Source: Candidatus Nomurabacteria bacterium (GTDB lineage: Bacteria; Patescibacteriota; Saccharimonadia; Saccharimonadales; CAIOMD01). From it: a DNA stretch of 64,000 bases. This document shows, piece by piece, positions 1 through 64,000 of the stretch. The position numbers and the translations under genes were made by a program. Location of the stretch: NCBI GenBank assembly GCA_020631975.1, contig JACKGO010000003.1, positions 106,973-170,972 of the forward strand, written 5' to 3'. The notes under the pieces are model-generated. The model did not search any database and had not been told where the DNA came from. It saw only the letters and a list, made by a program, of their open reading frames with translations. Each line of letters begins with the position of its first letter. Positions within the stretch are counted from its first letter, which is position 1.

Positions 1-1818
1 ATATAGTTCTTTTTTTGCACGCGTCATACCAACGTAACAGAGCCGGCGCTCTTCTTCCATTTGTGATTGATCAAACAAAGCCCGTGAATGTGGAAAAATT
101 GACTCTTCCATGCCCGTCATAAATACTACGTCATATTCTAGACCTTTCGCGGCGTGAAGTGTCATTAATGTCACAGCATCTGAATTAGGGTTAAGCGTAT
201 CTAGATCGCTCACGAGTGCAACTTCTTCTAAAAAGCTTGCAAGCCCTTCATCACTGTAGGCTTTGGCCACACTTAATAGCTCTTTTACATTTTCTATACG
301 GGCTTCTGATTGCAACGTACCATCGTCTAAATAATTGTAATAGTCTAAACGCTTAATGACACTTTCTAAAAGGCTCGCTGCAGATAGGTGATCCATTTCT
401 TGCCGATAGACACTTAGCAGTTCATGTAGCGCAAATAATGCTTGTTTAGCCCGAGCTGTGAGTGGTGACGTATCTACGTTATCGAGAGCATCTGTAAGTG
501 TTAGCCCTTGTACTTGGCGCCACTGTAAAAATTTATCTAATGATGTCTTACCAAAACCTCTTGTAGGTGTGTTCACGATACGCTGAAAACTAATAATATC
601 TTCTGGTTGATACAGTAGTCGTAAATACGCAAGAATATCTTTGATTTCAGTTCTGTCATAAAAACGAGCCCCGCCAACCATCTTATAGGGTATGTTAAAG
701 CGAACAAATTGCTCTTCTAGAGCACGGCTCTGAGCATTTGTTCTATAGAGTAGTGCAATATTTTTGTAGGCAAAAGTACGGGTATCGGTGCGTTGTCTAA
801 TAATCTGTATAATTTGTTCGGCTTCGTGCCGTTCGTTGTATGCACTGAGTACCTGCACCGGTGCACCACCACTAATGGCTGTCCAGAGTTTTTTGTCTGA
901 ACGCTGTGCGTTTTTAGCTATAACAGCATGCGCGGCATCTAGAATATGGTTCGTACTACGATAATTTTGCTCGAGACGAATAACGGTAGCGTTTTTAAAA
1001 TCTCGTTCAAAATTTAATATGTTTTTAAAATCGGCACCACGCCAACTATAAATACTTTGCCAATCATCGCCTACCACACAAATATTACGTTTTTCATTTA
1101 AAAGCAGCTTAATCAATTTGTACTGGGCGGTGTTGGTGTCTTGATACTCATCAATAAGAATGTATTTAAATCTATCTTGCCATCTTGCTCGCACTTCGGC
1201 ATTATTTTCTAGTAAACTCACTACCTTACCTATAAGATCATCAAAATCTAAGGCAGCGTGATCTTTAAGAGCTTGTTGATACAACGGGTACACGCGAGCT
1301 GCTGCTCGTTGAGTAGGTGTTTGTGCTAATGAAGCGTATTCAGCTGACGTTATTAAATCATTTTTGGCAGCACTAATAATCGCCCCAATGGCCCGCGCAG
1401 TATGTTGTTTTTCGTCTATACTAAGCTGTTTAGATAATTGTTTAATGAGTGTTGTACGATCACTCTCGTCAAAAATAACAAAATTGTTAGGTACGCCACT
1501 ATATTGGCCATCTTTACGTAATATCCGCACACATATCCCATGAAACGTGCCCATGTAGGGCATAAAAGCTTTGTCGTCACGACGGTACGCAAGCAACTGA
1601 GCGACACGTTCACGCATTTCTTTGGCGGCTTTATTTGTAAACGTCACGGCGAGTATTTCGTATTGAGTTGCCAGTTGTGTATCTAGTAAATGAGCAATTC
1701 GGTGTGTCAGCGTTTTGGTTTTACCACTTCCAGCACCTGCCAGAATAAGCAATGGACCATCGGTTGATTCTACGGCACGCTGTTGCTCAGCATTTAAGCC
1801 TAAAGTGAACTGTGACAT
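1..1818 (-). CDS. UvrD/PcrA-family ATP-dependent DNA helicase; 3' end lies beyond the window edge
   Basis: Own minus-strand translation. The ATG at 1818 gives MSQFTLGLNAEQQRAVESTDGPLLILAGAGSGKT (Walker A). Positions 60-1 give MEEERRLCYVGMTRAKKELY (helicase motif VI). Both are in one frame, 1758 nt apart. It is missing from the ORF track because there is no stop inside the window. Confidence 0.9.
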   Translation of the reverse strand, partial: MSQFTLGLNAEQQRAVESTDGPLLILAGAGSGKTKTLTHRIAHLLDTQLATQYEILAVTFTNKAAKEMRERVAQLLAYRRDDKAFMPYMGTFHGICVRILRKDGQYSGVPNNFVIFDESDRTTLIKQLSKQLSIDEKQHTARAIGAIISAAKNDLITSAEYASLAQTPTQRAAARVYPLYQQALKDHAALDFDDLIGKVVSLLENNAEVRARWQDRFKYILIDEYQDTNTAQYKLIKLLLNEKRNICVVGDDWQSIYSWRGADFKNILNFERDFKNATVIRLEQNYRSTNHILDAAHAVIAKNAQRSDKKLWTAISGGAPVQVLSAYNERHEAEQIIQIIRQRTDTRTFAYKNIALLYRTNAQSRALEEQFVRFNIPYKMVGGARFYDRTEIKDILAYLRLLYQPEDIISFQRIVNTPTRGFGKTSLDKFLQWRQVQGLTLTDALDNVDTSPLTARAKQALFALHELLSVYRQEMDHLSAASLLESVIKRLDYYNYLDDGTLQSEARIENVKELLSVAKAYSDEGLASFLEEVALVSDLDTLNPNSDAVTLMTLHAAKGLEYDVVFMTGMEESIFPHSRALFDQSQMEEERRLCYVGMTRAKKELY

Positions 1819-1862
1819 TATTATATTTTAGCAACCTAAGGTGTGTATAAGTGTTGTGTAAT

Positions 1863-2375
1863 CTATCCACCTATAGCGTATGCCGCAACAATTACTATAA
1901 TAAGCACAACAAGACCACTTACAATACCCGCTACAATTTTACCTGTCGTTCCGTGACTGTGCAGAGTATCGTGTATTGGGACAATATATTCTTTTGTATC
2001 GTAAATTCGGGGTGTTTGCATCTCGTCTGTTAACTCGGTGGTACGTTTTTCTGACATATCTGGCAACGAATCAGACGCCTCGTAGGCGGTCGGGCTTATA
2101 CTACTCTTTTGTTCTTGGGCGTGTTCTACGGGTTCATTTGGCGCCTCCGGCGGATTTTCATTTGTAACCGTTGGTTCGGGCGTGGTTGCGCTAGCTAGTG
2201 GTGTAATATTTGTACCTTTATTAGAAATAATAGTTTCTGTAGGTTGTTCTTCTGCCGGTAATATATTTGCCGCATCTTGTGCAGGCGTCGAACCTGCCCT
2301 ATTTGCTTCGTGCTTTGTAATTGTCGGTGGCTTAACGTCTTCTATTGTTTGTGGTGTGGTTTGTTCTTCTGCCAT
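1863..2375 (-). CDS. Hypothetical Pro/Thr/Glu-rich protein with a C-terminal transmembrane anchor
   Basis: 170-aa ORF. Low-complexity P/T/E-rich N-terminal part. C-terminal hydrophobic stretch IVAGIVSGLVVLIIVIVAAYAIGG. No recognisable domain. Confidence 0.5.
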   Translation of the reverse strand: MAEEQTTPQTIEDVKPPTITKHEANRAGSTPAQDAANILPAEEQPTETIISNKGTNITPLASATTPEPTVTNENPPEAPNEPVEHAQEQKSSISPTAYEASDSLPDMSEKRTTELTDEMQTPRIYDTKEYIVPIHDTLHSHGTTGKIVAGIVSGLVVLIIVIVAAYAIGG

Positions 2376-2379
2376 TTTT

Positions 2380-3177
2380 TTACATATCTCTTAGGGTATT
2401 AATATTTCTCTTTACTCTGTAGGCACTATCTATAATATCGCTAAATGAATGATAATTAAGACTAGCGCCACCAACTAATAACCCATCTATTTCTGGGAGG
2501 CGTAGGTATCCAGATGCTGTATCTGCCGTGACGCTGCCACCATAAAGTATACGTACCCGTTCAGCTGCTTTTGTACCATATAATTCTGTAATATCGTGCT
2601 TAATGACACGCGCTACCGATGCTACGTCAGATGGCTTGGCGTTTTCTCCTGTACCAATTGCCCAGACAGGTTCATACGCAATAACAATTGATTGCACTTC
2701 TTCACTGGTAACGTTCGCTAAAGCACTTACAACCTGATCATGCAATACTTGGTTTGTTTCTTTAGATAGCCGATCTATTTTTGTTTCGCCAACGCATAAA
2801 ATAGGAGTAATGCCATTTCTGTAAGCAGCAGCCACTTTGAGGGTAATTTCATCGAGTGACTCATTAAAAATATGGCGGCGCTCTGAATGCCCAACCAGAC
2901 CATAACTTACTAGGTGACGTAACATGGTGAACGATACTTCACCAGTGTAAGCGCCTTCGTCTTTATGGTAAGCATTTTGAGCAGCTAATTTAAATTTGCG
3001 ATGATCAATTTGCAAACTCAGTGGCTGCAGGTGAAGATGAGTAGGAGCCAGTACAACTTCTACGTCTTTATGGTTTTGGGTACGTTCGTGCAGCCGCTGC
3101 ACGAGTAAACTTGCTTGCGCAACCGTAAGATGCATCTTCCAGTTCCCAGCTATGAGTGTTTTTTTATGTGTTGTCAT
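2380..3177 (-). CDS. tpiA: Triosephosphate isomerase
   Basis: AGNWKMH motif near the N-terminus, GHSERR, and AYEPVWAIGTG active-site region. Confidence 0.95.
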   Translation of the reverse strand: MTTHKKTLIAGNWKMHLTVAQASLLVQRLHERTQNHKDVEVVLAPTHLHLQPLSLQIDHRKFKLAAQNAYHKDEGAYTGEVSFTMLRHLVSYGLVGHSERRHIFNESLDEITLKVAAAYRNGITPILCVGETKIDRLSKETNQVLHDQVVSALANVTSEEVQSIVIAYEPVWAIGTGENAKPSDVASVARVIKHDITELYGTKAAERVRILYGGSVTADTASGYLRLPEIDGLLVGGASLNYHSFSDIIDSAYRVKRNINTLRDM

Positions 3178-3219
3178 ATATATACAATGCTTATGTTTTT
3201 ATAGTACCACGTTCTGCGT

Positions 3220-4521
3220 TTAGTCGCTGTCTTGTAAAGCTTCTACACCAGGGAGAGTATGCCCAGCCATGAGCTCTAAGCTCGCTCCACCACCTGTAGA
3301 TACGTGTCCAAGTTGCTCGCGTAATCCACTTATAGATTCTACATAGCCTACCGTATCACCGCCTCCTACAATGGTAAATGGTACGTTTTTGTCACCAGCA
3401 TGTTGGCCAATGAAGCCTTCTGTGATTACGCGCGTCCCGTGGCTAAACGGGTCAGCTGCGCCGTGTAAGCCACGAATCTCTGTCATGCCAGCTGTGCCAT
3501 TCCATATAGCAGTGTGCGCTTGCGATAGCGCACCTTTTATTGCACTCGCTGTCATTGGGCCTATGTCTAAAATCCATTCATCAGCCGCAACGCTGTAGGC
3601 ATGTTTTGAAGGTTTTTTCGGATACTGTGAAATATCTGCCCATGTATGATTATCTATATCAACAACCCTGGTTTGGTGGGTATTTTCTTTTCCTTTTGCC
3701 ACAACAACGTCTTGGGGTATATAAAACGTAAAGCGCTCTTTTTTCATTCTACTATATGCTTTTTGCAGGAGTTCTTTGGCGGTATGCACAGCGTCTTTTT
3801 CTACCAAACTACTACCAACGGCTACATCTTCTGCGACTAAAAAGGTATTCGCCATGGCACCAACAACCGCTATATAATCTGCTGAATCTATAAATGTGTT
3901 TAACAAATCTATTTTGTCGGATATTTTTGCGCCACCAATCACAATGGCCAGTGGCTTTTTGGGTGTATGCATTGCATTGGTTATTGTGTCTACTTCTTTT
4001 GCCAGTAGTAATCCTGCAACGCTCGGCAGATACCGAGTAATAGCATCTGTGCTAGCATGAGCACGATGCACAACACCAAAGCCTTCTTGTACAAATACAT
4101 CACAACCTTTGGCGAGCTTTTTAGCAAAGTCAGGGTCGTTTGCTTCCTCTTCTGGGTAGTAACGTAGGTTTTCTAGTAGTAAAACATCACCCGGTTGTAG
4201 CTCTTTAATTTTGTGTTTTGCGTCTGCGCTAATACAATCATCAGCAAAGAGCACTGTGGTGTGCAATAAATCATCAAGACGATGAGCAATAGGCGCAAGG
4301 CTGCAGGCAACGTCTTGTTTACTAGTCGGCCTTCCAAGATGAGAAATCAGCACCACCTTGGCGCCAGAGCTCCGTAGGTGCTCTATAGTGGGCAAAGCTT
4401 TACGAATTCGATAATCGTCTGTAATAACACCTAGATCATTGATGGGCACATTAAAATCAACCCGAACAAGCACTGTTTTGTTGGCTACATCTGTTTGAAA
4501 TATAGTTTTTTTGCGAAACAT
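3220..4521 (-). CDS. pgk: Phosphoglycerate kinase
   Basis: VLVRVDFNVP, SHLGRP and GGGDT motifs. At 433 aa it is somewhat longer than typical, with an apparent internal insertion. Confidence 0.95.
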   Translation of the reverse strand: MFRKKTIFQTDVANKTVLVRVDFNVPINDLGVITDDYRIRKALPTIEHLRSSGAKVVLISHLGRPTSKQDVACSLAPIAHRLDDLLHTTVLFADDCISADAKHKIKELQPGDVLLLENLRYYPEEEANDPDFAKKLAKGCDVFVQEGFGVVHRAHASTDAITRYLPSVAGLLLAKEVDTITNAMHTPKKPLAIVIGGAKISDKIDLLNTFIDSADYIAVVGAMANTFLVAEDVAVGSSLVEKDAVHTAKELLQKAYSRMKKERFTFYIPQDVVVAKGKENTHQTRVVDIDNHTWADISQYPKKPSKHAYSVAADEWILDIGPMTASAIKGALSQAHTAIWNGTAGMTEIRGLHGAADPFSHGTRVITEGFIGQHAGDKNVPFTIVGGGDTVGYVESISGLREQLGHVSTGGGASLELMAGHTLPGVEALQDSD

Positions 4522-4542
4522 TGCCCACCTTAACCTTTCTTT

Positions 4543-5973
4543 TTATGTGATGACTCTTACTTTAATAGTGTCTGTTGTGCCTACGACGCCAGGATGCTCG
4601 CCTGATACAATTACAACGATTTCGTTCTTTGAAAGTACTTTGTTTCTTTGTAGCCAATCTGTTAAATGTACTGCTTGGTACATTTCATCTTTGCGCACGA
4701 AACTCTTTATGCCATACACAATAGATAGTTGTTGAGCTACCAGCTGACTACTTGTCACTGCAATAATTGGTAAATCTGACCGATACGACGCAATAATGTA
4801 CCCTGTCGCACCGCTTTTTGTCTCCGCTACAATAGCTATAGCACTAACATCGTACGCTAAGGCAATAATTGCTTTACTTATAGCAGTCTGGCGCGTGTGC
4901 GATTGTTGTGTACGGTTAAATGTAATGTTTTCGTGAGTATTCTCTTCTGCGTAGCGAATAATCTTTTTCATCGTTTTAACAGCATCTATAGGAAACATTC
5001 CATTGGCTGTTTCTTCGCTTAACATGACTGCATCGGTACCACTGAGAACTGCTGTCGCTACATCACTCGCCTCTGCTCGTGTTGGCTGTGGTGCGTCTGT
5101 CATACTTGCAAGCATGTGCGTTGCAATTATGGTAGGTTTTGCATGTGTAATGCCAAGCCTCACAATTTGTCTTTGCAATATAGGGACTTCTTCTACGCTT
5201 GTTTCTATAGCTAAATCGCCCCGTGCAACCATAACTGCATCTGACGCTTCAACGATAGATTCTATATTCTCTACAGCAGAACGTGTTTCTATTTTAGAGA
5301 TAACGCGCGCCTTACTCCCAGCATTGGTAAGTAGACGTTTCACATGAGCAACGTCACTGGCCGTTTGCACAAAGCTCAGTGCAACATAATCTATGTCGCC
5401 CGTTGCTCCAAACAAGATATCTTCTTTGTCTTTCTTGGTAATGATATCGCCATCAAAATTGGTATCTGGTACATTGATCCCTTTGCGGGCGAGTAAATAC
5501 CCAGCGTTTTCGGCACGTACATGCACAACTCCGTCTTTGACACTCGTAATGGTTGTTTTTACTTTTCCGTCAAAAAAGTACAATCGTTCGCCACGTTTCA
5601 CTTTTTTACTTAAATCGTATTGAGTAGGTAACACGCCTTCTCTCTCAAAATCAGCGTTGTAACGCAGCCGAATACTTTGACCTTTTTCTACCTGAAATAT
5701 GCCATCAAATTCACCTAAACGTACTTTTGGACCTTGTAAATCTTGAATAATCGCCACTGGCTTACCGAGTGCTTTAGATGCTTTTCTGACACGCTTAATT
5801 GTCGTTGCGTGTTGCGCATGGTTGCCATGACTAAAATTAAGCCGTATTCCATTAGCGCCTGCAGCGATAAGCTTATGTATCGTGTCATATTCTAGTGAAC
5901 TAGGACCACACGTTGCAATTATCTTTGTACGTTTATACTGGCGAATTGGCTTTTTAGGAACAATACTCTGCAT
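4543..5973 (-). CDS. pyk: Pyruvate kinase
   Basis: TKIIATCGPS, GIRLNFSHG and MVARGDLAIE motifs. Confidence 0.95.
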   Translation of the reverse strand: MQSIVPKKPIRQYKRTKIIATCGPSSLEYDTIHKLIAAGANGIRLNFSHGNHAQHATTIKRVRKASKALGKPVAIIQDLQGPKVRLGEFDGIFQVEKGQSIRLRYNADFEREGVLPTQYDLSKKVKRGERLYFFDGKVKTTITSVKDGVVHVRAENAGYLLARKGINVPDTNFDGDIITKKDKEDILFGATGDIDYVALSFVQTASDVAHVKRLLTNAGSKARVISKIETRSAVENIESIVEASDAVMVARGDLAIETSVEEVPILQRQIVRLGITHAKPTIIATHMLASMTDAPQPTRAEASDVATAVLSGTDAVMLSEETANGMFPIDAVKTMKKIIRYAEENTHENITFNRTQQSHTRQTAISKAIIALAYDVSAIAIVAETKSGATGYIIASYRSDLPIIAVTSSQLVAQQLSIVYGIKSFVRKDEMYQAVHLTDWLQRNKVLSKNEIVVIVSGEHPGVVGTTDTIKVRVIT

Positions 5974-5997
5974 TGTATTATAGATTACTTGATTCGT

Positions 5998-8376
5998 TTA
6001 TCTACCAAGTGATTCTTCGGTTTTCTTAATATCAATAGTTGTTTTAACGACAGTGTCTGGAGCTAAGGAAATACTATCTATGCCTGTTTCTACCAAAAAG
6101 CGTGCAAACTCAGGGTAATCAGAAGGTGCTTGACCACATAAACCAATTTTTGTGTTGGTCTCTTTTGCCACCGCCACAACGCTACGAATTAAGGCTTTTA
6201 CTGCTTCGTTGTTTTCGCTATAGACGTGAGCGACTTCGTGGTTATCCCTGTCTACACCCAAAGTCAGTTGCGTAAGATCATTAGAACCAATTGAAAATCC
6301 ATCGAATAGTTTCGCAAATTCACGGGCCAATAGTACGTTAGATGGTATTTCAACCATAACGTATACTTCAAAACCATTTTCACCACGTTTGAGACCACAA
6401 TACTCCATAATCTCTAACACCTTGCGCGCCTCTTCAAGGTCACGGCAAAATGGAATCATCGCTTTAACGTTTGTAATACCCATTTCATCACGAACTTTTT
6501 TTAGCGCCTGACACTCTAGCTCAAAGGCAGCTCGGTATTGCTCGCTATAGTAACGACTCGCGCCACGCCATCCAATCATCGGATTGTTTTCTTGCGGCTC
6601 AAACTGTGTACCACCAATTAAGTTAGCGTATTCATTTGTCTTGAAGTCACTAAAACGAATAATAACGTCATTGGGGTAAAATGCGGCACCTATTGTAGCG
6701 ATACCTTCGGCTAATTTATCTATAAAGTATTGTGCTTTATCTTCGTAACCGAGCGTTAACTGATTTATCTGAGCACGTACCGCTTTATCTTTAACTTCGT
6801 GGAAACGTAACAACGCTAAAGGGTGAATTTTTATATGTGAATCAATAATAAATTCTTCTCGCGCTAAGCCAACTCCATCATTAGGAATTTGCGAATATGC
6901 AAACGCATGGTCAGGTGAACCAATGTTCATCATAATCTTGGTTTTTGTCCGTGGTAAGTCTTTAACATCGGTTTTATCTACCTCATAGTGCAAAATTCCT
7001 TCGTACACAGCGCCTTCGTCACTACCGCCAGCACAGCTTACTGTTACATCTTGACCATCATGTATGAGTTCTGAGGCGTTGCCTGTGCCAACAACACATG
7101 GAATGCCTAGTTCCCTCGATACAATGGCTGCATGGCAGGTACGCCCACCTTTATCGGTAACAATAGCACTCGCTATCTTCATAATAGGCACCCAGTCTGG
7201 GTCGGTCATTTCTGTAAGCAGAACATCACCCTCTTTAAAATCGTCAATGTCTTTGACGCTCATAATTTTACTTACTTTACCAGTACCTATTTTGCTACCA
7301 ACACTCGTACCAGTTGCCAGCACGTGACCTTCTTGAGCTAAACGATATTCTTCAATAATGTTCGTGTCGCGGCGAGACTGTACCGTTTCTGCCCTGGCCT
7401 GCACAATGTACAATTGACCGTCGTCTTCATCTAGAGCCCATTCAATGTCCATTGGGTGGCCGTAATGCTGTTCAATAAGCATTCCCCAGTGCGCCAGCGT
7501 CTTTACTTGATCATCGTTTATAGAAAAACGGTTTTGATCACTTACTTTTACAGGCAGGTTTTTGGTACGATTAGCACCAATTGGTACCATCTTCATTTTT
7601 TTTGTGCCAAGATGTCGTTTTAGGATAGCCATAGTTGGCTTAAATACAATAAACTCATCGGGGTTAACGTGCCCTTGTACAATGTTTTCTCCTAAGCCGT
7701 AAATTGAACTCACAACTACAGTATTTTTAAAGCCAGATTCAGTATCGATGGTAAAAAGTACTCCAGCACATTCACTGCGCACTGCTACCATTTGTTGAAT
7801 ACCAACCGAAAGCGCTACTTTCATGTGGTCAAATCCGTTAGATACACGGTATACAATCGCCCTATCGGTGAATAATGATGCAATACATTCTTTTACCGCG
7901 GTAACAACATCTTCTTCGCCTTTGATGTTTAAAAAGGTGGCTTGTTGGCCGGCAAAAGAAGCGTTCGGCAAATCTTCTGCTGTAGCAGATGAACGAATCG
8001 CTACCACCATATCACCATCATGGCCACATTTCTGGCTCAATTCGCGGTAACCTTGTTTAATTTCATCTTGAAAATCCTGAGGTAATTGGGCATTAATAAT
8101 CATTTCACGGATAATAGTACCCCGATGTGCTAAATCATGAACATTACTAACGTCTAGGCCTTGTAAGGTATCTGTAATACCCTGGTTTAAGCCAGCGCTT
8201 TCAAGAAAATATCGGTAAGCATCTGCAGTCGTTGCTACCCCATTCGGCAAACTCACTCCCTGCGGTCTTAAGTGTCGATACATTTCGCCAAGAGAAGCGT
8301 TTTTGCCACCTACTTGCGGTATGTCATCAATTGATAGTTCCTCAAAAAATTTTAAATATTTGTACATCTGTTCCAC
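5998..8376 (-). CDS. ppsA: Phosphoenolpyruvate synthase (pyruvate, water dikinase)
   Basis: 792 aa. N-terminal ATP-grasp region (GGKNASLGEM), phosphohistidine swivel (GGRTCHAAIVSRELGIP) and C-terminal PEP-utilising TIM barrel. Confidence 0.9.
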   Translation of the reverse strand: MEQMYKYLKFFEELSIDDIPQVGGKNASLGEMYRHLRPQGVSLPNGVATTADAYRYFLESAGLNQGITDTLQGLDVSNVHDLAHRGTIIREMIINAQLPQDFQDEIKQGYRELSQKCGHDGDMVVAIRSSATAEDLPNASFAGQQATFLNIKGEEDVVTAVKECIASLFTDRAIVYRVSNGFDHMKVALSVGIQQMVAVRSECAGVLFTIDTESGFKNTVVVSSIYGLGENIVQGHVNPDEFIVFKPTMAILKRHLGTKKMKMVPIGANRTKNLPVKVSDQNRFSINDDQVKTLAHWGMLIEQHYGHPMDIEWALDEDDGQLYIVQARAETVQSRRDTNIIEEYRLAQEGHVLATGTSVGSKIGTGKVSKIMSVKDIDDFKEGDVLLTEMTDPDWVPIMKIASAIVTDKGGRTCHAAIVSRELGIPCVVGTGNASELIHDGQDVTVSCAGGSDEGAVYEGILHYEVDKTDVKDLPRTKTKIMMNIGSPDHAFAYSQIPNDGVGLAREEFIIDSHIKIHPLALLRFHEVKDKAVRAQINQLTLGYEDKAQYFIDKLAEGIATIGAAFYPNDVIIRFSDFKTNEYANLIGGTQFEPQENNPMIGWRGASRYYSEQYRAAFELECQALKKVRDEMGITNVKAMIPFCRDLEEARKVLEIMEYCGLKRGENGFEVYVMVEIPSNVLLAREFAKLFDGFSIGSNDLTQLTLGVDRDNHEVAHVYSENNEAVKALIRSVVAVAKETNTKIGLCGQAPSDYPEFARFLVETGIDSISLAPDTVVKTTIDIKKTEESLGR

Positions 8377-8469
8377 CTTGTTGTTATTAGTATCCTTTTT
8401 ATAATACCACTAATGCTTATAATTTTCTTGAGTGAAACACAAGTTTTATTGTGGTGATATACTATTTCT

Positions 8470-9081
8470 ATGGATACACACATACAAACAATCAAAACAT
8501 GGCTCGGTACAGGATCAATAAACATCTTTGGCTTGCCATTTGCGGGTAAAGATACTCAGGGTCGTCTTTTTGCAAACTACTTAGAGGGGGTGCTTATATC
8601 TGGTGGCGATATACTCCGTAAGAGTCAAAGTAACCTAGAGCTACAACGCATTATGGCAGCTGGCGAGATTATTCCTACCAGTTTATGGGAAGAGATTGTT
8701 GTGCCATTTTTAGCAAACCCTGAATTTGCACAAAAACCGCTTATTTTAAGTGAAGTTGGGCGGTTACAGGGCGAAGAACGCATCGTAGAAAAGGCAACCT
8801 TAGCGACAGGTCACCCGCAAAAAGCCGTTATTTTACTCCAGCTGACCGACCAAGAGGTATGGAACAGATTTGATGCTGCCCAACAAGAGGGTGATCGAGG
8901 TGAGCGTGCAGATGATCGTCGTGACGTTATACAAACCCGTTTAGATAGTTATCACCATAAAGTGATGCCCGTTATAGAGCATTACCGTTCTAATGGATTG
9001 CTCATAGAAGTAGACGGTGCACAATCTCGCCAAGATGTCACAGAGCAAATTATTACAAGTTTAGTCGCACGAGCTACGTAG
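8470..9081 (+). CDS. Adenylate kinase-family nucleoside monophosphate kinase, divergent
   Basis: GLPFAGKDTQG P-loop-like segment and ISGGDILR / MAAGEIIP, arranged as in adenylate kinases. The P-loop is atypical (GK followed by D). Confidence 0.6.
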   Translation: MDTHIQTIKTWLGTGSINIFGLPFAGKDTQGRLFANYLEGVLISGGDILRKSQSNLELQRIMAAGEIIPTSLWEEIVVPFLANPEFAQKPLILSEVGRLQGEERIVEKATLATGHPQKAVILLQLTDQEVWNRFDAAQQEGDRGERADDRRDVIQTRLDSYHHKVMPVIEHYRSNGLLIEVDGAQSRQDVTEQIITSLVARAT

Positions 9082-10753
9082 TCGTAGGGCTACTATTGGC
9101 GGGTACTTTTTCTTCTACAACGTGGGTAGTTTTGTGTGTCATGTGGCCGTTTTTATCGACATCATAAACAAGAATGGTGTTAAATATCATTTCAACTTTT
9201 TCTATGTCTTCATCACTAATAGATTCAATGTATTTAATGAGCGCCCGAATACCGTTACCATGAGACACAATTAATATATTTTTGCCAGCAAGTAGCTGCG
9301 GTAGAATAGTTTTTTTATAAAATGCAACAACTCGTTTGTAGACATCCTTGAGCGTTTCGCCATTTGGTACAGGTTCATCCCAACCACGCCTAATGCGCTG
9401 AAACTTTTCTTCACCAATTAAATCACGAACTTCCCACTTATTTTTGCCAGTATAGTCACCATAATCACGCTCGTTAAGTGCAGCTTCTCTTTCATATTCT
9501 AAATCTAACTGCCCAGAAGCGTTTAATATACCTTCTATTGTTTCTAGCGTGCGTATCTGTTGCGAACAATACGCTTTGTCAAATGTCAGGTTTTGTATAG
9601 CTACCTCTTGGCCTAAGTAGCCAGCATCACGAAAGCCTTTACCACTTAAGTGTACGTCGGTAATTCCTGTCCACTGACCAGTTGCATTCCATTCTGATTC
9701 AGTATGTCGCACGATAGTTAGTTTTCCTGTTTGTTTCGCAGGCGGCTTAACAACATTCGGTGTATCGCCATACCAAAATTTGATGATATTTTCGCAGGTA
9801 ACAGCATTGATTCTACCGACTGCTTCTAGTGTGTTAAACGCATTGTGGGGGGTAAGAATAACATTTTCCATATGGCTAAGTGCTAGTATTTCTACACCGT
9901 ACTTAAGCATGTCAGAGCCAACTACATTGCTACGATAGAGCAACTCAACGTCGTCATCTACGTGTATTAAACGTTCACCTTCAACTACATCCAAGGCTGC
10001 GCCAGCAATTTTCTTTTTAGACAAGACCTCAAGGAGTGCTTTTGTATCTATAAGTTCACCTCTTGCGGTATTTATTAAAACCGCAGTTGGTTTCATACGG
10101 GCTAATTGATCCGAACCAATAAGATGTTTATTAGATGGAAAATAAGGTGCATGAATCGTTATAGCATCACTTTGTGACATAACTTCGTCTAGTGTAAGAT
10201 ACTGAAAGCCGAGTTCTTTGGCTGCATCTTTATTGGGATACGGATCATACGCAACCACATTCATACCAAACCCGTTCGCTATTTTTATTGACGATCTGCC
10301 GATGTGCCCCGTCCCAATAACCCCAAGTGTTCGTCCGTGTAAATCCCAACCGCATAGTTTATCTAACGGAGTATTGTCTTGGAACGATTTTAGCGTAGCG
10401 ACAAGCTTTCTCGATAGTGCCAGCAACAATGTAAACGCATATTCAGCAACGGTTTCTTCGCCGTAGGTAGGAACGTTTTCTACTATAATATTTCTCTCTT
10501 CGGCAGCGTTCATGTTGATATTGTTATAGCCTGTAGAACGACATGCAATTAAGCGCAACTTTGGTAGTGCCTGTATTATTTCTGCCGTCACCGAACTGGT
10601 TATAAATACAGATATAACTTCTGTTTCTGGGTCTAGGTTTTCTAGTGATATTGGTTCATCAACGAATTCCCAATGATGATCCGTGCCTATAAGCCCATTG
10701 GTTAGTTGTTGTTTATCTATTTCTGTTGAGTCATAAAAATATATTCGTGCCAT
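9074..10753 (-). CDS. Fusion protein: D-isomer-specific 2-hydroxyacid dehydrogenase (D-LDH/PGDH-like) N-terminal half plus 2,3-BPG-dependent phosphoglycerate mutase C-terminal half
   Basis: N-terminal half has GVIGTGHIGR, INTARG and TPH motifs. C-terminal half has RHTESEWN, RRGWD and VSHGNGIRAL (dPGM). The start was moved from 10933 to the internal ATG at 10753 (MARIYFYD) because the longer ORF overlaps the divergent eno start at 10803. Confidence 0.8.
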   Translation of the reverse strand: MARIYFYDSTEIDKQQLTNGLIGTDHHWEFVDEPISLENLDPETEVISVFITSSVTAEIIQALPKLRLIACRSTGYNNINMNAAEERNIIVENVPTYGEETVAEYAFTLLLALSRKLVATLKSFQDNTPLDKLCGWDLHGRTLGVIGTGHIGRSSIKIANGFGMNVVAYDPYPNKDAAKELGFQYLTLDEVMSQSDAITIHAPYFPSNKHLIGSDQLARMKPTAVLINTARGELIDTKALLEVLSKKKIAGAALDVVEGERLIHVDDDVELLYRSNVVGSDMLKYGVEILALSHMENVILTPHNAFNTLEAVGRINAVTCENIIKFWYGDTPNVVKPPAKQTGKLTIVRHTESEWNATGQWTGITDVHLSGKGFRDAGYLGQEVAIQNLTFDKAYCSQQIRTLETIEGILNASGQLDLEYEREAALNERDYGDYTGKNKWEVRDLIGEEKFQRIRRGWDEPVPNGETLKDVYKRVVAFYKKTILPQLLAGKNILIVSHGNGIRALIKYIESISDEDIEKVEMIFNTILVYDVDKNGHMTHKTTHVVEEKVPANSSPTTT

Positions 10754-10802
10754 TACGTATACTATTATGGCATAAGCATGAGCTTTATGAGAACATATTG
10801 GT

Positions 10803-12074
10803 ATGGAAATTATAAATATTATTGCCCGCCAAATATTAGATTCACGTGGTGTCCCTACTGTAGAAGCAGACGTTTTACTCGCAAATGGCTCAAGCGGTAG
10901 AGCAGCCGTGCCATCTGGTGCATCTACCGGCATACACGAAGCACATGAACTAAGAGATGGCGAAGCGGCTTATCATGGTCAATCTGTATATAAAGCTGTA
11001 GACAATATTCACACACATATATTGCCAGCCTTGCGCGGTATTCCGGCTGACGATCAGTTCAAAATAGATCAAATTATGATTGATCTAGACGGCACGCCAA
11101 ATAAGGCACAGCTCGGCGCAAACGCCATATTGGCTGTATCTTTAGCTGTAGCTCACGCTGCAGCAAAATCTCGTGGAATATTGTTGTATAAGCACATTGC
11201 CGATATTGCGCAACCACAGCAGCTATTGTTACCTATGCCAATGTTAAACGTGCTTAACGGCGGTAAACATGCAAATGGTTCTACAGATATCCAAGAGTCA
11301 ATGATAATGCCCCTAAGCGCCCACACGTTTAGCCAGGCGTTGCAAATGAGTGTAGAAATATTTCAAGAGCTCAAAATGCTTATTCACAGCAAAGGCTATG
11401 CAACTACTGTTGGTGACGAAGGTGGTTTTGCCCCACATCTTAAAAATGGTAACGCCGAAGCATTTGATTTACTATCAGAAGCTACAGATAAAGCTGGGTA
11501 CACCCCAGGGCAAGACGTGGCCTTTGCGGTAGATGTGGCAGCAAGCGAGCTGTACAAAGATGGTTCATATCATTTTACGTCAGAACGTAAACATTTTAAT
11601 ACTCAAGATCTAATTGAATGGTTTAAGCGTGTAGTAAGTCAATACCCTATTGTATCTATAGAAGACGGTTTGGCAGAAGACGATTGGGACGGCTGGAAGC
11701 ACCTTAAAGTGGCACTACCAACCACACAGCTGGTTGGTGATGATTTGTTAGTAACAAACACCGAACGCCTGCAATACGCTATACAAGAAGACGCTGCGAA
11801 TGCCATTTTAATAAAACCAAACCAAATAGGTACGCTTACAGAAACAATTCGGGCAATTCAAATGGCAAAAGAAAACGGCTGGAACACAATAGTGTCGCAC
11901 CGCTCGGGTGAAACAGAAGACGTATCTATTGTACATATTGCCATTGGCACTGGTGCCGGGCAAATTAAAACAGGGAGCCTTTCGCGCAGTGAACGTGTCG
12001 CCAAATATAACGAATTACTCCGCCTAGAGGCCATAGATAGTTCGTTGCTATTGCAAAATCCTTTTACCTCTTAA
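10803..12074 (+). CDS. eno: Enolase
   Basis: ILDSRG, SGASTG, IEDGLAEDDW and SHRSGETED motifs. Confidence 0.97.
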   Translation: MEIINIIARQILDSRGVPTVEADVLLANGSSGRAAVPSGASTGIHEAHELRDGEAAYHGQSVYKAVDNIHTHILPALRGIPADDQFKIDQIMIDLDGTPNKAQLGANAILAVSLAVAHAAAKSRGILLYKHIADIAQPQQLLLPMPMLNVLNGGKHANGSTDIQESMIMPLSAHTFSQALQMSVEIFQELKMLIHSKGYATTVGDEGGFAPHLKNGNAEAFDLLSEATDKAGYTPGQDVAFAVDVAASELYKDGSYHFTSERKHFNTQDLIEWFKRVVSQYPIVSIEDGLAEDDWDGWKHLKVALPTTQLVGDDLLVTNTERLQYAIQEDAANAILIKPNQIGTLTETIRAIQMAKENGWNTIVSHRSGETEDVSIVHIAIGTGAGQIKTGSLSRSERVAKYNELLRLEAIDSSLLLQNPFTS

Positions 12075-12194
12075 ATCAAGTATTTATATCACTAAAAATA
12101 TCACGAATAAAAAATATTATTGTGATTGTTAAAATTTTCTACCAAAAAACTTCAACGATAAAAGTATTTGCTCACCAGATTATAGAAGAAACTT

Positions 12195-12557
12195 CTATTG
12201 TAGATCAGGAATTAACACTTTAGCGTTGCGGAATCTATGTATAGATTCTGCGACGATAGCTGCCTGCTCTGCTTGTGTAAAGCTATCATAAGCTTCGGGT
12301 GATACTCTTTGAGCATAAGCTGCGACACTCATAGTGTCTGGGTATCTCTTTGAAGTACCACGCTCGTTATTACGTTTCATGACTCGTTGTAATGATTCAT
12401 ATGCTATGTTTAGTTGCTCGTGAGTAAGCTCTTGCCCTCGTTCTCTGCTTTCTTCTAATAGTTCTTGCACAATATCTTGTTCAGAATACACGCGCCTTTC
12501 TATTGTCATGTGTTTTATATGTCCTTTCTGTTGGTCCAATTTAAAAAACGCGGGCAA
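12195..12557 (-). CDS. Hypothetical protein
   Basis: 120-aa ORF with no recognisable motif. The true start may be the internal ATG at 12509 (MTIERRVY). Confidence 0.45.
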   Translation of the reverse strand: MPAFFKLDQQKGHIKHMTIERRVYSEQDIVQELLEESRERGQELTHEQLNIAYESLQRVMKRNNERGTSKRYPDTMSVAAYAQRVSPEAYDSFTQAEQAAIVAESIHRFRNAKVLIPDLQ

Positions 12558-12841
12558 ACAGCTATAGCCTACGCTTTATTTTTGGTTAGTTGTTAGTTTA
12601 CAGTGGTGATGTGTTGTCACACCATCGTATGCATATAAGTATATGCTTATGGTTTAGCACAGTCAATATGAAATTGCTCTTTTGTATAATATGTATTTTC
12701 GCATTGCAAATAGCATTTTAATAATTACTAAAATGTTTAGTAATTTTGTAGACAACATACCCCTGTTATGGTACTATTGACTAGCTTATTTATGCGCATA
12801 CTGGCTGGTTCATCCAGATTTTTATGTCACACATATAGCGC

Positions 12842-12858
12842 GGTCCCGTCGTCTAACG
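12842..12858 (+). repeat. Perfect copy of tRNA-Glu positions 1-17 (acceptor 5' strand to D-loop)
   Basis: GGTCCCGTCGTCTAACG is identical to 13037-13053. Confidence 0.9.
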
Positions 12859-13036
12859 TGAGAGTAGCCAGTAGGCTGCTCGCAAGAAAACCTTCCGATG
12901 AAAACTTGTTTTCAGTAGCGAAGTTTTGAGGCCACAGGATGTGGCAGGACATCAGTTTGCAAAGATGTTGTGACGGGCTCGCTAAAAGTGAGTCGATTCA
13001 GAATCGAACCCAGCTGCAGTATAATTAAGCTTACAT
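12859..13036 (+). other. Hairpin-rich non-coding segment (family member A5) between the tRNA-Glu 5' fragment and the intact tRNA-Glu; candidate structured RNA or miniature integrated element
   Basis: Hairpins: GTAGCC-AGTA-GGCTGC, TGAAAAC-TT-GTTTTCA (12899-12914), GCCAC-AGGAT-GTGGC, and GGCTCGC-TAAAA-GTGAGTC. About 33/41 nt match 28686-28726. GGGCTCGC..AGTGAGTCGA is shared with 51118-51140. It contains AGGACATCAG (12946-12955), which equals tRNA-Glu positions 21-30. It ends with TATAAT at 13020-13025. Confidence 0.6.
13020..13025 (+). promoter_or_regulatory. Candidate -10 box (TATAAT) for tRNA-Glu
   Basis: A consensus TATAAT lies 11 nt upstream of tRNA position 1. The same arrangement is seen upstream of tRNA-Lys, tRNA-Arg(TCG) and tRNA-His. 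Confidence 0.4.
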
Positions 13037-13111
13037 GGTCCCGTCGTCTAACGGTTAGGACATCAGGTTTTCATCCTGGAAACAGGGGTTCGATTCCCCT
13101 CGGGATCACCA
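13037..13111 (+). tRNA. tRNA-Glu (anticodon TTC), CCA encoded
   Basis: Manual cloverleaf: acceptor GGTCCCG/CGGGATC, D-stem GTCT/GGAC, anticodon stem TCAGG/CCTGG, loop TTTTCAT, T-arm AGGGG-TTCGATT-CCCCT. 75 nt. Confidence 0.93.
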
Positions 13112-13180
13112 ATAAAAATACCTCAGCTAGTCTGGGTGTTTTTATTGGTTGGTTGTCAACGGCAACCGGACACCTGTAAA

Positions 13181-13234
13181 GGGTTCAGATAATCCCCCTA
13201 AGCAAAGCGACAAACGGGCGGATTATACCCTAGT
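13181..13234 (+). other. Conserved junction module preceding the duplicated tRNA-Glu 3' end
   Basis: GGGTTCAGATAAT is followed by a long hairpin (ATAATCCCCC ... GGGCGGATTAT). The same 13-mer plus an equivalent hairpin (ATAATTT ... AAATTAT) sits before the duplicated tRNA-Arg 3' end at 50753-50790. Confidence 0.45.
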
Positions 13235-13254
13235 ATTCCCCTCGGGATCACCAA
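13235..13254 (+). repeat. Perfect copy of the tRNA-Glu 3' end (T-loop A58 to CCA plus 1 nt); att-type direct repeat
   Basis: ATTCCCCTCGGGATCACCAA is identical to 13093-13112. Confidence 0.9.
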
Positions 13255-13258
13255 AAGC

Positions 13259-13284
13259 GACTCACAGTATGTGGGTCTTTTTTT
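13259..13284 (+). terminator. Rho-independent terminator
   Basis: GACTCAC-AGTAT-GTGGGTC stem-loop followed by T7. Confidence 0.7.
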
Positions 13285-13378
13285 AGGAACGTTAGATTTC
13301 TGATCGCAAACTTAGTAAAACATACTGCCCCTAAAGCCACCCAGGCCAGGCCATAAGCGTCTGTTATAATAAATACCG

Positions 13379-14302
13379 ATGATACAGGGTGATTTACAAG
13401 CCAATACTCCGCTAAAAATGACTAATCTGACCAAACTATATGGTCAATATCGTGGCGTTAAGAATATTAATCTCACACTACAGCACGGTGAAGTTTTTGG
13501 CTTTTTAGGGCCTAATGGTGCCGGTAAAAGTACCACAATACGAACTATTTTAAACTTTATAACGCCTTCTGAAGGTTCTGCTACTATTTATGGCTTAGAT
13601 AGCGTAAAAGATAGTGTAGAAATTAAAAACAATATTGGGTACTTAGCTGGTGATATTGCCCTGTACGACAACATGACGGGTCGCAATTTACTAAAATTTT
13701 TAACGCGTCTGGGCAAGCAAACAGATTGGGCATATGTAGACGAACTCGCCCATAGGCTCGATGCCAACCTGGTAAGACCTATCCATACACTCAGCAAAGG
13801 GAATGTCCAAAAAATTGGCCTTATTCAGGCATTTATGCACAAACCTAGCTTGCTGATTCTAGACGAACCAACCAGTGGCCTTGACCCACTCATGAAGCAA
13901 GTATTTTACGATATGGTGGCCGAACTAAAAGCTCAAGGCAAAACTATTTTTGTATCTTCACACGATCTTACAGAAGTTCAAAAAATATGTGATAGAGCCG
14001 CCTTTATACGCCAGGGTAAACTCATAGCGATTGAAGATATTCAAACCGCCAAAGCAATTAATCTGCGGAAATATCGCGCCCGCTTTGCTAAAAAAGTAGA
14101 TGCAAAGCCCTTTGTGCATCTTGCAAACGTCTCTGATGTAGAAGTAGCAGGTGACGAGCTTACGCTTACCGTCACAGGGAGTATAGAAGCTTTTATTACA
14201 GAGCTCGCTAAGCATAAACCACAAGATCTCAATGAACAAGAAGTAGCCCTAGAAGATTTATTTATTCATTACTATAAGGATGAGTCAGACAATAATGCGT
14301 AA
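13379..14302 (+). CDS. ABC transporter ATP-binding protein
   Basis: Walker A GPNGAGKST, signature LSKGNVQK and Walker B LLILDEPTSGLD. TGTTATAAT extended -10 lies just upstream. Confidence 0.9.
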   Translation: MIQGDLQANTPLKMTNLTKLYGQYRGVKNINLTLQHGEVFGFLGPNGAGKSTTIRTILNFITPSEGSATIYGLDSVKDSVEIKNNIGYLAGDIALYDNMTGRNLLKFLTRLGKQTDWAYVDELAHRLDANLVRPIHTLSKGNVQKIGLIQAFMHKPSLLILDEPTSGLDPLMKQVFYDMVAELKAQGKTIFVSSHDLTEVQKICDRAAFIRQGKLIAIEDIQTAKAINLRKYRARFAKKVDAKPFVHLANVSDVEVAGDELTLTVTGSIEAFITELAKHKPQDLNEQEVALEDLFIHYYKDESDNNA

Positions 14303-15086
14303 TACTATCTACAGCAAAGCTGTGTGGGACCGTAAAATTAGCACTGGTGTATGGAGTATAAGCATGGCAGCTTTTGCACTTATGTTTGCATGGGTTTTTG
14401 AAATATACGCAGGCGAAATAACCAATTTTTCTGATAATTTTCCAGCGGAACTTTCTGCAGTAATAGGTGATCTTGCAGCTGCTACAACCCCAGCTGGATT
14501 TTTGGCAGTAGAACTATATTCGCTCTTTTTACCGTTAATTGTAGCGATAGTAGGCATAACTTTTGGCGCCGCAGCAATTGGCAAAGAAGAAGAATCAGGC
14601 ACATTAGAGCTGTTACTGGCGAGCCCAATCAGCCGTCGTAAAATATTAGTGCAAAAATTTGGCGCTATAGCAACCGTACTTTTTGTTATTCCGTTCGCCA
14701 CATGGCTGGGGGTTGTAGTAGGAAAAAGTATCTTCCCGTTTGACGTAAACGTATGGCACGTTGCGCTCGCATCATTTGCCAGTTTTTTCCTTGGCATGGT
14801 GTATGCATCAGCAGCATTCGCTGGGCAGTCTGTAAGTGGCAAACGCGGTATTGGGCTTGGTATCGGTGGTGGGTTACTTGCAGTTACCTATATTGCAGAT
14901 GTTGTATCAAAGTTAGTAGACCGCTTAGAATTTTTGCAATATATAAGCCCTTTTTATTATTTTGATATAAGCAATGTGCTATTTGGTAATGGGCGTATCG
15001 GTAATTTTGCAGTACTCGCAGGTCTAGTAGCGGTGTTTTATACAGTTGTACATATCGCCTTTAAAAATAGAGATACAGGCGTATAG
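14280..15086 (+). CDS. ABC-2-type transporter permease
   Basis: 268-aa multi-pass membrane protein that overlaps the ATPase gene by 23 nt. Confidence 0.75.
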   Translation: MSQTIMRNTIYSKAVWDRKISTGVWSISMAAFALMFAWVFEIYAGEITNFSDNFPAELSAVIGDLAAATTPAGFLAVELYSLFLPLIVAIVGITFGAAAIGKEEESGTLELLLASPISRRKILVQKFGAIATVLFVIPFATWLGVVVGKSIFPFDVNVWHVALASFASFFLGMVYASAAFAGQSVSGKRGIGLGIGGGLLAVTYIADVVSKLVDRLEFLQYISPFYYFDISNVLFGNGRIGNFAVLAGLVAVFYTVVHIAFKNRDTGV

Positions 15087-15381
15087 CCAATACCCACTTA
15101 AACTATAGCTAATACACTGTTAGCACATACCATACATCTTCTGTACTATTGCATTTTGCCATAGCCAGCCCAACCTTTGCGCAAAAATTTGGCCAGGTTA
15201 CATTAGCATGGTTACTATTTTTAACCATGTACAACCACTGCGTACAATTTTTTTGTGTACGGAAAAGTGATTGTTTTTGATATATTGTTTGTTTAGCTAG
15301 CAGCGGTCAGCCATAATCGCTATATAGTAGCTAGTTCTATATAAGCATATTTTGCAAAATGATGCCTAGGTTATCCACACC

Positions 15382-15415
15382 AAAATCCCCTGCTCGGACC
15401 GGCAGGGGATTTTTA
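15382..15415. terminator. Bidirectional rho-independent terminator between convergent genes
   Basis: AAAA-ATCCCCTGC-TCGGACCG-GCAGGGGAT-TTTT. Confidence 0.75.
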
Positions 15416-15445
15416 GTTTAGGGGTGTGTTTGTGTATGTAGGGGG

Positions 15446-16768
15446 CTATAAGCCAAGCTTGCGGCTAATCCATAGTCTGTGACCAAAGGCGCCTAAGATG
15501 CTTACTCCGCTCATGATTCCGATAACCGAACCTGCACCTGTATTAGGTAGTTCTGGTGTTGGTGTTACGGGTGTTTCGGTACATTTAGGGTCGTCAAAGT
15601 TCAGCTCTGGGTTGGTTGGGCATGGTTTACAGTTTGGATCATCTATTGGCAAACTAGGGTTGGTTGGGCAAGCAACTGGTACTTCTGCAAACGATACGGT
15701 TTGGGTACAGTTTACACCAGATACTGTTACGTCTTTGCCATCTACCTTACCTGTTACGCTTGCAACGATCTTAAAGTCGCCATAGGTTGTGTAGGTGTGC
15801 TCAGCAGTTTGTTTGTTTACTGCTTTTGATCCGTCACCAAAGTTGATGCTGTATGAATCAATTTTGGTATTTTCTGCAGTACCTTTAACAGTTACCTTTA
15901 CATACTTCTTTTCTTTGTTAACAGCGTCTAAGGTAAGTGTTGTACATTTAATAGCTTGATGTTCTGGTTTGGGTTCTGGTTTGGGTTCTGGTGTTGGAGG
16001 TGTTACAAACTCTACTGATTTAGTACAGCCAGCGCTTGTTACTGTTTTGGTCTTATCGTTAACCTTACCAGATACATGTGCCACAATTGTATATTTGCCG
16101 TCAGCTGCATATGTGTGGTTCGCGGACTGCTTGTTCACAACGGTGCCATCACCAAAGTCTATTTTGTAACCATCTATCTTGGTGTTTGATGCACTGCCGC
16201 TAACACTTGCGGATACTGATTTCTTGGTTGTATCTAGCGTTACCTTAAGTGCGTCACAGCTAATTGCTTGTACCTTAGGTTTTGGTGGCTCTACAGCCTT
16301 ACCAGTCACTGGGTTACCACAAGGTGTCATTACGGCAAACATAAATTTACCATTTTTATCTAACGCTACCTTAGCAGCTTGGGCGGTACCCATTTTACTG
16401 GTACTTACCTTACCCATGGTGCGAATATACGTTTTAGCGTCTTTGGCAACAACTTTGTTACCAATTTTTACATCACCATCTTTATAGACAACGCCGTCTT
16501 CAAACTTTGCGCCTTCTATATCTTTAACGCTTAAACCAAACTTACTATAAATATCTTTGATATTTTTAGCACTATTTTGGCCATCGCCGTTTTGTAGTTT
16601 TTTAACAATTTCTGCTTTTGTCATTGACCCACAATACATAACTGCATATTTATCACAGTCACGTGTAGTGTCTATGTTTACGGCTTTAGCCGGCATAGCG
16701 ATAAGCGCTACAATTGCAAGTGCAAAAACAGATGCAATTCCCATTAAAAACTTTGTTGCGATACTCAT
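15446..16768 (-). CDS. Sortase-anchored surface protein with two PKD-like domains
   Basis: C-terminal LPNTGAG, a hydrophobic stretch and RKLGL form a sorting signal. There are two repeats with PKD signatures (IDFGDGT..H.Y..DGKYTIV and INFGDGS..H.Y..GDFKIV) and a PEPKPEPKPE linker. The start was moved to the ATG at 16768 (MSIATKF, signal peptide), which is preceded by AAGGAGG. The longer ORF would run into the promoter. Confidence 0.85.
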   Translation of the reverse strand: MSIATKFLMGIASVFALAIVALIAMPAKAVNIDTTRDCDKYAVMYCGSMTKAEIVKKLQNGDGQNSAKNIKDIYSKFGLSVKDIEGAKFEDGVVYKDGDVKIGNKVVAKDAKTYIRTMGKVSTSKMGTAQAAKVALDKNGKFMFAVMTPCGNPVTGKAVEPPKPKVQAISCDALKVTLDTTKKSVSASVSGSASNTKIDGYKIDFGDGTVVNKQSANHTYAADGKYTIVAHVSGKVNDKTKTVTSAGCTKSVEFVTPPTPEPKPEPKPEHQAIKCTTLTLDAVNKEKKYVKVTVKGTAENTKIDSYSINFGDGSKAVNKQTAEHTYTTYGDFKIVASVTGKVDGKDVTVSGVNCTQTVSFAEVPVACPTNPSLPIDDPNCKPCPTNPELNFDDPKCTETPVTPTPELPNTGAGSVIGIMSGVSILGAFGHRLWISRKLGL

Positions 16769-16823
16769 TATATTGAGCCTCCTTATTACCTTACACACCA
16801 GTTGATAATCAACTGTTATGCAT

Positions 16824-16852
16824 ATTGTATCACGCTTTTGTTTATTTGTCAA
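16824..16852 (-). promoter_or_regulatory. Near-consensus sigma70-type promoter for the PKD surface-protein gene
   Basis: On the minus strand, TTGACA (16852-16847), a 17-nt spacer, then TACAAT (16829-16824). Confidence 0.6.
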
Positions 16853-16949
16853 TACTCTTATGGTTTGTACCTATAAAAATACCCCTACCATTTTACCGAT
16901 AGGGGTATTTTTTTGTAAGTATAGCGGTCAGTCTCGTGCTTACAGATGC

Positions 16950-17831
16950 TTATTGTAAGCGCTTAACCATCCACAAACGGTAGCCAATTGTACCAAGTGC
17001 CGATACAACAGCTGCGATACCAAGTACCGAGCCTGCACCAGTATTTGGGATACTGGTAGGAGGAGTTACTGGTGTTACCGCACACAGTGTAAGGTCTTTA
17101 GTGTATGTTTCACTATTAAATTCGTCTTCTTTAATGTTGACGATTTTTTTAGTAGTTAGATCACATACAGTAATTTCACCTGGCTGTGCACAATCTGCTA
17201 AGTCTTTTGAGTATTTTTCTGTATTAAACTCAGACTCTTTAATTGTAACAATTTGTTTGGTAGTTAAATCACAAACAGTAATCGTTACTGGTGGGGGCGT
17301 GTCACAGTTAAGTTTTGCTTGAAACTGTACATAACGAGCGTTCATAGTAGATACACCGACGCCACCAGGTACATCAGTACCAGATGTCACAATGCTATCG
17401 CTTAATGAACCAAGTCGTGCACCGTTTGCATCAAAATATTCTGCACTACCGGCGACATAACTCATAGAAGCAGTTTTATCGCTTTTTATGCTTGTTGTGT
17501 CTGATTCTGATTTTGGATTAGCGTTAGCAGCGCTAATAGTCATTTTTACGCTAAAACTTGTTGCTTGCCCAGTTGGCAAAACAGCTTGAGCGCGTACGCC
17601 CGTAAGGTCGTTAGGACCAGGGTTGTGTACATATGCACGGATCTTTACTACGTCGCTACATGTAGCGTTAGTAACATCGGCAAACGTACCATTTTTAGTA
17701 ACATTCTTAGAAGTTACTATATTACCGCCCCCAATGGAGCCGTAATCTTCTACAGCTGACGCTGCGTTTACAAAACCAAATGCTGGTACCATTGCAAATG
17801 CAAGTGCCGCAGCAACTAGAAATTTTTTCAT
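16950..17831 (-). CDS. Sortase-anchored (IPNTG variant) surface protein with a tandem Cys-bracketed ~33-aa repeat
   Basis: Signal peptide MKKFLVAAALAFAMVPAFGFVNAASA. Repeats ITVCDLTTKQIVTIKESEFNTEKYSKDLADC and ITVCDLTTKKIVNIKEDEFNSETYTKDLTLC. C-terminal IPNTGAG, a hydrophobic stretch and KRLQ. AAGGAGG RBS. Confidence 0.85.
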   Translation of the reverse strand: MKKFLVAAALAFAMVPAFGFVNAASAVEDYGSIGGGNIVTSKNVTKNGTFADVTNATCSDVVKIRAYVHNPGPNDLTGVRAQAVLPTGQATSFSVKMTISAANANPKSESDTTSIKSDKTASMSYVAGSAEYFDANGARLGSLSDSIVTSGTDVPGGVGVSTMNARYVQFQAKLNCDTPPPVTITVCDLTTKQIVTIKESEFNTEKYSKDLADCAQPGEITVCDLTTKKIVNIKEDEFNSETYTKDLTLCAVTPVTPPTSIPNTGAGSVLGIAAVVSALGTIGYRLWMVKRLQ

Positions 17832-17870
17832 AGTTCCTCCTTAATAAAAAACTACTCAATTGATAATTTT

Positions 17871-17896
17871 GCAAACTAAATAGTCATTTAAGTCTT
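17871..17896. repeat. Left inverted repeat bounding the GC-rich segment
   Basis: GCAAACTAAATAGTCATTTAAGTCTT matches the reverse complement of 19372-19397 at 23/26 positions. An inner 15-mer at 17963-17977 (ACACTAACTACTACA) is the exact reverse complement of 19311-19325. Confidence 0.8.
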
Positions 17897-17981
17897 GGTT
17901 AGTGCGCGGGGCGCACACAGGCTACGGCTGGTGAAAGCCATATACTGTGTACGCACCCGCTAACACTAACTACTACATCTA

Positions 17982-19184
17982 TCAGGTGTCAGGGTGAATG
18001 ATAAACACCGAGACGAACGACAAGGGTTGGGGGTTAAACATTCCCCCCATGCTGTCAGAAGCGGTACCTGTGAGAGTGCCGTTTCCTTCAGCCTGGGCAC
18101 GGAAGTACCCTTGGTAGCAGGTCCATCCCGTTTCACACGGTGTCACACCGTCGCGTTCGGTCGAGACCGACCGCCAATTGTAGACACCACCGAGCGAACT
18201 CGGGGAGACTACCGGAGACCCCAGGGTGACCGTTGCGCCATCGAAGGCCTTTGCTCGTCCGAAGACAGGCATCGTGCCACCAGGATCGACAGCGTGCTCG
18301 CCGAGAAAGTACTCGGCGAGCGGGTTCTGGTGAACCGGCGTCGGCGTCGGCGTCGGATTTTGTTGGCACATAGCGTAAGCATTGCCTTCCATCGCCACCT
18401 CGGCTGACGCTTTCGCATCCGCCGATGCCTTAGTGCGGTTCTGTTGCCAGTACCGCACCGCTTGCCCTTCGGCATCGATTCGTGTCGACGAACGGAAAGT
18501 GATCCGTTCGTCAAACTCGAATTTTGCACTGCCAAGTCCCGTAACCCAGGATTCGGCAATACAGCCACCGAGCTCGACATGGGCTAACGCTCGTGCTTCA
18601 ATACCGACTACACCGTAGCCGGTCACTACCCACGTTAGTACAAGCTTCCGCTTGACATGGATTTGGGAGTACCTATACTTCGGCATCCTCCTTGTAGGTT
18701 CTGGGTTCTTGCACCTGTTCACCCATTTTGACGCCTTCGGATACCCCATGTGGAAGTATTTGCACCCAGCGTTTGGGGCAAAACTCGTCCACGGGGTTGT
18801 GATGGCGTGGTTCGGGATATTGACTCGTCCCGAACTTGAGTTGTAGGTGGTAGGGTAGGTTTTACCCCGCTTGAGCCGAAACACCTTGCAGGTTTTTACA
18901 CCTGCCTGGTAGTTTTTGACAAACGGAGCTTTCCGCGCCTTACCCACCGAGAGCTTTGGAGCGGCAGGGTCGTTGACCCACCCCACCAGCAACCGACCCT
19001 TCGAGTCAGTTGTGATGGCTGTGGATGATATTACATGCACTGCGCTGTCGGCGGTTTCCTTGAAAAAAACCTCCGACTTCATGCTGACCGGGTCTTCGGC
19101 GGCGCTGGCGGAGTTCGTAATGAACCCCCCCAAGCCAATCATCACCGCCAGAGCGGCGATGAAGCTAAATATCTTCCTGATCAT
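17982..19184 (-). CDS. GC-rich secreted protein of unknown function; probable foreign origin
   Basis: Sampled 60-nt lines are about 50-65% GC against an AT-rich background. The ATG at 19184 is preceded by GAAGGAGGG and gives the signal peptide MIRKIFSFIAALAVMIGLGGFITNSASA. PTPTPTP linker. No recognisable domain. Confidence 0.75.
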   Translation of the reverse strand: MIRKIFSFIAALAVMIGLGGFITNSASAAEDPVSMKSEVFFKETADSAVHVISSTAITTDSKGRLLVGWVNDPAAPKLSVGKARKAPFVKNYQAGVKTCKVFRLKRGKTYPTTYNSSSGRVNIPNHAITTPWTSFAPNAGCKYFHMGYPKASKWVNRCKNPEPTRRMPKYRYSQIHVKRKLVLTWVVTGYGVVGIEARALAHVELGGCIAESWVTGLGSAKFEFDERITFRSSTRIDAEGQAVRYWQQNRTKASADAKASAEVAMEGNAYAMCQQNPTPTPTPVHQNPLAEYFLGEHAVDPGGTMPVFGRAKAFDGATVTLGSPVVSPSSLGGVYNWRSVSTERDGVTPCETGWTCYQGYFRAQAEGNGTLTGTASDSMGGMFNPQPLSFVSVFIIHPDT

Positions 19185-19371
19185 CGATCTGCCCTCCTTC
19201 AAGGGGTGTCTTGGCGGAACTTCCGCCACACGCCCCTTATGGGCGCGGTTTATTATTTACAGCTATCTGTGCTATACGCAATAAACCACGCCCATTAGGA
19301 GGTCATAACCTGTAGTAGTTAGTGTCATATGGGCATTCGGCCACAAGCTTAAAAATAAGCTTGGGCTGCAA

Positions 19372-19397
19372 AAGACCCAAATGACTATCTAGTTTGC
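19372..19397. repeat. Right inverted repeat bounding the GC-rich segment
   Basis: AAGACCCAAATGACTATCTAGTTTGC is the reverse-complement partner of 17871-17896. Confidence 0.8.
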
Positions 19398-19654
19398 TTT
19401 GTTTACGTTATTTGTCTTGTTATAGACAACAAAGCATATGTCTAAATTGTTAAGCATCACCAAGCAAACCGGACCCACCTCGCTCGTTGATTGGATTAGT
19501 AACATAATATGACATTATTGACTTTTTGTCAATAGCTATAAGCAATATGTTTTTGGTTATGCTTACCTTTGCTATGTTTTGCCGTACAGGCACTTTGCAT
19601 CACCTTATAACGTTGGTTTATAAGTTACCAGACAGCCTACTATATGGTGTATTT

Positions 19655-21823
19655 TTATTCGTTAGCAGTTTCTGGAATAGGGAACGTAAAGCCAAAGGTG
19701 CTGCCTTTGCCCTCGGTAGTTTTAAATATCATTGCCCCGCCCTGTGCAATTACCACTTTTTTGGCCATATACAGCCCTAGGCCGGTGCCATCTGGGCGTG
19801 ATTTTTTAGCATTCGCTGCGCGGTAAAACTTGGTAAACAAATGGTGTTGGTCTTTTTTTGGCACGCCTATACCTGTATCTGTTACAGTGTATTCGATGCT
19901 ATTTTTTAGTTGCTTAAGGGCAACCGTTATACGGCCACCGCGTGGCGTGTAGTAAATAGCGTTATCTACAAAGTTCATAATCACCTGCCGAATTTTTGTT
20001 TCGTCTAGGTTTAGGGTTACAAATTCAGCTGGCTTGGTAAACACCAGCTCTAATTCACGGGCCTTGGCGGTTTCTTGCAGCTGGTTTATTTCGCTCTCGA
20101 CAACATCTGGTAAATAGGTTGGGTTTGCTTCTATGACAAATTTACCTGTTTTTAAGCGGCTCACATTAAGTAAATCGGCAATTAAATATACCATACGCTG
20201 GCTACTTAAGAATGCTTGGTCTAAAAAGCGTTTTTGGGTGTCATTTACGGGGCCGGCGTCGCCTTCTAAAATCATGCTAATGTAGCCTTTTACGCTAGTA
20301 AGTGGCGTGCGTAGCTGGTGTGATGCCATACTAATAAATTCGTCTTTGGCTTCATCGAGCTTTTGCAGCTTTTCGTTGCTTTTTTGTAGCTCTTTGGTCG
20401 CTTCTTCTATTTTTTTCTGAAGTGTTATGTTGAACTGACTAATTTCATTAAATTGTAGATTATTTTGCACCGCAATGGCTACTTCATCCGCGATAATCTC
20501 AAGAAGTTGCATATCTTCTTTTGTGTAGTCATTACCACTTCTTTTTTCACCAATAATGATATATCCGACATCGACATCACTAGATATCATTTGTACACAT
20601 AGCTCTATACCGAGCGCCTTAAATGCTACTTTGACGGTATCGGGCAAATCCTCGTCATCTATACGTATTACTTTTTTTGAAACACCACTGACATATTCTA
20701 AAACTTCATGCCACTCGTGCTTAGAAAACAATGTCGTGTTTGACCCAGCTATATGAAAATCAACTGTTGCTGCTGCATTTATATAGTAATTACAGAAAGT
20801 GACTTTTATATTGTTTTCGATTAATAGCGCAATCCGACCTATAAGATCATGGAGTTGATTTTTAGATACGAGTAGTGAGTTTATTTGGTTAATGAGCTCT
20901 TGGGAATTGTAGGCATCCTTAAAGAATATTTTATTTGTATATTTATCGAACTTAGAGCGTAGATTGCCTACTGTAAATACTACAAGCAGTGTTGCTATAA
21001 CCGTGACATAAAAGCTTTTATCAAACTGGAGGGCTGATTGTGTTAAACTAGCGCTCAACAGAACAACAATCATGGTATATGTTACGGATATGAACAGGAT
21101 CAAGAATGTATAGCTGATAAGCCTTAGAACGACAAATTTGAACTCAAATAGCTGATATTTAAACATCGCCATAAACATTGCAATTGTATTAATGAGCGTG
21201 AAGGGCGGCCCAAGCCACACATATGTTACATAGCCCAATAATGGCATTGCAACATTAGTTACAAGTGCCAGGCTGCTCGACAACACTACGCCAAAATATG
21301 TATATAACACTTGTAATCGAGCCGTACCTTTAAGCGTTCTAATTTTTTGTAATAAAGTAATATAAACAAGTAAAAAGAAAACTATTAAAAACAAACCATA
21401 CAATAGAAAGCCTGGGTTTCGTGGATTTATTTTGTTAAAAGGTTCTGCTAATTCTATAGGATAAATAATAAAATTCACATTTATTAGCAAAGGAATTGTT
21501 GCAAGTAAAAGGGCTACTACACTACTATATATATGAATTTTTTTTAATCTGCTATTTTCTGGGAATTGAATAGCAAATAACCATAAAAGTACAGGGGTGA
21601 ATAACGGTGCGATATAAAATAACTGTGCCCCAAAATAAGCGGTCGTCGTAGAATCTGACGTTAACATAAGTATGTCACCCACAGCCCATAATATGACTGT
21701 CGCTAATACCGACAGAAAGACATATTTATAAGGTTGCTTCTTCAGAGAAGCTAACACAGTAATTGCAAGCACAGCATTGGCAATTACTGTAATTGCCAAT
21801 AAACTAAAAGCGACAAGTAGCAT
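19655..21823 (-). CDS. Membrane sensor histidine kinase
   Basis: About 8 N-terminal TM segments, a central sensory region, HisKA (SHQLRTPLT) and HATPase_c (DTGIGV, GTGLGL). Confidence 0.9.
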   Translation of the reverse strand: MLLVAFSLLAITVIANAVLAITVLASLKKQPYKYVFLSVLATVILWAVGDILMLTSDSTTTAYFGAQLFYIAPLFTPVLLWLFAIQFPENSRLKKIHIYSSVVALLLATIPLLINVNFIIYPIELAEPFNKINPRNPGFLLYGLFLIVFFLLVYITLLQKIRTLKGTARLQVLYTYFGVVLSSSLALVTNVAMPLLGYVTYVWLGPPFTLINTIAMFMAMFKYQLFEFKFVVLRLISYTFLILFISVTYTMIVVLLSASLTQSALQFDKSFYVTVIATLLVVFTVGNLRSKFDKYTNKIFFKDAYNSQELINQINSLLVSKNQLHDLIGRIALLIENNIKVTFCNYYINAAATVDFHIAGSNTTLFSKHEWHEVLEYVSGVSKKVIRIDDEDLPDTVKVAFKALGIELCVQMISSDVDVGYIIIGEKRSGNDYTKEDMQLLEIIADEVAIAVQNNLQFNEISQFNITLQKKIEEATKELQKSNEKLQKLDEAKDEFISMASHQLRTPLTSVKGYISMILEGDAGPVNDTQKRFLDQAFLSSQRMVYLIADLLNVSRLKTGKFVIEANPTYLPDVVESEINQLQETAKARELELVFTKPAEFVTLNLDETKIRQVIMNFVDNAIYYTPRGGRITVALKQLKNSIEYTVTDTGIGVPKKDQHHLFTKFYRAANAKKSRPDGTGLGLYMAKKVVIAQGGAMIFKTTEGKGSTFGFTFPIPETANE

Positions 21824-21871
21824 AAGTATTATTGTACTACGCAGTTACGTTAAGCTAAATGCTATAATCGG

Positions 21872-23401
21872 TTATGTAATCACGTACTTACCAAAGCTTT
21901 GTAAACGCGCAGGTTTTATATCATATTCTTGAAAAAGCTGACGCCATACAATTACTTTTTCTGGTGTGACTGGGCCTGTTAATGCAATTTCTCTAGTTTT
22001 TGTATCAATCTCTTCTTTACTATATCCTTTACCCGCCAAATCTTTACGGTATCGAGATAAAATAGACGTTTCTATCTCGCAGCCAAATAAATCGTTGTGC
22101 TCATCTGCAAAAGTACCATACCCCCACTGTATTCTACGAGTACCACTTTCATGCATACCAACTACCCAGGCTACAGTCGCCCCATAGCGTGATGCTATAT
22201 CTGGGTCAATACATGCGGGTTGGCTATCATCAATAATAAGGAGGCCTTCTTTGCTGGCGGCAATTTCTTCTTGAGTAAGTTGCGAAGTAATTGCGGATAT
22301 AGCAACCGAGCTACTAGAAAGCAATTCTTCCATTGATTGAGCAATATGCACATTAGCTCCGTCTTGGGCCATTTCTTCTGCGATTGTAAGTGTCAGCGGT
22401 TCTCTGCTGTCATAGAGTGTTATCTTTGCGTCTGGATAATAGCTTGGTGCCAAGCGAGCTATAGAAGCACCGATCTTCCCCAACCCTGCAATTGCTAAAT
22501 GACGAGGTGCATGCTCATCTATTATTCCCTGTTCTATTGCTACGTTTATCGTTTGAAAAATTAAAACTATTGTTCCTGCATGCCCCGTGGTAGTAAAAAT
22601 ACCTTTATTGTCAATGCGAGCACCATAATCTGTAATGCGCGGCAAAACCGCCCCAAACCCTGCTACATCTGCACCCAAACGTCTGGCAAATTCAGTAGCA
22701 TTATTAACACCTTGTATTGCTTGCCAACCGGCAGTCATAAAAGCTGTTGTGTATTCTGTCTCGTCAACATAATCTGCTTTTTCAGGAAACATATCTTCTG
22801 GTGAAACTAAAGCACAGACGACAGCACCACGATCACCATCGTCATCTTCTTCATAAAAATCTAAAATGAACGGTGGCACACCGTGAATAAATAAACTCCG
22901 ATATTTATTAGGTACATAACGAAGAATTGGAATGATTAATTCTGATTCAGCACCATAATCCTGATTCTTGCGAGAAGCTCTACCTGGCACCAGAAACGCG
23001 TATGAAAGAATTGATCGCACATTACTCGCATCTGACGTGTCTGACATAACTTCTTCATATACTCCAAACGTAGACTCAATAAAAAGTCTTGTGGCTTCTA
23101 TTTCTTCGTTTGTAATGTCATCTGAATGATGTACGACTAAATAATCAGCAAGTGCATACATTTTAGATTCGACTGTTGACTTATCATACGTACCATAATC
23201 AATTTCTTGGTCTAGAAACACACGCTCTATCCATTCTCCTGTCGATTCCTGGACTCTTTCTAGACGCTTGTGTTGACCATCCTCAAAACGCGCAGCCATC
23301 GCACGCATTCGCATATCATGATAAGGATGCAAATAATCGTGCATAATGTCTACCGATGCATGGTAATTAGCAGAATTATCTATATCGTATGTATTTGTCA
23401 T
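21872..23401 (-). CDS. Rossmann-fold oxidoreductase resembling the COG5322 / acyl-ACP-reductase-like family, with an N-terminal extension of about 130 aa
   Basis: FTTTGHAGT and IAGLGKIGASIA (GxGxxG) follow the same order as FTTGNTHTA / VGATGDIGSAV recalled from cyanobacterial AAR. The family call is from memory of that pattern only. Confidence 0.4.
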   Translation of the reverse strand: MTNTYDIDNSANYHASVDIMHDYLHPYHDMRMRAMAARFEDGQHKRLERVQESTGEWIERVFLDQEIDYGTYDKSTVESKMYALADYLVVHHSDDITNEEIEATRLFIESTFGVYEEVMSDTSDASNVRSILSYAFLVPGRASRKNQDYGAESELIIPILRYVPNKYRSLFIHGVPPFILDFYEEDDDGDRGAVVCALVSPEDMFPEKADYVDETEYTTAFMTAGWQAIQGVNNATEFARRLGADVAGFGAVLPRITDYGARIDNKGIFTTTGHAGTIVLIFQTINVAIEQGIIDEHAPRHLAIAGLGKIGASIARLAPSYYPDAKITLYDSREPLTLTIAEEMAQDGANVHIAQSMEELLSSSSVAISAITSQLTQEEIAASKEGLLIIDDSQPACIDPDIASRYGATVAWVVGMHESGTRRIQWGYGTFADEHNDLFGCEIETSILSRYRKDLAGKGYSKEEIDTKTREIALTGPVTPEKVIVWRQLFQEYDIKPARLQSFGKYVIT

Positions 23402-23472
23402 AATTATTTGTTTCGCTTGCTTGCAGTACTAATACATGATTGAGCCATCATAGACGAGGCACATTGCAGATA

Positions 23473-23691
23473 CTACAGTTTAATACCACCACGGATAATT
23501 GTAGCTGCCGCTAACGCGATTGGTAACGTTGCAGCATTATATGCTGCACGACCAAGCACCTCACAGCGGCTCGGTAATTCACTGCCAAGACCCTTTTCTA
23601 GTAATGGTTTAGCTGGGACATAAAGTGTAGCTTCTGCTAACTCTCGAGCTATATCATTGATAGGTGAAAATGTATTCTCTCTATTTGCCAT
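23473..23691 (-). CDS. Hypothetical 72-aa protein
   Basis: ORF only. It is co-directional with, and upstream of, the oxidoreductase and kinase genes. Confidence 0.4.
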   Translation of the reverse strand: MANRENTFSPINDIARELAEATLYVPAKPLLEKGLGSELPSRCEVLGRAAYNAATLPIALAAATIIRGGIKL

Positions 23692-23861
23692 GTTTACGTC
23701 CTTATTAATATTGCTATTTGATTATATATATAGTATAGCATTTATTTTAATGAAAGCAATGTTTCTACACGTAAAAATACAGAGTGTTGAGCAGTTTTTT
23801 GTGATGACGATTTAATCGCTACCATAGGCGTGCTCAGGCCTATTTATAGATAAATGATTGG

Positions 23862-24011
23862 TCATCGTGTGCGATGTGGCCGAGACGAACTTGGCCGCAT
23901 ATCACCTATTTTGCGACGACGCTTTGTACCAGAACCAACTGCACGGTACATAGCCCGTTGTTTTGCCTTACCGCGTTTATGTGCACGATAAAGCTGCATT
24001 GGCTTGGCCAC
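23862..24011 (-). CDS. Candidate small, highly basic protein (49 aa, GTG start), not in the ORF track
   Basis: Own translation: VAKPMQLYRAHKRGKAKQRAMYRAVGSGTKRRRKIGDMRPSSSRPHRTR. GGAGG lies 8 nt upstream of the GTG. Confidence 0.3.
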   Translation of the reverse strand: MAKPMQLYRAHKRGKAKQRAMYRAVGSGTKRRRKIGDMRPSSSRPHRTR

Positions 24012-24164
24012 TTCATTCACCTCCTTTGTTACTTGTGTTGATGTGCCGGAAAAGCAAGTGCTCTTCCTATGTGCTATTTAAGCGTATTTAGCAGCGTATT
24101 AACAGCCGTGCACCCAAACAAATAAAATGCTATGCTTATACGTAGCAAAAAGGACAGATGTATT

Positions 24165-24530
24165 ATGGCAAAAAAGATTGCAATTATAGAAGATGATGCT
24201 GCCATTGCGCAGATGTATCGGATGAAGTTTGAGGCCGAAGGTTTTTTTGTAGAAACTGCAGAAAACGGTAAATACGGTCTAGAGCTCGCCGAAGAAATGC
24301 GCCCAGATATTATACTGCTAGACTTGATGATGCCCGAAATGAACGGCGATGAAATGTTAGCTCGCTTACGTGCCACTAATTGGGGCAAAAACATAAAAGT
24401 AATAATTTTGACCAACATGGGCGAACAAGAAGCACCGCAGACATTAAAAGAGCTCAATGTACTAACGTTTATTGTAAAAGCAGATATGACCCCACGCCAA
24501 GTAGCCGACCTTGTGCAAAAATACATTTAA
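24165..24530 (+). CDS. Stand-alone response-regulator receiver domain (CheY-like)
   Basis: IAIIEDD, DIILLDLMMPEMNG and the K in FIVKAD. The start was moved to the internal ATG (MAKKIAII). Confidence 0.85.
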   Translation: MAKKIAIIEDDAAIAQMYRMKFEAEGFFVETAENGKYGLELAEEMRPDIILLDLMMPEMNGDEMLARLRATNWGKNIKVIILTNMGEQEAPQTLKELNVLTFIVKADMTPRQVADLVQKYI

Positions 24531-24562
24531 GCCACACATACTACTAACTGATATAATGGCTA

Positions 24563-25867
24563 GTGATGAAGATTGCTATTGTTGGTTTTGACAGAGAAGG
24601 TCGTGCTTCGTACGATTACTTTAGTGCTCGTGGACATTCTATAGCTGTATTTGACCAAAATCCAAACGTAGTACTACCAAAAGATGTTAGTGGCGTACTG
24701 GGTGATTCATATTTACAAACAGTAAAAAACTATGATCTAGTGGTACGAACCCCTAGTTTACACCCATCACAACTATTAGCCGCTCACGTACAAAACGATA
24801 AAATATGGTCTGGTACCAATGAGTTTTTAAAAGTTTGCCCCACAAAAAATATTATTGGTGTTACTGGCACTAAAGGCAAAGGCACGACCAGTAGCCTCAT
24901 TACAAAAATGCTAGAAAAAGCCGGTAAAACAGTTTGGCTCGGTGGTAATATTGGCATCCCGGCACTAGATATGCTAAAAAACGACATTAAACCAGATGAT
25001 TGGGTAGTGTTGGAACTTTCTAATTTTCAGCTTATAGATTTGCAGTCTTCGCCCCACATTGCGGTATGTCTGATGGTGGTGCCTGAACATTTAGACTGGC
25101 ACAAAGATTTTATTGAATATACTGACGCGAAAAGGAACTTGTTTGCGCATCAGGATAATAAAGATATTGCCATTTACTTTGCAGAAAATGAAACATCAAA
25201 AGCTATCGCCAGCGCCGGAGATGGCAAAAAGATATCATACTATTCAGACGTGGGTGCTTACATAAAAGATAACGCTGTCGTTATTAATGGTCACAGAATA
25301 TGCACGGTTGATGAAATCGCTCTACTCGGCAAACATAACTGGCAAAATGTTTGCGCTGCCGTTACTGCAGTTTGGCAAGTGACCCAAGATGTATCAGCAA
25401 TAGCCAAAGCAATCAAAGAATTTACCGGCTTACAGCATCGTATTGAATATGTTGGTGAGAAAAATGGTATTAAGTTTTACAACGACTCTTTTGCTACTGG
25501 GCTTCATGCGACAAAAGCTGCATTAAGCGCTATAGAAGGGCCGAAGATAGCTATAATTGGCGGTTACGACCGTATGCTAGATATCGATGAATTTGGCGTA
25601 TTTTTACGTGATGAAGCCAAAGACATAAAGCAAATTCTACTTATTGGTGATAGCCAAAATAGAGTAGCAACGATGCTTTCTGGCGCGGGCCTACATAATT
25701 ACACACAAAGTGATGCGAATAATATGAAGCAAATTGTTGCCGAAGCAGTTAAGTTAGCAGATGCGGGCGATGCTATTGTGCTTTCGCCAGGATTCGCTAG
25801 TTTTGGGTTGTTTAGCAATTTTGAAGAACGCGGCACTTTATTTAAAAAAGAAGTAGCAAAGCTATAA
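24563..25867 (+). CDS. murD: UDP-N-acetylmuramoyl-L-alanine--glutamate ligase (MurD-type Mur ligase)
   Basis: N-terminal Rossmann-like IAIVGFDREG, then GVTGTKGKGTTSS P-loop and Mur ligase middle and C-terminal domains. GTG start. Confidence 0.85.
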   Translation: MMKIAIVGFDREGRASYDYFSARGHSIAVFDQNPNVVLPKDVSGVLGDSYLQTVKNYDLVVRTPSLHPSQLLAAHVQNDKIWSGTNEFLKVCPTKNIIGVTGTKGKGTTSSLITKMLEKAGKTVWLGGNIGIPALDMLKNDIKPDDWVVLELSNFQLIDLQSSPHIAVCLMVVPEHLDWHKDFIEYTDAKRNLFAHQDNKDIAIYFAENETSKAIASAGDGKKISYYSDVGAYIKDNAVVINGHRICTVDEIALLGKHNWQNVCAAVTAVWQVTQDVSAIAKAIKEFTGLQHRIEYVGEKNGIKFYNDSFATGLHATKAALSAIEGPKIAIIGGYDRMLDIDEFGVFLRDEAKDIKQILLIGDSQNRVATMLSGAGLHNYTQSDANNMKQIVAEAVKLADAGDAIVLSPGFASFGLFSNFEERGTLFKKEVAKL

Positions 25868-27150
25868 TGGCATACACTACTTTTAGTTTTGATTCTTATT
25901 CTTTTGATATCATCACACAGAAATTAGAATTAAAATACAGTATCGACGAGACTCTGCGGTTTACGGAAGAATTTATCTTTAAAGTCAGTCCCGTTAGCTA
26001 TAACACAGCAGCGCTCGATCGCGCCTGCCAGCTATTATTTTTTATTGCTGGCGTGTCTTACTACAAAACCTACGCACCAAAAAATATTTCAGTAAACATG
26101 GGTGAGATAGACGAAAAGCTAGCTCAATTTTTAAGCAAAACGTACCAGCGCGGATTGCGTGAATTTTTTTATCAAAACAATATACCGATTACAACGGATA
26201 TTACCTTCCCTATAAATCATATTGAAGAATTACCATTACTACATACAGCTACAAAGCCTGGCATGCTAATTGCTGTGGGCGGGGGTAAAGATTCTATAGT
26301 AAGCTATGAATTAGCTAAAAAAAGTAGCTTGCCTATTAAAACCTGGAGCCTAGGGCACAAAAATCAGCTTGAGCCGTTAGTTACAATAATGGCGCCAGAC
26401 CAGCATATTTGGGTTGAGCGCACTATAGACAAGAAGCTGATTAATAGGACCCTACCCGATGCTCTGAATGGGCATATACCAATTTCTGCCATTTTTGCCG
26501 CAGCAAGCAGTATTATCTGTATTTTAACAGGCACACAAGATGCTGTGATGAGTAACGAGCAATCTGCAAACGAACCTACGCTATACGTAGATAATGAGCC
26601 GGTGAATCATCAATACTCAAAATCTGCTGAGTTTGAGCAAGATTACCAATCTATTTTGGAACATCTGTTTGGAGAAACCATACGATACTACTCATTACTA
26701 CGTCCGTATTTCGAGGCTAAAATTGTACAAATATTTAGTGAAAATTATTATGAAAAATATAAAGCAGTTTTTAGTTCTTGCAACCGTGCATTCACACAAA
26801 ATTCAAACAGTATTTACTGGTGTGGCGATTGCCCAAAATGTGCCTTTGCCTACCTGGCGCTTTTTTGCTTTTTACCAGAAGAAAAAGTAAATACCTTGTT
26901 TAAAGGCAAAAACCTACTTATTGATCCCAACTTAACGACAACGTATAAAAAACTTCTCGGCATAACAGAAGATGGCAAGCCTTTTGAGTGTGTGGGTGAA
27001 ATAAAAGAATCACGTGTGCTAATGAATATTGCAAAAGATAAAATCAGTTTATTGAATTTTGGTAATTATAGCATTCCGAAAGGGTTTGATTGGCAAAATA
27101 AAATGCCAAATAATATTCCCCGAGATATCTTAGAAAAAATAGCGCTATAG
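25867..27150 (+). CDS. PP-loop (adenine-nucleotide alpha-hydrolase-like) protein translationally coupled to murD; candidate MurL-type epimerase
   Basis: TAATG stop/start overlap with murD. VGGGKDS PP-loop-like motif. WCGDCPKCAF Cys cluster, QueC-like. The function is inferred, not demonstrated. Confidence 0.55.
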   Translation: MAYTTFSFDSYSFDIITQKLELKYSIDETLRFTEEFIFKVSPVSYNTAALDRACQLLFFIAGVSYYKTYAPKNISVNMGEIDEKLAQFLSKTYQRGLREFFYQNNIPITTDITFPINHIEELPLLHTATKPGMLIAVGGGKDSIVSYELAKKSSLPIKTWSLGHKNQLEPLVTIMAPDQHIWVERTIDKKLINRTLPDALNGHIPISAIFAAASSIICILTGTQDAVMSNEQSANEPTLYVDNEPVNHQYSKSAEFEQDYQSILEHLFGETIRYYSLLRPYFEAKIVQIFSENYYEKYKAVFSSCNRAFTQNSNSIYWCGDCPKCAFAYLALFCFLPEEKVNTLFKGKNLLIDPNLTTTYKKLLGITEDGKPFECVGEIKESRVLMNIAKDKISLLNFGNYSIPKGFDWQNKMPNNIPRDILEKIAL

Positions 27151-27172
27151 TATTATTTTTAGAATAATAAGC

Positions 27173-27982
27173 TTAAGAACTTACTGTGTTGTATGCACTC
27201 CGAATAACGTTGTCAAATAATGCACAAACCGTTAACGGGCCAACGCCACCTTTTTTAGGGGTAATTGTAATATCATCTCTTGTGTAAACATCTTCAGAAA
27301 CATCGCCCTTCAATACACCCTTTTCGCTTGCCACACCAGCGTCTACAACAATAGCACCATGTTTTACAAGCTGCGAAGTTATAAGACTAGGTTTACCAAC
27401 AGCAGTTACAATTATATCTGCGTTAGCAATTGTATCTTCTTTATCTTTGGTATCAACGTCTACGACAACTGGGTCTAAACCGCTATTTTGCCATAATTTT
27501 TGTAGCGGGGCACCAACCAGGCGACCATAACCAACAATACAAATTTGTTTACCTTTTAGCTCTATATTATAGCCACTTAGCAGCCAGTTGATAGCCATAG
27601 GTGTGGCTGCATCAAACAAAGAACCGGGTGCTAACCCATCTACATCTTTTTGGGGCGATACAGCAGACACAACCGCTTCTGTGTCCATGCCTTCTGCTAG
27701 TGGCAATTGCACAATAACACCATGTATAGAGTTGTCTTTATTTAGGCTGTTTATAGTAGATACTATGTCTGAATCTGTAACTGAATACTCTTGTACGGTT
27801 ACACCAATATCCGCCCCGTACTTTTTCTTCAAATTAATATACGTGGCGATGGTGGGGTTGTTGCTTGCTGTAATGATTGCTAATACAGGATGCACATTAT
27901 GTTGTTGCACAAGCTGGCGCACCTGTTTTGCTTGGCGCTCTTTAATAAATCCTGCTAGTTCACTACCTAATAACTGTTTCAT
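27173..27982 (-). CDS. folD: Bifunctional methylenetetrahydrofolate dehydrogenase / methenyl-THF cyclohydrolase
   Basis: HGVIVQLPL, DVDGL, GYGRLVGAPL and PKKGGVGPLT motifs. Confidence 0.93.
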   Translation of the reverse strand: MKQLLGSELAGFIKERQAKQVRQLVQQHNVHPVLAIITASNNPTIATYINLKKKYGADIGVTVQEYSVTDSDIVSTINSLNKDNSIHGVIVQLPLAEGMDTEAVVSAVSPQKDVDGLAPGSLFDAATPMAINWLLSGYNIELKGKQICIVGYGRLVGAPLQKLWQNSGLDPVVVDVDTKDKEDTIANADIIVTAVGKPSLITSQLVKHGAIVVDAGVASEKGVLKGDVSEDVYTRDDITITPKKGGVGPLTVCALFDNVIRSAYNTVSS

Positions 27983-28028
27983 AAAACAGCTACTAGTTTA
28001 ACAGATTAATAAACTAATTTTTACTTTT

Positions 28029-28541
28029 TTAGGCTTTTGTTGATGTGTCGGTATTGTCTGGTGTACCACCTGTTGCGGTGTTTACCGTTAATAAACTCTT
28101 ATCAAATTTATCTTTGCCAAACCCTAGTATAAGAATACCTATTAGGCTAAAGATAACGAGTAAGAATATACTCCACACCGTATCTTTGCCAAATGCTTTG
28201 CCTAGTTCTAGTGCTACAAGCACAAAAACGACTAACACAGCTATCCATGCAACAAAATTAATAAGTGGAATAATCATAAGTAATGGAGCCAAACCCCACC
28301 AGCCTGGTTTTCCCACTATTTCGCATAGAGTCCAGTAGTTATATATAGGTATAATAGCCTTCCAGCCTTCTACCCCTGCTTTTTCAAATATCTTCCACAT
28401 TGCTACAATTTGAATGACTGCAATGGCTAGCCATAAGATTACCCACACCAAGAGAGCTCCCGCTAGTATCCCAGCGCCAGCAGCATCTGATGTTGTTAAC
28501 GTATAATCATAGTTATACGTATCTACTTGTGCAAAAAACAT
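28029..28541 (-). CDS. Small multi-pass membrane protein (DUF5684-like)
   Basis: WKIFEKAGVEGWKAIIPIYNYW motif and 4 hydrophobic segments. Confidence 0.6.
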   Translation of the reverse strand: MFFAQVDTYNYDYTLTTSDAAGAGILAGALLVWVILWLAIAVIQIVAMWKIFEKAGVEGWKAIIPIYNYWTLCEIVGKPGWWGLAPLLMIIPLINFVAWIAVLVVFVLVALELGKAFGKDTVWSIFLLVIFSLIGILILGFGKDKFDKSLLTVNTATGGTPDNTDTSTKA

Positions 28542-28664
28542 ATATCCTCCTCTTTTAATATTAGTATTATACGCCTAGCGCCATGTAAATAGACAGTTTA
28601 CATTTTGTAATTGATATGCAATAATTACCCCTGTTGTTTTTTAACACTCAACATATCTACAACA

Positions 28665-28805
28665 GGTCTGTAGCTCAGCTGGTTACCTTGCGATAAAAAC
28701 TTGTTTTCAATCGAGAAGTTCAGGGGTCGCAGAATGTACCTTGCCTCTTCCAAGCTCCGCTCGCTATAAAGATTGAATAGCACTTTTAGATATAATAGAT
28801 ACTAT
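28665..28805 (+). other. tRNA-like 5' fragment plus hairpin-rich segment (family member B5) directly upstream of tRNA-Lys
   Basis: At 28665-28685, GGTCTGTAGCTCAGCTGGTTA; its 16 nt at 28670-28685 equal tRNA-Lys 28812-28827. At 28686-28726, CCTTGCGATAAAAACTTGTTTTCAATCGAGAAGTTCAGGGG is about 80% identical to 12891-12931. CTTGCCTCTTCCAAG resembles the tRNA-Lys anticodon arm. GCTCGCTATAAAGATTGAAT resembles 12977-13000. TATAAT at 28791-28796. Confidence 0.6.
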
Positions 28806-28882
28806 GGGCCAGTAGCTCAGCTGGTTAGAGCACCTGCCTCTTAAGCAGGGTGTCGAGGGTTCGAGCCCCTCCTGGCCCTCCA
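28806..28882 (+). tRNA. tRNA-Lys (anticodon CTT), CCA encoded
   Basis: Acceptor GGGCCAG/CTGGCCC, anticodon stem CCTGC/GCAGG, loop CTCTTAA, T-arm GAGGG-TTCGAGC-CCCTC. 77 nt. Confidence 0.93.
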
Positions 28883-28912
28883 AAGTAAATTACAACATTT
28901 GTAACTCAAATT

Positions 28913-28936
28913 CGCCTCAAGACAGAGGCGTTTTTT
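28913..28936 (+). terminator. Rho-independent terminator after tRNA-Lys
   Basis: CGCCTC-AAGACA-GAGGCG followed by T6. Confidence 0.75.
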
Positions 28937-28954
28937 AGTTGCATGAAAAGTTGC

Positions 28955-28979
28955 ATATATACCCCCCTGGGGTATATAT
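28955..28979. promoter_or_regulatory. Candidate CsoR operator (inverted repeat with a G/C core)
   Basis: ATATATACCCC-cct-GGGGTATATAT has 11-bp perfect arms and lies 8 nt upstream of the csoR start. CsoR operators are known to be AT-flanked C/G-tract palindromes. Confidence 0.6.
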
Positions 28980-28986
28980 TGTATGT

Positions 28987-29268
28987 ATGATTCAAGATAT
29001 TAAAAAACGCGCAACACACAGGTCAAAGATTATTGAGGGACAGTTTAAGGGACTGGTTAAAGCAATTGAAAAGGAAGAATATTGCATAGATATTCTTACT
29101 CAAAGTTTAGCTATCCAGCAGTCCCTGCGCTCTCTTAATAAACTCGTCCTAGAAAACCACATGAAGACCCATGTTAAAGAAGGTATGACTGAGGGAGATG
29201 CAAAAACTCAACAGGAAATTATCGATGAGATGCTGAAGATTTATGATTTAACAAATGTAAGGGGTTAA
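28987..29268 (+). CDS. csoR: CsoR/RcnR-family metal-sensing transcriptional repressor
   Basis: DUF156-type sequence with HRSKIIEGQFKGL..EEYCIDILTQ..A and the C-H-C ligand pattern. The start was moved to the ATG at 28987 because the longer ORF covers the operator. Confidence 0.8.
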   Translation: MIQDIKKRATHRSKIIEGQFKGLVKAIEKEEYCIDILTQSLAIQQSLRSLNKLVLENHMKTHVKEGMTEGDAKTQQEIIDEMLKIYDLTNVRG

Positions 29269-29272
29269 TTTC

Positions 29273-31285
29273 ATGGATCATCACGAGCATAACCATCATA
29301 TGAATCATTCAGAGCATGGAGGCCATGATAAACATGCGGGCCATAACCCCGATATGTTTAAGCAGAAATTCTGGTTATCGCTACTGTTCACTCTGCCAGT
29401 CCTATATTTTTCCCAAACCATTCAAGATTTATTGGGCTACAACGCTATTTCGTTCACAGGAAGTGAATACATTCCAGCAATTTTTGGTGTAATTATTTTC
29501 TTTTATGGAGGACTTGTTTTTCTAAGGAGCGCAAAAGCTGAAATTGCCAACCGTCAGCCAGGCATGATGACTCTTATCTCACTGGCAATCAGTGTCGCTT
29601 TTGTGTATAGCTCACTTATAACACTCAACATTGTAGATGGCATGGATTTTTGGTGGGAGCTTGCATCACTGGTCACCATCATGTTGCTTGGTCACTGGCT
29701 TGAGATGGCTTCTGTTATGAACGCACAAGGCGCATTAAACGAACTTGCTAAGCTTCTACCTGACGAAGCCGAATTAGTGACAAAATCAGGGACTAAGGTA
29801 GTGTCGGTTGCAGAGCTGAAAATCGGTGATAAAGTCCTCATACGACCCGGCTCCCAGATACCAGTTGATGGCGTAGTGACTAAAGGAGAGTCAAAAGTTA
29901 ACGAGTCCATGCTGACAGGTGAATCGAAGCCAGTAGACAAATCAAAAGACAGTGAGTTGGCTGCCGGAACGGTTAATAAAAGTGGCTCACTTACTATGAA
30001 AGTCACCAAAACTGGAGATGATACAGCTTTAGCAGGAATAATGAAGCTTGTTTCTGAAGCTCAAAGTAGTAAATCTAAGACACAGATTCTTGCTGACAGA
30101 GCCGCAGCCTATCTTTTCTATATTGCACTCGTTGCTGCATTTGTAACTGCAATTGGATGGTCATTCGCTGGCGAATCAGGCGGTTACACACTTGAGCGAG
30201 TAGTGGCAGTACTAATTATTGCCTGTCCGCATGCCTTAGGTCTGGCGATTCCACTCGTAACAGCAATTTCTACGAGCAAGGCAGCGAGTGCGGGAGTAAT
30301 TGTGCGAGAACGAAGCGCTTTGGAGCTCGTGCGTAATGTAGACGTCGTATTGTTTGATAAAACCGGAACTCTAACAACTGGTGAGCAAGGTGTGGTTGAA
30401 ATAGTTGCTGACGATAAAAAAGAATTGCTCGCTATTGCTGCAGGTATAGAACAAGATTCGGAACACCCAATAGCCAAAGCAATAGTCACAAAAGCCAAGG
30501 ATATGAACGTTAAGATAAAGTCAGCCAATACTTTCAGTGCCCTTGAAGGTCGTGGCGCCAAGGCAAAGATTGGAACGGCAACATTCTATGTTGGTGGTCC
30601 TAGAATGCTAAAGGAACAAAAAATTAAACTGAATCCTAAACTGCAAAAAGCTACCGACAAAGTACACGAAAATGGTCAGACAGTTGTCTACACAATAACT
30701 GGAAAAGAAGTTTTAGGTGCTTTTATGATCGCGGATACCATTAGAGAAGAATCTAAATCCGCAGTTAAGACTCTGCGGAAAGCTGGCAAAAAAGTTGCAA
30801 TAGTCACTGGCGACTCCAAGGGTGTGGCTTCTTGGGTGGCTGATCAGCTCGGTATTGAAGACTACCATGCCGAGGTGTTGCCAGAAAATAAATCAGATGT
30901 CGTAAAGAATTTGCAAAAGGACGGCATGAAAGTTGCCTTTGTTGGAGATGGTGTAAATGATGCCCCAGCACTTACGCAAGCCGATGTCGGTATTGCAATT
31001 GGTGCGGGTACAGACGTGGCTATTGAATCGGCTGGTATAGTGCTTGCAAGCAGCGACCCACGAGGGGTGTCGCGGATCATAAATCTATCAAAGGCAACGT
31101 ATAGAAAAATGCAACAGAATCTTGTGTGGGCGACTGGTTACAACGTCATGGCTATCCCACTAGCTGCTGGGGCGCTTGCTGGAATAGGTTTTGTTCTGTC
31201 ACCAGCAATTGGCGCCGTATTAATGTCGCTTTCAACAATTATCGTTGCATTTAATGCACAGCTACTAAGAACTAAGGAGGTGTAA
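29273..31285 (+). CDS. copB: Copper-translocating P1B-type ATPase with a His-rich N-terminus (CopB-like)
   Basis: N-terminal MDHHEHNHHMNHSEHGGHDKHAGH. CPH transmembrane metal motif (IIACPHALGL). DKTGTLT phosphorylation site, TGES and GDGVNDAP. Confidence 0.88.
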   Translation: MDHHEHNHHMNHSEHGGHDKHAGHNPDMFKQKFWLSLLFTLPVLYFSQTIQDLLGYNAISFTGSEYIPAIFGVIIFFYGGLVFLRSAKAEIANRQPGMMTLISLAISVAFVYSSLITLNIVDGMDFWWELASLVTIMLLGHWLEMASVMNAQGALNELAKLLPDEAELVTKSGTKVVSVAELKIGDKVLIRPGSQIPVDGVVTKGESKVNESMLTGESKPVDKSKDSELAAGTVNKSGSLTMKVTKTGDDTALAGIMKLVSEAQSSKSKTQILADRAAAYLFYIALVAAFVTAIGWSFAGESGGYTLERVVAVLIIACPHALGLAIPLVTAISTSKAASAGVIVRERSALELVRNVDVVLFDKTGTLTTGEQGVVEIVADDKKELLAIAAGIEQDSEHPIAKAIVTKAKDMNVKIKSANTFSALEGRGAKAKIGTATFYVGGPRMLKEQKIKLNPKLQKATDKVHENGQTVVYTITGKEVLGAFMIADTIREESKSAVKTLRKAGKKVAIVTGDSKGVASWVADQLGIEDYHAEVLPENKSDVVKNLQKDGMKVAFVGDGVNDAPALTQADVGIAIGAGTDVAIESAGIVLASSDPRGVSRIINLSKATYRKMQQNLVWATGYNVMAIPLAAGALAGIGFVLSPAIGAVLMSLSTIIVAFNAQLLRTKEV

Positions 31286-31286
31286 G

Positions 31287-32147
31287 ATGGCAAAACAGGA
31301 AGAAATAAAGGATGAAAAAGTAGTGGAAGAAGTTAAAGATACTAAAAGCTCTTCCAATAAGAAAACATGGTTTATTAAAGGCGGACTGGTAGCACTGGCT
31401 GTACTGCTGCTGAGTGGTGGTTATTACGGTTACTTGTATGCATCAACCCCTGAACACCTGCGAAACCCTGAGTTTGAGCATTATCATTTGCGGACTCAAA
31501 TTGTTGTAAATGGCGATCCAGTCGACTTCTCTCACCATGACTTCCAAGAAGATTATGATAAAACCTCTTGTAGTGCTGAGCTGACTGGTCAGCCAATCGA
31601 TTTCCATGACGAAATGGACCAAATGGCTCACGTACACTGGAGCGGTATTACTGGTGGTGAATTCTTGAAGTTCTACGGCTGGAATCTTATTGGTGGAGAG
31701 GATGATTCACTTGGTCGACGTTATGACCAAGGAATGATGCGCATGCATCATGTTAGAACAGCTGGCGATCTGTTGCCAGATATCCCGGAAGGAACCAATT
31801 TCTACGTCTATATTGGTGATGAAAACAGTTACGAGCAAAAAGACTGGATCGATTTTCTCAATATGGACCTCGAAGATTTCTTGGGCAAGAAAAGCTACCT
31901 AAATACTGACGAGGAAACCTCGTTTAATCCTCTCAATTGGCTTACCCAAAAAGCCTATGCCCACGGCATGGAAGATGACGGTCATGATGAAACAGAGCTT
32001 GAAAATGATGAGGCAAGGTTGGAGCGTATCAACAATCTAATCGGTAATGTCGTTATATTCGTGCAAGACACGGAACCGACCGAGCAGCAGGTACAAGAAC
32101 GATTCGCTAACCTAGTACCATTAAGTGATAGTGTTTGTGGAGGTTAG
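31287..32147 (+). CDS. Hypothetical His-rich membrane-anchored protein co-transcribed with copB
   Basis: It starts 1 nt after the copB stop, with AGGAGG inside the copB end. One N-terminal TM segment. Several His clusters (EFEHYHLR, FSHHDF, DFHDEMDQMAHVHW, MRMHHV). Confidence 0.55.
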   Translation: MAKQEEIKDEKVVEEVKDTKSSSNKKTWFIKGGLVALAVLLLSGGYYGYLYASTPEHLRNPEFEHYHLRTQIVVNGDPVDFSHHDFQEDYDKTSCSAELTGQPIDFHDEMDQMAHVHWSGITGGEFLKFYGWNLIGGEDDSLGRRYDQGMMRMHHVRTAGDLLPDIPEGTNFYVYIGDENSYEQKDWIDFLNMDLEDFLGKKSYLNTDEETSFNPLNWLTQKAYAHGMEDDGHDETELENDEARLERINNLIGNVVIFVQDTEPTEQQVQERFANLVPLSDSVCGG

Positions 32148-32149
32148 AG

Positions 32150-33028
32150 ATGAATAACAAGATTTTTTGGGGAGTAGTTGTAGTTGTTGTCGTCATATTC
32201 GGATTCTTCGTCCTTTCGGGTAGCGATAGCACCGAGACAAATGAAGCATCCGACACTGTGTCGTTAACGCTATCAGACATTCATGGGCTTGAGGTAGATA
32301 TTAACGATCCAGATCGACTCTATCTGCCCAACCATCAGGGCTTGTATGTGCAAGAATCTGACGGAGAAATTAAGAAGCAAAGTGAAATATCCGATGATTT
32401 GATGAGTTTTGCCGTTCATCCATCAGATGAAAACATTTTCTATGCCAGTGGACACCCACGAACTGGTGGTAATTTTGGGCTTATTAAGTCGGTTGACGGT
32501 GGTGTGTCGTGGCAGGATGTATCGGAAGGCTTAAACGGACCAGTTGATTTTCACACTATGGCTGTTGATTCAGCTAATGGTGACCATATATACGGTTACT
32601 ATGCGGGAGCACTTCAACGAACTCTTGATGGTGGCGAGACTTGGCAATATCTCAATGATGCGCCCGATAAGATCATTCAGCTCAGCGCAGGAAACAAACA
32701 AGACCAAATGTATGCCGCAACAACAAGTGGGCTCTATAGAAGCAACGATCAGGGTAACACATGGGAGCTAGCAGCATTCGAAAGCGAAACAGTAATTGCC
32801 ATTGAGGTTAACCCTTCATCGGATCAGATGCTTGCAAATACGAACGCGCAAGGTTTAGTGCTTTCCAACGACGGTGGCGAAACTTGGGAGAAGAGCGACT
32901 TCAGCACATCCGACACTGTGCTCTACATTGCGTCTTCTGCTTCAGAGCCAACAAAGTCATACCTCATAACAAAATCACTCAAGATTTTCCAAAGCACCGA
33001 TAATGGTAGTACTTGGTCTGCACGCTAA
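32150..33028 (+). CDS. BNR/Asp-box repeat beta-propeller protein, exported
   Basis: Five SxDxGxTW-like boxes (DGGVSWQD, DGGETWQY, DQGNTWEL, DGGETWEK, DNGSTWSA) and an N-terminal TM/signal segment. The start was moved to MNNKIFW, which is preceded by GGAGG. Confidence 0.7.
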   Translation: MNNKIFWGVVVVVVVIFGFFVLSGSDSTETNEASDTVSLTLSDIHGLEVDINDPDRLYLPNHQGLYVQESDGEIKKQSEISDDLMSFAVHPSDENIFYASGHPRTGGNFGLIKSVDGGVSWQDVSEGLNGPVDFHTMAVDSANGDHIYGYYAGALQRTLDGGETWQYLNDAPDKIIQLSAGNKQDQMYAATTSGLYRSNDQGNTWELAAFESETVIAIEVNPSSDQMLANTNAQGLVLSNDGGETWEKSDFSTSDTVLYIASSASEPTKSYLITKSLKIFQSTDNGSTWSAR

Positions 33029-33094
33029 TCGCTAGACAGTCTGCGCCTCAATTTTAGTTGCAACAAGAAGTACGGTTACCTAAGGCTTTTGCAA

Positions 33095-33688
33095 TTACGA
33101 TGCGCATCGCTCAAATGCGGGCAAATGATTGTTTTGTGATGCATTCATAAGGCTCGTGAATACTGAAGTAATATCTGGATAGTTTGAAACTGCAGGTAGC
33201 AATGTGTCGCGATATAATGATGCGTTATCAATTTCTGCCTGCACACCAACTGCGCAATTGTCAGCCTTAGATGAAGCAGCCATTATATTGGCGTATGGGT
33301 CTGCCGGAATGCTAAGGGCGTATTTGTCAAAGAGAGCCTTAAGGGATGATATATGTTGCTCTTCTGCTCTTATTATCATTGAAAACGGACGAATGGGACC
33401 TAATGTATTAATTACTGCTGCGTATGTAGCGTGAGCTTTATACTCATCATCTAATGCCGAATAAAGAGCCTGGGCGACACTATCTGGTAGTTTATCTACA
33501 GGATATTCTAGGTTTTCAACTTTCAGGCAGTCATCAGAAACGCAATTTTGAGCTGTGGTGTTTTCTTCTTGTTGTGTAATACTCTGTTGCGATGCTGTCT
33601 TATTATCTTCATAGGTATTAAATATCATATATCCAAGCCCGGCCACTGTAATGATGGCAATAACTGCGATAACTATTTTTAAGTTCAT
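33095..33688 (-). CDS. DUF2202-like (ferritin-like fold) exported protein
   Basis: N-terminal TM segment. DDEYKAHATYAAV...RAEEQHISSL pattern, as recalled for DUF2202. Confidence 0.5.
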   Translation of the reverse strand: MNLKIVIAVIAIITVAGLGYMIFNTYEDNKTASQQSITQQEENTTAQNCVSDDCLKVENLEYPVDKLPDSVAQALYSALDDEYKAHATYAAVINTLGPIRPFSMIIRAEEQHISSLKALFDKYALSIPADPYANIMAASSKADNCAVGVQAEIDNASLYRDTLLPAVSNYPDITSVFTSLMNASQNNHLPAFERCAS

Positions 33689-33798
33689 ACTCTCCTTTCA
33701 GTATCACTTATACTTAGGCTTATTATTCTATATCATACTGATTAATGCCTGAATGCAACCAATAATTGTTACATAAATAATTTTGATACAATGAACCA

Positions 33799-34771
33799 AT
33801 GAAAGCTGCTGTAAATGAAACCTACGGTCCTCCTTCTGTCATTAAGATAAAAGGGGTTAAAAAGCCAACACCAAGGCCAAATGAAATTTTGGTAGAAGTG
33901 CATTATTCGTCTGTTAATAGAACAGACGTAGGATTTTTAAGGGCCAAGCCTTTTGTAACTCGCTTTTTTACAGGAATAATTAAACCAAAATATCTTACGC
34001 TAGGGTGTGAATATTCTGGAATTGTTAAAGACCTAGGTAAAGATGTAAAAAAATTCAAGTTAGGCGATAGGGTGTTTGGGTTTGACGATAGTAACTTTGG
34101 AGGTTACGCGGAGTATAAGATTGTTAATGAAAACCAAATGGTCGAAACCATTCCGAGTAACACAACACTTGAACAAGCAGCTGTAGCGCTTGAAGGCGCC
34201 CACTATGCCCTTTTTTATATATAAAGTTCCCGAATCTAAAAAAACTAGGGTGTTTGTTAATGGGGCAACCGGTGCTATTGGTTCTGCCGGTGTACAAATT
34301 CTAAAAGCATTAGGTTACTACGTAGAAGCTAGTAGCACTACTAAAGATATTGGAAAAGTTAAAAAATTGGGAGCAGACAAGGTAATTGACTGGGAAAAGC
34401 AAGATATCACGCGCGTAGCATCTAAGTGCGACGTATACTTTGATGCAGTGGGAAAAAGTTCTTTCAAGCAAGCTAAAAAAATACTCAAGCCCCATGGGAT
34501 ATATATGTCTAGCGAGCTTGGACCATATGGGCAAAATCCACTATTGGCGCTGTTCAATGTAGTTCAAAGACTATTTACAAAACGTAATGTATATTTTCCT
34601 ATTCCAAAGACCAGGTTAAAAGAAGCTACGATAATTAAACAATATCTTGCAAATGGTACATTCATTCCTTTAATAGATAAAACATATAGCCTAGTAGATA
34701 TTCAAAAAGCTTTTCAATATGTAGAGTCTGGCAAAAAAGTTGGCAATGTCGTTATAAAAGTAAAAAAATAG
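33799..34771 (+). pseudogene. Zinc-type alcohol dehydrogenase / quinone oxidoreductase (MDR family) split by a frameshift
   Basis: ORF 33799-34224 is the GroES-like N-terminal domain. ORF 34190-34771 carries VNGATGAIGSAGVQ (Rossmann). Removing one T from the T6 run at 34211-34216 joins them as ...GAHYALFIYKVPESKK... Confidence 0.75.
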
Positions 34772-34857
34772 TATTACCATAACAGTTGAGTCAGCACTTT
34801 TCTTAAAAAATATTTTTTTGAAAATTAAATAACACTGTATTTGCTATAGTTATAACA

Positions 34858-35877
34858 GTGAATAAAAACATTGCCACAAAGAATCAGCCTAATAATATAG
34901 TTTTTTCTAAAACAGATGGCTTGCACGCCGCGCTCAATATGATCCCGGCATTTATATTAATTTTATCTGGCAATCTCACGGCAGGCATTGCATTTGCTCT
35001 TGGTACAATACCGGCATCACAGCTTGGCGTGGCCCCAAATCGTAAAAAAAGAATTGTGTTTAGTGTTATTAGTTGTGTTTTTGGATTAGGTATTATTGGT
35101 GGATCTCTTGTACTGCATAATATGAGCCTATGGCTAGCAGCGATTGCCTTTTTTATTGTAGCCTTTGTAGCATCTGTTATTGCAGCCAAAAAGCCAATTG
35201 GTATTGTAATGCTCGCGTTCTTTTTACCGGCTTTGGCTGTAGGTTATAGCTACAGTCCGTCTGTTGGTCTTAGCTTGGGCCTAGTTTTTATTCTTGGTTC
35301 GTTGTGGTCTGGGCTAACTTCTATGCTATGGCCAGAATCTAAAATACAAAATTCTGCAGATGGAGCAAAAGCATTTGTATCTAGCAACCCTAAAATATAC
35401 GGAGTTCTGCTTGGCTTAACTGCTTCTATAGCTTTAGTGCTAGGAACCTATATTGACCCTGTTTTCATTGGCTGGACAGCAACATCTGCGCTTTTAATTA
35501 TGCGACCGTTACGTGGCATGGTGGGCTTACGAGGACTAGCCAGAACACTATCTACAATACTAGGAACATTGTTAGCAATTATTACAGTACAACTAGACTT
35601 ACCTGCGCTAGTGACGGCATTACTTATTAGCCTGATGATGATATTTATCATTGGCACCCGTTTGAGTCGGTGGTACATAGTACCAATGGGCACAGCATTC
35701 TTAATTTTGACATTGCAGTTATATGAAGAGCAAAACATAAATGCAATTAGACAATTAGGCTACAGTAGAATACTAGATAATATTCTTGGTGCTGCCATTG
35801 CCTTATTCTTTGGTTTGCTTGTACCACTTATGTTAATTAAGATTCAAAAACACTCACACACTAAAGCTGGCACATAA
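34858..35877 (+). CDS. Multi-pass integral membrane protein, possibly FUSC/ArAE-like
   Basis: 339 aa with about 9 hydrophobic segments and a GTG start. The family assignment is weak. Confidence 0.5.
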   Translation: MNKNIATKNQPNNIVFSKTDGLHAALNMIPAFILILSGNLTAGIAFALGTIPASQLGVAPNRKKRIVFSVISCVFGLGIIGGSLVLHNMSLWLAAIAFFIVAFVASVIAAKKPIGIVMLAFFLPALAVGYSYSPSVGLSLGLVFILGSLWSGLTSMLWPESKIQNSADGAKAFVSSNPKIYGVLLGLTASIALVLGTYIDPVFIGWTATSALLIMRPLRGMVGLRGLARTLSTILGTLLAIITVQLDLPALVTALLISLMMIFIIGTRLSRWYIVPMGTAFLILTLQLYEEQNINAIRQLGYSRILDNILGAAIALFFGLLVPLMLIKIQKHSHTKAGT

Positions 35878-35963
35878 TAAATTAATGCACGGTGATTATG
35901 AGTATTGAAAATAGATAGTTTTTAAGCACCTACTTTTATATGTGGTTTTGCTATAATCAGCTA

Positions 35964-36515
35964 ATGCCAGCAATTACATTTATCACCGGTAACCAATCAA
36001 AAGCAGACTATGTATCTAGGTATTTAGGATTTAAAGTCAGCCACCGTAAAATTGAACTAGAAGAAATACAGTCTTTAGACCTAAAAGAAGTGGTAGAACA
36101 CAAGGTCAAACAAGCATATGCAATTATCAATGCGCCCGTACTCGTTGAAGACGTGTCGTTAGAGTTCAAAGCGCTTGGTAGGTTACCAGGTACTTTTATA
36201 CGATTTTATGTAGATGAAGTTCCGTTTGAAACAATCTGCAGGACATTAGATGGTTTAAGCCGTGAAGCGACAGCGCGTTGTGTATTTGGTTACTACGACG
36301 GTAACAAATTACGGTTGTTTGAGAGTAGTCTCGACGGCACCATCGCAATGCATCCAAAAGGCGAAAATGGTTTTGGCTGGGACAAAATATTTATTCCACA
36401 AGGATACAACGTAACAAGAGCATCTCTAGATGAAGAAGCTAACAAAATCACCTACCTTAAAATAAAACCATTTGAACAATTAAAGTCTTTTCTAATAGCT
36501 ACGCAGCCAGACTAA
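35964..36515 (+). CDS. Non-canonical purine NTP pyrophosphatase (Ham1/RdgB family)
   Basis: ITFITGNQSKA N-terminal motif and FGWDKIF near the C-terminus. The start was moved to MPAITF. Confidence 0.75.
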   Translation: MPAITFITGNQSKADYVSRYLGFKVSHRKIELEEIQSLDLKEVVEHKVKQAYAIINAPVLVEDVSLEFKALGRLPGTFIRFYVDEVPFETICRTLDGLSREATARCVFGYYDGNKLRLFESSLDGTIAMHPKGENGFGWDKIFIPQGYNVTRASLDEEANKITYLKIKPFEQLKSFLIATQPD

Positions 36516-36648
36516 GCATGTACCTATTATATGCCTGGTACTTATTGCTTCACTTAAGAAAAGTAATCTAAGTGATATCACCTACTACAAGTAATTCTAT
36601 TGCAAATATTAGCACTTATATAAACAGTAATCTGGTACTATTAAATGT

Positions 36649-37581
36649 ATGATTAAGTACTACTTAAGAAAAAGCAAACACGAAGAAGTTGTAACTTCGT
36701 TGAGTTACGAACCCGGCCAGTGGGTGCAGTTAATTGCTCCAACAGAAGAAGAAATACATTATATATCGCGTGAGCTTTCCCTAGAGCCATCACTGCTGCT
36801 TGATGCGACAGATATGGATGAAATGCCTCGTTTTGAAATAGATGATGATACCGCCTATTTGTATACGCGCTTTGCATGGAAGAATGCCGGTGGCACAATT
36901 CATACAGAACCTGTGCTTTTTGTTGTCGGTAAGGGTGTCTTTGTGTCTTTGACAAATCGTAGTTTCCCTGCTTTAGAAGACCTGCTTATACGGCAAAAAC
37001 ACCTAGTCACAAATCGGCCTAAACACTTGTTACTACCTGTATTGAATGTATCTTTACAAAGTTACGCTTCACAACTTGCCCATATAGGCAGGCAAATACG
37101 CACTGCCCGCAACGCCCTGCGTGACGAAAAGTTTTCTAATAAGCATTTTGTACGTTTTGTAGAAATTGAAGATTTTTTAAACGATTTTCTGAGTGAACTT
37201 GTACCTACAAACAATATTTTACTTAACATGGTTGCTGGCAGAAAAGCGTTTAGTTTTACAGAAACAGATCATGATATTTTAGAAGATTTACAACTAGAAA
37301 CTGCCCAATTAATTGACGAAAGTAAAGGCTATTTAAAAACTATTGTTAACATTCGTGAAGCGTACAGCAATGTTATGACCAACAATTTAAACCGGCAAAT
37401 TAAAATCCTTACAACGCTTACCATTGTACTCACTGTCCCAACCATTGTGGGCTCTTTTTTTGGTATGAACGTTGGTATTCCGCTAGACAACAACCCCCTT
37501 GCTTTTCCACTGATTGTTGGAACTACCTTTGGTGTAGCCTTTTTAGTTTTATATTTTCTTAAACGCAAAGACTGGCTTTAA
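36649..37581 (+). CDS. corA: CorA-family divalent cation transporter
   Basis: FFGMNVGIP (GMN motif) between two C-terminal TM helices. Confidence 0.85.
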   Translation: MIKYYLRKSKHEEVVTSLSYEPGQWVQLIAPTEEEIHYISRELSLEPSLLLDATDMDEMPRFEIDDDTAYLYTRFAWKNAGGTIHTEPVLFVVGKGVFVSLTNRSFPALEDLLIRQKHLVTNRPKHLLLPVLNVSLQSYASQLAHIGRQIRTARNALRDEKFSNKHFVRFVEIEDFLNDFLSELVPTNNILLNMVAGRKAFSFTETDHDILEDLQLETAQLIDESKGYLKTIVNIREAYSNVMTNNLNRQIKILTTLTIVLTVPTIVGSFFGMNVGIPLDNNPLAFPLIVGTTFGVAFLVLYFLKRKDWL

Positions 37582-37625
37582 TACTAGCCATTTAAGCTCA
37601 ATATAACGAGTTGTTATTTTTAGTT

Positions 37626-38873
37626 CTAGTATGATGTTTTGTTTATTAAACCCATGATGCGCCACTTTGTACTTGGGTTATTAACATCAGAATCAAGCAT
37701 TATCTGGGCTTCGCTAGCATTTGCGCCATCTTGTGGGACGGTCAGCTTGCCTACAACGGTACCCTTCTGAGTTGTTGTTGTTATGGGGTATAACTCAACA
37801 TATGAGGCGTCTAGCGCATTTGTCCATTTATTTAAGGTGATTGGTTCTTTGGTTATTACGTCTGCATTTTCTCCCCATGGTACATCGTAGTGCCCAACAA
37901 CTGTTCCTGCCGCAATACTGGCTGAACCAGAGAGTGCACTCACTGTTGGATCAATAAGTGCCACAGCATCTTTTTGTGAATCAAAATAACGTTCAGAACC
38001 CATCACCACACTAATGATGGTTAGCTGAGTATTATCAACAGTACGTTTGGCAGCTGCTAATAATACACCGCCTGCTTCATCTGTTAAGCCATTTTTAATA
38101 CCTATAACACCGTTACCTTGGTAGTTTAAAAAAACATTGGTATTAATTTTTTGCGTACCTTCTGGTAAATCAATTGATTCTTGGGCGACAATATCCGCTA
38201 TAACTGGGTTATCTAAGGCATATTCGCCAAGACGCACTAAATCTTCTGCTGACGATATTGTTTTTGGTGACAATCCACTTGCATCATCTATGTGCATAGT
38301 GCTTAACCCCATTTTTTTTACCATATCGTTCGCATACGCTGTGTATTCATCTACTGATCCGAACGCCCATTTTGCAGATATATCTGCAATGTTATTAGCG
38401 GATAGTATAAGCATGTATTGCAACGCTTTGTACTGTGAAATAGACTGTCCTGGTTTAATATCTACAACTACACCTTGATGACTAAGGTAAAAATCATAAA
38501 TGGCTATATCGGCATCAGAAATTACAATTTGTTCACCCTGCTCATTATTTACAAGGGGCTTCTTTTCTAAAATTGCCAGTGCGGTTACCAATTTTGCAAC
38601 ACTTGCCGTAGGCCGTGCGCTTTGGTTTGGGCTAGCACTTACAACACCATGCCCTTTAACACCAACAGCAGATTGGCCATATGCAGGCCAAGGAATGGCA
38701 AGTGTATTGGCTAATTTAACGTCTTGAATATCCGCGGTCGCATATACGGTAGGAAATATAACAAGTAATTTCGCGGCAAATATACCTAACACCGCCAATA
38801 CCATAGCGGTAACATATAAACTTTTCGATTTACGGCTTTTTTTACGACGAATAGGTTTGCGATACGAATACAT
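37626..38873 (-). CDS. D-alanyl-D-alanine carboxypeptidase (PBP5/S11 type)
   Basis: SVAK (SxxK), LSANN (SxN) and KNG (a KTG variant). N-terminal TM anchor. Confidence 0.8.
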   Translation of the reverse strand: MYSYRKPIRRKKSRKSKSLYVTAMVLAVLGIFAAKLLVIFPTVYATADIQDVKLANTLAIPWPAYGQSAVGVKGHGVVSASPNQSARPTASVAKLVTALAILEKKPLVNNEQGEQIVISDADIAIYDFYLSHQGVVVDIKPGQSISQYKALQYMLILSANNIADISAKWAFGSVDEYTAYANDMVKKMGLSTMHIDDASGLSPKTISSAEDLVRLGEYALDNPVIADIVAQESIDLPEGTQKINTNVFLNYQGNGVIGIKNGLTDEAGGVLLAAAKRTVDNTQLTIISVVMGSERYFDSQKDAVALIDPTVSALSGSASIAAGTVVGHYDVPWGENADVITKEPITLNKWTNALDASYVELYPITTTTQKGTVVGKLTVPQDGANASEAQIMLDSDVNNPSTKWRIMGLINKTSY

Positions 38874-39100
38874 ACATCATCTATTTTAGCAGAGTAAAAA
38901 ATACTCGTTATATAGCTCCTCATAGCGTCATATATGTGATTGCGCAAGTATCTCAGTACATATTATGGTTGCTTTTTTAAGATAATAATGCTAAAGTATA
39001 ATCTGAATTGTTTAAGATGAATCCAAGATTAGTACTGTTAATACTTAGGTTTCATTACCACAAATCAAAGTATTAAACTAAACAAAAGGATTCATTTTTT

Positions 39101-40312
39101 ATGTCTTTTAACCGTAATCGCCGTGGACCAAGCGGCTCTTTTGGCGGCCCTGGCCGTTCATTCAAAAATAATAACCGTAGAGGTGCCGGTTCTAAAAAAC
39201 GCACAGGTGAATATATTAACCCAGCTAAATTTGTGCAAGCAGCTAAACCTTCTACCCAAACAGAATACGTCGCGCAAAATAGCTTTGATGATTTTGCTAT
39301 AAACGACGTTATAAAAACGAATTTGGCAAGTGGTGGCTATAGCACGCCTTCGCCTATTCAAGACCAAACTATAGCCTACGGCATAGATGGTCATGATATT
39401 GTTGGCGTAGCTAACACGGGCACTGGTAAGACAGCTGCCTTTGCTGTACCTATTATTCATAACGCTATGCGCTTTTCTGATGCATATGCATTAATTGTAG
39501 CGCCCACACGTGAGCTTGCGCAGCAAATAGAACAAGAAGCTAAAAAAATTGGCAAAAACAGTGGACTGTATAGCGCCCTATTAATTGGTGGCATGCCTAT
39601 GGGCCCACAACTTGGCCAATTACGAGCAAAACCGCAAATTGTTATTGGAACACCCGGCAGAATCAAAGATCATATAGAAAGACAATCGTTTGATGTTAGT
39701 AAATTTAATATGGTTGTACTAGACGAAGTAGACCGTATGTTAGATATGGGGTTCTTGCCTGATGTAAAACACATATTGCAACAATTGTCACCAGAACGTC
39801 AGAGTTACTTCTTTTCTGCAACGCTTGACCAAAGAGTCAAAGGGCTTATTACCCAGTTTGCGCCAAAACATATTTCTGTTTCTGTAAAAACAGCACCAAG
39901 TAGCGAAAACGTAGATCAGAATGTCGTGCAATATGGCACAACAAGTCATAAGATAGAAAAATTACATGACATATTAATTAGTCATCAAGATATAAAAGTA
40001 ATAGTATTTGATGAAACTCAAAGAAACGTAGAGCGACTATCTAAAGAACTGCAAGCGAGAGGCTTTAGCGCAACCGCTATACATGGTGGCAAAACACAAG
40101 GCCAAAGAAAGCGTGCATTAGACGAATTTAAAGCAAATAAAGCCAAAATACTCGTAGCTACTGACGTTGCTGCTCGTGGCATTGATGTAAAAGACATTAC
40201 ACATGTTATTAACTACTCTCTACCTCAGACTTACGATGATTACGTACACCGAATAGGACGTACTGGCCGAGCCGGCAAAACAGGCTATGCACTTACATTT
40301 GTAAGTAAATAG
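39101..40312 (+). CDS. DEAD-box ATP-dependent RNA helicase
   Basis: Q-motif region, ANTGTGKTAAF, PTRELA, DEVD, SAT and HRIGRTGRAG. Arg/Gly-rich N-terminus. Confidence 0.92.
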   Translation: MSFNRNRRGPSGSFGGPGRSFKNNNRRGAGSKKRTGEYINPAKFVQAAKPSTQTEYVAQNSFDDFAINDVIKTNLASGGYSTPSPIQDQTIAYGIDGHDIVGVANTGTGKTAAFAVPIIHNAMRFSDAYALIVAPTRELAQQIEQEAKKIGKNSGLYSALLIGGMPMGPQLGQLRAKPQIVIGTPGRIKDHIERQSFDVSKFNMVVLDEVDRMLDMGFLPDVKHILQQLSPERQSYFFSATLDQRVKGLITQFAPKHISVSVKTAPSSENVDQNVVQYGTTSHKIEKLHDILISHQDIKVIVFDETQRNVERLSKELQARGFSATAIHGGKTQGQRKRALDEFKANKAKILVATDVAARGIDVKDITHVINYSLPQTYDDYVHRIGRTGRAGKTGYALTFVSK

Positions 40313-40331
40313 TACTGTATAATGTACTGTT

Positions 40332-40709
40332 ATGAGTGAATCATTAAATAACGCGAACAAAACAATTGCAAAAAAAGAAGAACTAGTTGCCGAGTTACGT
40401 GCACAATTAAATAACTTTAGACTGCTGGCAGTGGTTGTAATTATGATTGTAACGATTAGTACTTGGTTCTTCCATGTTGTAGAAAAATGGGATTGGCTTG
40501 ATTCTGTGTACTATGTAGTAGTCACTATAGCTACCGTAGGGTACGGCGATTACACACCAAAAACTGACATAGGTAAAATCTATGCTATATGTCTTATTAT
40601 TGTAGGCATAGCCACGTTTGGATTTTTTGCCCAGCAACTTTTAAAACGGCAACAACTTCGGGCGCTTGAACGGCAGTTGGGGCGAACAGAAAAAAAGAAG
40701 CAGACCTAA
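40332..40709 (+). CDS. Small two-TM potassium channel
   Basis: TVGYGD selectivity filter between two hydrophobic helices. Confidence 0.8.
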   Translation: MSESLNNANKTIAKKEELVAELRAQLNNFRLLAVVVIMIVTISTWFFHVVEKWDWLDSVYYVVVTIATVGYGDYTPKTDIGKIYAICLIIVGIATFGFFAQQLLKRQQLRALERQLGRTEKKKQT

Positions 40710-40741
40710 ACGCCTGCCATCTGTTATAATACCTAACGCAT

Positions 40742-40818
40742 GCACCCGTAGCTCAGCGGATTAGAGTACTTGGCTTCGAACCAAGGGGTCGCAGGTTCGA
40801 ATCCTGCCGGGTGTACCA
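40742..40818 (+). tRNA. tRNA-Arg (anticodon TCG), CCA encoded
   Basis: Acceptor GCACCCG/CGGGTGT (G1-U72), anticodon stem CTTGG/CCAAG, loop CTTCGAA, T-arm GCAGG-TTCGAAT-CCTGC. 77 nt. TATAAT lies upstream. Confidence 0.9.
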
Positions 40819-41015
40819 CGTCTATATTTAAGGGCTTCTCTATAGAAGTCTTTTTTTTGTAACTTAGTACGTCAATTTCGACAATAGATAGAAAATACGG
40901 CTCGTATATAACTCAGCGTTTTGCTTCAAATAATTTCATGGTGATAATTTTGTACATAGCCGTTTTTCATGTTTTTATAGTTGTAATATTTTTGATTTTG
41001 TGTTATAGTAATTAT

Positions 41016-42347
41016 ATGTCAGAAAAATCAAAAACTGATATTCCACTCGTAAAAGTCCTAGAAGCTATACAGCCATCTAACTCTGGTAAAGGCGAACCTG
41101 TACTGACCTACGCTGCATTAGGTAGGTTGATAAAAGAGTACGAAACCACTCATCGCGCTCGCGAAAGAAAATTTTGGGAAAGTGAGTCTGGTACTTTAAA
41201 TGAATCTTATACTGCTAGAGAGCTCGCTTTTGAGTATTTTCTACACACTGCTAAAAAGCTTATCGATGCCGATGATACTACTCGTGATATATGGGCAGAC
41301 CGCTATACACAAGCTAGTATTGAACTATACGGCGAGCCAGATAAAGAAGAAGTCACAAACCTTATAACAGAAGAATATCAAGCATTATTAGACTTGCGTG
41401 GTAACGAAGATATATCACAAACACATCTTAGCATCTTACTAGAAGCCTATGGGCCTATGTTGGCTACACGCGCAGACAGCCAAGTAGACATAATAGATTC
41501 ATTACATGAACGAGAAGCTATTCATGAATACGGTAAGGCGATACTCGCAAAGTACAAACCAATCTTTGATTTAGTAGAAGAATCCGGCAAAACTGAGTTT
41601 AGTGCCAAAGAATTACATACTCTTTTTGAAAAAGCTCTAGACTGGCTGAAAAAAAATGACGATCCAGACTGGAAAGATTGGTCTATTGGGGAGGCTAAAG
41701 GCAACTTTATATTTGTAAAGGCCGATAACATGACCATTAATATTCCTCCTCATAGAGAAGCGGCTTCAGCGCAAGAAGCTCGTGGAGTCCTTGCGCACGA
41801 GCTTCTCGTTCATGCCTTGCGTGGTAAAAATGGTTACAAAACTGGCGACAAAGAATTAGCAACAGGTGTGGCTGGATATTTAAGTGCTGAAGAAGGCTTA
41901 GGTATATTAAGCGAAGAAGCAATAAATGGTAAGCTCCCAGAAAAAGCCTATGACCGTTACTTAGACATTGCTCTAGCCCTAGGAAGTGTAGATGGTGTGC
42001 AAAAGACGCGCCAAGAGGTATTTGAAATTAGTTTCGCTCGCCAGATAGTCCGTGGGCAGAAAAATGGAACCCTGCGTGATACTGATATGCCCACGCTTGA
42101 ACGCAGAGTATGGGGCCATGTTGATCGTATATATAGAGGAAGTCCGGGTGATAATACTAATGCCAAACAAGGTATTTTTACAAAAGATATTGCATACTAC
42201 GTTGGCTATAAGCTCATGGCGCAATACATTACCGAGCAAATGACTTTGGGTAAATCTGCCAGTGAAATATTTGAGTATTTATCGCAGGCCAAGATTGACC
42301 CCACCAACAAAGAACATGTCGCCCGCCTAAATAGCGCAAAATCTTAG
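41016..42347 (+). CDS. HExxH metallopeptidase-like protein (DUF1704-like)
   Basis: AHELLVHALRG (HExxH) followed by AEEGLG, reminiscent of the QEGLA motif of DUF1704. The start was moved to MSEKSK. The upstream 26 codons are an AT-rich promoter region (TGTTATAGT). Confidence 0.5.
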   Translation: MSEKSKTDIPLVKVLEAIQPSNSGKGEPVLTYAALGRLIKEYETTHRARERKFWESESGTLNESYTARELAFEYFLHTAKKLIDADDTTRDIWADRYTQASIELYGEPDKEEVTNLITEEYQALLDLRGNEDISQTHLSILLEAYGPMLATRADSQVDIIDSLHEREAIHEYGKAILAKYKPIFDLVEESGKTEFSAKELHTLFEKALDWLKKNDDPDWKDWSIGEAKGNFIFVKADNMTINIPPHREAASAQEARGVLAHELLVHALRGKNGYKTGDKELATGVAGYLSAEEGLGILSEEAINGKLPEKAYDRYLDIALALGSVDGVQKTRQEVFEISFARQIVRGQKNGTLRDTDMPTLERRVWGHVDRIYRGSPGDNTNAKQGIFTKDIAYYVGYKLMAQYITEQMTLGKSASEIFEYLSQAKIDPTNKEHVARLNSAKS

Positions 42348-42437
42348 CATATACACTATTCTAAAGTCACTAAACTGATGCTCTGCTTAAGATGTTTAAT
42401 ACCTACCGTAATAAACATTGTTTGATATACTGCATGA

Positions 42438-42974
42438 ATGACTATATATTTAGCAAGACATTGTGAGTCTGAATATAATGTAAAGGGGCTGCTTAATGGT
42501 GACCCTAGTGTTAAGGTATCATTAACAAAAAAAGGGACCGAGCAAGCTAAAAGCCTAGCCCAGTCGCTAAATAATACCAACTTTGATGTTATATACGCTT
42601 CTGAACTGCTACGTACGCAACAAACGGCCCACTATATAAATGTATATCACAATAAAGATATAGTTATAGACAAACGCCTTAACGATAATATATCTGGGTT
42701 TGAAGGGCGCAAAATAGAAGAATATATTAATGCTATCGATGCGACGCCTGATGGCTATAGGGCAAAATTTAATGATGGTGAAAGTTTAGAAGAAGTTTTT
42801 GCACGGGTTAAAAACTTTGTAGATGAGTTAAAACATCAAAATATACAGTCTTGTGTGATTATAACGAGCGGCTATATTATTGAATGTTTATACGGAATTA
42901 TAAGTGATACATACCCCTCGTTGCCAATAAGCTTTGATATACCACAAGGCACCTATAGTGCGCTGACTATCTAG
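42438..42974 (+). CDS. Histidine phosphatase superfamily (PGM-like) protein
   Basis: IYLARHCESEYN (RHG-type catalytic motif). Confidence 0.75.
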   Translation: MTIYLARHCESEYNVKGLLNGDPSVKVSLTKKGTEQAKSLAQSLNNTNFDVIYASELLRTQQTAHYINVYHNKDIVIDKRLNDNISGFEGRKIEEYINAIDATPDGYRAKFNDGESLEEVFARVKNFVDELKHQNIQSCVIITSGYIIECLYGIISDTYPSLPISFDIPQGTYSALTI

Positions 42975-43027
42975 TTGTGAACACGTTTTCTTAAAAAAAG
43001 TATAACCGATTTGTTGTAGTTGCTCTG

Positions 43028-43567
43028 TTATGATTTGTTACTAGAATCGTTTGTATCTAGCAGTTTTTGTTGCTTATTGGTAGCGTTAAGAGTCTGCTGT
43101 AGCACTTCTAAGAGTGATTGGGCGTGTGCGTGGCTCATACCTACCCGCGCAACAGCCATAGTGTGATCGTCGCTACCAAGTGACTGTAGAAAGTTAATGA
43201 CAACGCCATGCCGATTTGATTTAACATGTACCATATCGGTATACAATATTCTGACGTCCCCTGCTGTAACATAGGCCTTTTGCACACTTTGTTCTGAATC
43301 ATCGGTATTAATGCTAGACGTACCTGTTTTTTCTAGATTATAGCCGGCTAATTCCCACAGACGCAGAGCTTCGTCTTCTTTTAGCGCAAAATGGCTAATG
43401 AGGAGCAAAACAAGATCTTCGCTCGGCTGGTGTGTACCTGCCTCTAGCTTTTCTAGCAACGTTACATCTGTTTCTACAGCACCAGATACATCTACCAGCG
43501 TTTCTTTGGCATGTGAGCGTATCTGTTTAAGTTTGATTCCGAACGATTTGAACGGTGCATCTTTCAT
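43028..43567 (-). CDS. XRE-type HTH domain protein with an unknown C-terminal domain
   Basis: FGIKLKQIRSHAKETLVDVSGAVETDVTLLEKLEAG resembles an XRE HTH. Confidence 0.6.
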   Translation of the reverse strand: MKDAPFKSFGIKLKQIRSHAKETLVDVSGAVETDVTLLEKLEAGTHQPSEDLVLLLISHFALKEDEALRLWELAGYNLEKTGTSSINTDDSEQSVQKAYVTAGDVRILYTDMVHVKSNRHGVVINFLQSLGSDDHTMAVARVGMSHAHAQSLLEVLQQTLNATNKQQKLLDTNDSSNKS

Positions 43568-43652
43568 AAAAATGTCTCCGTGATTATTACTATATTATAC
43601 TATGTTTTTTATGTTCTGCGCAGATTTACGTTATAGATTATACTAGTACCAT

Positions 43653-44669
43653 ATGGAAATACTAAAAAACCAACCACTTGCATCACACATTACTATGAAA
43701 CTGGGTGGTGATGCTTCGTACATGGCGGAAGTAACGACAGAGTCTGATTTGCAAGAGGCCATCGCATTTGCCAAAGAGCGGTCACTAAACGTAATGGTAC
43801 TTGGCGGTGGTTCTAATATTATTTTTGGAGACAAAGGTTATGATGGGCTGGTGATAATCAATGAAATAAAGGGTGTCACCATAGACGAACAGTCGGGTGT
43901 TGTACGCGCAGGGTCTGGTGAAAATTGGGATGATTTAGTAGCAGCGTCTGTTGCGCACAATCTTGCCGGCATAGAGGCTTTATCGTTAATTCCAGGTACA
44001 GTTGGAGCTGCTCCGGTAAATAATATTGGCGCATACGGCCAAGAAGTAAAAGACACCATTACGCGTGTGCGCGCCTACGACACCCAAGCGAATGCCATGG
44101 TTGAACTAACGAACAAGGAATGCCAATTTAGTTATAGAAATAGCGTGTTTAAGACACTGCAGTATGGCAGGTACATTATTACCAGTGTTACATTTCAGTT
44201 ACATGTCGCCGACGATGCATATAGCCCACCAAGCTATGCTTCTGTGCAGACAATGCTCCAAAACCAAAATATAACCGAGCCTTCTGTTAAAACAATACGT
44301 GATATCGTCATTAATATTCGTAAAGCCAAACTACCTGATCCTGCGGTGCTGGCGAACACTGGATCATTTTTTAAAAACCCTATCGTTACTAAAGATATTT
44401 GCAATAATTTACTTTTGTCGCACCCTACTATGCCGTACTTTGAGCACAACAATAATGTTAAGTTGGCGGCTGGCTGGCTTATAGAAGCAGCTGGCTTAAA
44501 AGGGCTTAGTAAAGATGGTATTCGCGTGTATGATAAACAAGCGCTCGTGCTGGTCAATGATGGCACTCGCTCCTTTCAGTCACTTTTAAATATGAAGAAT
44601 CTTATTCAGCAAACGGTGTTTGATAAATTTGGGGTTATGTTAGAGCCAGAACCAGAAATTATTGCATGA
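43653..44669 (+). CDS. murB: UDP-N-acetylenolpyruvoylglucosamine reductase
   Basis: FAD-binding N-terminal region (MKLGGDASY, LGGGSNI) and GSFFKNP motif. Confidence 0.9.
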   Translation: MEILKNQPLASHITMKLGGDASYMAEVTTESDLQEAIAFAKERSLNVMVLGGGSNIIFGDKGYDGLVIINEIKGVTIDEQSGVVRAGSGENWDDLVAASVAHNLAGIEALSLIPGTVGAAPVNNIGAYGQEVKDTITRVRAYDTQANAMVELTNKECQFSYRNSVFKTLQYGRYIITSVTFQLHVADDAYSPPSYASVQTMLQNQNITEPSVKTIRDIVINIRKAKLPDPAVLANTGSFFKNPIVTKDICNNLLLSHPTMPYFEHNNNVKLAAGWLIEAAGLKGLSKDGIRVYDKQALVLVNDGTRSFQSLLNMKNLIQQTVFDKFGVMLEPEPEIIA

Positions 44670-46114
44670 AGATAAGTAGACGAGCCTTTTTTAAATACAT
44701 TAAAAAAGAACTACCAACTGTAACATTTGAAGAAATAGTTACGATAGAGCGAGCATATGAGTTTGCAAAAACAGCTCACGCTGGGCAAACGCGAGCAAAT
44801 GGCGACCCCTACTTTCAGGGGCACTGTGTGCCAGTAGCTATGCACGTTATAGATTTAGGTATGGATAGTACTCTTATTTGCGCAGCGCTCTTGCACGACA
44901 CCATAGAAGATACGAGCGTGACGGTAGAAGACATTCAAACAGAGTTCGGCGATGATGTAGCTAGCTTGGTAGAAGGTGTTAGTAAATTGGGTAAATTAAA
45001 ATATCGGGGCAATGAACGTCATGTAGAATCTTTACGAAAGTTTTTTGTTTCTATTGCTCGTGATGTGCGAGTGGTGATATTAAAACTGGCGGACCGTTGG
45101 CATAATTTAGAAACATTACAATATCTACCAGAAGAAAAGCAAAAACGCATTGCACTAGAAAGTATCATGATACACGCACCACTCGCATCACGTTTAGGTA
45201 TGGGTAAATTAGTAACGACTATTAATGATCTTGCCTTTCCGTATGCCTACCCAGAAGAATATACAAAAACAAAAAAATTAATGGTAGCTAGGCTAAAAAA
45301 AGCAGAAGGCACCATTAAAAAGATATATCGTGGCATGTTAGTAACCGTCAATGCATCTATAGGCTATACACCACAAATAGATAAGCGTGTTAAGGGGACA
45401 TATAGCCTATATAAAAAATTAGAAAGAAAGCACTGGAACGAAGACGAAATATTTGATATTGTCGCGCTGCGTGTCATTACACATACCGTTGCCGATTGCT
45501 ATAGTGCGCTTGGTGCAGTACATAATCACTGGCGACCTGTACCAGGCAGAATTAAAGACTACATTGCTGTACCTAAACCGAACGGATATCAAAGTCTACA
45601 CACCGCAATTTTTAGTGGAGATGGGCCTATTGTCGAGGTGCAGTTTAGAACACAAGAAATGCACGAATTTAACGAATACGGTGTTGCGAGTCATCATAGT
45701 TATAAAAACACTACTCTTCAAAAAGGTATCTACAAAGAAACGTTTGCCTGGATAGAACAACTTCGGGAGTTTCAGAACGCCGAACTCACGCCGAGCGATT
45801 ATTTAAAGCGGCTTAAAACAGACTTTTTTCAAGACAGAATTTTTGTATTTACTCCTAAGGGTGATGTGATAGATCTGCCATTTGGAGCTACGTTACTTGA
45901 TTTTGCCTATGCAGTACATACCCAGATTGGTGAGCACGCTAACGGTGGCAAAATTAATGGTAAGTACATGGCACTAAAGACTATTTTGCATAATGAAGAT
46001 ATCGTAGAAGTTGATACAAACAGTAAATCCCACCCCAGCGATAAATGGCTTGATATGTGCATAACATCTAACGCACAAGGCCGCATCAAACGATACGTAA
46101 AACAATTACGCTAG
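44666..46114 (+). CDS. Bifunctional (p)ppGpp synthetase/hydrolase (RelA/SpoT homologue), short form with TGS
   Basis: HD domain (LLHDTIEDT), synthetase region (DYIAVPKPNGYQSLHT) and TGS (IFVFTPKGDVIDLP). ATGA overlap with murB. Confidence 0.88.
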   Translation: MKISRRAFFKYIKKELPTVTFEEIVTIERAYEFAKTAHAGQTRANGDPYFQGHCVPVAMHVIDLGMDSTLICAALLHDTIEDTSVTVEDIQTEFGDDVASLVEGVSKLGKLKYRGNERHVESLRKFFVSIARDVRVVILKLADRWHNLETLQYLPEEKQKRIALESIMIHAPLASRLGMGKLVTTINDLAFPYAYPEEYTKTKKLMVARLKKAEGTIKKIYRGMLVTVNASIGYTPQIDKRVKGTYSLYKKLERKHWNEDEIFDIVALRVITHTVADCYSALGAVHNHWRPVPGRIKDYIAVPKPNGYQSLHTAIFSGDGPIVEVQFRTQEMHEFNEYGVASHHSYKNTTLQKGIYKETFAWIEQLREFQNAELTPSDYLKRLKTDFFQDRIFVFTPKGDVIDLPFGATLLDFAYAVHTQIGEHANGGKINGKYMALKTILHNEDIVEVDTNSKSHPSDKWLDMCITSNAQGRIKRYVKQLR

Positions 46115-47403
46115 GTTTTTGGTGAGCTATCGGATGGTAGTGGAAACGTTGTAGCGACTGCTTTTACTTCTTGGTTTAATGCATGTAGCTTTTTGTCATC
46201 ATTTCTGTTTTTTAGTGCAGCGACTATCCAGGTTGCTAATTGTGGCATATGTTCTGTCTTGAATCCACGCGTGGTAATTGCAGGTGTTCCCAGCCGAATA
46301 CCGCTTGGTTTAAATGGTGGTAATGTATCGTCTGGAATGACATTTTTATTCACTGTTAGACCAGCTTTATCTAGTGCAACTTCTGCTTCTAGACCATTAA
46401 TACCAAGCGAACGAAACACGTCAATGAGCAACAGATGATTATCTGTACCATTGGTAACCAACTTTACCTCTTGTTTCATAAGCTCGTTCGCAAGAGCTTT
46501 GGCGTTATCGATAGTTTGTTGTGCGTACACGGAAAAACTAGGCTGTTGGGCTTCGTGAAAAGCAACTGCTTTTGCTAGTATGGTGTTCATATGGGGACCA
46601 CCTTGCACCCCTGGAAATACTGTTCTATCTATTAATGTAGGAAGATTTTCTATTGTTTTATCTAGAGCTACGAGCGGATTACTGGCAATACCTTTACTAA
46701 GAATAATTCCAGATCGTGGGCCGCGTAAAGTTTTGTGGGTGGTGCTAGACATAACGTGAAAGCCGTAGTCAAACGGATTGGCCAATGCCTTACCTGCAAT
46801 AAGGCCGGCAATGTGGGCGACGTCAGCCATCAGCATCGCACCGTGTCTTTGGCCAATTTCTGCAAATTTTGCATAATTTAATTCGCGCGGGAACGATGAG
46901 AAGCCAGCTAATATTATTTTTGGTTTATGTTGTGCTGCAAGAGCTTCTAGTTCTTCAAAGTCAATTTCACCAGTTTCTAAATTTTTAACTTTATACCGAA
47001 CAAAGTTGTACTGACGCGCCAAAACCGTTACCGGATGACCATGAGTTAGATGGCCGCCATGGCTCAAATCCATAGCCAAAACAGTATCGCCTGGGTTCAG
47101 CCACGCATGGTAGACAGATTCGTTAGCCTGTGCGCCAGAATGTGGTTGTACGTTAGCATGGTCTGCTGAAAATAATTTTTTAGCCGCTTCTATGGCATAT
47201 ATTTCTACTTTATCGGTGTTTTCTTGCCCACCATAATAACGACGGCCAGGGTAGCCTTCGGAATATTTATTTGTAAAGACACTACCTAGTGCTTCTAATA
47301 CATCTTTACTTACGTAATTTTCTGAAGGAATAAGCTCTAAGCCTTCTCTTTGCCTTTTTTGTTCTGCTTCTAAATATTTTTGAAGTGTGCTAATTGAAAT
47401 CAT
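46111..47403 (-). CDS. glyA: Serine hydroxymethyltransferase
   Basis: LIPSENY, EGYPGRRYYGG and TTHKTLRGPR motifs. Confidence 0.96.
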   Translation of the reverse strand: MISISTLQKYLEAEQKRQREGLELIPSENYVSKDVLEALGSVFTNKYSEGYPGRRYYGGQENTDKVEIYAIEAAKKLFSADHANVQPHSGAQANESVYHAWLNPGDTVLAMDLSHGGHLTHGHPVTVLARQYNFVRYKVKNLETGEIDFEELEALAAQHKPKIILAGFSSFPRELNYAKFAEIGQRHGAMLMADVAHIAGLIAGKALANPFDYGFHVMSSTTHKTLRGPRSGIILSKGIASNPLVALDKTIENLPTLIDRTVFPGVQGGPHMNTILAKAVAFHEAQQPSFSVYAQQTIDNAKALANELMKQEVKLVTNGTDNHLLLIDVFRSLGINGLEAEVALDKAGLTVNKNVIPDDTLPPFKPSGIRLGTPAITTRGFKTEHMPQLATWIVAALKNRNDDKKLHALNQEVKAVATTFPLPSDSSPKT

Positions 47404-47469
47404 AGCTATAGTATACGCTTTTCAGATATTTTATTCATACTTTACCATATGTGATATAATAATCTCATT

Positions 47470-48990
47470 ATGAGTAGTAATAATGTCAAAATAGGTCATT
47501 TAATCACTAAAATTAGACAAGAGCGTGGCTTAACACAGGCTGAGTTTGCGCGGAGGCTCGGTACGAGCCAATCAGCAGTAAACCGCATAGAACAAGGGAA
47601 GCAAAATCTTAGCCTAGAAACCATTGCCCGAATTAGTACTGCACTTGGTAAAGATATCGTTACCCTTAACCACCCTAAGTCACTTAGTTTTGAAATAAAC
47701 GGTGGCAAAGAGTTACATGGCGAAATTACCATGAAATCGTCTAAGAATGCCACAGTAGCGATATTAGCTGCATCGTTACTTAATAAAGGTACGACATATA
47801 TAGAAAATGCACCACGAATTGAAGAAGTTTTTCGGTTGCTAGAAGTGCTCGAAAGTATTGGTGTTCACGTAAAGTGGATTAAAGGCACTGATTTAGAAAT
47901 TAAACCACCTGCAAAACTTCGTTTAGACAAAATAGACGCCGAAGCTGCTAAAAAAACGCGCAGTATCATTATGTTTATTGGTGCAATAATGCATTACCAT
48001 AATGAATTTGAAATACCGTTTGCTGGTGGATGCCACCTTGGTAAACGCACTATCGCAGCACACCAGTTTGCTCTTGAACAGTTTGGTGTATTTATAGAAA
48101 CACAAAGTGGTAAATATGTTATTAAAGTTGGCAAAAAACAGCCAGAAAACGTCACTATGTACGAAATGGGAGACACTGCGACAGAAAACGCCCTCCTTGC
48201 GGCTGCGATGACTAAAGGCAAAACAACGATACGGTTTGCGGCATCTAACTACATGGTGCAAGATCTATGTTTATTCTTGCAAAAATTAGGGGTAAAAATA
48301 GATGGTATTGGCACTGCTACGCTCACGGTTCACGGTGTTGATAAAATTCAAAAAAGGGTAAAATATCACCCCGCCGAAGACCCACTAGAAGCTATGCTTT
48401 TTATTTCTGTGGCTGCTATAACAAATTCTAAAATTACCATTAAGCGATGTTCGATTGATTTTCTTGAACTAGAACTGCTTAAGCTAGAAAAAATGGGGTT
48501 ACGATTTGATTATTCGGATATTTATTATTCCTATAATGGCCATACCAGGTTGGTAGATATTACTACACATCACCATGATGGTTTAGTAGCACTAGAAGAT
48601 AAAATACATCCGCTGCCGTACCCTGGAATAAATATAGATAATTTACCATTCTTTGTACCAATTGCGACGCTCGCAGATGGCGAAACACTTATACACGACT
48701 GGGTTTTTGAAGACCGCGCGCTGTACTTTACTGAGCTTAATAAATTAGGTGCAAAAGTGCGCTTGTTAGACCCCCACCGCGTAATGATAGATGGGCCTAC
48801 TCATTTTAAGGCTGCAGAGGTTATTTGCCCACCCGCCCTACGGCCTGCAACTATTATTTTAGCTGCCATGCTAGGTGCACCAGGTAAGTCAATTTTGCGT
48901 AATGTATACTCTATTAACCGAGGCTACGAATCACTCGCTGAACGCCTACGTTCTATTGGTGCAGATATAGAAACACTGCACGAGTTATAG
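47470..48990 (+). CDS. murA: XRE-HTH domain fused to UDP-N-acetylglucosamine 1-carboxyvinyltransferase (MurA)
   Basis: Residues 1-65 are IGHLITKIRQERGLTQAEFARRLGTSQSAVNRIEQGKQN (XRE HTH). The remainder is a MurA/EPSP-synthase fold with SKNATVAILAASLL and GGCHLGKRT (catalytic Cys region). Confidence 0.85.
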   Translation: MSSNNVKIGHLITKIRQERGLTQAEFARRLGTSQSAVNRIEQGKQNLSLETIARISTALGKDIVTLNHPKSLSFEINGGKELHGEITMKSSKNATVAILAASLLNKGTTYIENAPRIEEVFRLLEVLESIGVHVKWIKGTDLEIKPPAKLRLDKIDAEAAKKTRSIIMFIGAIMHYHNEFEIPFAGGCHLGKRTIAAHQFALEQFGVFIETQSGKYVIKVGKKQPENVTMYEMGDTATENALLAAAMTKGKTTIRFAASNYMVQDLCLFLQKLGVKIDGIGTATLTVHGVDKIQKRVKYHPAEDPLEAMLFISVAAITNSKITIKRCSIDFLELELLKLEKMGLRFDYSDIYYSYNGHTRLVDITTHHHDGLVALEDKIHPLPYPGINIDNLPFFVPIATLADGETLIHDWVFEDRALYFTELNKLGAKVRLLDPHRVMIDGPTHFKAAEVICPPALRPATIILAAMLGAPGKSILRNVYSINRGYESLAERLRSIGADIETLHEL

Positions 48991-49105
48991 TGTACGACTC
49001 ATTGTACTGTAAACTATTCTTTTTAGATTGTTGCAAGGAGAAAACATAATACAGGCTATGGTGTAGTATGTTGTGGTATAATCTTATCTGTTAATAGTTC
49101 TTTTT

Positions 49106-49180
49106 GCGGGATTCGTATAACGGCTAATATATAAGTTTTCCAAACTTAGGACGGGAGTTCGATTCTCCCATCCCGCACCA
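49106..49180 (+). tRNA. tRNA-Gly (anticodon TCC), CCA encoded
   Basis: Acceptor GCGGGAT/ATCCCGC, anticodon stem TAAGT/ACTTA, loop TTTCCAA, T-arm GGGAG-TTCGATT-CTCCC. 75 nt. Confidence 0.92.
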
Positions 49181-49201
49181 CATAGGAATAAACCCAAGCA
49201 C

Positions 49202-49277
49202 GCCCCGGTAGCTCAGTGGATAGAGCAAGTGGGTTCTAACCATTAGGTCGGGGGTTCGAATCCCTCCCGGGGTGCCA
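49202..49277 (+). tRNA. tRNA-Arg (anticodon TCT), CCA encoded
   Basis: Acceptor GCCCCGG/CCGGGGT, anticodon stem AGTGG/CCATT, loop GTTCTAA, T-arm GGGGG-TTCGAAT-CCCTC. 76 nt. Confidence 0.9.
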
Positions 49278-49282
49278 AGCAT

Positions 49283-49307
49283 AAGCGTTATCGAAAGATA
49301 GCGTTTT
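49283..49307. terminator. Stem-loop terminator shared by tRNA-Arg and the convergent NUDIX gene
   Basis: AAGCGTTATC-GAAA-GATAGCGTTT followed by a T-run. A near-copy lies at 51165-51191. Confidence 0.65.
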
Positions 49308-49312
49308 ATATA

Positions 49313-49780
49313 TTATTTTACAATGCCTTTATCAAGAGCCACTTGATAAGATTTCCAAAACTGAGAATGTAGTGGGCTGGGTAGCGTTTTACTAGTGAAC
49401 CAACCGATTTCTTCAATCTTGTCAGGTTCACCAATCTTGACTTTGTCTGGGTCAACTTGTACCGCATGCATTATAGCAACCCAGTGTGTTTTTATTGATT
49501 TATTTACTCTAAATGCATCGTAAACTGTCAGAAAGTCAATCGACATCGGTATTACACAAAGCTCTTCGAAAATTTCTCTGCTTACAGCTTCTGAGATTGA
49601 TTCACCAAATTCTATAGCGCCCCCACCAACATCCCATTTACCATTTTCATCTCGGGCTCGTTGGCCTCGTTTTTGCAACAACACTCTACCTTGACCGTCG
49701 TGCACTACAAAACTAGCCGAAATGCCGATATAGTCAACACCTCTTTTTATATCGTTTATATCATCTATTGAACAGTTCAT
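49313..49780 (-). CDS. NUDIX hydrolase
   Basis: Nudix box GGGAIEFGESISEAVSREIFEELC. Confidence 0.88.
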   Translation of the reverse strand: MNCSIDDINDIKRGVDYIGISASFVVHDGQGRVLLQKRGQRARDENGKWDVGGGAIEFGESISEAVSREIFEELCVIPMSIDFLTVYDAFRVNKSIKTHWVAIMHAVQVDPDKVKIGEPDKIEEIGWFTSKTLPSPLHSQFWKSYQVALDKGIVK

Positions 49781-49861
49781 TTGTAATATTATAACTAATA
49801 TATAGCCATACTTTGCATAAAGGTTTGTATAATTTAATTATTTTAATGATATTATTACTTA

Positions 49862-50658
49862 ATGAAAAGATTCGAAGCATTACTATCTGATGCTGATGGT
49901 ACATTAATCGACAGTGTTCCTCTTATTAAGCATGGGCAATACGAAACAGCTATTACTTTCTTAAAAGCACACGGCTTAGCTGATAGCGATTTACCGGATT
50001 TTCCAACATACGAAACGGCTCTAAATCAAACCGTTGGGGGTAGCGCTAGAGATACGCTGGAACGGACAGTCAGAATGCTTTATTCGGACAGAGAGCATCA
50101 TATAAATGGAGCTGATTTTGATGTTTTACATAATATGCTAAACCCTGTGCAAGATAGGATTGCACCGGGTATATAAGAGCATATCCTGGCCTACAGTTAC
50201 TTCTAAAGAATCTCGGTACACACAGTTTAAAACTTGCAATTTTTACAAGCGGAACACCGCATCATGTAGTAAGAAATATGGGTATAGCTCTGCCAGAACT
50301 TGGGCTTACCAAACTATTTAAAGATGAAACTATATCTGACCGTGAAAAACTAGTACATTTTGAAAAAGAAGTAGAAAAATATTATAGAATTCCTATTTTT
50401 ACTGTTGTAACTATAGAAGATACAAAAGAACCTAAACCAGATCCAGAAGGCTTGCAGATAGCTATGAAAAGATTGAGCGTAGAGCCAAATGATTGTGCCA
50501 TGCTTGGTGATCATAAGGCCGATATGCAAGCAGGATTTAATGCAACTGTGCCAATTAGGATTGGTATAACTCATGGCTTTGACGATAAAGAAACACTGGA
50601 AGAAGCTAAAGCTACTGAGATAGTTACTAACCTTAGCGACATAAAGTTAGAGTCCTAA
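49862..50658 (+). pseudogene. HAD-superfamily hydrolase interrupted by a frameshift
   Basis: ORF 49862-50176 carries motif I (DADGTLIDS). The frame of ORF 50278-50658 extends upstream as AYPGLQLLLKNLGTHSLKLAIFTSGT (motif II) and carries GDHKADMQAG (motif IV). The frames switch near 50165-50185. Confidence 0.7.
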
Positions 50659-50752
50659 CTTTGTATACGACAGTGTGCCATATTAAATCATTCACCTTCA
50701 TGGTGGATTTTTTAATATGACGTCGCTGAAAGCGAATTGAACCCCCCAAGGA

Positions 50753-50843
50753 GGGTTCAGATAATTTGAGTAGTTTACGAAAATTATATGATGAAACCGA
50801 ATTTGCCATTCCATAAATAAAGGCAAATCTGGCTTGAAGCTAT
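50753..50843 (+). other. Junction module preceding the duplicated tRNA-Arg 3' end
   Basis: GGGTTCAGATAAT (50753-50765) plus the hairpin ATAATTT...AAATTAT, then the hairpin TTTGCC...GGCAAA. It parallels 13181-13234. Confidence 0.45.
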
Positions 50844-50863
50844 AATCCCTCCCGGGGTGCCAA
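50844..50863 (+). repeat. Perfect copy of the tRNA-Arg(TCT) 3' end (T-loop A58 to CCA plus 1 nt); att-type direct repeat
   Basis: AATCCCTCCCGGGGTGCCAA is identical to 49259-49278. Confidence 0.9.
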
Positions 50864-50898
50864 TTTATGAAACTACCTTTTATGGTAGTTTTTTAAAT

Positions 50899-51164
50899 TG
50901 ATTCCGAGATAATTCGTACACTCGACCGTTGGTCGGGTGAAAACTGCCTGTGGCAGTTTGCAAGGCCGGAAACTGATTTAAAGCTATGCTTTAAGTAAGT
51001 TGAGGCGGGGTCGCAACCGATTGGCAGCTTGCTGTCAGTAGGATTGTGCCGAGAATTGCCGGTGGCAATTCGCAAGGAAACAAACACTTGAAAACTATGT
51101 TTTCAAAGCTGTTTTTTCGGGCTCGCCGGAAGTGAGTCGAAATTCCTGCCGGGTTACAAAGCAT
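50899..51164 (+). other. Hairpin-rich non-coding segment (family member C5) ending in a decayed tRNA-Arg 3' end
   Basis: Perfect 7-8 bp hairpins with 3-nt loops at 50941-50959, 50978-50994, 51053-51071 and 51088-51106. The unit hairpin-YGCAAGG-AAAC occurs twice. TTGAAAAC-TAT-GTTTTCAA and GGGCTCGCCGGAAGTGAGTCGA are shared with 12899-12998. GTCGAAATTCCTGCCGGGTTACA aligns to GTTCGAATCCCTCCCGGGGTGCCA. Confidence 0.6.
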
Positions 51165-51191
51165 AAGCGTTATCGTAAGATAACGTTTTTT
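51165..51191 (+). terminator. Terminator stem-loop, paralogue of 49283-49307
   Basis: AAGCGTTATC-GTAA-GATAACGTTT followed by T-run. One G-to-A change converts a wobble pair into a Watson-Crick pair. Confidence 0.6.
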
Positions 51192-51210
51192 ATTTGGTAT
51201 AATTAATTTC

Positions 51211-51972
51211 ATGGCTCAAAAACAACCTACTGAAGAAGCTGAATCATACACCAAGATGACGGCAGATGTTTATGATGCTATTTATAGCAGAAAAAACTAT
51301 AAAGCAGAGGCTGAAGCATTAAAAGACCTTATCGATAAATATAAAAAATCTGCTGGTAATGAATTGCTTGATGTGGCTTGCGGAACTGGGCTGCACTTGC
51401 CATATTTAGTATCTGACTTTGACATAACGGGAGTAGATTTATCTAGTGAGCAACTTAAGGCGGCAAAGAATAGATTACCAGAATTACAATTTATCCAAGG
51501 CGATATGCGTGAATTTGAACTTGGTAGACAATATGACGTAGTTACTTGTCTTTTTAGTTCTATTGGGTACGTACACCCATACGAAGAGCTCGTTACAGCT
51601 ATTGGTAATATGAGTAACCACGTAAAACCTGGGGGAGTATTAATCATTGAGCCATGGCTACAACCCGGCGTGTTTGATCCAAACAAACCACCACACACAG
51701 AAACTGGCGAGTTACCAGAAAAAGGGGTTAAGGTTACCAGGACCGGCACAAATAGTCTAGAAGGTAACATTTCTATCCTTAATTTGTATAATGTGGTGGA
51801 AAGTCCTAGTGGTACATATGAATTTACAGAAGAACATAGATTAGCAATGTACAGTGTTGACGAGCTTGCACAAGCATTCCAAGAAGCAGGCCTAAATATG
51901 ACTTGGCTAGACCAAGGTTTATCATCTAGGGGTCTTTGTGTAGGTGTAAAAGCAATAGATGATATTGCCTAA
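51211..51972 (+). CDS. Class I SAM-dependent methyltransferase
   Basis: LLDVACGTGLH (motif I). TGGTATAAT at 51195-51203 lies only 7 nt from the ATG. Confidence 0.85.
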   Translation: MAQKQPTEEAESYTKMTADVYDAIYSRKNYKAEAEALKDLIDKYKKSAGNELLDVACGTGLHLPYLVSDFDITGVDLSSEQLKAAKNRLPELQFIQGDMREFELGRQYDVVTCLFSSIGYVHPYEELVTAIGNMSNHVKPGGVLIIEPWLQPGVFDPNKPPHTETGELPEKGVKVTRTGTNSLEGNISILNLYNVVESPSGTYEFTEEHRLAMYSVDELAQAFQEAGLNMTWLDQGLSSRGLCVGVKAIDDIA

Positions 51973-52131
51973 ACATAATATTATTACGAAGACTATACAG
52001 CGTATACGCTAGGGTACCATACAACACGAGCCTAATTGTCGTGGTTATGGTTATAGGTAATTCTACTATTTTTAAAGAATATGCAGTTTCCTTGAATAAA
52101 CCCCAGTAAAACGATATAATAAGGCAGCTTT

Positions 52132-52209
52132 GGCGGATGTAGCTCAGTTGGTTAGAGCGCCTGTTTGTGGCACAGGAGGCCGTGGGTTCAATTCCCATCA
52201 TTCGCCCCA
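52132..52209 (+). tRNA. tRNA-His (anticodon GTG) with encoded G-1, CCA encoded
   Basis: G-1 plus acceptor GCGGATG/CATTCGC, discriminator C73, anticodon stem CCTGT/ACAGG, loop TTGTGGC, T-arm GTGGG-TTCAATT-CCCAT. Confidence 0.9.
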
Positions 52210-52344
52210 AGACATGAACCCCGCTATCACGAGGTTTTATTATTCGGCTCCTGCTGAGATTCCCATATAGCTTCACGCCAAGAAAAAAGATATTAACCAA
52301 GGAGTTTTCTTGGGTTCTATATATATTCTCACTAATGTTCGAAT

Positions 52345-52360
52345 ATCATTCGCCCCAAGA
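52345..52360 (+). repeat. Copy of the tRNA-His 3' end plus 3 downstream nt
   Basis: ATCATTCGCCCCAAGA is identical to 52197-52212. It is preceded by a T-loop-like GTTCGAAT and followed by its own terminator (ATCCCG-TTTTGA-CGGGAT-TTTT). Confidence 0.8.
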
Positions 52361-52386
52361 TACTGAATCCCGTTTTGACGGGATTT

Positions 52387-53064
52387 TTATATTATAAGTT
52401 GTATTGTTGGTAATATAGCAAATAACCCTGCGACAATTGGCACTAAAATATTATCGCTCCCTTTTGGTGAAACGAGTTCTGTTGCTGCTACGAATATCGC
52501 TGAACTTAGGCTAATTGCTACAGCATTGGTGATAGAATTTTCAAATACTGGCACGCTCGCAAATACCAACCAGTAGCCAAGGTATATAACAAAGGAAGTC
52601 GCTATAAATACAAGTGTACCTGCAATACTCTTTGTTTGTTTATAAATACGAAATTTTTTTGCATTGTTGCCCATCCCTACACCAACTACTGCTGCTAAAC
52701 CATCCGCCATACCCATGTGAAGCACAGCAATTGCATAGATAGCCGGGTTTACAAACAAGATTGCCGATACTCCAATACCTAACGGAAACCAGATTTCCCC
52801 GTATGTGATACGCTTTACAGATTTAAACGAATGTAAGAATGTATATTTTTGAGCGAATACAACCACAGCGACTAAAATAAGGCTAATAAGTGCAATTGTG
52901 GATTGCGATAAATAAAATGCCCATGTTGCTGCGTACAAAGCAACCGAAATATGCAGTAGCTTCCTGGCGTTTTCGCCCTTTATTTTAAAGGTTCTTATAA
53001 CTAATTCGCATAGCAGTATAATTAAAATTCCTACAATACCAGTAGCGATAAAAGGTAAAAACAT
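52387..53064 (-). CDS. Multi-pass membrane protein, possibly of the polyprenol/phytol kinase-CTP transferase family
   Basis: 225 aa with about 6 TM segments and an RKLLHISVA motif. The family call is weak. Confidence 0.45.
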   Translation of the reverse strand: MFLPFIATGIVGILIILLCELVIRTFKIKGENARKLLHISVALYAATWAFYLSQSTIALISLILVAVVVFAQKYTFLHSFKSVKRITYGEIWFPLGIGVSAILFVNPAIYAIAVLHMGMADGLAAVVGVGMGNNAKKFRIYKQTKSIAGTLVFIATSFVIYLGYWLVFASVPVFENSITNAVAISLSSAIFVAATELVSPKGSDNILVPIVAGLFAILPTIQLII

Positions 53065-53104
53065 ACTTTAGTATTATATGTGAAAATGTATTTTTTTGTT
53101 CTAT

Positions 53105-55471
53105 TTAGACGGATTGCAACTGCTGGGCAGACAAGGTAATAGTGCTTCCGTGCTGAACCTGACGCTCTAGTAAGATGTTAGATACAGCTGTCTCGACCGT
53201 TTTTTGCATCATACGTCGCAGTGGTCTTGCCCCTAAACGCTCATCGTAACCTTGTGCGATTAACCATGCAACGGCCGAATCGTCTAATGCTACCGTAATA
53301 CCTTGGGCTGCAAGTGTATTATTGATATTGCGCAATTGAATGGTAATAATGTGCTTAAGCTGATCCTGTGAGAGGGGCGAAAATATAATTACCCCATCAA
53401 AACGGTTAATAAATTCGGGGGCAAATGTACCCTTGTCTATGAGCGTATCTACAAGTGTGTCTTGTAGCTGTGCAATAGGCAGTTGGTTTTTCAGCTGATC
53501 TCTTATCTGTTCGGCTCCGGCATTAGACGTGGCAATGACTATCGCATCTTTAAACGAGACTGTTCTGTTGTCTGCATCTTTTATTTCTCCTTCGTCTAAT
53601 AGCTGCAGTAGTGCATTCACAATATCTGGGTGCGCTTTTTCAATTTCATCGAATAATACGACACTAAAGGGTTGGCGCCGAACTGTTTCTAAAAAGGCCG
53701 ACCCAAAACCACTCTCAGACGAAAGAAGTTTATGAATACTATCTTGGGTAATGTATTCGTTCATATCTACCCTTACAAACCCACTGCTACCACCAAAATA
53801 TACATCTGCAAGAGATTTGCTAAGCTCTGTTTTACCTACTCCAGTTGGTCCAAGGAACAAAAACGTACCAATAGGCCTATTTGGGTTTGCAATGCCCGTA
53901 CGGCTCCTCTTGAGCGCTGACACAAGCTCTTTAATAGCTACATCTTGCCCGACAACGCGTTTTTTTAAGTCTTCTTCTAGGTTCAGTAGTGCGTTTTTAT
54001 CATCAGCATCTGCAGTGGCAATTTTTATACCGGTGGTTTGTTCTACTGTTTTTTGAACATCTGTTTTTTGAATAAGACTATCTTGGCACGAACGAGCTAC
54101 ATCTTCCATAACACTAATTGCACGGCCAGGCATAGCAATTTCTGGGCCATATCGATTTGCCAGTAGATAGACTTCTTTTAACGCCCTGTACGTAAAGGTA
54201 CAATTATATTGAGATTCAGTAAATAACGCTTGGTTTTCTAGTATGCGGAGTGTGTCTTGTTCGTTGGTGGGTGTCACTACTTGGTAATTAAGCAATGCTG
54301 CAATTTGTGACTTGGCTTTTTGTATATATTGCCAGTCTAACTGTGAAAACGAAAATATCATTCTTACTCTACCTGCTTCTATGATTGGGAGAATAATATT
54401 AGTAGCATCAGCAACGGAACCACCTGCACCAAAGAACGCACCGGCGTTATCAAAATAAAGTACAATGTTTTTAGCGTGATATGCTTCTGCGCAAAGTCTG
54501 CGAATAGTATATTCGAGCCGATCTGGGCTAACACGCGTAAGTAATGACGCAATGTCAATTTGATAAACCTGGTTATACGCTATCTTTGCTTTTTTATTAT
54601 CAAACAATAATGATTCTGCAAAAGCCTGAATAATCGTGCTCTTGCCTACCCCCACAGCACCCACTAACGCGATATTAGCGCGCCCATTACTTGTAAATAT
54701 CGCTTTCATCTGAGAAACAACATTTGTATGACCAATGATCTCTCTGTGTGATATGCCTCCGTACTGAATAGAGCGCGAAATATTTACCGCGTAGCTATCT
54801 AGCAGTGGTGTATAGCCAGCAGCCCAATCTCTGGCGATACCGCCTTGGTTTTTTCTTTGTTTAATTGATGCGATAAGCGATTGCACGTACGCTTGCCAAT
54901 GCAAGCCATCAATAATGTCTTCTTCTGTATTTTGTGTATGAGATAAAATGAGTGATTTATCTGGACTACAAAGGATAATTGCTGCGAGCATATGTGCAGC
55001 ATTTACGCCGTGTGTAGAACCACTATTTCTGTATACATCAATTGCAGTCTGCAGCCAGTTTTCTGCTGGTTTTATTGTTTGTATAATATCTGGGTATAAC
55101 AGGTAACGGTTGGTCAAAAACCAGTATTCTTGAGTTTTTTTCAGTGCACTAACAAGCGTATCTATTGTATCTACTTGACTCGGCAGCACAGCTAGTAGGC
55201 TACTATCTATGATGTCTTCTGGAGCTTCTTGCGTCGTCGGTGGCAGCACAAGTAAATCATGCCGATACCATTCGTGCAACATTAATAAAACAACTGGCAC
55301 AATTGACACAAGCCATCCTACTGAAAAACCCAGCACTACTAGTGCAATACTGGCAATCAATGCAACAGCAGCAATCAGTCCTAATGTTGTTCTTAGCGTA
55401 GAGCTGTCAAATAGTCTTTTATATTTAGCCTTAATGACACGCGGGTGATTTTTGTTAATGACTAGAATCAT
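53105..55471 (-). CDS. Membrane-anchored two-ring Clp/Hsp100-like AAA+ ATPase
   Basis: Two N-terminal TM helices. D1 has the Walker A GAVGVGKST but Walker B VLYFDNAG, which lacks the acidic pair. D2 has GPTGVGKTE, VLFDEIEKAH and GARPLRR. The start was set at the ATG at 55471, which forms an ATGA overlap with the upstream gene stop. Confidence 0.8.
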   Translation of the reverse strand: MILVINKNHPRVIKAKYKRLFDSSTLRTTLGLIAAVALIASIALVVLGFSVGWLVSIVPVVLLMLHEWYRHDLLVLPPTTQEAPEDIIDSSLLAVLPSQVDTIDTLVSALKKTQEYWFLTNRYLLYPDIIQTIKPAENWLQTAIDVYRNSGSTHGVNAAHMLAAIILCSPDKSLILSHTQNTEEDIIDGLHWQAYVQSLIASIKQRKNQGGIARDWAAGYTPLLDSYAVNISRSIQYGGISHREIIGHTNVVSQMKAIFTSNGRANIALVGAVGVGKSTIIQAFAESLLFDNKKAKIAYNQVYQIDIASLLTRVSPDRLEYTIRRLCAEAYHAKNIVLYFDNAGAFFGAGGSVADATNIILPIIEAGRVRMIFSFSQLDWQYIQKAKSQIAALLNYQVVTPTNEQDTLRILENQALFTESQYNCTFTYRALKEVYLLANRYGPEIAMPGRAISVMEDVARSCQDSLIQKTDVQKTVEQTTGIKIATADADDKNALLNLEEDLKKRVVGQDVAIKELVSALKRSRTGIANPNRPIGTFLFLGPTGVGKTELSKSLADVYFGGSSGFVRVDMNEYITQDSIHKLLSSESGFGSAFLETVRRQPFSVVLFDEIEKAHPDIVNALLQLLDEGEIKDADNRTVSFKDAIVIATSNAGAEQIRDQLKNQLPIAQLQDTLVDTLIDKGTFAPEFINRFDGVIIFSPLSQDQLKHIITIQLRNINNTLAAQGITVALDDSAVAWLIAQGYDERLGARPLRRMMQKTVETAVSNILLERQVQHGSTITLSAQQLQSV

Positions 55472-55836
55472 GTTATTCCCGCCAAGACCATAAAAACAAT
55501 TGGTAATACGGGGATAATAGGCCACATTAATGCTAATACTACCCCAAGTACAAACGTCAGTATTAGTACTATAAGACCAATCGCAAGTACGGCACTTCTA
55601 ATAATAAAACCAAAAAAACGCGCAAAAAGATTATCTAAGAGTACATGTATTTTAGTATCTAGTGAGGCAGATTCTCCGGCGTATAATGTAATTTGCTTCC
55701 AGGGTTCAAAAAGAGTCCGCAACAAAATGCCCATAGATAGTTCCTGTGCAACTATGTTTACTCTTTGTTGTATTGCATAAAATGAGTTTATCCAACCGGC
55801 GCCGTACCACCAGCGAATAAACAATATAAAACCCAT
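55468..55836 (-). CDS. Small membrane protein translationally coupled to the AAA+ ATPase
   Basis: 122 aa with hydrophobic C-terminal helices and an ATGA overlap with the downstream gene. Confidence 0.6.
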   Translation of the reverse strand: MGFILFIRWWYGAGWINSFYAIQQRVNIVAQELSMGILLRTLFEPWKQITLYAGESASLDTKIHVLLDNLFARFFGFIIRSAVLAIGLIVLILTFVLGVVLALMWPIIPVLPIVFMVLAGIT

Positions 55837-55872
55837 ACGCTTATTGTACCAATACTTTGCATTAAATATATA

Positions 55873-55949
55873 TGGTCGGGGTGAGAAGACTTGAACTTCC
55901 GGCCTCAGCGTCCCGAACGCTGCGCGCTAGCCAACTGCGCCACACCCCG
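55873..55949 (-). tRNA. tRNA-Pro (anticodon CGG), CCA encoded
   Basis: Reverse complement: acceptor CGGGGTG/CACCCCG, anticodon stem CAGCG/CGCTG, loop TTCGGGA, T-arm GGAAG-TTCAAGT-CTTCT. 77 nt. Confidence 0.9.
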
Positions 55950-55963
55950 CTATTTGGCTATTC

Positions 55964-56197
55964 TTAAGAATCTGTCTTGGCGGAAGTGTTTCGTTTGGAA
56001 AACACAAAAATATAGAAGATTTCCAATAAGCCTGCTGTGTTTAATATGATAAGTGCTACAAACCATACTTTATCTTTTTGCCCAGCGGCTTTCCAAAGTG
56101 CAAATGCCTTCCAGGTAAGTGACCATATAGATAAAGCGATTAGCCAAACTAACTGCTGATTTGAAATTGATATTGTTTCCATACTATTAATATACAT
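55964..56197 (-). CDS. Small two-TM membrane protein (DUF5652-like)
   Basis: 77 aa with a WKAFALWKAAGQKDKVWF motif between two hydrophobic helices. Confidence 0.55.
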   Translation of the reverse strand: MYINSMETISISNQQLVWLIALSIWSLTWKAFALWKAAGQKDKVWFVALIILNTAGLLEIFYIFVFSKRNTSAKTDS

Positions 56198-56269
56198 TGT
56201 GTTACCTTATAAAAAAATATAATTAAGACATAACATATAAAAAACCCGGTGTAACACCGGATCTTTATT

Positions 56270-56346
56270 TGGTCGGGGATAAAGGACTCGAACCTTCGAC
56301 CTCGCGGTCCCAAACCGCGCGCGCTAGCCAACTGCGCCAATCCCCG
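56270..56346 (-). tRNA. tRNA-Pro (anticodon TGG), CCA encoded
   Basis: Reverse complement: acceptor CGGGGAT/ATCCCCG, anticodon stem CGCGG/CCGCG, loop TTTGGGA, T-arm GAAGG-TTCGAGT-CCTTT. 77 nt. Confidence 0.9.
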
Positions 56347-56402
56347 TAAAATAATTTTACTAGGGTAATTATACGCGTAAACAGATGAAAATAAAAGCCT
56401 GC

Positions 56403-57194
56403 TTACAGATAGTACTGAATACGTTCAATACTATCTGCCATAAGGCTACCTGGTGCCGTACCAATAAGTACTGCATTAAACTGAAGTTCTTTTTCTTTGG
56501 CCATTACATTCTTAACCTGTTCGCCCTTCCATCTACGCAGTGCGACATCAACGTCTACACCAAGTGAAGAATTGAGCACACCACACATACCTACGTCAGT
56601 AACGTGCGCTGTGTGCTTTGGTAGTAGCCGAGTATCGGCTGTTGGAATATGCCAATGATCGCCCACCGTAGCAGTAACTTTACCATCTAAGTAATGCCCC
56701 ATCATCACCTTTTCACTCGATAAATCACTATGGATATTTACAATAATGGCATCTGGCATATTTTTTTGAATTTTTGGTAAAAGTGCATCTATGCACATAA
56801 GTGGGTTAATAGTATCTTCATTGTATCCGCGCGGGAAAGTGTAGCCAAGTAACGAAACTATTGCCACCTTTTTTACCCCGTTTTTTATTATTTTATAGTT
56901 ATTTTCTAGTGGACCTTTTACATTCGCAGGTGCAACGACAGTACTGTTCGTGTCTTGTACGAGCTTTACAGTATCTGGACGCTCAAAACTATGGTTACCA
57001 CCACTAAAGCCATCTACGCCGCTTTCTTCTAGCTCTCTGTAATGTTTTAGGCTCATACCTTTACCGTGACTAACGTTTTCTGCTTGAGCAATCACTACAT
57101 CAATTTCACGAGATATCCTTAGCCCCGGCAAAACTTTTGCCAATGCTTTTCTACCGGGTTGCCCCATAACATCACCAATGTACAAGATGTTCAT
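56403..57194 (-). CDS. ymdB: YmdB-like metallophosphoesterase (2',3'-cyclic-nucleotide phosphodiesterase family)
   Basis: NILYIGDVMGQPGR, AQAENVSHGKG and GGNH motifs. It lies directly downstream of rny, as in Bacillus. Confidence 0.8.
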   Translation of the reverse strand: MNILYIGDVMGQPGRKALAKVLPGLRISREIDVVIAQAENVSHGKGMSLKHYRELEESGVDGFSGGNHSFERPDTVKLVQDTNSTVVAPANVKGPLENNYKIIKNGVKKVAIVSLLGYTFPRGYNEDTINPLMCIDALLPKIQKNMPDAIIVNIHSDLSSEKVMMGHYLDGKVTATVGDHWHIPTADTRLLPKHTAHVTDVGMCGVLNSSLGVDVDVALRRWKGEQVKNVMAKEKELQFNAVLIGTAPGSLMADSIERIQYYL

Positions 57195-57214
57195 GAAGCC
57201 TCCCTCCTGTGTTG

Positions 57215-58729
57215 TTATTTTGCGAATTCTATAGCACGAGTTTCGCGGATAACGTTAACCTTAATAGTCCCTGGGTACTGCATAGTTGACTCAATCTTTG
57301 TAGCGATATCTCGTGCTAGTTTAATAGCGCTTAAATCATCGACTGTATTTGGCTGTACAATGATTCTTATTTCGCGGCCAGCGCTGATGGCATATGCTTT
57401 ATCTATACCACTAAAGCTTGTTGCAACATTTTCTAGTTCACGCATACGCTCTGCAAAGTTTTCGGCACTAATATTTCTGGCACCTGGGCGTGCTGCACTT
57501 ATTGCGTCTACAACGCGTATGACAAGTGCTTCTACAGTAGTGGCTTCTATGTCATCATGGTGAGCTTCTATCGCATGTACGATGTCGTCTGGCACACCGT
57601 ATTTACGAGCCATTTCTGCAGAAATATGGTGGTGTTTGCCCTCTATTTTATGAGTAAGCGCTTTGCCCATATCGTGTAGGAGCGCAGCATATTTACAGAC
57701 ACGCACGTCTGCACCAATTTGTTCGGCAATAATACCAGCCATATGGGCCATTTCTGTAGAATGCTTTAATACATTTTGGCCAAAACTGGTTCGATACTTT
57801 AACTCACCAAGCAGCTGTAATAGTTCACGTGGTATGCCAACAACACCTACTTCTCTTGCGGCATCTTCACCAGCCCGAATGACTTCTTTATGAACGTGTT
57901 TTTGAGCTTTTTCTACCACTTCTTCTATACGGCCAGGATGAACACGCCCATCTTTAAGAAGCATTTCTAAAGCTACACGGGCTACTTCGCGGCGGATAGG
58001 GTCAAAACTGCTTAAAATAATCATGCCGGGTGTATCATCTACAAGTATATCTACGCCAGTGGCACGCTGTAAGGCTTGTATATTACGGCCTTCTTTACCT
58101 ATGATGCGACCTTTCATTTCTTCGTCTTCTAGCTTTACGGCGGTAACTGTTCGTTCTGCCGTCACGTCGCTTGCCATACGCTCCATGGCGCTTACAATAA
58201 TCATTCCAGCGGTTTCCTCTGCTAGATCTTTGGCGTCATTCTGAAGTTTAGCAATTAAACCGGCAAGATCATTTTTTATATCTCGCTCTGTCATTTGCAT
58301 GAGCTTATCGGCTGCTTCTTTTTTGGTGAGCTTAGCAACCTTTTCTAGCTTTTCTTGTTGCTTAACACGCAATTCTCTAATTTCATTTTTTAATGATTCT
58401 ACTTCGTCCTCATTATAGCGCAACTTTTCAGACCGCTTGTCTAACTCATCAAGCTTTTTATCTAGCGTAGTTTCTCTGTCTATTATGCGCGATTCTTTGT
58501 CTTTTAACTCTTTGCGTAGTTGCTGATCTGCTTTGCGTGCGTCTTCTGCTTTACGAGCAGCTTCTTCTTCTGCTTTACGCGTGATTGCTGCAGCTTCTTT
58601 ATTGGCTTTGGCAAGCTGTTTCTCTGCTTCGTTAGCTGCTGTACCTATTTTTCTTCGCGTTACTACCTGGCTGGCACCAAAACCAGCACCAGCCGCAATT
58701 ACGGCCAATAATAATCCTATTGGTTCCAT
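57215..58729 (-). CDS. rny: Ribonuclease Y
   Basis: N-terminal TM helix, a coiled-coil Lys/Glu-rich region, KH domain (GRIIGKEGRNI) and HD domain (LLHDMGK). The start is set at MEPIGLL, preceded by AAGGGAG. Confidence 0.92.
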   Translation of the reverse strand: MEPIGLLLAVIAAGAGFGASQVVTRRKIGTAANEAEKQLAKANKEAAAITRKAEEEAARKAEDARKADQQLRKELKDKESRIIDRETTLDKKLDELDKRSEKLRYNEDEVESLKNEIRELRVKQQEKLEKVAKLTKKEAADKLMQMTERDIKNDLAGLIAKLQNDAKDLAEETAGMIIVSAMERMASDVTAERTVTAVKLEDEEMKGRIIGKEGRNIQALQRATGVDILVDDTPGMIILSSFDPIRREVARVALEMLLKDGRVHPGRIEEVVEKAQKHVHKEVIRAGEDAAREVGVVGIPRELLQLLGELKYRTSFGQNVLKHSTEMAHMAGIIAEQIGADVRVCKYAALLHDMGKALTHKIEGKHHHISAEMARKYGVPDDIVHAIEAHHDDIEATTVEALVIRVVDAISAARPGARNISAENFAERMRELENVATSFSGIDKAYAISAGREIRIIVQPNTVDDLSAIKLARDIATKIESTMQYPGTIKVNVIRETRAIEFAK

Positions 58730-58897
58730 ATTCTCCCTTTCTGTTCGGCAGACCACCCCTACAAAAGCATCACTATCACATCATTAGCTTTTTTAGGATA
58801 ATCAAATTAATCAAGTAATCAAGTCTGGACATCACCTTCACTGTAGTGTGTATATCCTACGTACTATCATACTCCTGACACAAGTAAATAAACAAAC

Positions 58898-59287
58898 TTA
58901 TTTTTTTGGCTGAGTGATGTGTATATGGCCACCATAGTCTGGTAATACTGGGGTATATTGTTTAACTTTTTGCAATGCTACCAAGCCTTCCGTGAGCCAA
59001 TTTTCACCAGTAGTTCCGGCAATAGGAATATTAAGTGAATAGCCGAGAGTATTTACAACGGTAACGCCTATTCTAAGTCCGGTAAAACTGCCCGGACCTT
59101 TATAGACAATGAGCCCTTGTAACGATGACCAGTCTGCATCATTATTTACCAAAATAGTATGTATTTTAGTATGAATAGTATCAGCAAGTTGCCGATGCGC
59201 TTCCCATGTATACGATGCAACACAATTCGCGTGCTTGTATACATAAAGTTCTGCCTCTAGTTTGTCTGTACGAACAGCTAATATCAT
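58898..59287 (-). CDS. tsaB: TsaB-like t6A biosynthesis protein, short form of 129 aa
   Basis: GPGSFTGLRIGV motif. About half the length of E. coli TsaB. ATGA-type overlap with tsaE. Confidence 0.7.
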   Translation of the reverse strand: MILAVRTDKLEAELYVYKHANCVASYTWEAHRQLADTIHTKIHTILVNNDADWSSLQGLIVYKGPGSFTGLRIGVTVVNTLGYSLNIPIAGTTGENWLTEGLVALQKVKQYTPVLPDYGGHIHITQPKK

Positions 59288-59760
59288 GCCAGTTCCCTTA
59301 AAATATACTGTTTGTTCGTAGGTACATCTATGGTAAATAGCCGTTCGTGCTCTTTGGTGTGCTGAATCGTGATAGTTATGGTGTCTGTTGGTAGTACATC
59401 CTTAACAATATCTGACCATTCTACAATAGTCACCGTGCTTGGATCGCTAAAACCCTCTTGTAGCTCTATACCAACCACACCAGCGTCTTGCAACCGGTAA
59501 AAATCAAAATGACGAATCTTTAGATGAGCTGCTTGGTACTCTTTTGAAACAGTAAACGTAGGGCTTGCTACCACCGCCTTGCAACCAGTACCCGCAACAA
59601 TACTTTTTGTTAAAGTCGTTTTGCCACCACCAATATCACTCACGAGCTGAATAACCTCACCACCTTTTAATGAGCGACCAATTGCTCTACCGAGCTGTGC
59701 TGTGTGCTTTAAACTTGTAGAAAATATTTCTCGCTTCAAATCGGTACTCATACGCTGCAT
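59284..59760 (-). CDS. tsaE: tRNA t6A37 biosynthesis ATPase TsaE
   Basis: GGEVIQLVSDIGGGKTTLTK P-loop context and SPTFT motif. Confidence 0.85.
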   Translation of the reverse strand: MQRMSTDLKREIFSTSLKHTAQLGRAIGRSLKGGEVIQLVSDIGGGKTTLTKSIVAGTGCKAVVASPTFTVSKEYQAAHLKIRHFDFYRLQDAGVVGIELQEGFSDPSTVTIVEWSDIVKDVLPTDTITITIQHTKEHERLFTIDVPTNKQYILRELA

Positions 59761-61495
59761 AGCATACCGCGCCGAACCCTAACATCGCAAGCACCCATGT
59801 AGGTAACGGCTGTGGTGCGGGCGCCAAGGGCTTACTGTCTGTTCCTGCAACTATACCTGCCACCGAGGTTTTACTACTTTTTTTGGGGGCAGAAGCAGTA
59901 ATTATGTTTTTTTCGTTTTTTGTGACCGTTGATGTCCATTGCCACTTACCAAAATCGTCTCTTGCGTATGACTGACCGCTGATTGCTTTATCATATGTTA
60001 CTGTATCTATTTCTTTATCAAAATTATTTATAAGCTGCACTGTTGCTCCGCTGTTCGTTAACGACAATGACGTAGAATCAGACCCAACAACGATATAGCT
60101 TTGTGGCAAAATCACAGATCCTTCAGGAAAAGTGTAGGTATACTTACGGGTCGCTCCAGCACTAATTGTGTAATCAGTAATGTTTATCGCCGTCGGGTGT
60201 GGATTATACAATTCTATAAATTCATCTTTTGCATCGGTTTGAGGTGATTTTGGATCAGGAAATACTTCGTTAATTTGTATAGGAGGTGCAACTGAAAAGT
60301 TAGTTTTCTTTTTGGTTGTTTTTTTCGTACTCTTTTTCTTAGCTGCAGCGGCAGACGTCTTTTTGGTTTTAGCTTGTGCTGGAGGCGGTGGAATGATGAC
60401 ATTTGCCGAACCATTGGTTGGTGCAGTTGTCCACTGCCACGTTCCGACATTGTTTCTGGCCCAAGCTGCTCCAGGAACTGCTGCAGTATATTGCACGCTA
60501 TCTACGACAGTGCCCAGATCGTCTGCCAGCTGAACTGTGCCACCACTATTTGTTAATGCAATTGTAGTCGCCGCAGAGGTTATACTCAAATAGCCATTTG
60601 GGCCTATGATACTGCCACTCGGAAACGTATACTTATATTTTGTTGTCGTACCGGCGGTAATTGTATAGCCACTAATATCTACAGCAGTTTCATTATGGTT
60701 GGTGATTTCTACAAATTCATCTTTACTATCAGTTAACGGAGCTATAGGGTCAATAAATAACTCATTAATAAGTAGCGGTAAACGCATACGCGGCGCCGTA
60801 GCTGGTGGTTTCTGCTCCACAGGCACTAATGGTTCAATAGTATCTGTTTGACTATTATCTTGGGTATCTTCTGATGGCGATAGGCATGTCGCAGACAAAG
60901 GAGTTGGTAAGCCAATGAAATAGTCGTTAGCAACTGTATTTGTATCAATAAAATATTGTTCGGCGTCACATTTTCTTTGTGCAGACATTCCCCCTATTAA
61001 ACCGTTGAGAGTATTGTTATCTATAAAACTCATCGTGTTGACCCACGCTAGCTCGTCTACAACTATATCTGTTTGATTTTTTATCATAACGCTACCAGCA
61101 GTCGCCGCCAGTCCGCTTGACCCATAGCTATAGGTAAAATCCGCTAAAACATCTGGGAGGTAACTTTCTACGGTAAATTCGTTTTTACCAATCATATAGC
61201 TGCTAGGCAAAAGCAAAAATGGTTCTGTAAATGTATGTACTACGGTTTCTTTTCCTGTAGAGTTTTTGTAGACGACGCTCCACCCTAACATATTTACAGG
61301 TTCAGATAGTGGATTATATAGTTCAATAAATTCTTGTAGGGTGGTTCCTGTACCTTCCCCGTTCGTCTGTAGCTCAGTGATGATAACGTTGTTTTCTGTA
61401 GGTTTTGATTGTGGAGTATCTTCTGCGAAGGCTGTGCTGGATGTTGCAATGCATAGGGTTGTAGCTAATAGTAACGTCATTGCACGTTTTATCAT
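59687..61495 (-). CDS. Exported protein with three lamin-tail domains and a C-terminal TM anchor
   Basis: There are three LTD signatures: VIITELQTNG..EFIELYNP, LLINELFIDP..DEFVEITNH and IQINEVFPDP..DEFIELYNP. Lys-rich linker KKKSTKKTTKKK. The start is uncertain (61495 or 61480 rather than 61534); the signal peptide is MTLLLATTLCIATSSTAFA. Confidence 0.75.
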   Translation of the reverse strand: MIKRAMTLLLATTLCIATSSTAFAEDTPQSKPTENNVIITELQTNGEGTGTTLQEFIELYNPLSEPVNMLGWSVVYKNSTGKETVVHTFTEPFLLLPSSYMIGKNEFTVESYLPDVLADFTYSYGSSGLAATAGSVMIKNQTDIVVDELAWVNTMSFIDNNTLNGLIGGMSAQRKCDAEQYFIDTNTVANDYFIGLPTPLSATCLSPSEDTQDNSQTDTIEPLVPVEQKPPATAPRMRLPLLINELFIDPIAPLTDSKDEFVEITNHNETAVDISGYTITAGTTTKYKYTFPSGSIIGPNGYLSITSAATTIALTNSGGTVQLADDLGTVVDSVQYTAAVPGAAWARNNVGTWQWTTAPTNGSANVIIPPPPAQAKTKKTSAAAAKKKSTKKTTKKKTNFSVAPPIQINEVFPDPKSPQTDAKDEFIELYNPHPTAINITDYTISAGATRKYTYTFPEGSVILPQSYIVVGSDSTSLSLTNSGATVQLINNFDKEIDTVTYDKAISGQSYARDDFGKWQWTSTVTKNEKNIITASAPKKSSKTSVAGIVAGTDSKPLAPAPQPLPTWVLAMLGFGAVCYAAYEYRFEARNIFYKFKAHSTAR

Positions 61496-61556
61496 GAGCA
61501 CTATTGTACGATAGTAATTCGCTAACACAAGCATTTTTTATTACAATAAAGACAAT

Positions 61557-62111
61557 ATGTTATTTTTTGGTAGTAGTTTTAATGGTATGCCTCTTATGAG
61601 CCTACGTAGCGCAGCAAAAATTGGTACTATTACTGAACCTGTAATCAACCCACATAATTTACATATAGATGGCTTTTATGCCCAGGCGATGAATGGGCAG
61701 CGCGACGGCATCGTAGTAGATATTGACGTACGTGACCTTAGCCCAACAGGGATGATTATTGATGATCATGAAGACATTGCAGAACAAGAAGAACTCGTAC
61801 GCTTACAGCCTATTATTACTATCAACTTTAAATTGATAGGTAAAAATGTTTACGCTGGGTCTTCTAAAATTGGTAGAGTAGAAGATTACGTTGTAGATAC
61901 AAAAAGTTTATTTATTCAGAAACTATATGTACAACCGTCATTGCTAAAACTTACATCAAGCCAAATGATATTCGACAGACAAAGCATAAGAGAAGTTACT
62001 GATACAAAAATTGTCGTGTCTGGTCCAGAAGTAAAAGATACTCAAAAAGTAAGTAGCAGGTTTCAGGCTCCTTCTTTTAACTCGGCGAGTACTTCTACGA
62101 TATCTGAATAG
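61557..62111 (+). CDS. Hypothetical protein, possibly a tandem PRC-barrel
   Basis: 184 aa with two segments of similar pattern (IGTITEPVINPHNLHIDGFY and IGRVEDYVVDTKSLFIQKLY). The assignment is weak. Confidence 0.4.
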   Translation: MLFFGSSFNGMPLMSLRSAAKIGTITEPVINPHNLHIDGFYAQAMNGQRDGIVVDIDVRDLSPTGMIIDDHEDIAEQEELVRLQPIITINFKLIGKNVYAGSSKIGRVEDYVVDTKSLFIQKLYVQPSLLKLTSSQMIFDRQSIREVTDTKIVVSGPEVKDTQKVSSRFQAPSFNSASTSTISE

Positions 62112-62668
62112 TAAAAACCTTTGCCAGCTAAATACTGTTTAAGCTTATTTTCATCTGGATATTTTGTTTGTAAGCGCTTTAAAACTATTAAATTTTTAAG
62201 GCGAATTTTGGGTGTTACCTCTACTTGTAAATTTTTTGTAATTAGTTCGTCGTTAATGCCTTTTTGCTTTAGCTCAGTTTTAATACTAAGATTACTTTTG
62301 TTCTTACGAACTCTGTTTTCTATCCACCACTTAGTAAAATAATCATCGTCTTGGTATTTTTTTAAGGCAAATGTATGGCAGATAGAATCACTAAGTTCTT
62401 GGCTTGCACCTTTTTTATACAAATAATCACGTAATTCTTTTGAAGATCTTGGTCGGCTCAAACACCATTCTAGTGCCCTAGCTTGCACCTTGCCATCTTC
62501 AGAAAGCTTTCGTAAACGTTTTAACGCCAGCTCATCAACATTAACGCCAACTTTAAGCTTTTGTTCTAAAACTTGATCGATAGTTAATGATAGCTCATAC
62601 GTGCCATCTATAAAGATGTTCGCCCGTTGTGTATCTTTTTGTTGCAGAGTGATTTTCGTAATTACCAT
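62063..62668 (-). CDS. recX: RecX-family regulatory protein
   Basis: It lies immediately downstream of recA. Repeated helical modules are present, with the ALEWCLSRPRSSKELRDYL pattern. Confidence 0.7.
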   Translation of the reverse strand: MVITKITLQQKDTQRANIFIDGTYELSLTIDQVLEQKLKVGVNVDELALKRLRKLSEDGKVQARALEWCLSRPRSSKELRDYLYKKGASQELSDSICHTFALKKYQDDDYFTKWWIENRVRKNKSNLSIKTELKQKGINDELITKNLQVEVTPKIRLKNLIVLKRLQTKYPDENKLKQYLAGKGFYYSDIVEVLAELKEGA

Positions 62669-62671
62669 TTA

Positions 62672-63688
62672 CTACGCAAGAGCAACGTCTCGGACTTTTT
62701 TGTCAATTTCAGCAAGTACTTTAGGGTTGTCCATTAAGTATTGCTTTGCTGCTTCACGGCCTTGTCCAATCTTAGCATCCTTATATTCAAACCATGCACC
62801 ACTTTTACCAACGATATCATTGTGAACTGCTAAGTCTAGTGTTTCACCTTCTCTACTTATGCCAACGTTATACATAATGTCAAACTCAGCTTCCCTAAAA
62901 GGTGGAGCAACTTTATTTTTTACCACTTTCACTCTAACCCTGTTACCAATTACTGAGTCTGCGGTTTTAATCTGGCTAATGCGGCGTATATCCATACGCA
63001 CCGATGCGTAAAACTTTAGGGCGTTACCACCCGTAGTGGTTTCTGGGTTGCCAAACATAACACCTATCTTCATGCGAAGTTGGTTAATAAAAATGACGGT
63101 ACACTTGCTTTTATTAATAACCCCCGTCAGTTTGCGTAAAGCTTGGCTCATTAGGCGAGCTTGCAAACCCATGTGTGCATCACCCATATCACCTTCTATT
63201 TCTGCTTGTGGTACAAGAGCAGCAACTGAATCTACCACGATTAAGTCTACTGCGTTACTACGTACGAGTGTTTCAACGATTTCGAGTGCTTGTTCGCCAT
63301 TGTCTGGCTGTGAAATCAATAAATTAGCAACGTCTACACCAATTCTCTGCGCGTATGATGGGTCTAGTGCGTGCTCTGCATCAATAAATGCAGCTGTACC
63401 ACCTTGTTTTTGTATTTCTGCTACACCATGCAGTGTCAAAGTTGTTTTACCACTACTCTCTGGCCCATAGACTTCTATGATTCTACCTTTTGGAATTCCA
63501 CCGCCCAATGCTATATCTAGCCCTAAGCTACCAGTAGAAAATGTTGGTACATCAACCTTATAGTCAGCTCCAAGTTGCATAATTGAACCTTGACCAAATT
63601 GTTTTTTTATCTGTTCAACGGCGAGATCCAATGCCTGACTTTTGCCGCTCTGTGCTGTCGATTTTTCCTGCTCTTTTTTTGCAGCCAT
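62672..63688 (-). CDS. recA: Recombinase RecA
   Basis: GPESSGKTT Walker [10 protein letters not shown] and [10 protein letters not shown] motifs. The start is set at MAAKKEQ, with GGAGGG upstream. Confidence 0.97.
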
Positions 63689-63847
63689 TATAGTAAGAAC
63701 CCTCCACGTGTTAGTAATACTACCTGCCATTATAGCAAAACCACCGGCGTATTACTTGCCTATATATAACTAGATACGATACCATAAGCGTAAGCATGAA
63801 AACAAATATTCGCATATGTTGCTATCTTGTTACTCACGGAGAATTCA

Positions 63848-64000
63848 ATGAGAGTATCTGATAAATTAGTTGAAGATCTGCTCGCAAAAAGTGAAAAGGT
63901 AACACCTGATCAAATTGCCTCCCTAAAAGAACAAGAAAAAAATGAGCACAAACCACTGCAAGATATTGTTTTACAAGCTAATCTTATTTCAGAAAAAGAT
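63848..64000 (+). CDS. N-terminus of a PilB/GspE-type type IV pilus/secretion ATPase; partial
   Basis: Own translation: MRVSDKLVEDLLAKSEKVTPDQIASLKEQEKNEHKPLQDIVLQANLISEKD. This resembles the T2SSE N-terminal domain. GGAG lies upstream, and the ORF runs off the window. Confidence 0.5.
   Translation, partial: MRVSDKLVEDLLAKSEKVTPDQIASLKEQEKNEHKPLQDIVLQANLISEKD

Follow-up and report, generated by a model that had tools for sequence, protein, structure and literature searches.

Within the window – the whole 64-kb stretch of DNA analysed here – an intact tRNA-Arg(TCT) gene anchors an array of insertions (Table 1), in which the tRNA and its terminator are followed by two cargo genes, a relic of a tRNA-Arg 3' end, a non-coding mini-cassette and, finally, a gene-less hairpin cassette. 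About 1.6 kb now separates the hairpin cassette from tRNA-Arg(TCT), an interval that contains the Nudix/HAD segment and the 182-nt cassette, a member of a second family. No recombinase gene is found between 49278 and 51194, and the HAD hydrolase gene, frameshifted in the window, is intact in relatives.

The hairpin cassette begins with a palindromic terminator-like hairpin – the usual left end among downstream-type cassettes – and continues with tRNA-derived pieces, of which the inverted T-arm copy is more legible at locus L005 (GGATTCGAAC). The direct piece, GGTCGGG at 50931-50937, copies the variable loop and the 5' strand of the T-stem of tRNA-Arg(TCT), and the inverted and direct pieces jointly form a 7-bp hairpin, CTCGACC GTT GGTCGGG, at 50921-50937. 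Two structured cores come next: a type-2 core made up of P2, P3 with a CCGGAA...TGAGGC internal loop, and P4 bearing an extra hairpin, and a type-1 core with P2 at 51051-51074, P3 at 51077-51118 and P4 at 51121-51137. The tRNA-Arg-like segment that follows has its equivalent at other downstream-type loci, where a tRNA 3'-end copy occupies the same position.

Two sister elements lie elsewhere in the window. In the one upstream of tRNA-Glu, nt 1-17 of that tRNA (12842-12858) and a full core are followed by 12947-12996, which holds a remnant of tRNA nt 21-30 together with the 3' half of another core; a T-loop palindrome and a promoter, TATAAT, complete the element. In the other, upstream of tRNA-Lys(CTT), a diverged version of tRNA nt 1-21 precedes a core that has lost P2. 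Four cores at three tRNAs are present in the window, and its tRNA ends carry no fewer than three gene-less mini-cassettes besides.

Table 1. Positions in the window of the parts of the tRNA-Arg(TCT) array and of the two sister elements.
Feature	Position	Strand	Basis or remark
Intact tRNA-Arg(TCT), anchor of the array	49202..49277	+	ARAGORN; Rfam tRNA 64 bits
Terminator 3' of tRNA-Arg(TCT)	49278..49307	+	Paralogue of the terminator after the block, 29/31 identical
Cargo: Nudix gene (minus) and HAD hydrolase gene (plus)	49313..50658
Relic tRNA-Arg 3' end, CAGTGTGCCA	50671..50680	+	Closes the Nudix/HAD segment
Non-coding mini-cassette of 182 nt, second family	50681..50862	+	3' end is an 18-nt perfect copy of the tRNA-Arg(TCT) 3' end (50845-50862)
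Palindromic terminator-like hairpin, 17-nt arms	50861..50900	+	Arms include the preceding CCA and the following TGA/TGG
Left part of hairpin cassette	50898..50937	+	Decayed inverted T-arm copy, then direct tRNA-Arg(TCT) copy
Type-2 core	50938..51049	+	CM R1 48.5 bits, E = 9e-11 (match 50938-51022); 19 homologues at other loci
Type-1 core	51050..51137	+	CM R1 80.9 bits, E = 4e-19 (match 51050-51137); covariation
tRNA-Arg-like T-loop 3' half, T-stem 3' strand, acceptor 3' strand and decayed CCA (TCGAAATTCCTGCCGGGTTACA)	51137..51158	+
Rho-independent terminator-like hairpin closing the cassette	51159..51194	+	Just 5' of a methyltransferase gene
Element 5' of tRNA-Glu	12842..13036	+	CM R1 73.6 bits (match 12859-12946); strain comparison
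Degenerate element 5' of tRNA-Lys(CTT)	28665..28805	+	CM R1 22.6 bits (match 28662-28740)

Composition of the block and units of the array

The first-pass annotation had described a block of hairpins with a repeated unit, ending in a tRNA-Arg-like 3' end and a terminator, and all of these are present at 50898-51160. Two perfect 8-bp stems with 3-nt loops (GAATTGCC GGT GGCAATTC at 51053-51071 and TTGAAAAC TAT GTTTTCAA at 51088-51106) are accompanied by near-perfect hairpins, also with 3-nt loops, whose arms measure 11 nt (50938-50962) and 14 nt (50971-51001); the hairpin-YGCAAGG unit does occur twice, at 50941-50965 and 51053-51077. Folded as a single strand, the block reaches -100.9 kcal/mol (z = -4.96), a stability attained by none of 200 shuffles. 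The resemblance to the segments upstream of tRNA-Glu and tRNA-Lys is likewise non-random, with two matches of GGGCTCGCnnnAAGTGAGTCGA where 0.01 were expected and covariance-model matches besides. Rather than a loose array of hairpins, the non-coding element consists of two tandem cores. The minus-strand ORFs overlap covarying structure and are probably spurious, as had been suspected; a coding reading of the block was rejected, the two ORFs matching no Pfam family.

The end of the block does resemble the real tRNA-Arg end (51136-51191 against 49255-49307: 79%, 44/56 columns), most closely in its terminator portion (29/31 positions), in whose stem the reported compensatory change is in fact a one-sided G->A, by which a T.G wobble becomes T-A. 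The proposed displaced 3' end, resembling that of tRNA-Arg, is present, but the adjacent tRNA-Arg(TCT), at 64%, is not its closest match: the tRNA-like part agrees better with tRNA-Arg(TCG) at 40796-40818 (73%, with an exact 11-mer, TCCTGCCGGGT).

The 18-nt perfect repeat does not bound the Nudix/HAD island but belongs to the separate 182-nt mini-cassette, which is missing at the window position in four sister strains (L001-L004); there the relic tRNA-Arg end sits directly 5' of the palindromic terminator. Strain comparison separates at least three units – the Nudix/HAD segment closed by this relic, the 182-nt cassette closed by the 18-nt repeat, and the hairpin cassette – whose order and copy number vary among strains. 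In L001, second copies of both the hairpin cassette and the 182-nt cassette lie directly 3' of tRNA-Arg, and the equivalent of the tRNA-Arg(TCT) terminator comes after the second hairpin-cassette copy. Successive insertion at one tRNA is thereby upheld, but not the ranking of the insertions as older and younger: in L001 a copy of the hairpin cassette lies right beside the tRNA.

A three-hairpin core family in Saccharibacteria

The block is one copy of a widespread family of small non-coding elements, found in Saccharibacteria, in which three hairpins are nested in broken tRNA copies. The conserved core measures about 88-112 nt and, in its type-1 form of about 88 nt, comprises the consecutive hairpins P2, P3 and P4. 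The covariance model CM R1, for which 69 cores from other loci and none from the window were used, finds the four matches listed in Table 1, all on the + strand, and no further one in the window with E < 0.05. Pattern scanning with GGGCTCGCnnnAAGTGAGTCGA led to six Saccharibacteria/Saccharimonadales genome assemblies, all sharing the architecture where sequence suffices (in L014 and L015 the locus or contig stops short), and to three matches in other taxa that we read as chance, given their coding-like context and the lack of a tRNA and of a covariance-model match. An independent scan for the P2 pattern returned more than 120 metagenome contigs.

The fold of the core, 34 pairs in three helices, is conserved on the tRNA-sense strand and has strong covariation support: 95.6% of cells are paired (74.6% in shuffles, about 30-44% in slid controls), and double-change cells number 482 against 146 in shuffles. 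P4 keeps a single G.U pair in 65 of 72 cores, and over all pairs G.T outnumbers A.C by 138 to 24, an asymmetry that is weak once the two consensus G.U pairs are left out (38 G.T to 24 A.C). The P2 sequence, the junction purines and the G.U pair are highly conserved, which would equally be expected of a functional RNA.

The core family has no Rfam entry, and full-text literature searches covering Saccharibacteria, Patescibacteria and the candidate phyla radiation turned up no account of such elements. The Rfam scan suggested at the outset matched the block to no known RNA family: at gathering level, Rfam 15 recognised only tRNA and rRNA in the window and 20 loci, and at E <= 10 it gave chance-level matches only for the block and a canonical element. 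Within the block, ARAGORN reported no tmRNA or additional tRNA. A phage or viral origin was rejected as well, the exact P2 pattern having no match among 2.9 million viral contigs and the P4 motif leading to one viral contig only, chance-like and without a tRNA. Several resemblances considered by eye – to hammerhead, hairpin, twister and hatchet ribozymes, the K-turn, the T-box, a Cas9 tracrRNA-like tail, group II/III intron ends, the IS91 GTTC target and IS110 bridge RNA – were dropped because the defining motifs are absent.

Association with tRNAs and differences between strains

The cores are strictly associated with tRNAs and share their orientation: a tRNA on the same strand lies within 450 nt of 91 of the 131 cores, one on the opposite strand within that distance of none, and 29 tRNA species are represented. 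Several cores run antisense to flanking ORFs, and where no tRNA is nearby the orientation relative to such ORFs is mixed, the ORF calls being too weak to use. The lengths of 5' tRNA sequence retained cluster at 17, 23-26, 37-38, 50-55 and 61-65 nt, with insertion points in the D-loop (17/18), the D-arm (24-26), the anticodon loop (37/38) and the T-loop (54/55); cores also sit inside other hairpin loops, within other cores and, in some cases, inside the 16S-23S spacer. Their flanks often form a closing helix, also in some contexts without a nearby tRNA.

The host tRNA copies are truncated at the 5' or 3' side, stand beside an intact gene, lack 1-3 nt of the loop, and are about 95% identical to the tRNA. 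Similarity to the neighbouring tRNA is sharply bounded, at 11.8/12 positions from +1 but 4.1/12 just upstream of it, and at 11.4/12 up to CCA but 5.9/12 just beyond, although at some loci the duplication continues through the terminator. Removing the core in silico leaves a tRNA that ARAGORN recognises in only 2 of 101 cases.

Downstream-type loci share a layout in which a palindromic terminator, an inverted T-arm remnant and a short direct piece, copied from the variable loop and the 5' strand of the T-stem, are followed by the core at the T-loop position, the remaining tRNA copy (from the T-loop 3' half to CCA) and a terminator; they are bracketed by terminators and lack a promoter-like site. 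The inverted T-arm copy lies between two tRNA copies at 22 of 46 such loci, compared with 0 of 46 shuffles. The window cassette is embedded in the same manner, with GGTCGGG before its cores and the tRNA-Arg-like T-loop-to-CCA segment after them.

Comparison of strains delimits mobile units that are dispensable and rearranged between strains. Locus L144 lacks exactly the 195-nt tRNA-Glu element – made up of one of two 17-nt repeats and the intervening 178 nt – in otherwise identical surroundings; L005 lacks the type-2 core; and a core-bearing pseudo-tRNA-Pro present in L001-L003 is missing in the window and in L004. Every presence/absence polymorphism could be a direct-repeat deletion or allelic exchange by homologous recombination instead of a new insertion. 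For 43 of 57 cores the nearest relative lies at another tRNA, with identity of up to 97%, and homology between loci is restricted to the core, beginning at (G)TGAGA and ending with P4. On the left flank, position -2 is G in 125 of 126 cores, and position -1 is T in 123 of 126. Nested cores occur at L139, L132, L029 and L048, and the nested insertions show no duplication.

No transposase or integrase is tied to the core family. All-against-all clustering of 816 ORFs from 118 loci yielded only housekeeping families and no ORF consistently associated with the core, nor did it reveal a recurrent small HUH-like family or an intI gene. Homologues of large serine recombinases occur in five loci, with genes abutting the junctions in L094 and L087; the 64-kb window contains no homologue of these two.

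Known systems, the favoured reading and its rivals

The classical duplication of att sites in tRNA genes was reportedly set out by Williams in 2002, and here too a direct tRNA-end repeat flanks the insert, both as the 79% repeat and as the 18-nt perfect repeat. In tycheposon-type islands, integrative elements accrete in tandem at tRNA genes (bioRxiv 10.1101/2020.12.28.424599). As in such islands, insertions stack at one tRNA, each unit ending in a partial copy of the tRNA end; newer units displace older ones outward, content next to the tRNA varies among close strains, and integrase-less cargo genes occur. Unlike them, the present units can measure no more than 180-300 nt and contain no gene, are also found at the tRNA 5' side, where the insert supplies the promoter, and bear a covarying three-hairpin core in a pseudo T-arm or D-arm with no integrase family tied to it.

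REP/BIME elements with RAYT, and the IS200/IS605-derived PATEs, are non-autonomous structured repeats mobilised in trans. The core resembles them in being short, non-coding and multi-copy, with strand-specific covarying hairpins, in lacking terminal inverted repeats and target duplication, and in forming nested and tandem copies. Within the core, P2 and P4 lie at opposite ends, and strand-specific wobble pairs are present. It differs in having 88 nt, three hairpins and conserved junctions, and in targeting tRNA-like hairpin loops, where 1-3 nt are replaced and a partial tRNA duplicate is always present; in the 64-kb window and the short loci, no HUH transposase was identified. Like MITEs, the core is small, non-autonomous, numerous and polymorphic for presence, but its ends (TGAGA... 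and ...GTGRC) are not inverted repeats and there is no target-site duplication of fixed length, the tRNA-derived repeats ranging from 17 to about 65 nt. Lacking both features, it fits no characterised transposition chemistry.

Archaeal tRNAs contain mobile bulge-helix-bulge introns at non-canonical positions. Patescibacteria, the phylum in which the cores are found, have true group I introns at position 35/36 of tRNAs (PMC13011429). The cores are likewise structured insertions in tRNA sequence, including non-canonical positions in the D- and T-arms, and their nested forms recall twintrons; unlike introns, they have partial pseudogenes beside an intact gene as hosts. A group I intron was rejected, as there is no Intron_gpI match to a core of only ~88 nt and its removal so rarely restores a tRNA, and an archaeal-type intron in view of the truncated hosts and the missing loop nucleotides.

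Integron gene cassettes carry attC, an imperfect palindrome with R''-L''...L'-R' boxes (RYYYAAC...GTTRRRY). They share with the present cassettes the arrays of small promoter-less, sometimes non-coding units at one primary site, the structured strand-specific element at each 3' end, and the shuffled order between strains. The primary site here, unlike in integrons, is a tRNA end and not an attI beside intI; an attC identity was rejected, the core consisting of three independent hairpins without R''/R' boxes at its ends and no intI being seen in the loci.

The reading we favour, at a probability of roughly 0.6, is that of non-autonomous mobile cassettes accreting at tRNA ends. The segment would then be one gene-less cassette within an array accreted at tRNA-Arg(TCT), its two tandem cores occupying what would be the T-loop position of a partial tRNA copy. 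Site-specific recombination at the end sequences of tRNAs, by an integrase acting in trans, would insert and excise the cassettes, while the core would itself be a mobile unit, placed in single-stranded loops of tRNA-like hairpins by an enzyme-catalysed, structure-dependent reaction on single strands (ssDNA or RNA); survival would be limited to insertions in non-essential tRNA copies. No demonstrated step explains the origin of the partial tRNA copies or of the inverted T-arm segment.

More tentatively, the ~88-nt core might represent a new kind of mobile module that inserts into exposed single-stranded loops of tRNA-shaped molecules – a possibility to which we give distinctly less weight. Its substrate, either highly transcribed tRNA genes as folded ssDNA or the tRNA molecule with reverse transcription afterwards, would be defined by the fold of the core rather than by terminal repeats or an encoded protein. 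Insertion would be coupled to copying of the host tRNA, which would yield the direct-inverted-direct tRNA pieces bounded by mature tRNA ends.

It is rather unlikely, though to be taken seriously, that the core instead functions as a structured non-coding RNA domain – an sRNA linked to tRNAs, or a leader or trailer of tRNA transcription units with a role in tRNA processing, in sensing or as a decoy – that spread because it is useful, the tRNA-derived flanks being its closing helix. Covariation, the conserved G.U pair, invariant junction and loop nucleotides and invariable co-orientation with tRNAs would all be accounted for, as would the location of some cores in the 16S-23S spacer, the ~95% identity still retained by the host fragments and the closing helices formed even in some tRNA-less contexts; upstream-type copies, moreover, are necessarily transcribed with the tRNA or from its native promoter. 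Against a function speak the dispensability of copies among near-identical strains and the many truncated, nested and decayed ones (such as the tRNA-Lys copy without P2), together with the terminators that bracket promoter-less downstream-type copies and, on weak ORF calls, the copies antisense to flanking ORFs. Several copies per genome at unrelated tRNAs also sit poorly with one dedicated function.

Movement of the core as RNA seems improbable. In this scenario the core, in the manner of a small ribozyme or helped by an enzyme, would insert into exposed loops of mature tRNAs; the chimera would be reverse-transcribed and recombined beside the gene, leaving retro-copies bounded by mature tRNA ends. 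The insertion points do fall in the three cloverleaf loops, tRNA similarity begins exactly at +1 and mostly stops at CCA, orientation is sense without exception, and the left part starts with TGG, complementary to the tRNA 3' end in the manner of a primer-binding site. However, no reverse transcriptase is linked to the family, core removal restores so few tRNAs and loop nucleotides are lost, and the inserted DNA includes promoters and terminators not expected on a mature RNA, the terminator even being part of the duplication at some loci.

Still more doubtful are double-stranded protein-binding sites, that is, the attP arm or accessory-factor region of integrative islands, with gene-less copies as deletion remnants. 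The block does lie at an island edge beside a displaced tRNA end, where arm sites belong; integrative elements are well known to accrete at tRNAs alongside partial tRNA repeats, tycheposons (bioRxiv 10.1101/2020.12.28.424599) being one example, and large serine recombinase genes abut two junctions. Of the options initially left open – structured RNA, attP arms or a MITE-like element – such arms are nonetheless the least compatible, because the stems covary and the P4 wobble pair is kept: binding sites would conserve sequence instead of pairing. Homology confined to the core, cores nested within cores or away from any island, and the lack of the exact P2 pattern in viral contigs point the same way. 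Finally, the idea that two old insertions left a one-off local scar, its hairpins arising by chance, has only the local repeat structure in its favour and is refuted by a covarying family with hundreds of homologues, uncovered by pattern scans and CM R1.

Saccharibacteria have tiny, streamlined genomes, and yet a single 64-kb window accommodates this many cores and mini-cassettes. In practice, cores generate pseudo-tRNA fragments, spurious ORFs and artefacts of assembly and annotation beside tRNAs and within rRNA operons, and the cassettes mark entry sites of cargo genes – Nudix and HAD genes here, an aminoglycoside-phosphotransferase-like gene in sister strains. Under any explanation, a conserved, covarying 88-nt structure outside Rfam that occurs in hundreds of environmental contigs is a new target for RNA and mobile-DNA biology. 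If it is a new non-autonomous element, it would show how gene-poor episymbionts shuffle DNA at tRNA 'landing pads'; alternatively, it would be a new tRNA-linked structured RNA.

Architecture of the hairpin block beside tRNA-Arg(TCT)

In the window, whose G+C content is low (41%), tRNA-Arg(TCT) is followed by a terminator, two genes (Nudix on the minus strand, then HAD hydrolase) and a copy of the tRNA-Arg 3′ end; then come a palindromic terminator-like hairpin, the hairpin block, a second terminator and a methyltransferase gene. The HAD-family gene is split by a frameshift into ORFs of 104 and 126 aa, and is intact (265 aa) in the sister strains L001–L003 and L006. All the hairpins listed for the block in the first-pass annotation were found, and the block folds much more strongly than shuffled sequence (z = −4.96). 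The supposed hairpin array, however, turns out – on the strength of covariance-model matches – to be two tandem copies of a three-hairpin module, here called the core. The block indeed has long exact motifs in common with the stretches of the window that lie upstream of tRNA-Glu and of tRNA-Lys.

As claimed, the end of the block and its terminator resemble those of tRNA-Arg (79% identity). The displaced end is tRNA-Arg-like, but closer to the 3′ end of tRNA-Arg(TCG) than to that of the neighbouring tRNA-Arg(TCT), and the terminator-stem change taken as compensatory is not so, being a G→A on one side only. Directly 5′ of the first core, GGTCGGG corresponds to the tRNA-Arg(TCT) variable loop plus the 5′ strand of its T-stem. 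A minus-strand tRNA-Arg call by ARAGORN, overlapping the genuine tRNA-Arg(TCG), is most likely an artefact of sequence symmetry.

Coordinates of cores, tRNAs, cassettes and associated genes in the window and in compared loci
Feature	Sequence	Position	Strand	Remark
Core	window	12859-12946	+	73.6 bits
Second-family mini-cassette, tRNA-Glu	window	13112-13253		
Core, P2 lost	window	28662-28740	+	22.6 bits
tRNA-Lys(CTT)	window	28806-28882		
tRNA-Arg(TCG)	window	40742-40818	+	
tRNA-Arg call	window	40761-40831	−	ARAGORN
tRNA-Gly + tRNA-Arg(TCT)	window	49106-49277		
HAD-family hydrolase gene	window	49862-50658		frameshift
Second-family mini-cassette, tRNA-Arg	window	50681-50862		
Perfect copy of tRNA-Arg 3′ end	window	50845-50863		18-19 nt
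Hairpin block	window	50898-51160		
Core, type 2	window	50938-51022	+	48.5 bits
Core	window	51050-51137	+	80.9 bits
tRNA-His 3′ end	window	52197-52209		
tRNA-His 3′ end, repeated	window	52345-52357		
Empty pseudo-tRNA-Pro site	window	56240-56470	−	
Pseudo-tRNA-Pro with core and promoter-like segment	L001	10995-11399		
Large serine recombinase gene	L094	46-1506		
Large serine recombinase gene	L087	3196-4476		

A covarying core within partial tRNA copies

The 72 distinct cores aligned without difficulty, and three successive hairpins emerge both from RNAalifold and from counting pairs directly. P2 has 10 bp, a conserved A.G mismatch and an NGU triloop; P3, of about 17 bp, begins right after an invariant GCAAGG and ends just 5′ of CGGG; P4 has 7 bp and a triloop of the GAA type. 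Paired cells make up 95.6%, compared with 74.6% in shuffles and 29–44% with partners slid; double changes affect 22 of the 34 pairs and 482 cells, against 146 expected. G.U occupies one P4 pair in 65 and another in 35 of the 72 cores, and G.T outnumbers A.C by 138 to 24 (38 to 24 without the two G.U-rich pairs), so the folding strand, whether RNA or single-stranded DNA, is the tRNA-sense one. A second core type (20 of 131 matches) differs at the base of P3 (CCGGAA...TGAGGC) and has one more hairpin in P4. With a covariance model built from 69 cores of other loci, the window yielded four cores, all on the plus strand, and none else with E below 0.05.

A same-strand tRNA lies within 450 nt in 91 of the 131 pattern matches – the element being upstream in 47 and downstream in 44 – and an opposite-strand tRNA within that distance in none; 29 tRNA species adjoin cores. 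At these tRNA-linked loci, a partial copy of the adjoining tRNA always encloses the core. The 5′ part kept before it measures 17, 23–26, 37–38, 50–55 or 61–65 nt, corresponding to the D-loop, the D-arm/26 region, the anticodon loop and the T-loop, with 61–65 nt marking the T-loop of long-variable-arm tRNAs. The host loop is short of 1–3 nt at the insertion, and G precedes the leading T of the core in 125 of 126 cases.

Copies upstream of the intact tRNA match it at 11.8/12 positions from +1 and at only 4.1/12 right before +1; downstream copies match at 11.4/12 up to CCA and 5.9/12 beyond. The downstream layout is very uniform: tRNA and core are about 77 nt apart, and this spacer is made up of a terminator hairpin with CCA...TGG in its arms, a T-arm copy in inverted orientation (local score at least 10 in 22/46 loci versus 0/46 shuffles) and, in direct orientation, a copy of the variable loop plus the 5′ strand of the T-stem. 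Introns of working tRNAs were rejected as an explanation, since taking the core out in silico gave back a recognisable tRNA in no more than 2 of 101 cases. Cores elsewhere sit in hairpin loops without a nearby tRNA, within other cores and in tandem arrays. Two 16S–23S spacers (L024 and L126) carry core elements just 3′ of tRNA-Ala, with terminator-like hairpins.

Signs of mobility and differences between strains

For 43 of 57 cores, the closest relative, up to 97% identical, adjoins a different tRNA; homology in pairwise alignments starts at (G)TGAGA and stops at the end of P4, between unrelated flanks. Cassettes were compared among strains encoding an identical neighbouring protein. At tRNA-Glu, the element and one copy of a 17-nt repeat, exactly 195 nt in all, are absent from L144, in sequence that is otherwise identical; L005 is without the block's type-2 core; and a pseudo-tRNA-Pro with a core, present in L001–L003, corresponds to an empty site in the window and L004. 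This pseudo-tRNA comprises nt 1–53, altered mainly in the anticodon loop, and stands upstream of tRNA-Pro(TGG); 3′ of it come a core that bears the type-2 motif CCGGAAAC...TGAGGC and a segment resembling a promoter.

The 182-nt cassette carrying the "perfect repeat" is absent from the window's position in L001–L004. L001 has this cassette directly 3′ of tRNA-Arg and before the Nudix gene, along with the hairpin cassette in a second, complete copy that runs from terminator and left part through core and tRNA-like end to terminator. The local array can be described as three kinds of unit, all closed by an end resembling the tRNA-Arg 3′ end: the 182-nt cassette (A), the hairpin cassette (B) and terminator–Nudix–HAD–CAGTGTGCCA (C). 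Their order is tRNA–A–B–C–B′ in L001 and tRNA–C–A–B′ in the window, which accounts for the paralogy of the post-tRNA and post-block terminators. All strain differences could be deletions or homologous-recombination exchanges instead of fresh insertions.

Other insertions occur at tRNA ends. A second family of gene-less mini-cassettes, found at the 3′ ends of tRNA-Arg and tRNA-Glu, opens with a palindromic terminator directly behind CCA, contains a T-arm-like GGGTTCAGATAAT segment and closes with an 18–19-nt copy of the tRNA 3′ end; the position of the tRNA-Arg member varies among strains. The tRNA-His 3′ end ATCATTCGCCCCA (then AGA) recurs after about 135 nt of non-coding sequence, making window 52197-52357 another small insertion. 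Downstream of the orthologue of the window's tRNA-Lys(CTT), where the window has a different gene, L156 and L157 carry aminoglycoside-phosphotransferase-like, methyltransferase and PNPOx genes, as well as two tRNA-Lys 3′-end relics and a structured non-coding segment of a third kind.

Possible routes of movement and breadth of the family

The comparisons demonstrate the fold of the core, its boundaries, its coupling to tRNAs and its dispensability. The cassettes would move by recombining site-specifically at the end sequences of tRNAs, as is textbook for elements that integrate into tRNA genes; here the enzyme would be supplied in trans. Tycheposon islands are described as undergoing this process (bioRxiv 10.1101/2020.12.28.424599). 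Candidate enzymes are two large serine recombinases with Resolvase, Recombinase and zinc-ribbon domains. The gene in L094 directly abuts the junction of tRNA-Gln with a relic 3′ end and a core; that in L087 is at the 3′ junction of a core without a tRNA 3′ copy, some 450 nt downstream of it. Such a gene is present in only 5 of about 118 loci, and none was found in the 64-kb window.

The core itself, having neither terminal inverted repeats nor a duplication, targeting loops and forming nested copies, probably requires a separate, structure-dependent single-strand reaction, on ssDNA or RNA. IS200/IS605-type and REP/RAYT systems act on ssDNA. We found no known chemistry that would yield the direct–inverted–direct order of the tRNA pieces.

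It is possible that the core is instead a functional tRNA-linked RNA, as its conservation, its G.U pairs and the co-transcription of upstream copies suggest; yet copies are dispensable, some are decayed or nested, and downstream ones have no promoter. Double-stranded arm-type binding sites are unlikely, since the stems covary. An element retro-mobile at the RNA level would account for boundaries at +1 and CCA and for the antisense segment that begins with TGG, but is improbable given the promoters and terminators within inserts and no linked reverse transcriptase.

In a scan of one genome per species, a motif common to the block and the tRNA-Glu/tRNA-Lys upstream segments matched nine contigs, of which six, all Saccharibacteria or Saccharimonadales MAGs, have it in a homologous element touching a tRNA or tRNA-derived fragment. 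The remaining three are from other taxa, in coding-like context with neither tRNA nor model match, and are taken to be chance matches. An independent pattern from the first hairpin matched at least 120 metagenome contigs (sludge, soil, freshwater and host-associated samples) and no viral contig. Judged by its relatives, the window itself probably belongs to Saccharibacteria.

The block thus belongs to a family: the first-pass annotation was right in outline about tandem accretion, but its older scar was too narrow a reading, and this is no mere scar. Accretion of elements at a tRNA is already known. Apparently new – no Rfam 15 family matches the element, and no description was found in the searchable literature – are the conserved three-hairpin core in pseudo-tRNA loops, its Saccharibacteria-wide breadth and the gene-less cassettes of 180–300 nt. 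The finding is real, and of greater interest than was first supposed.
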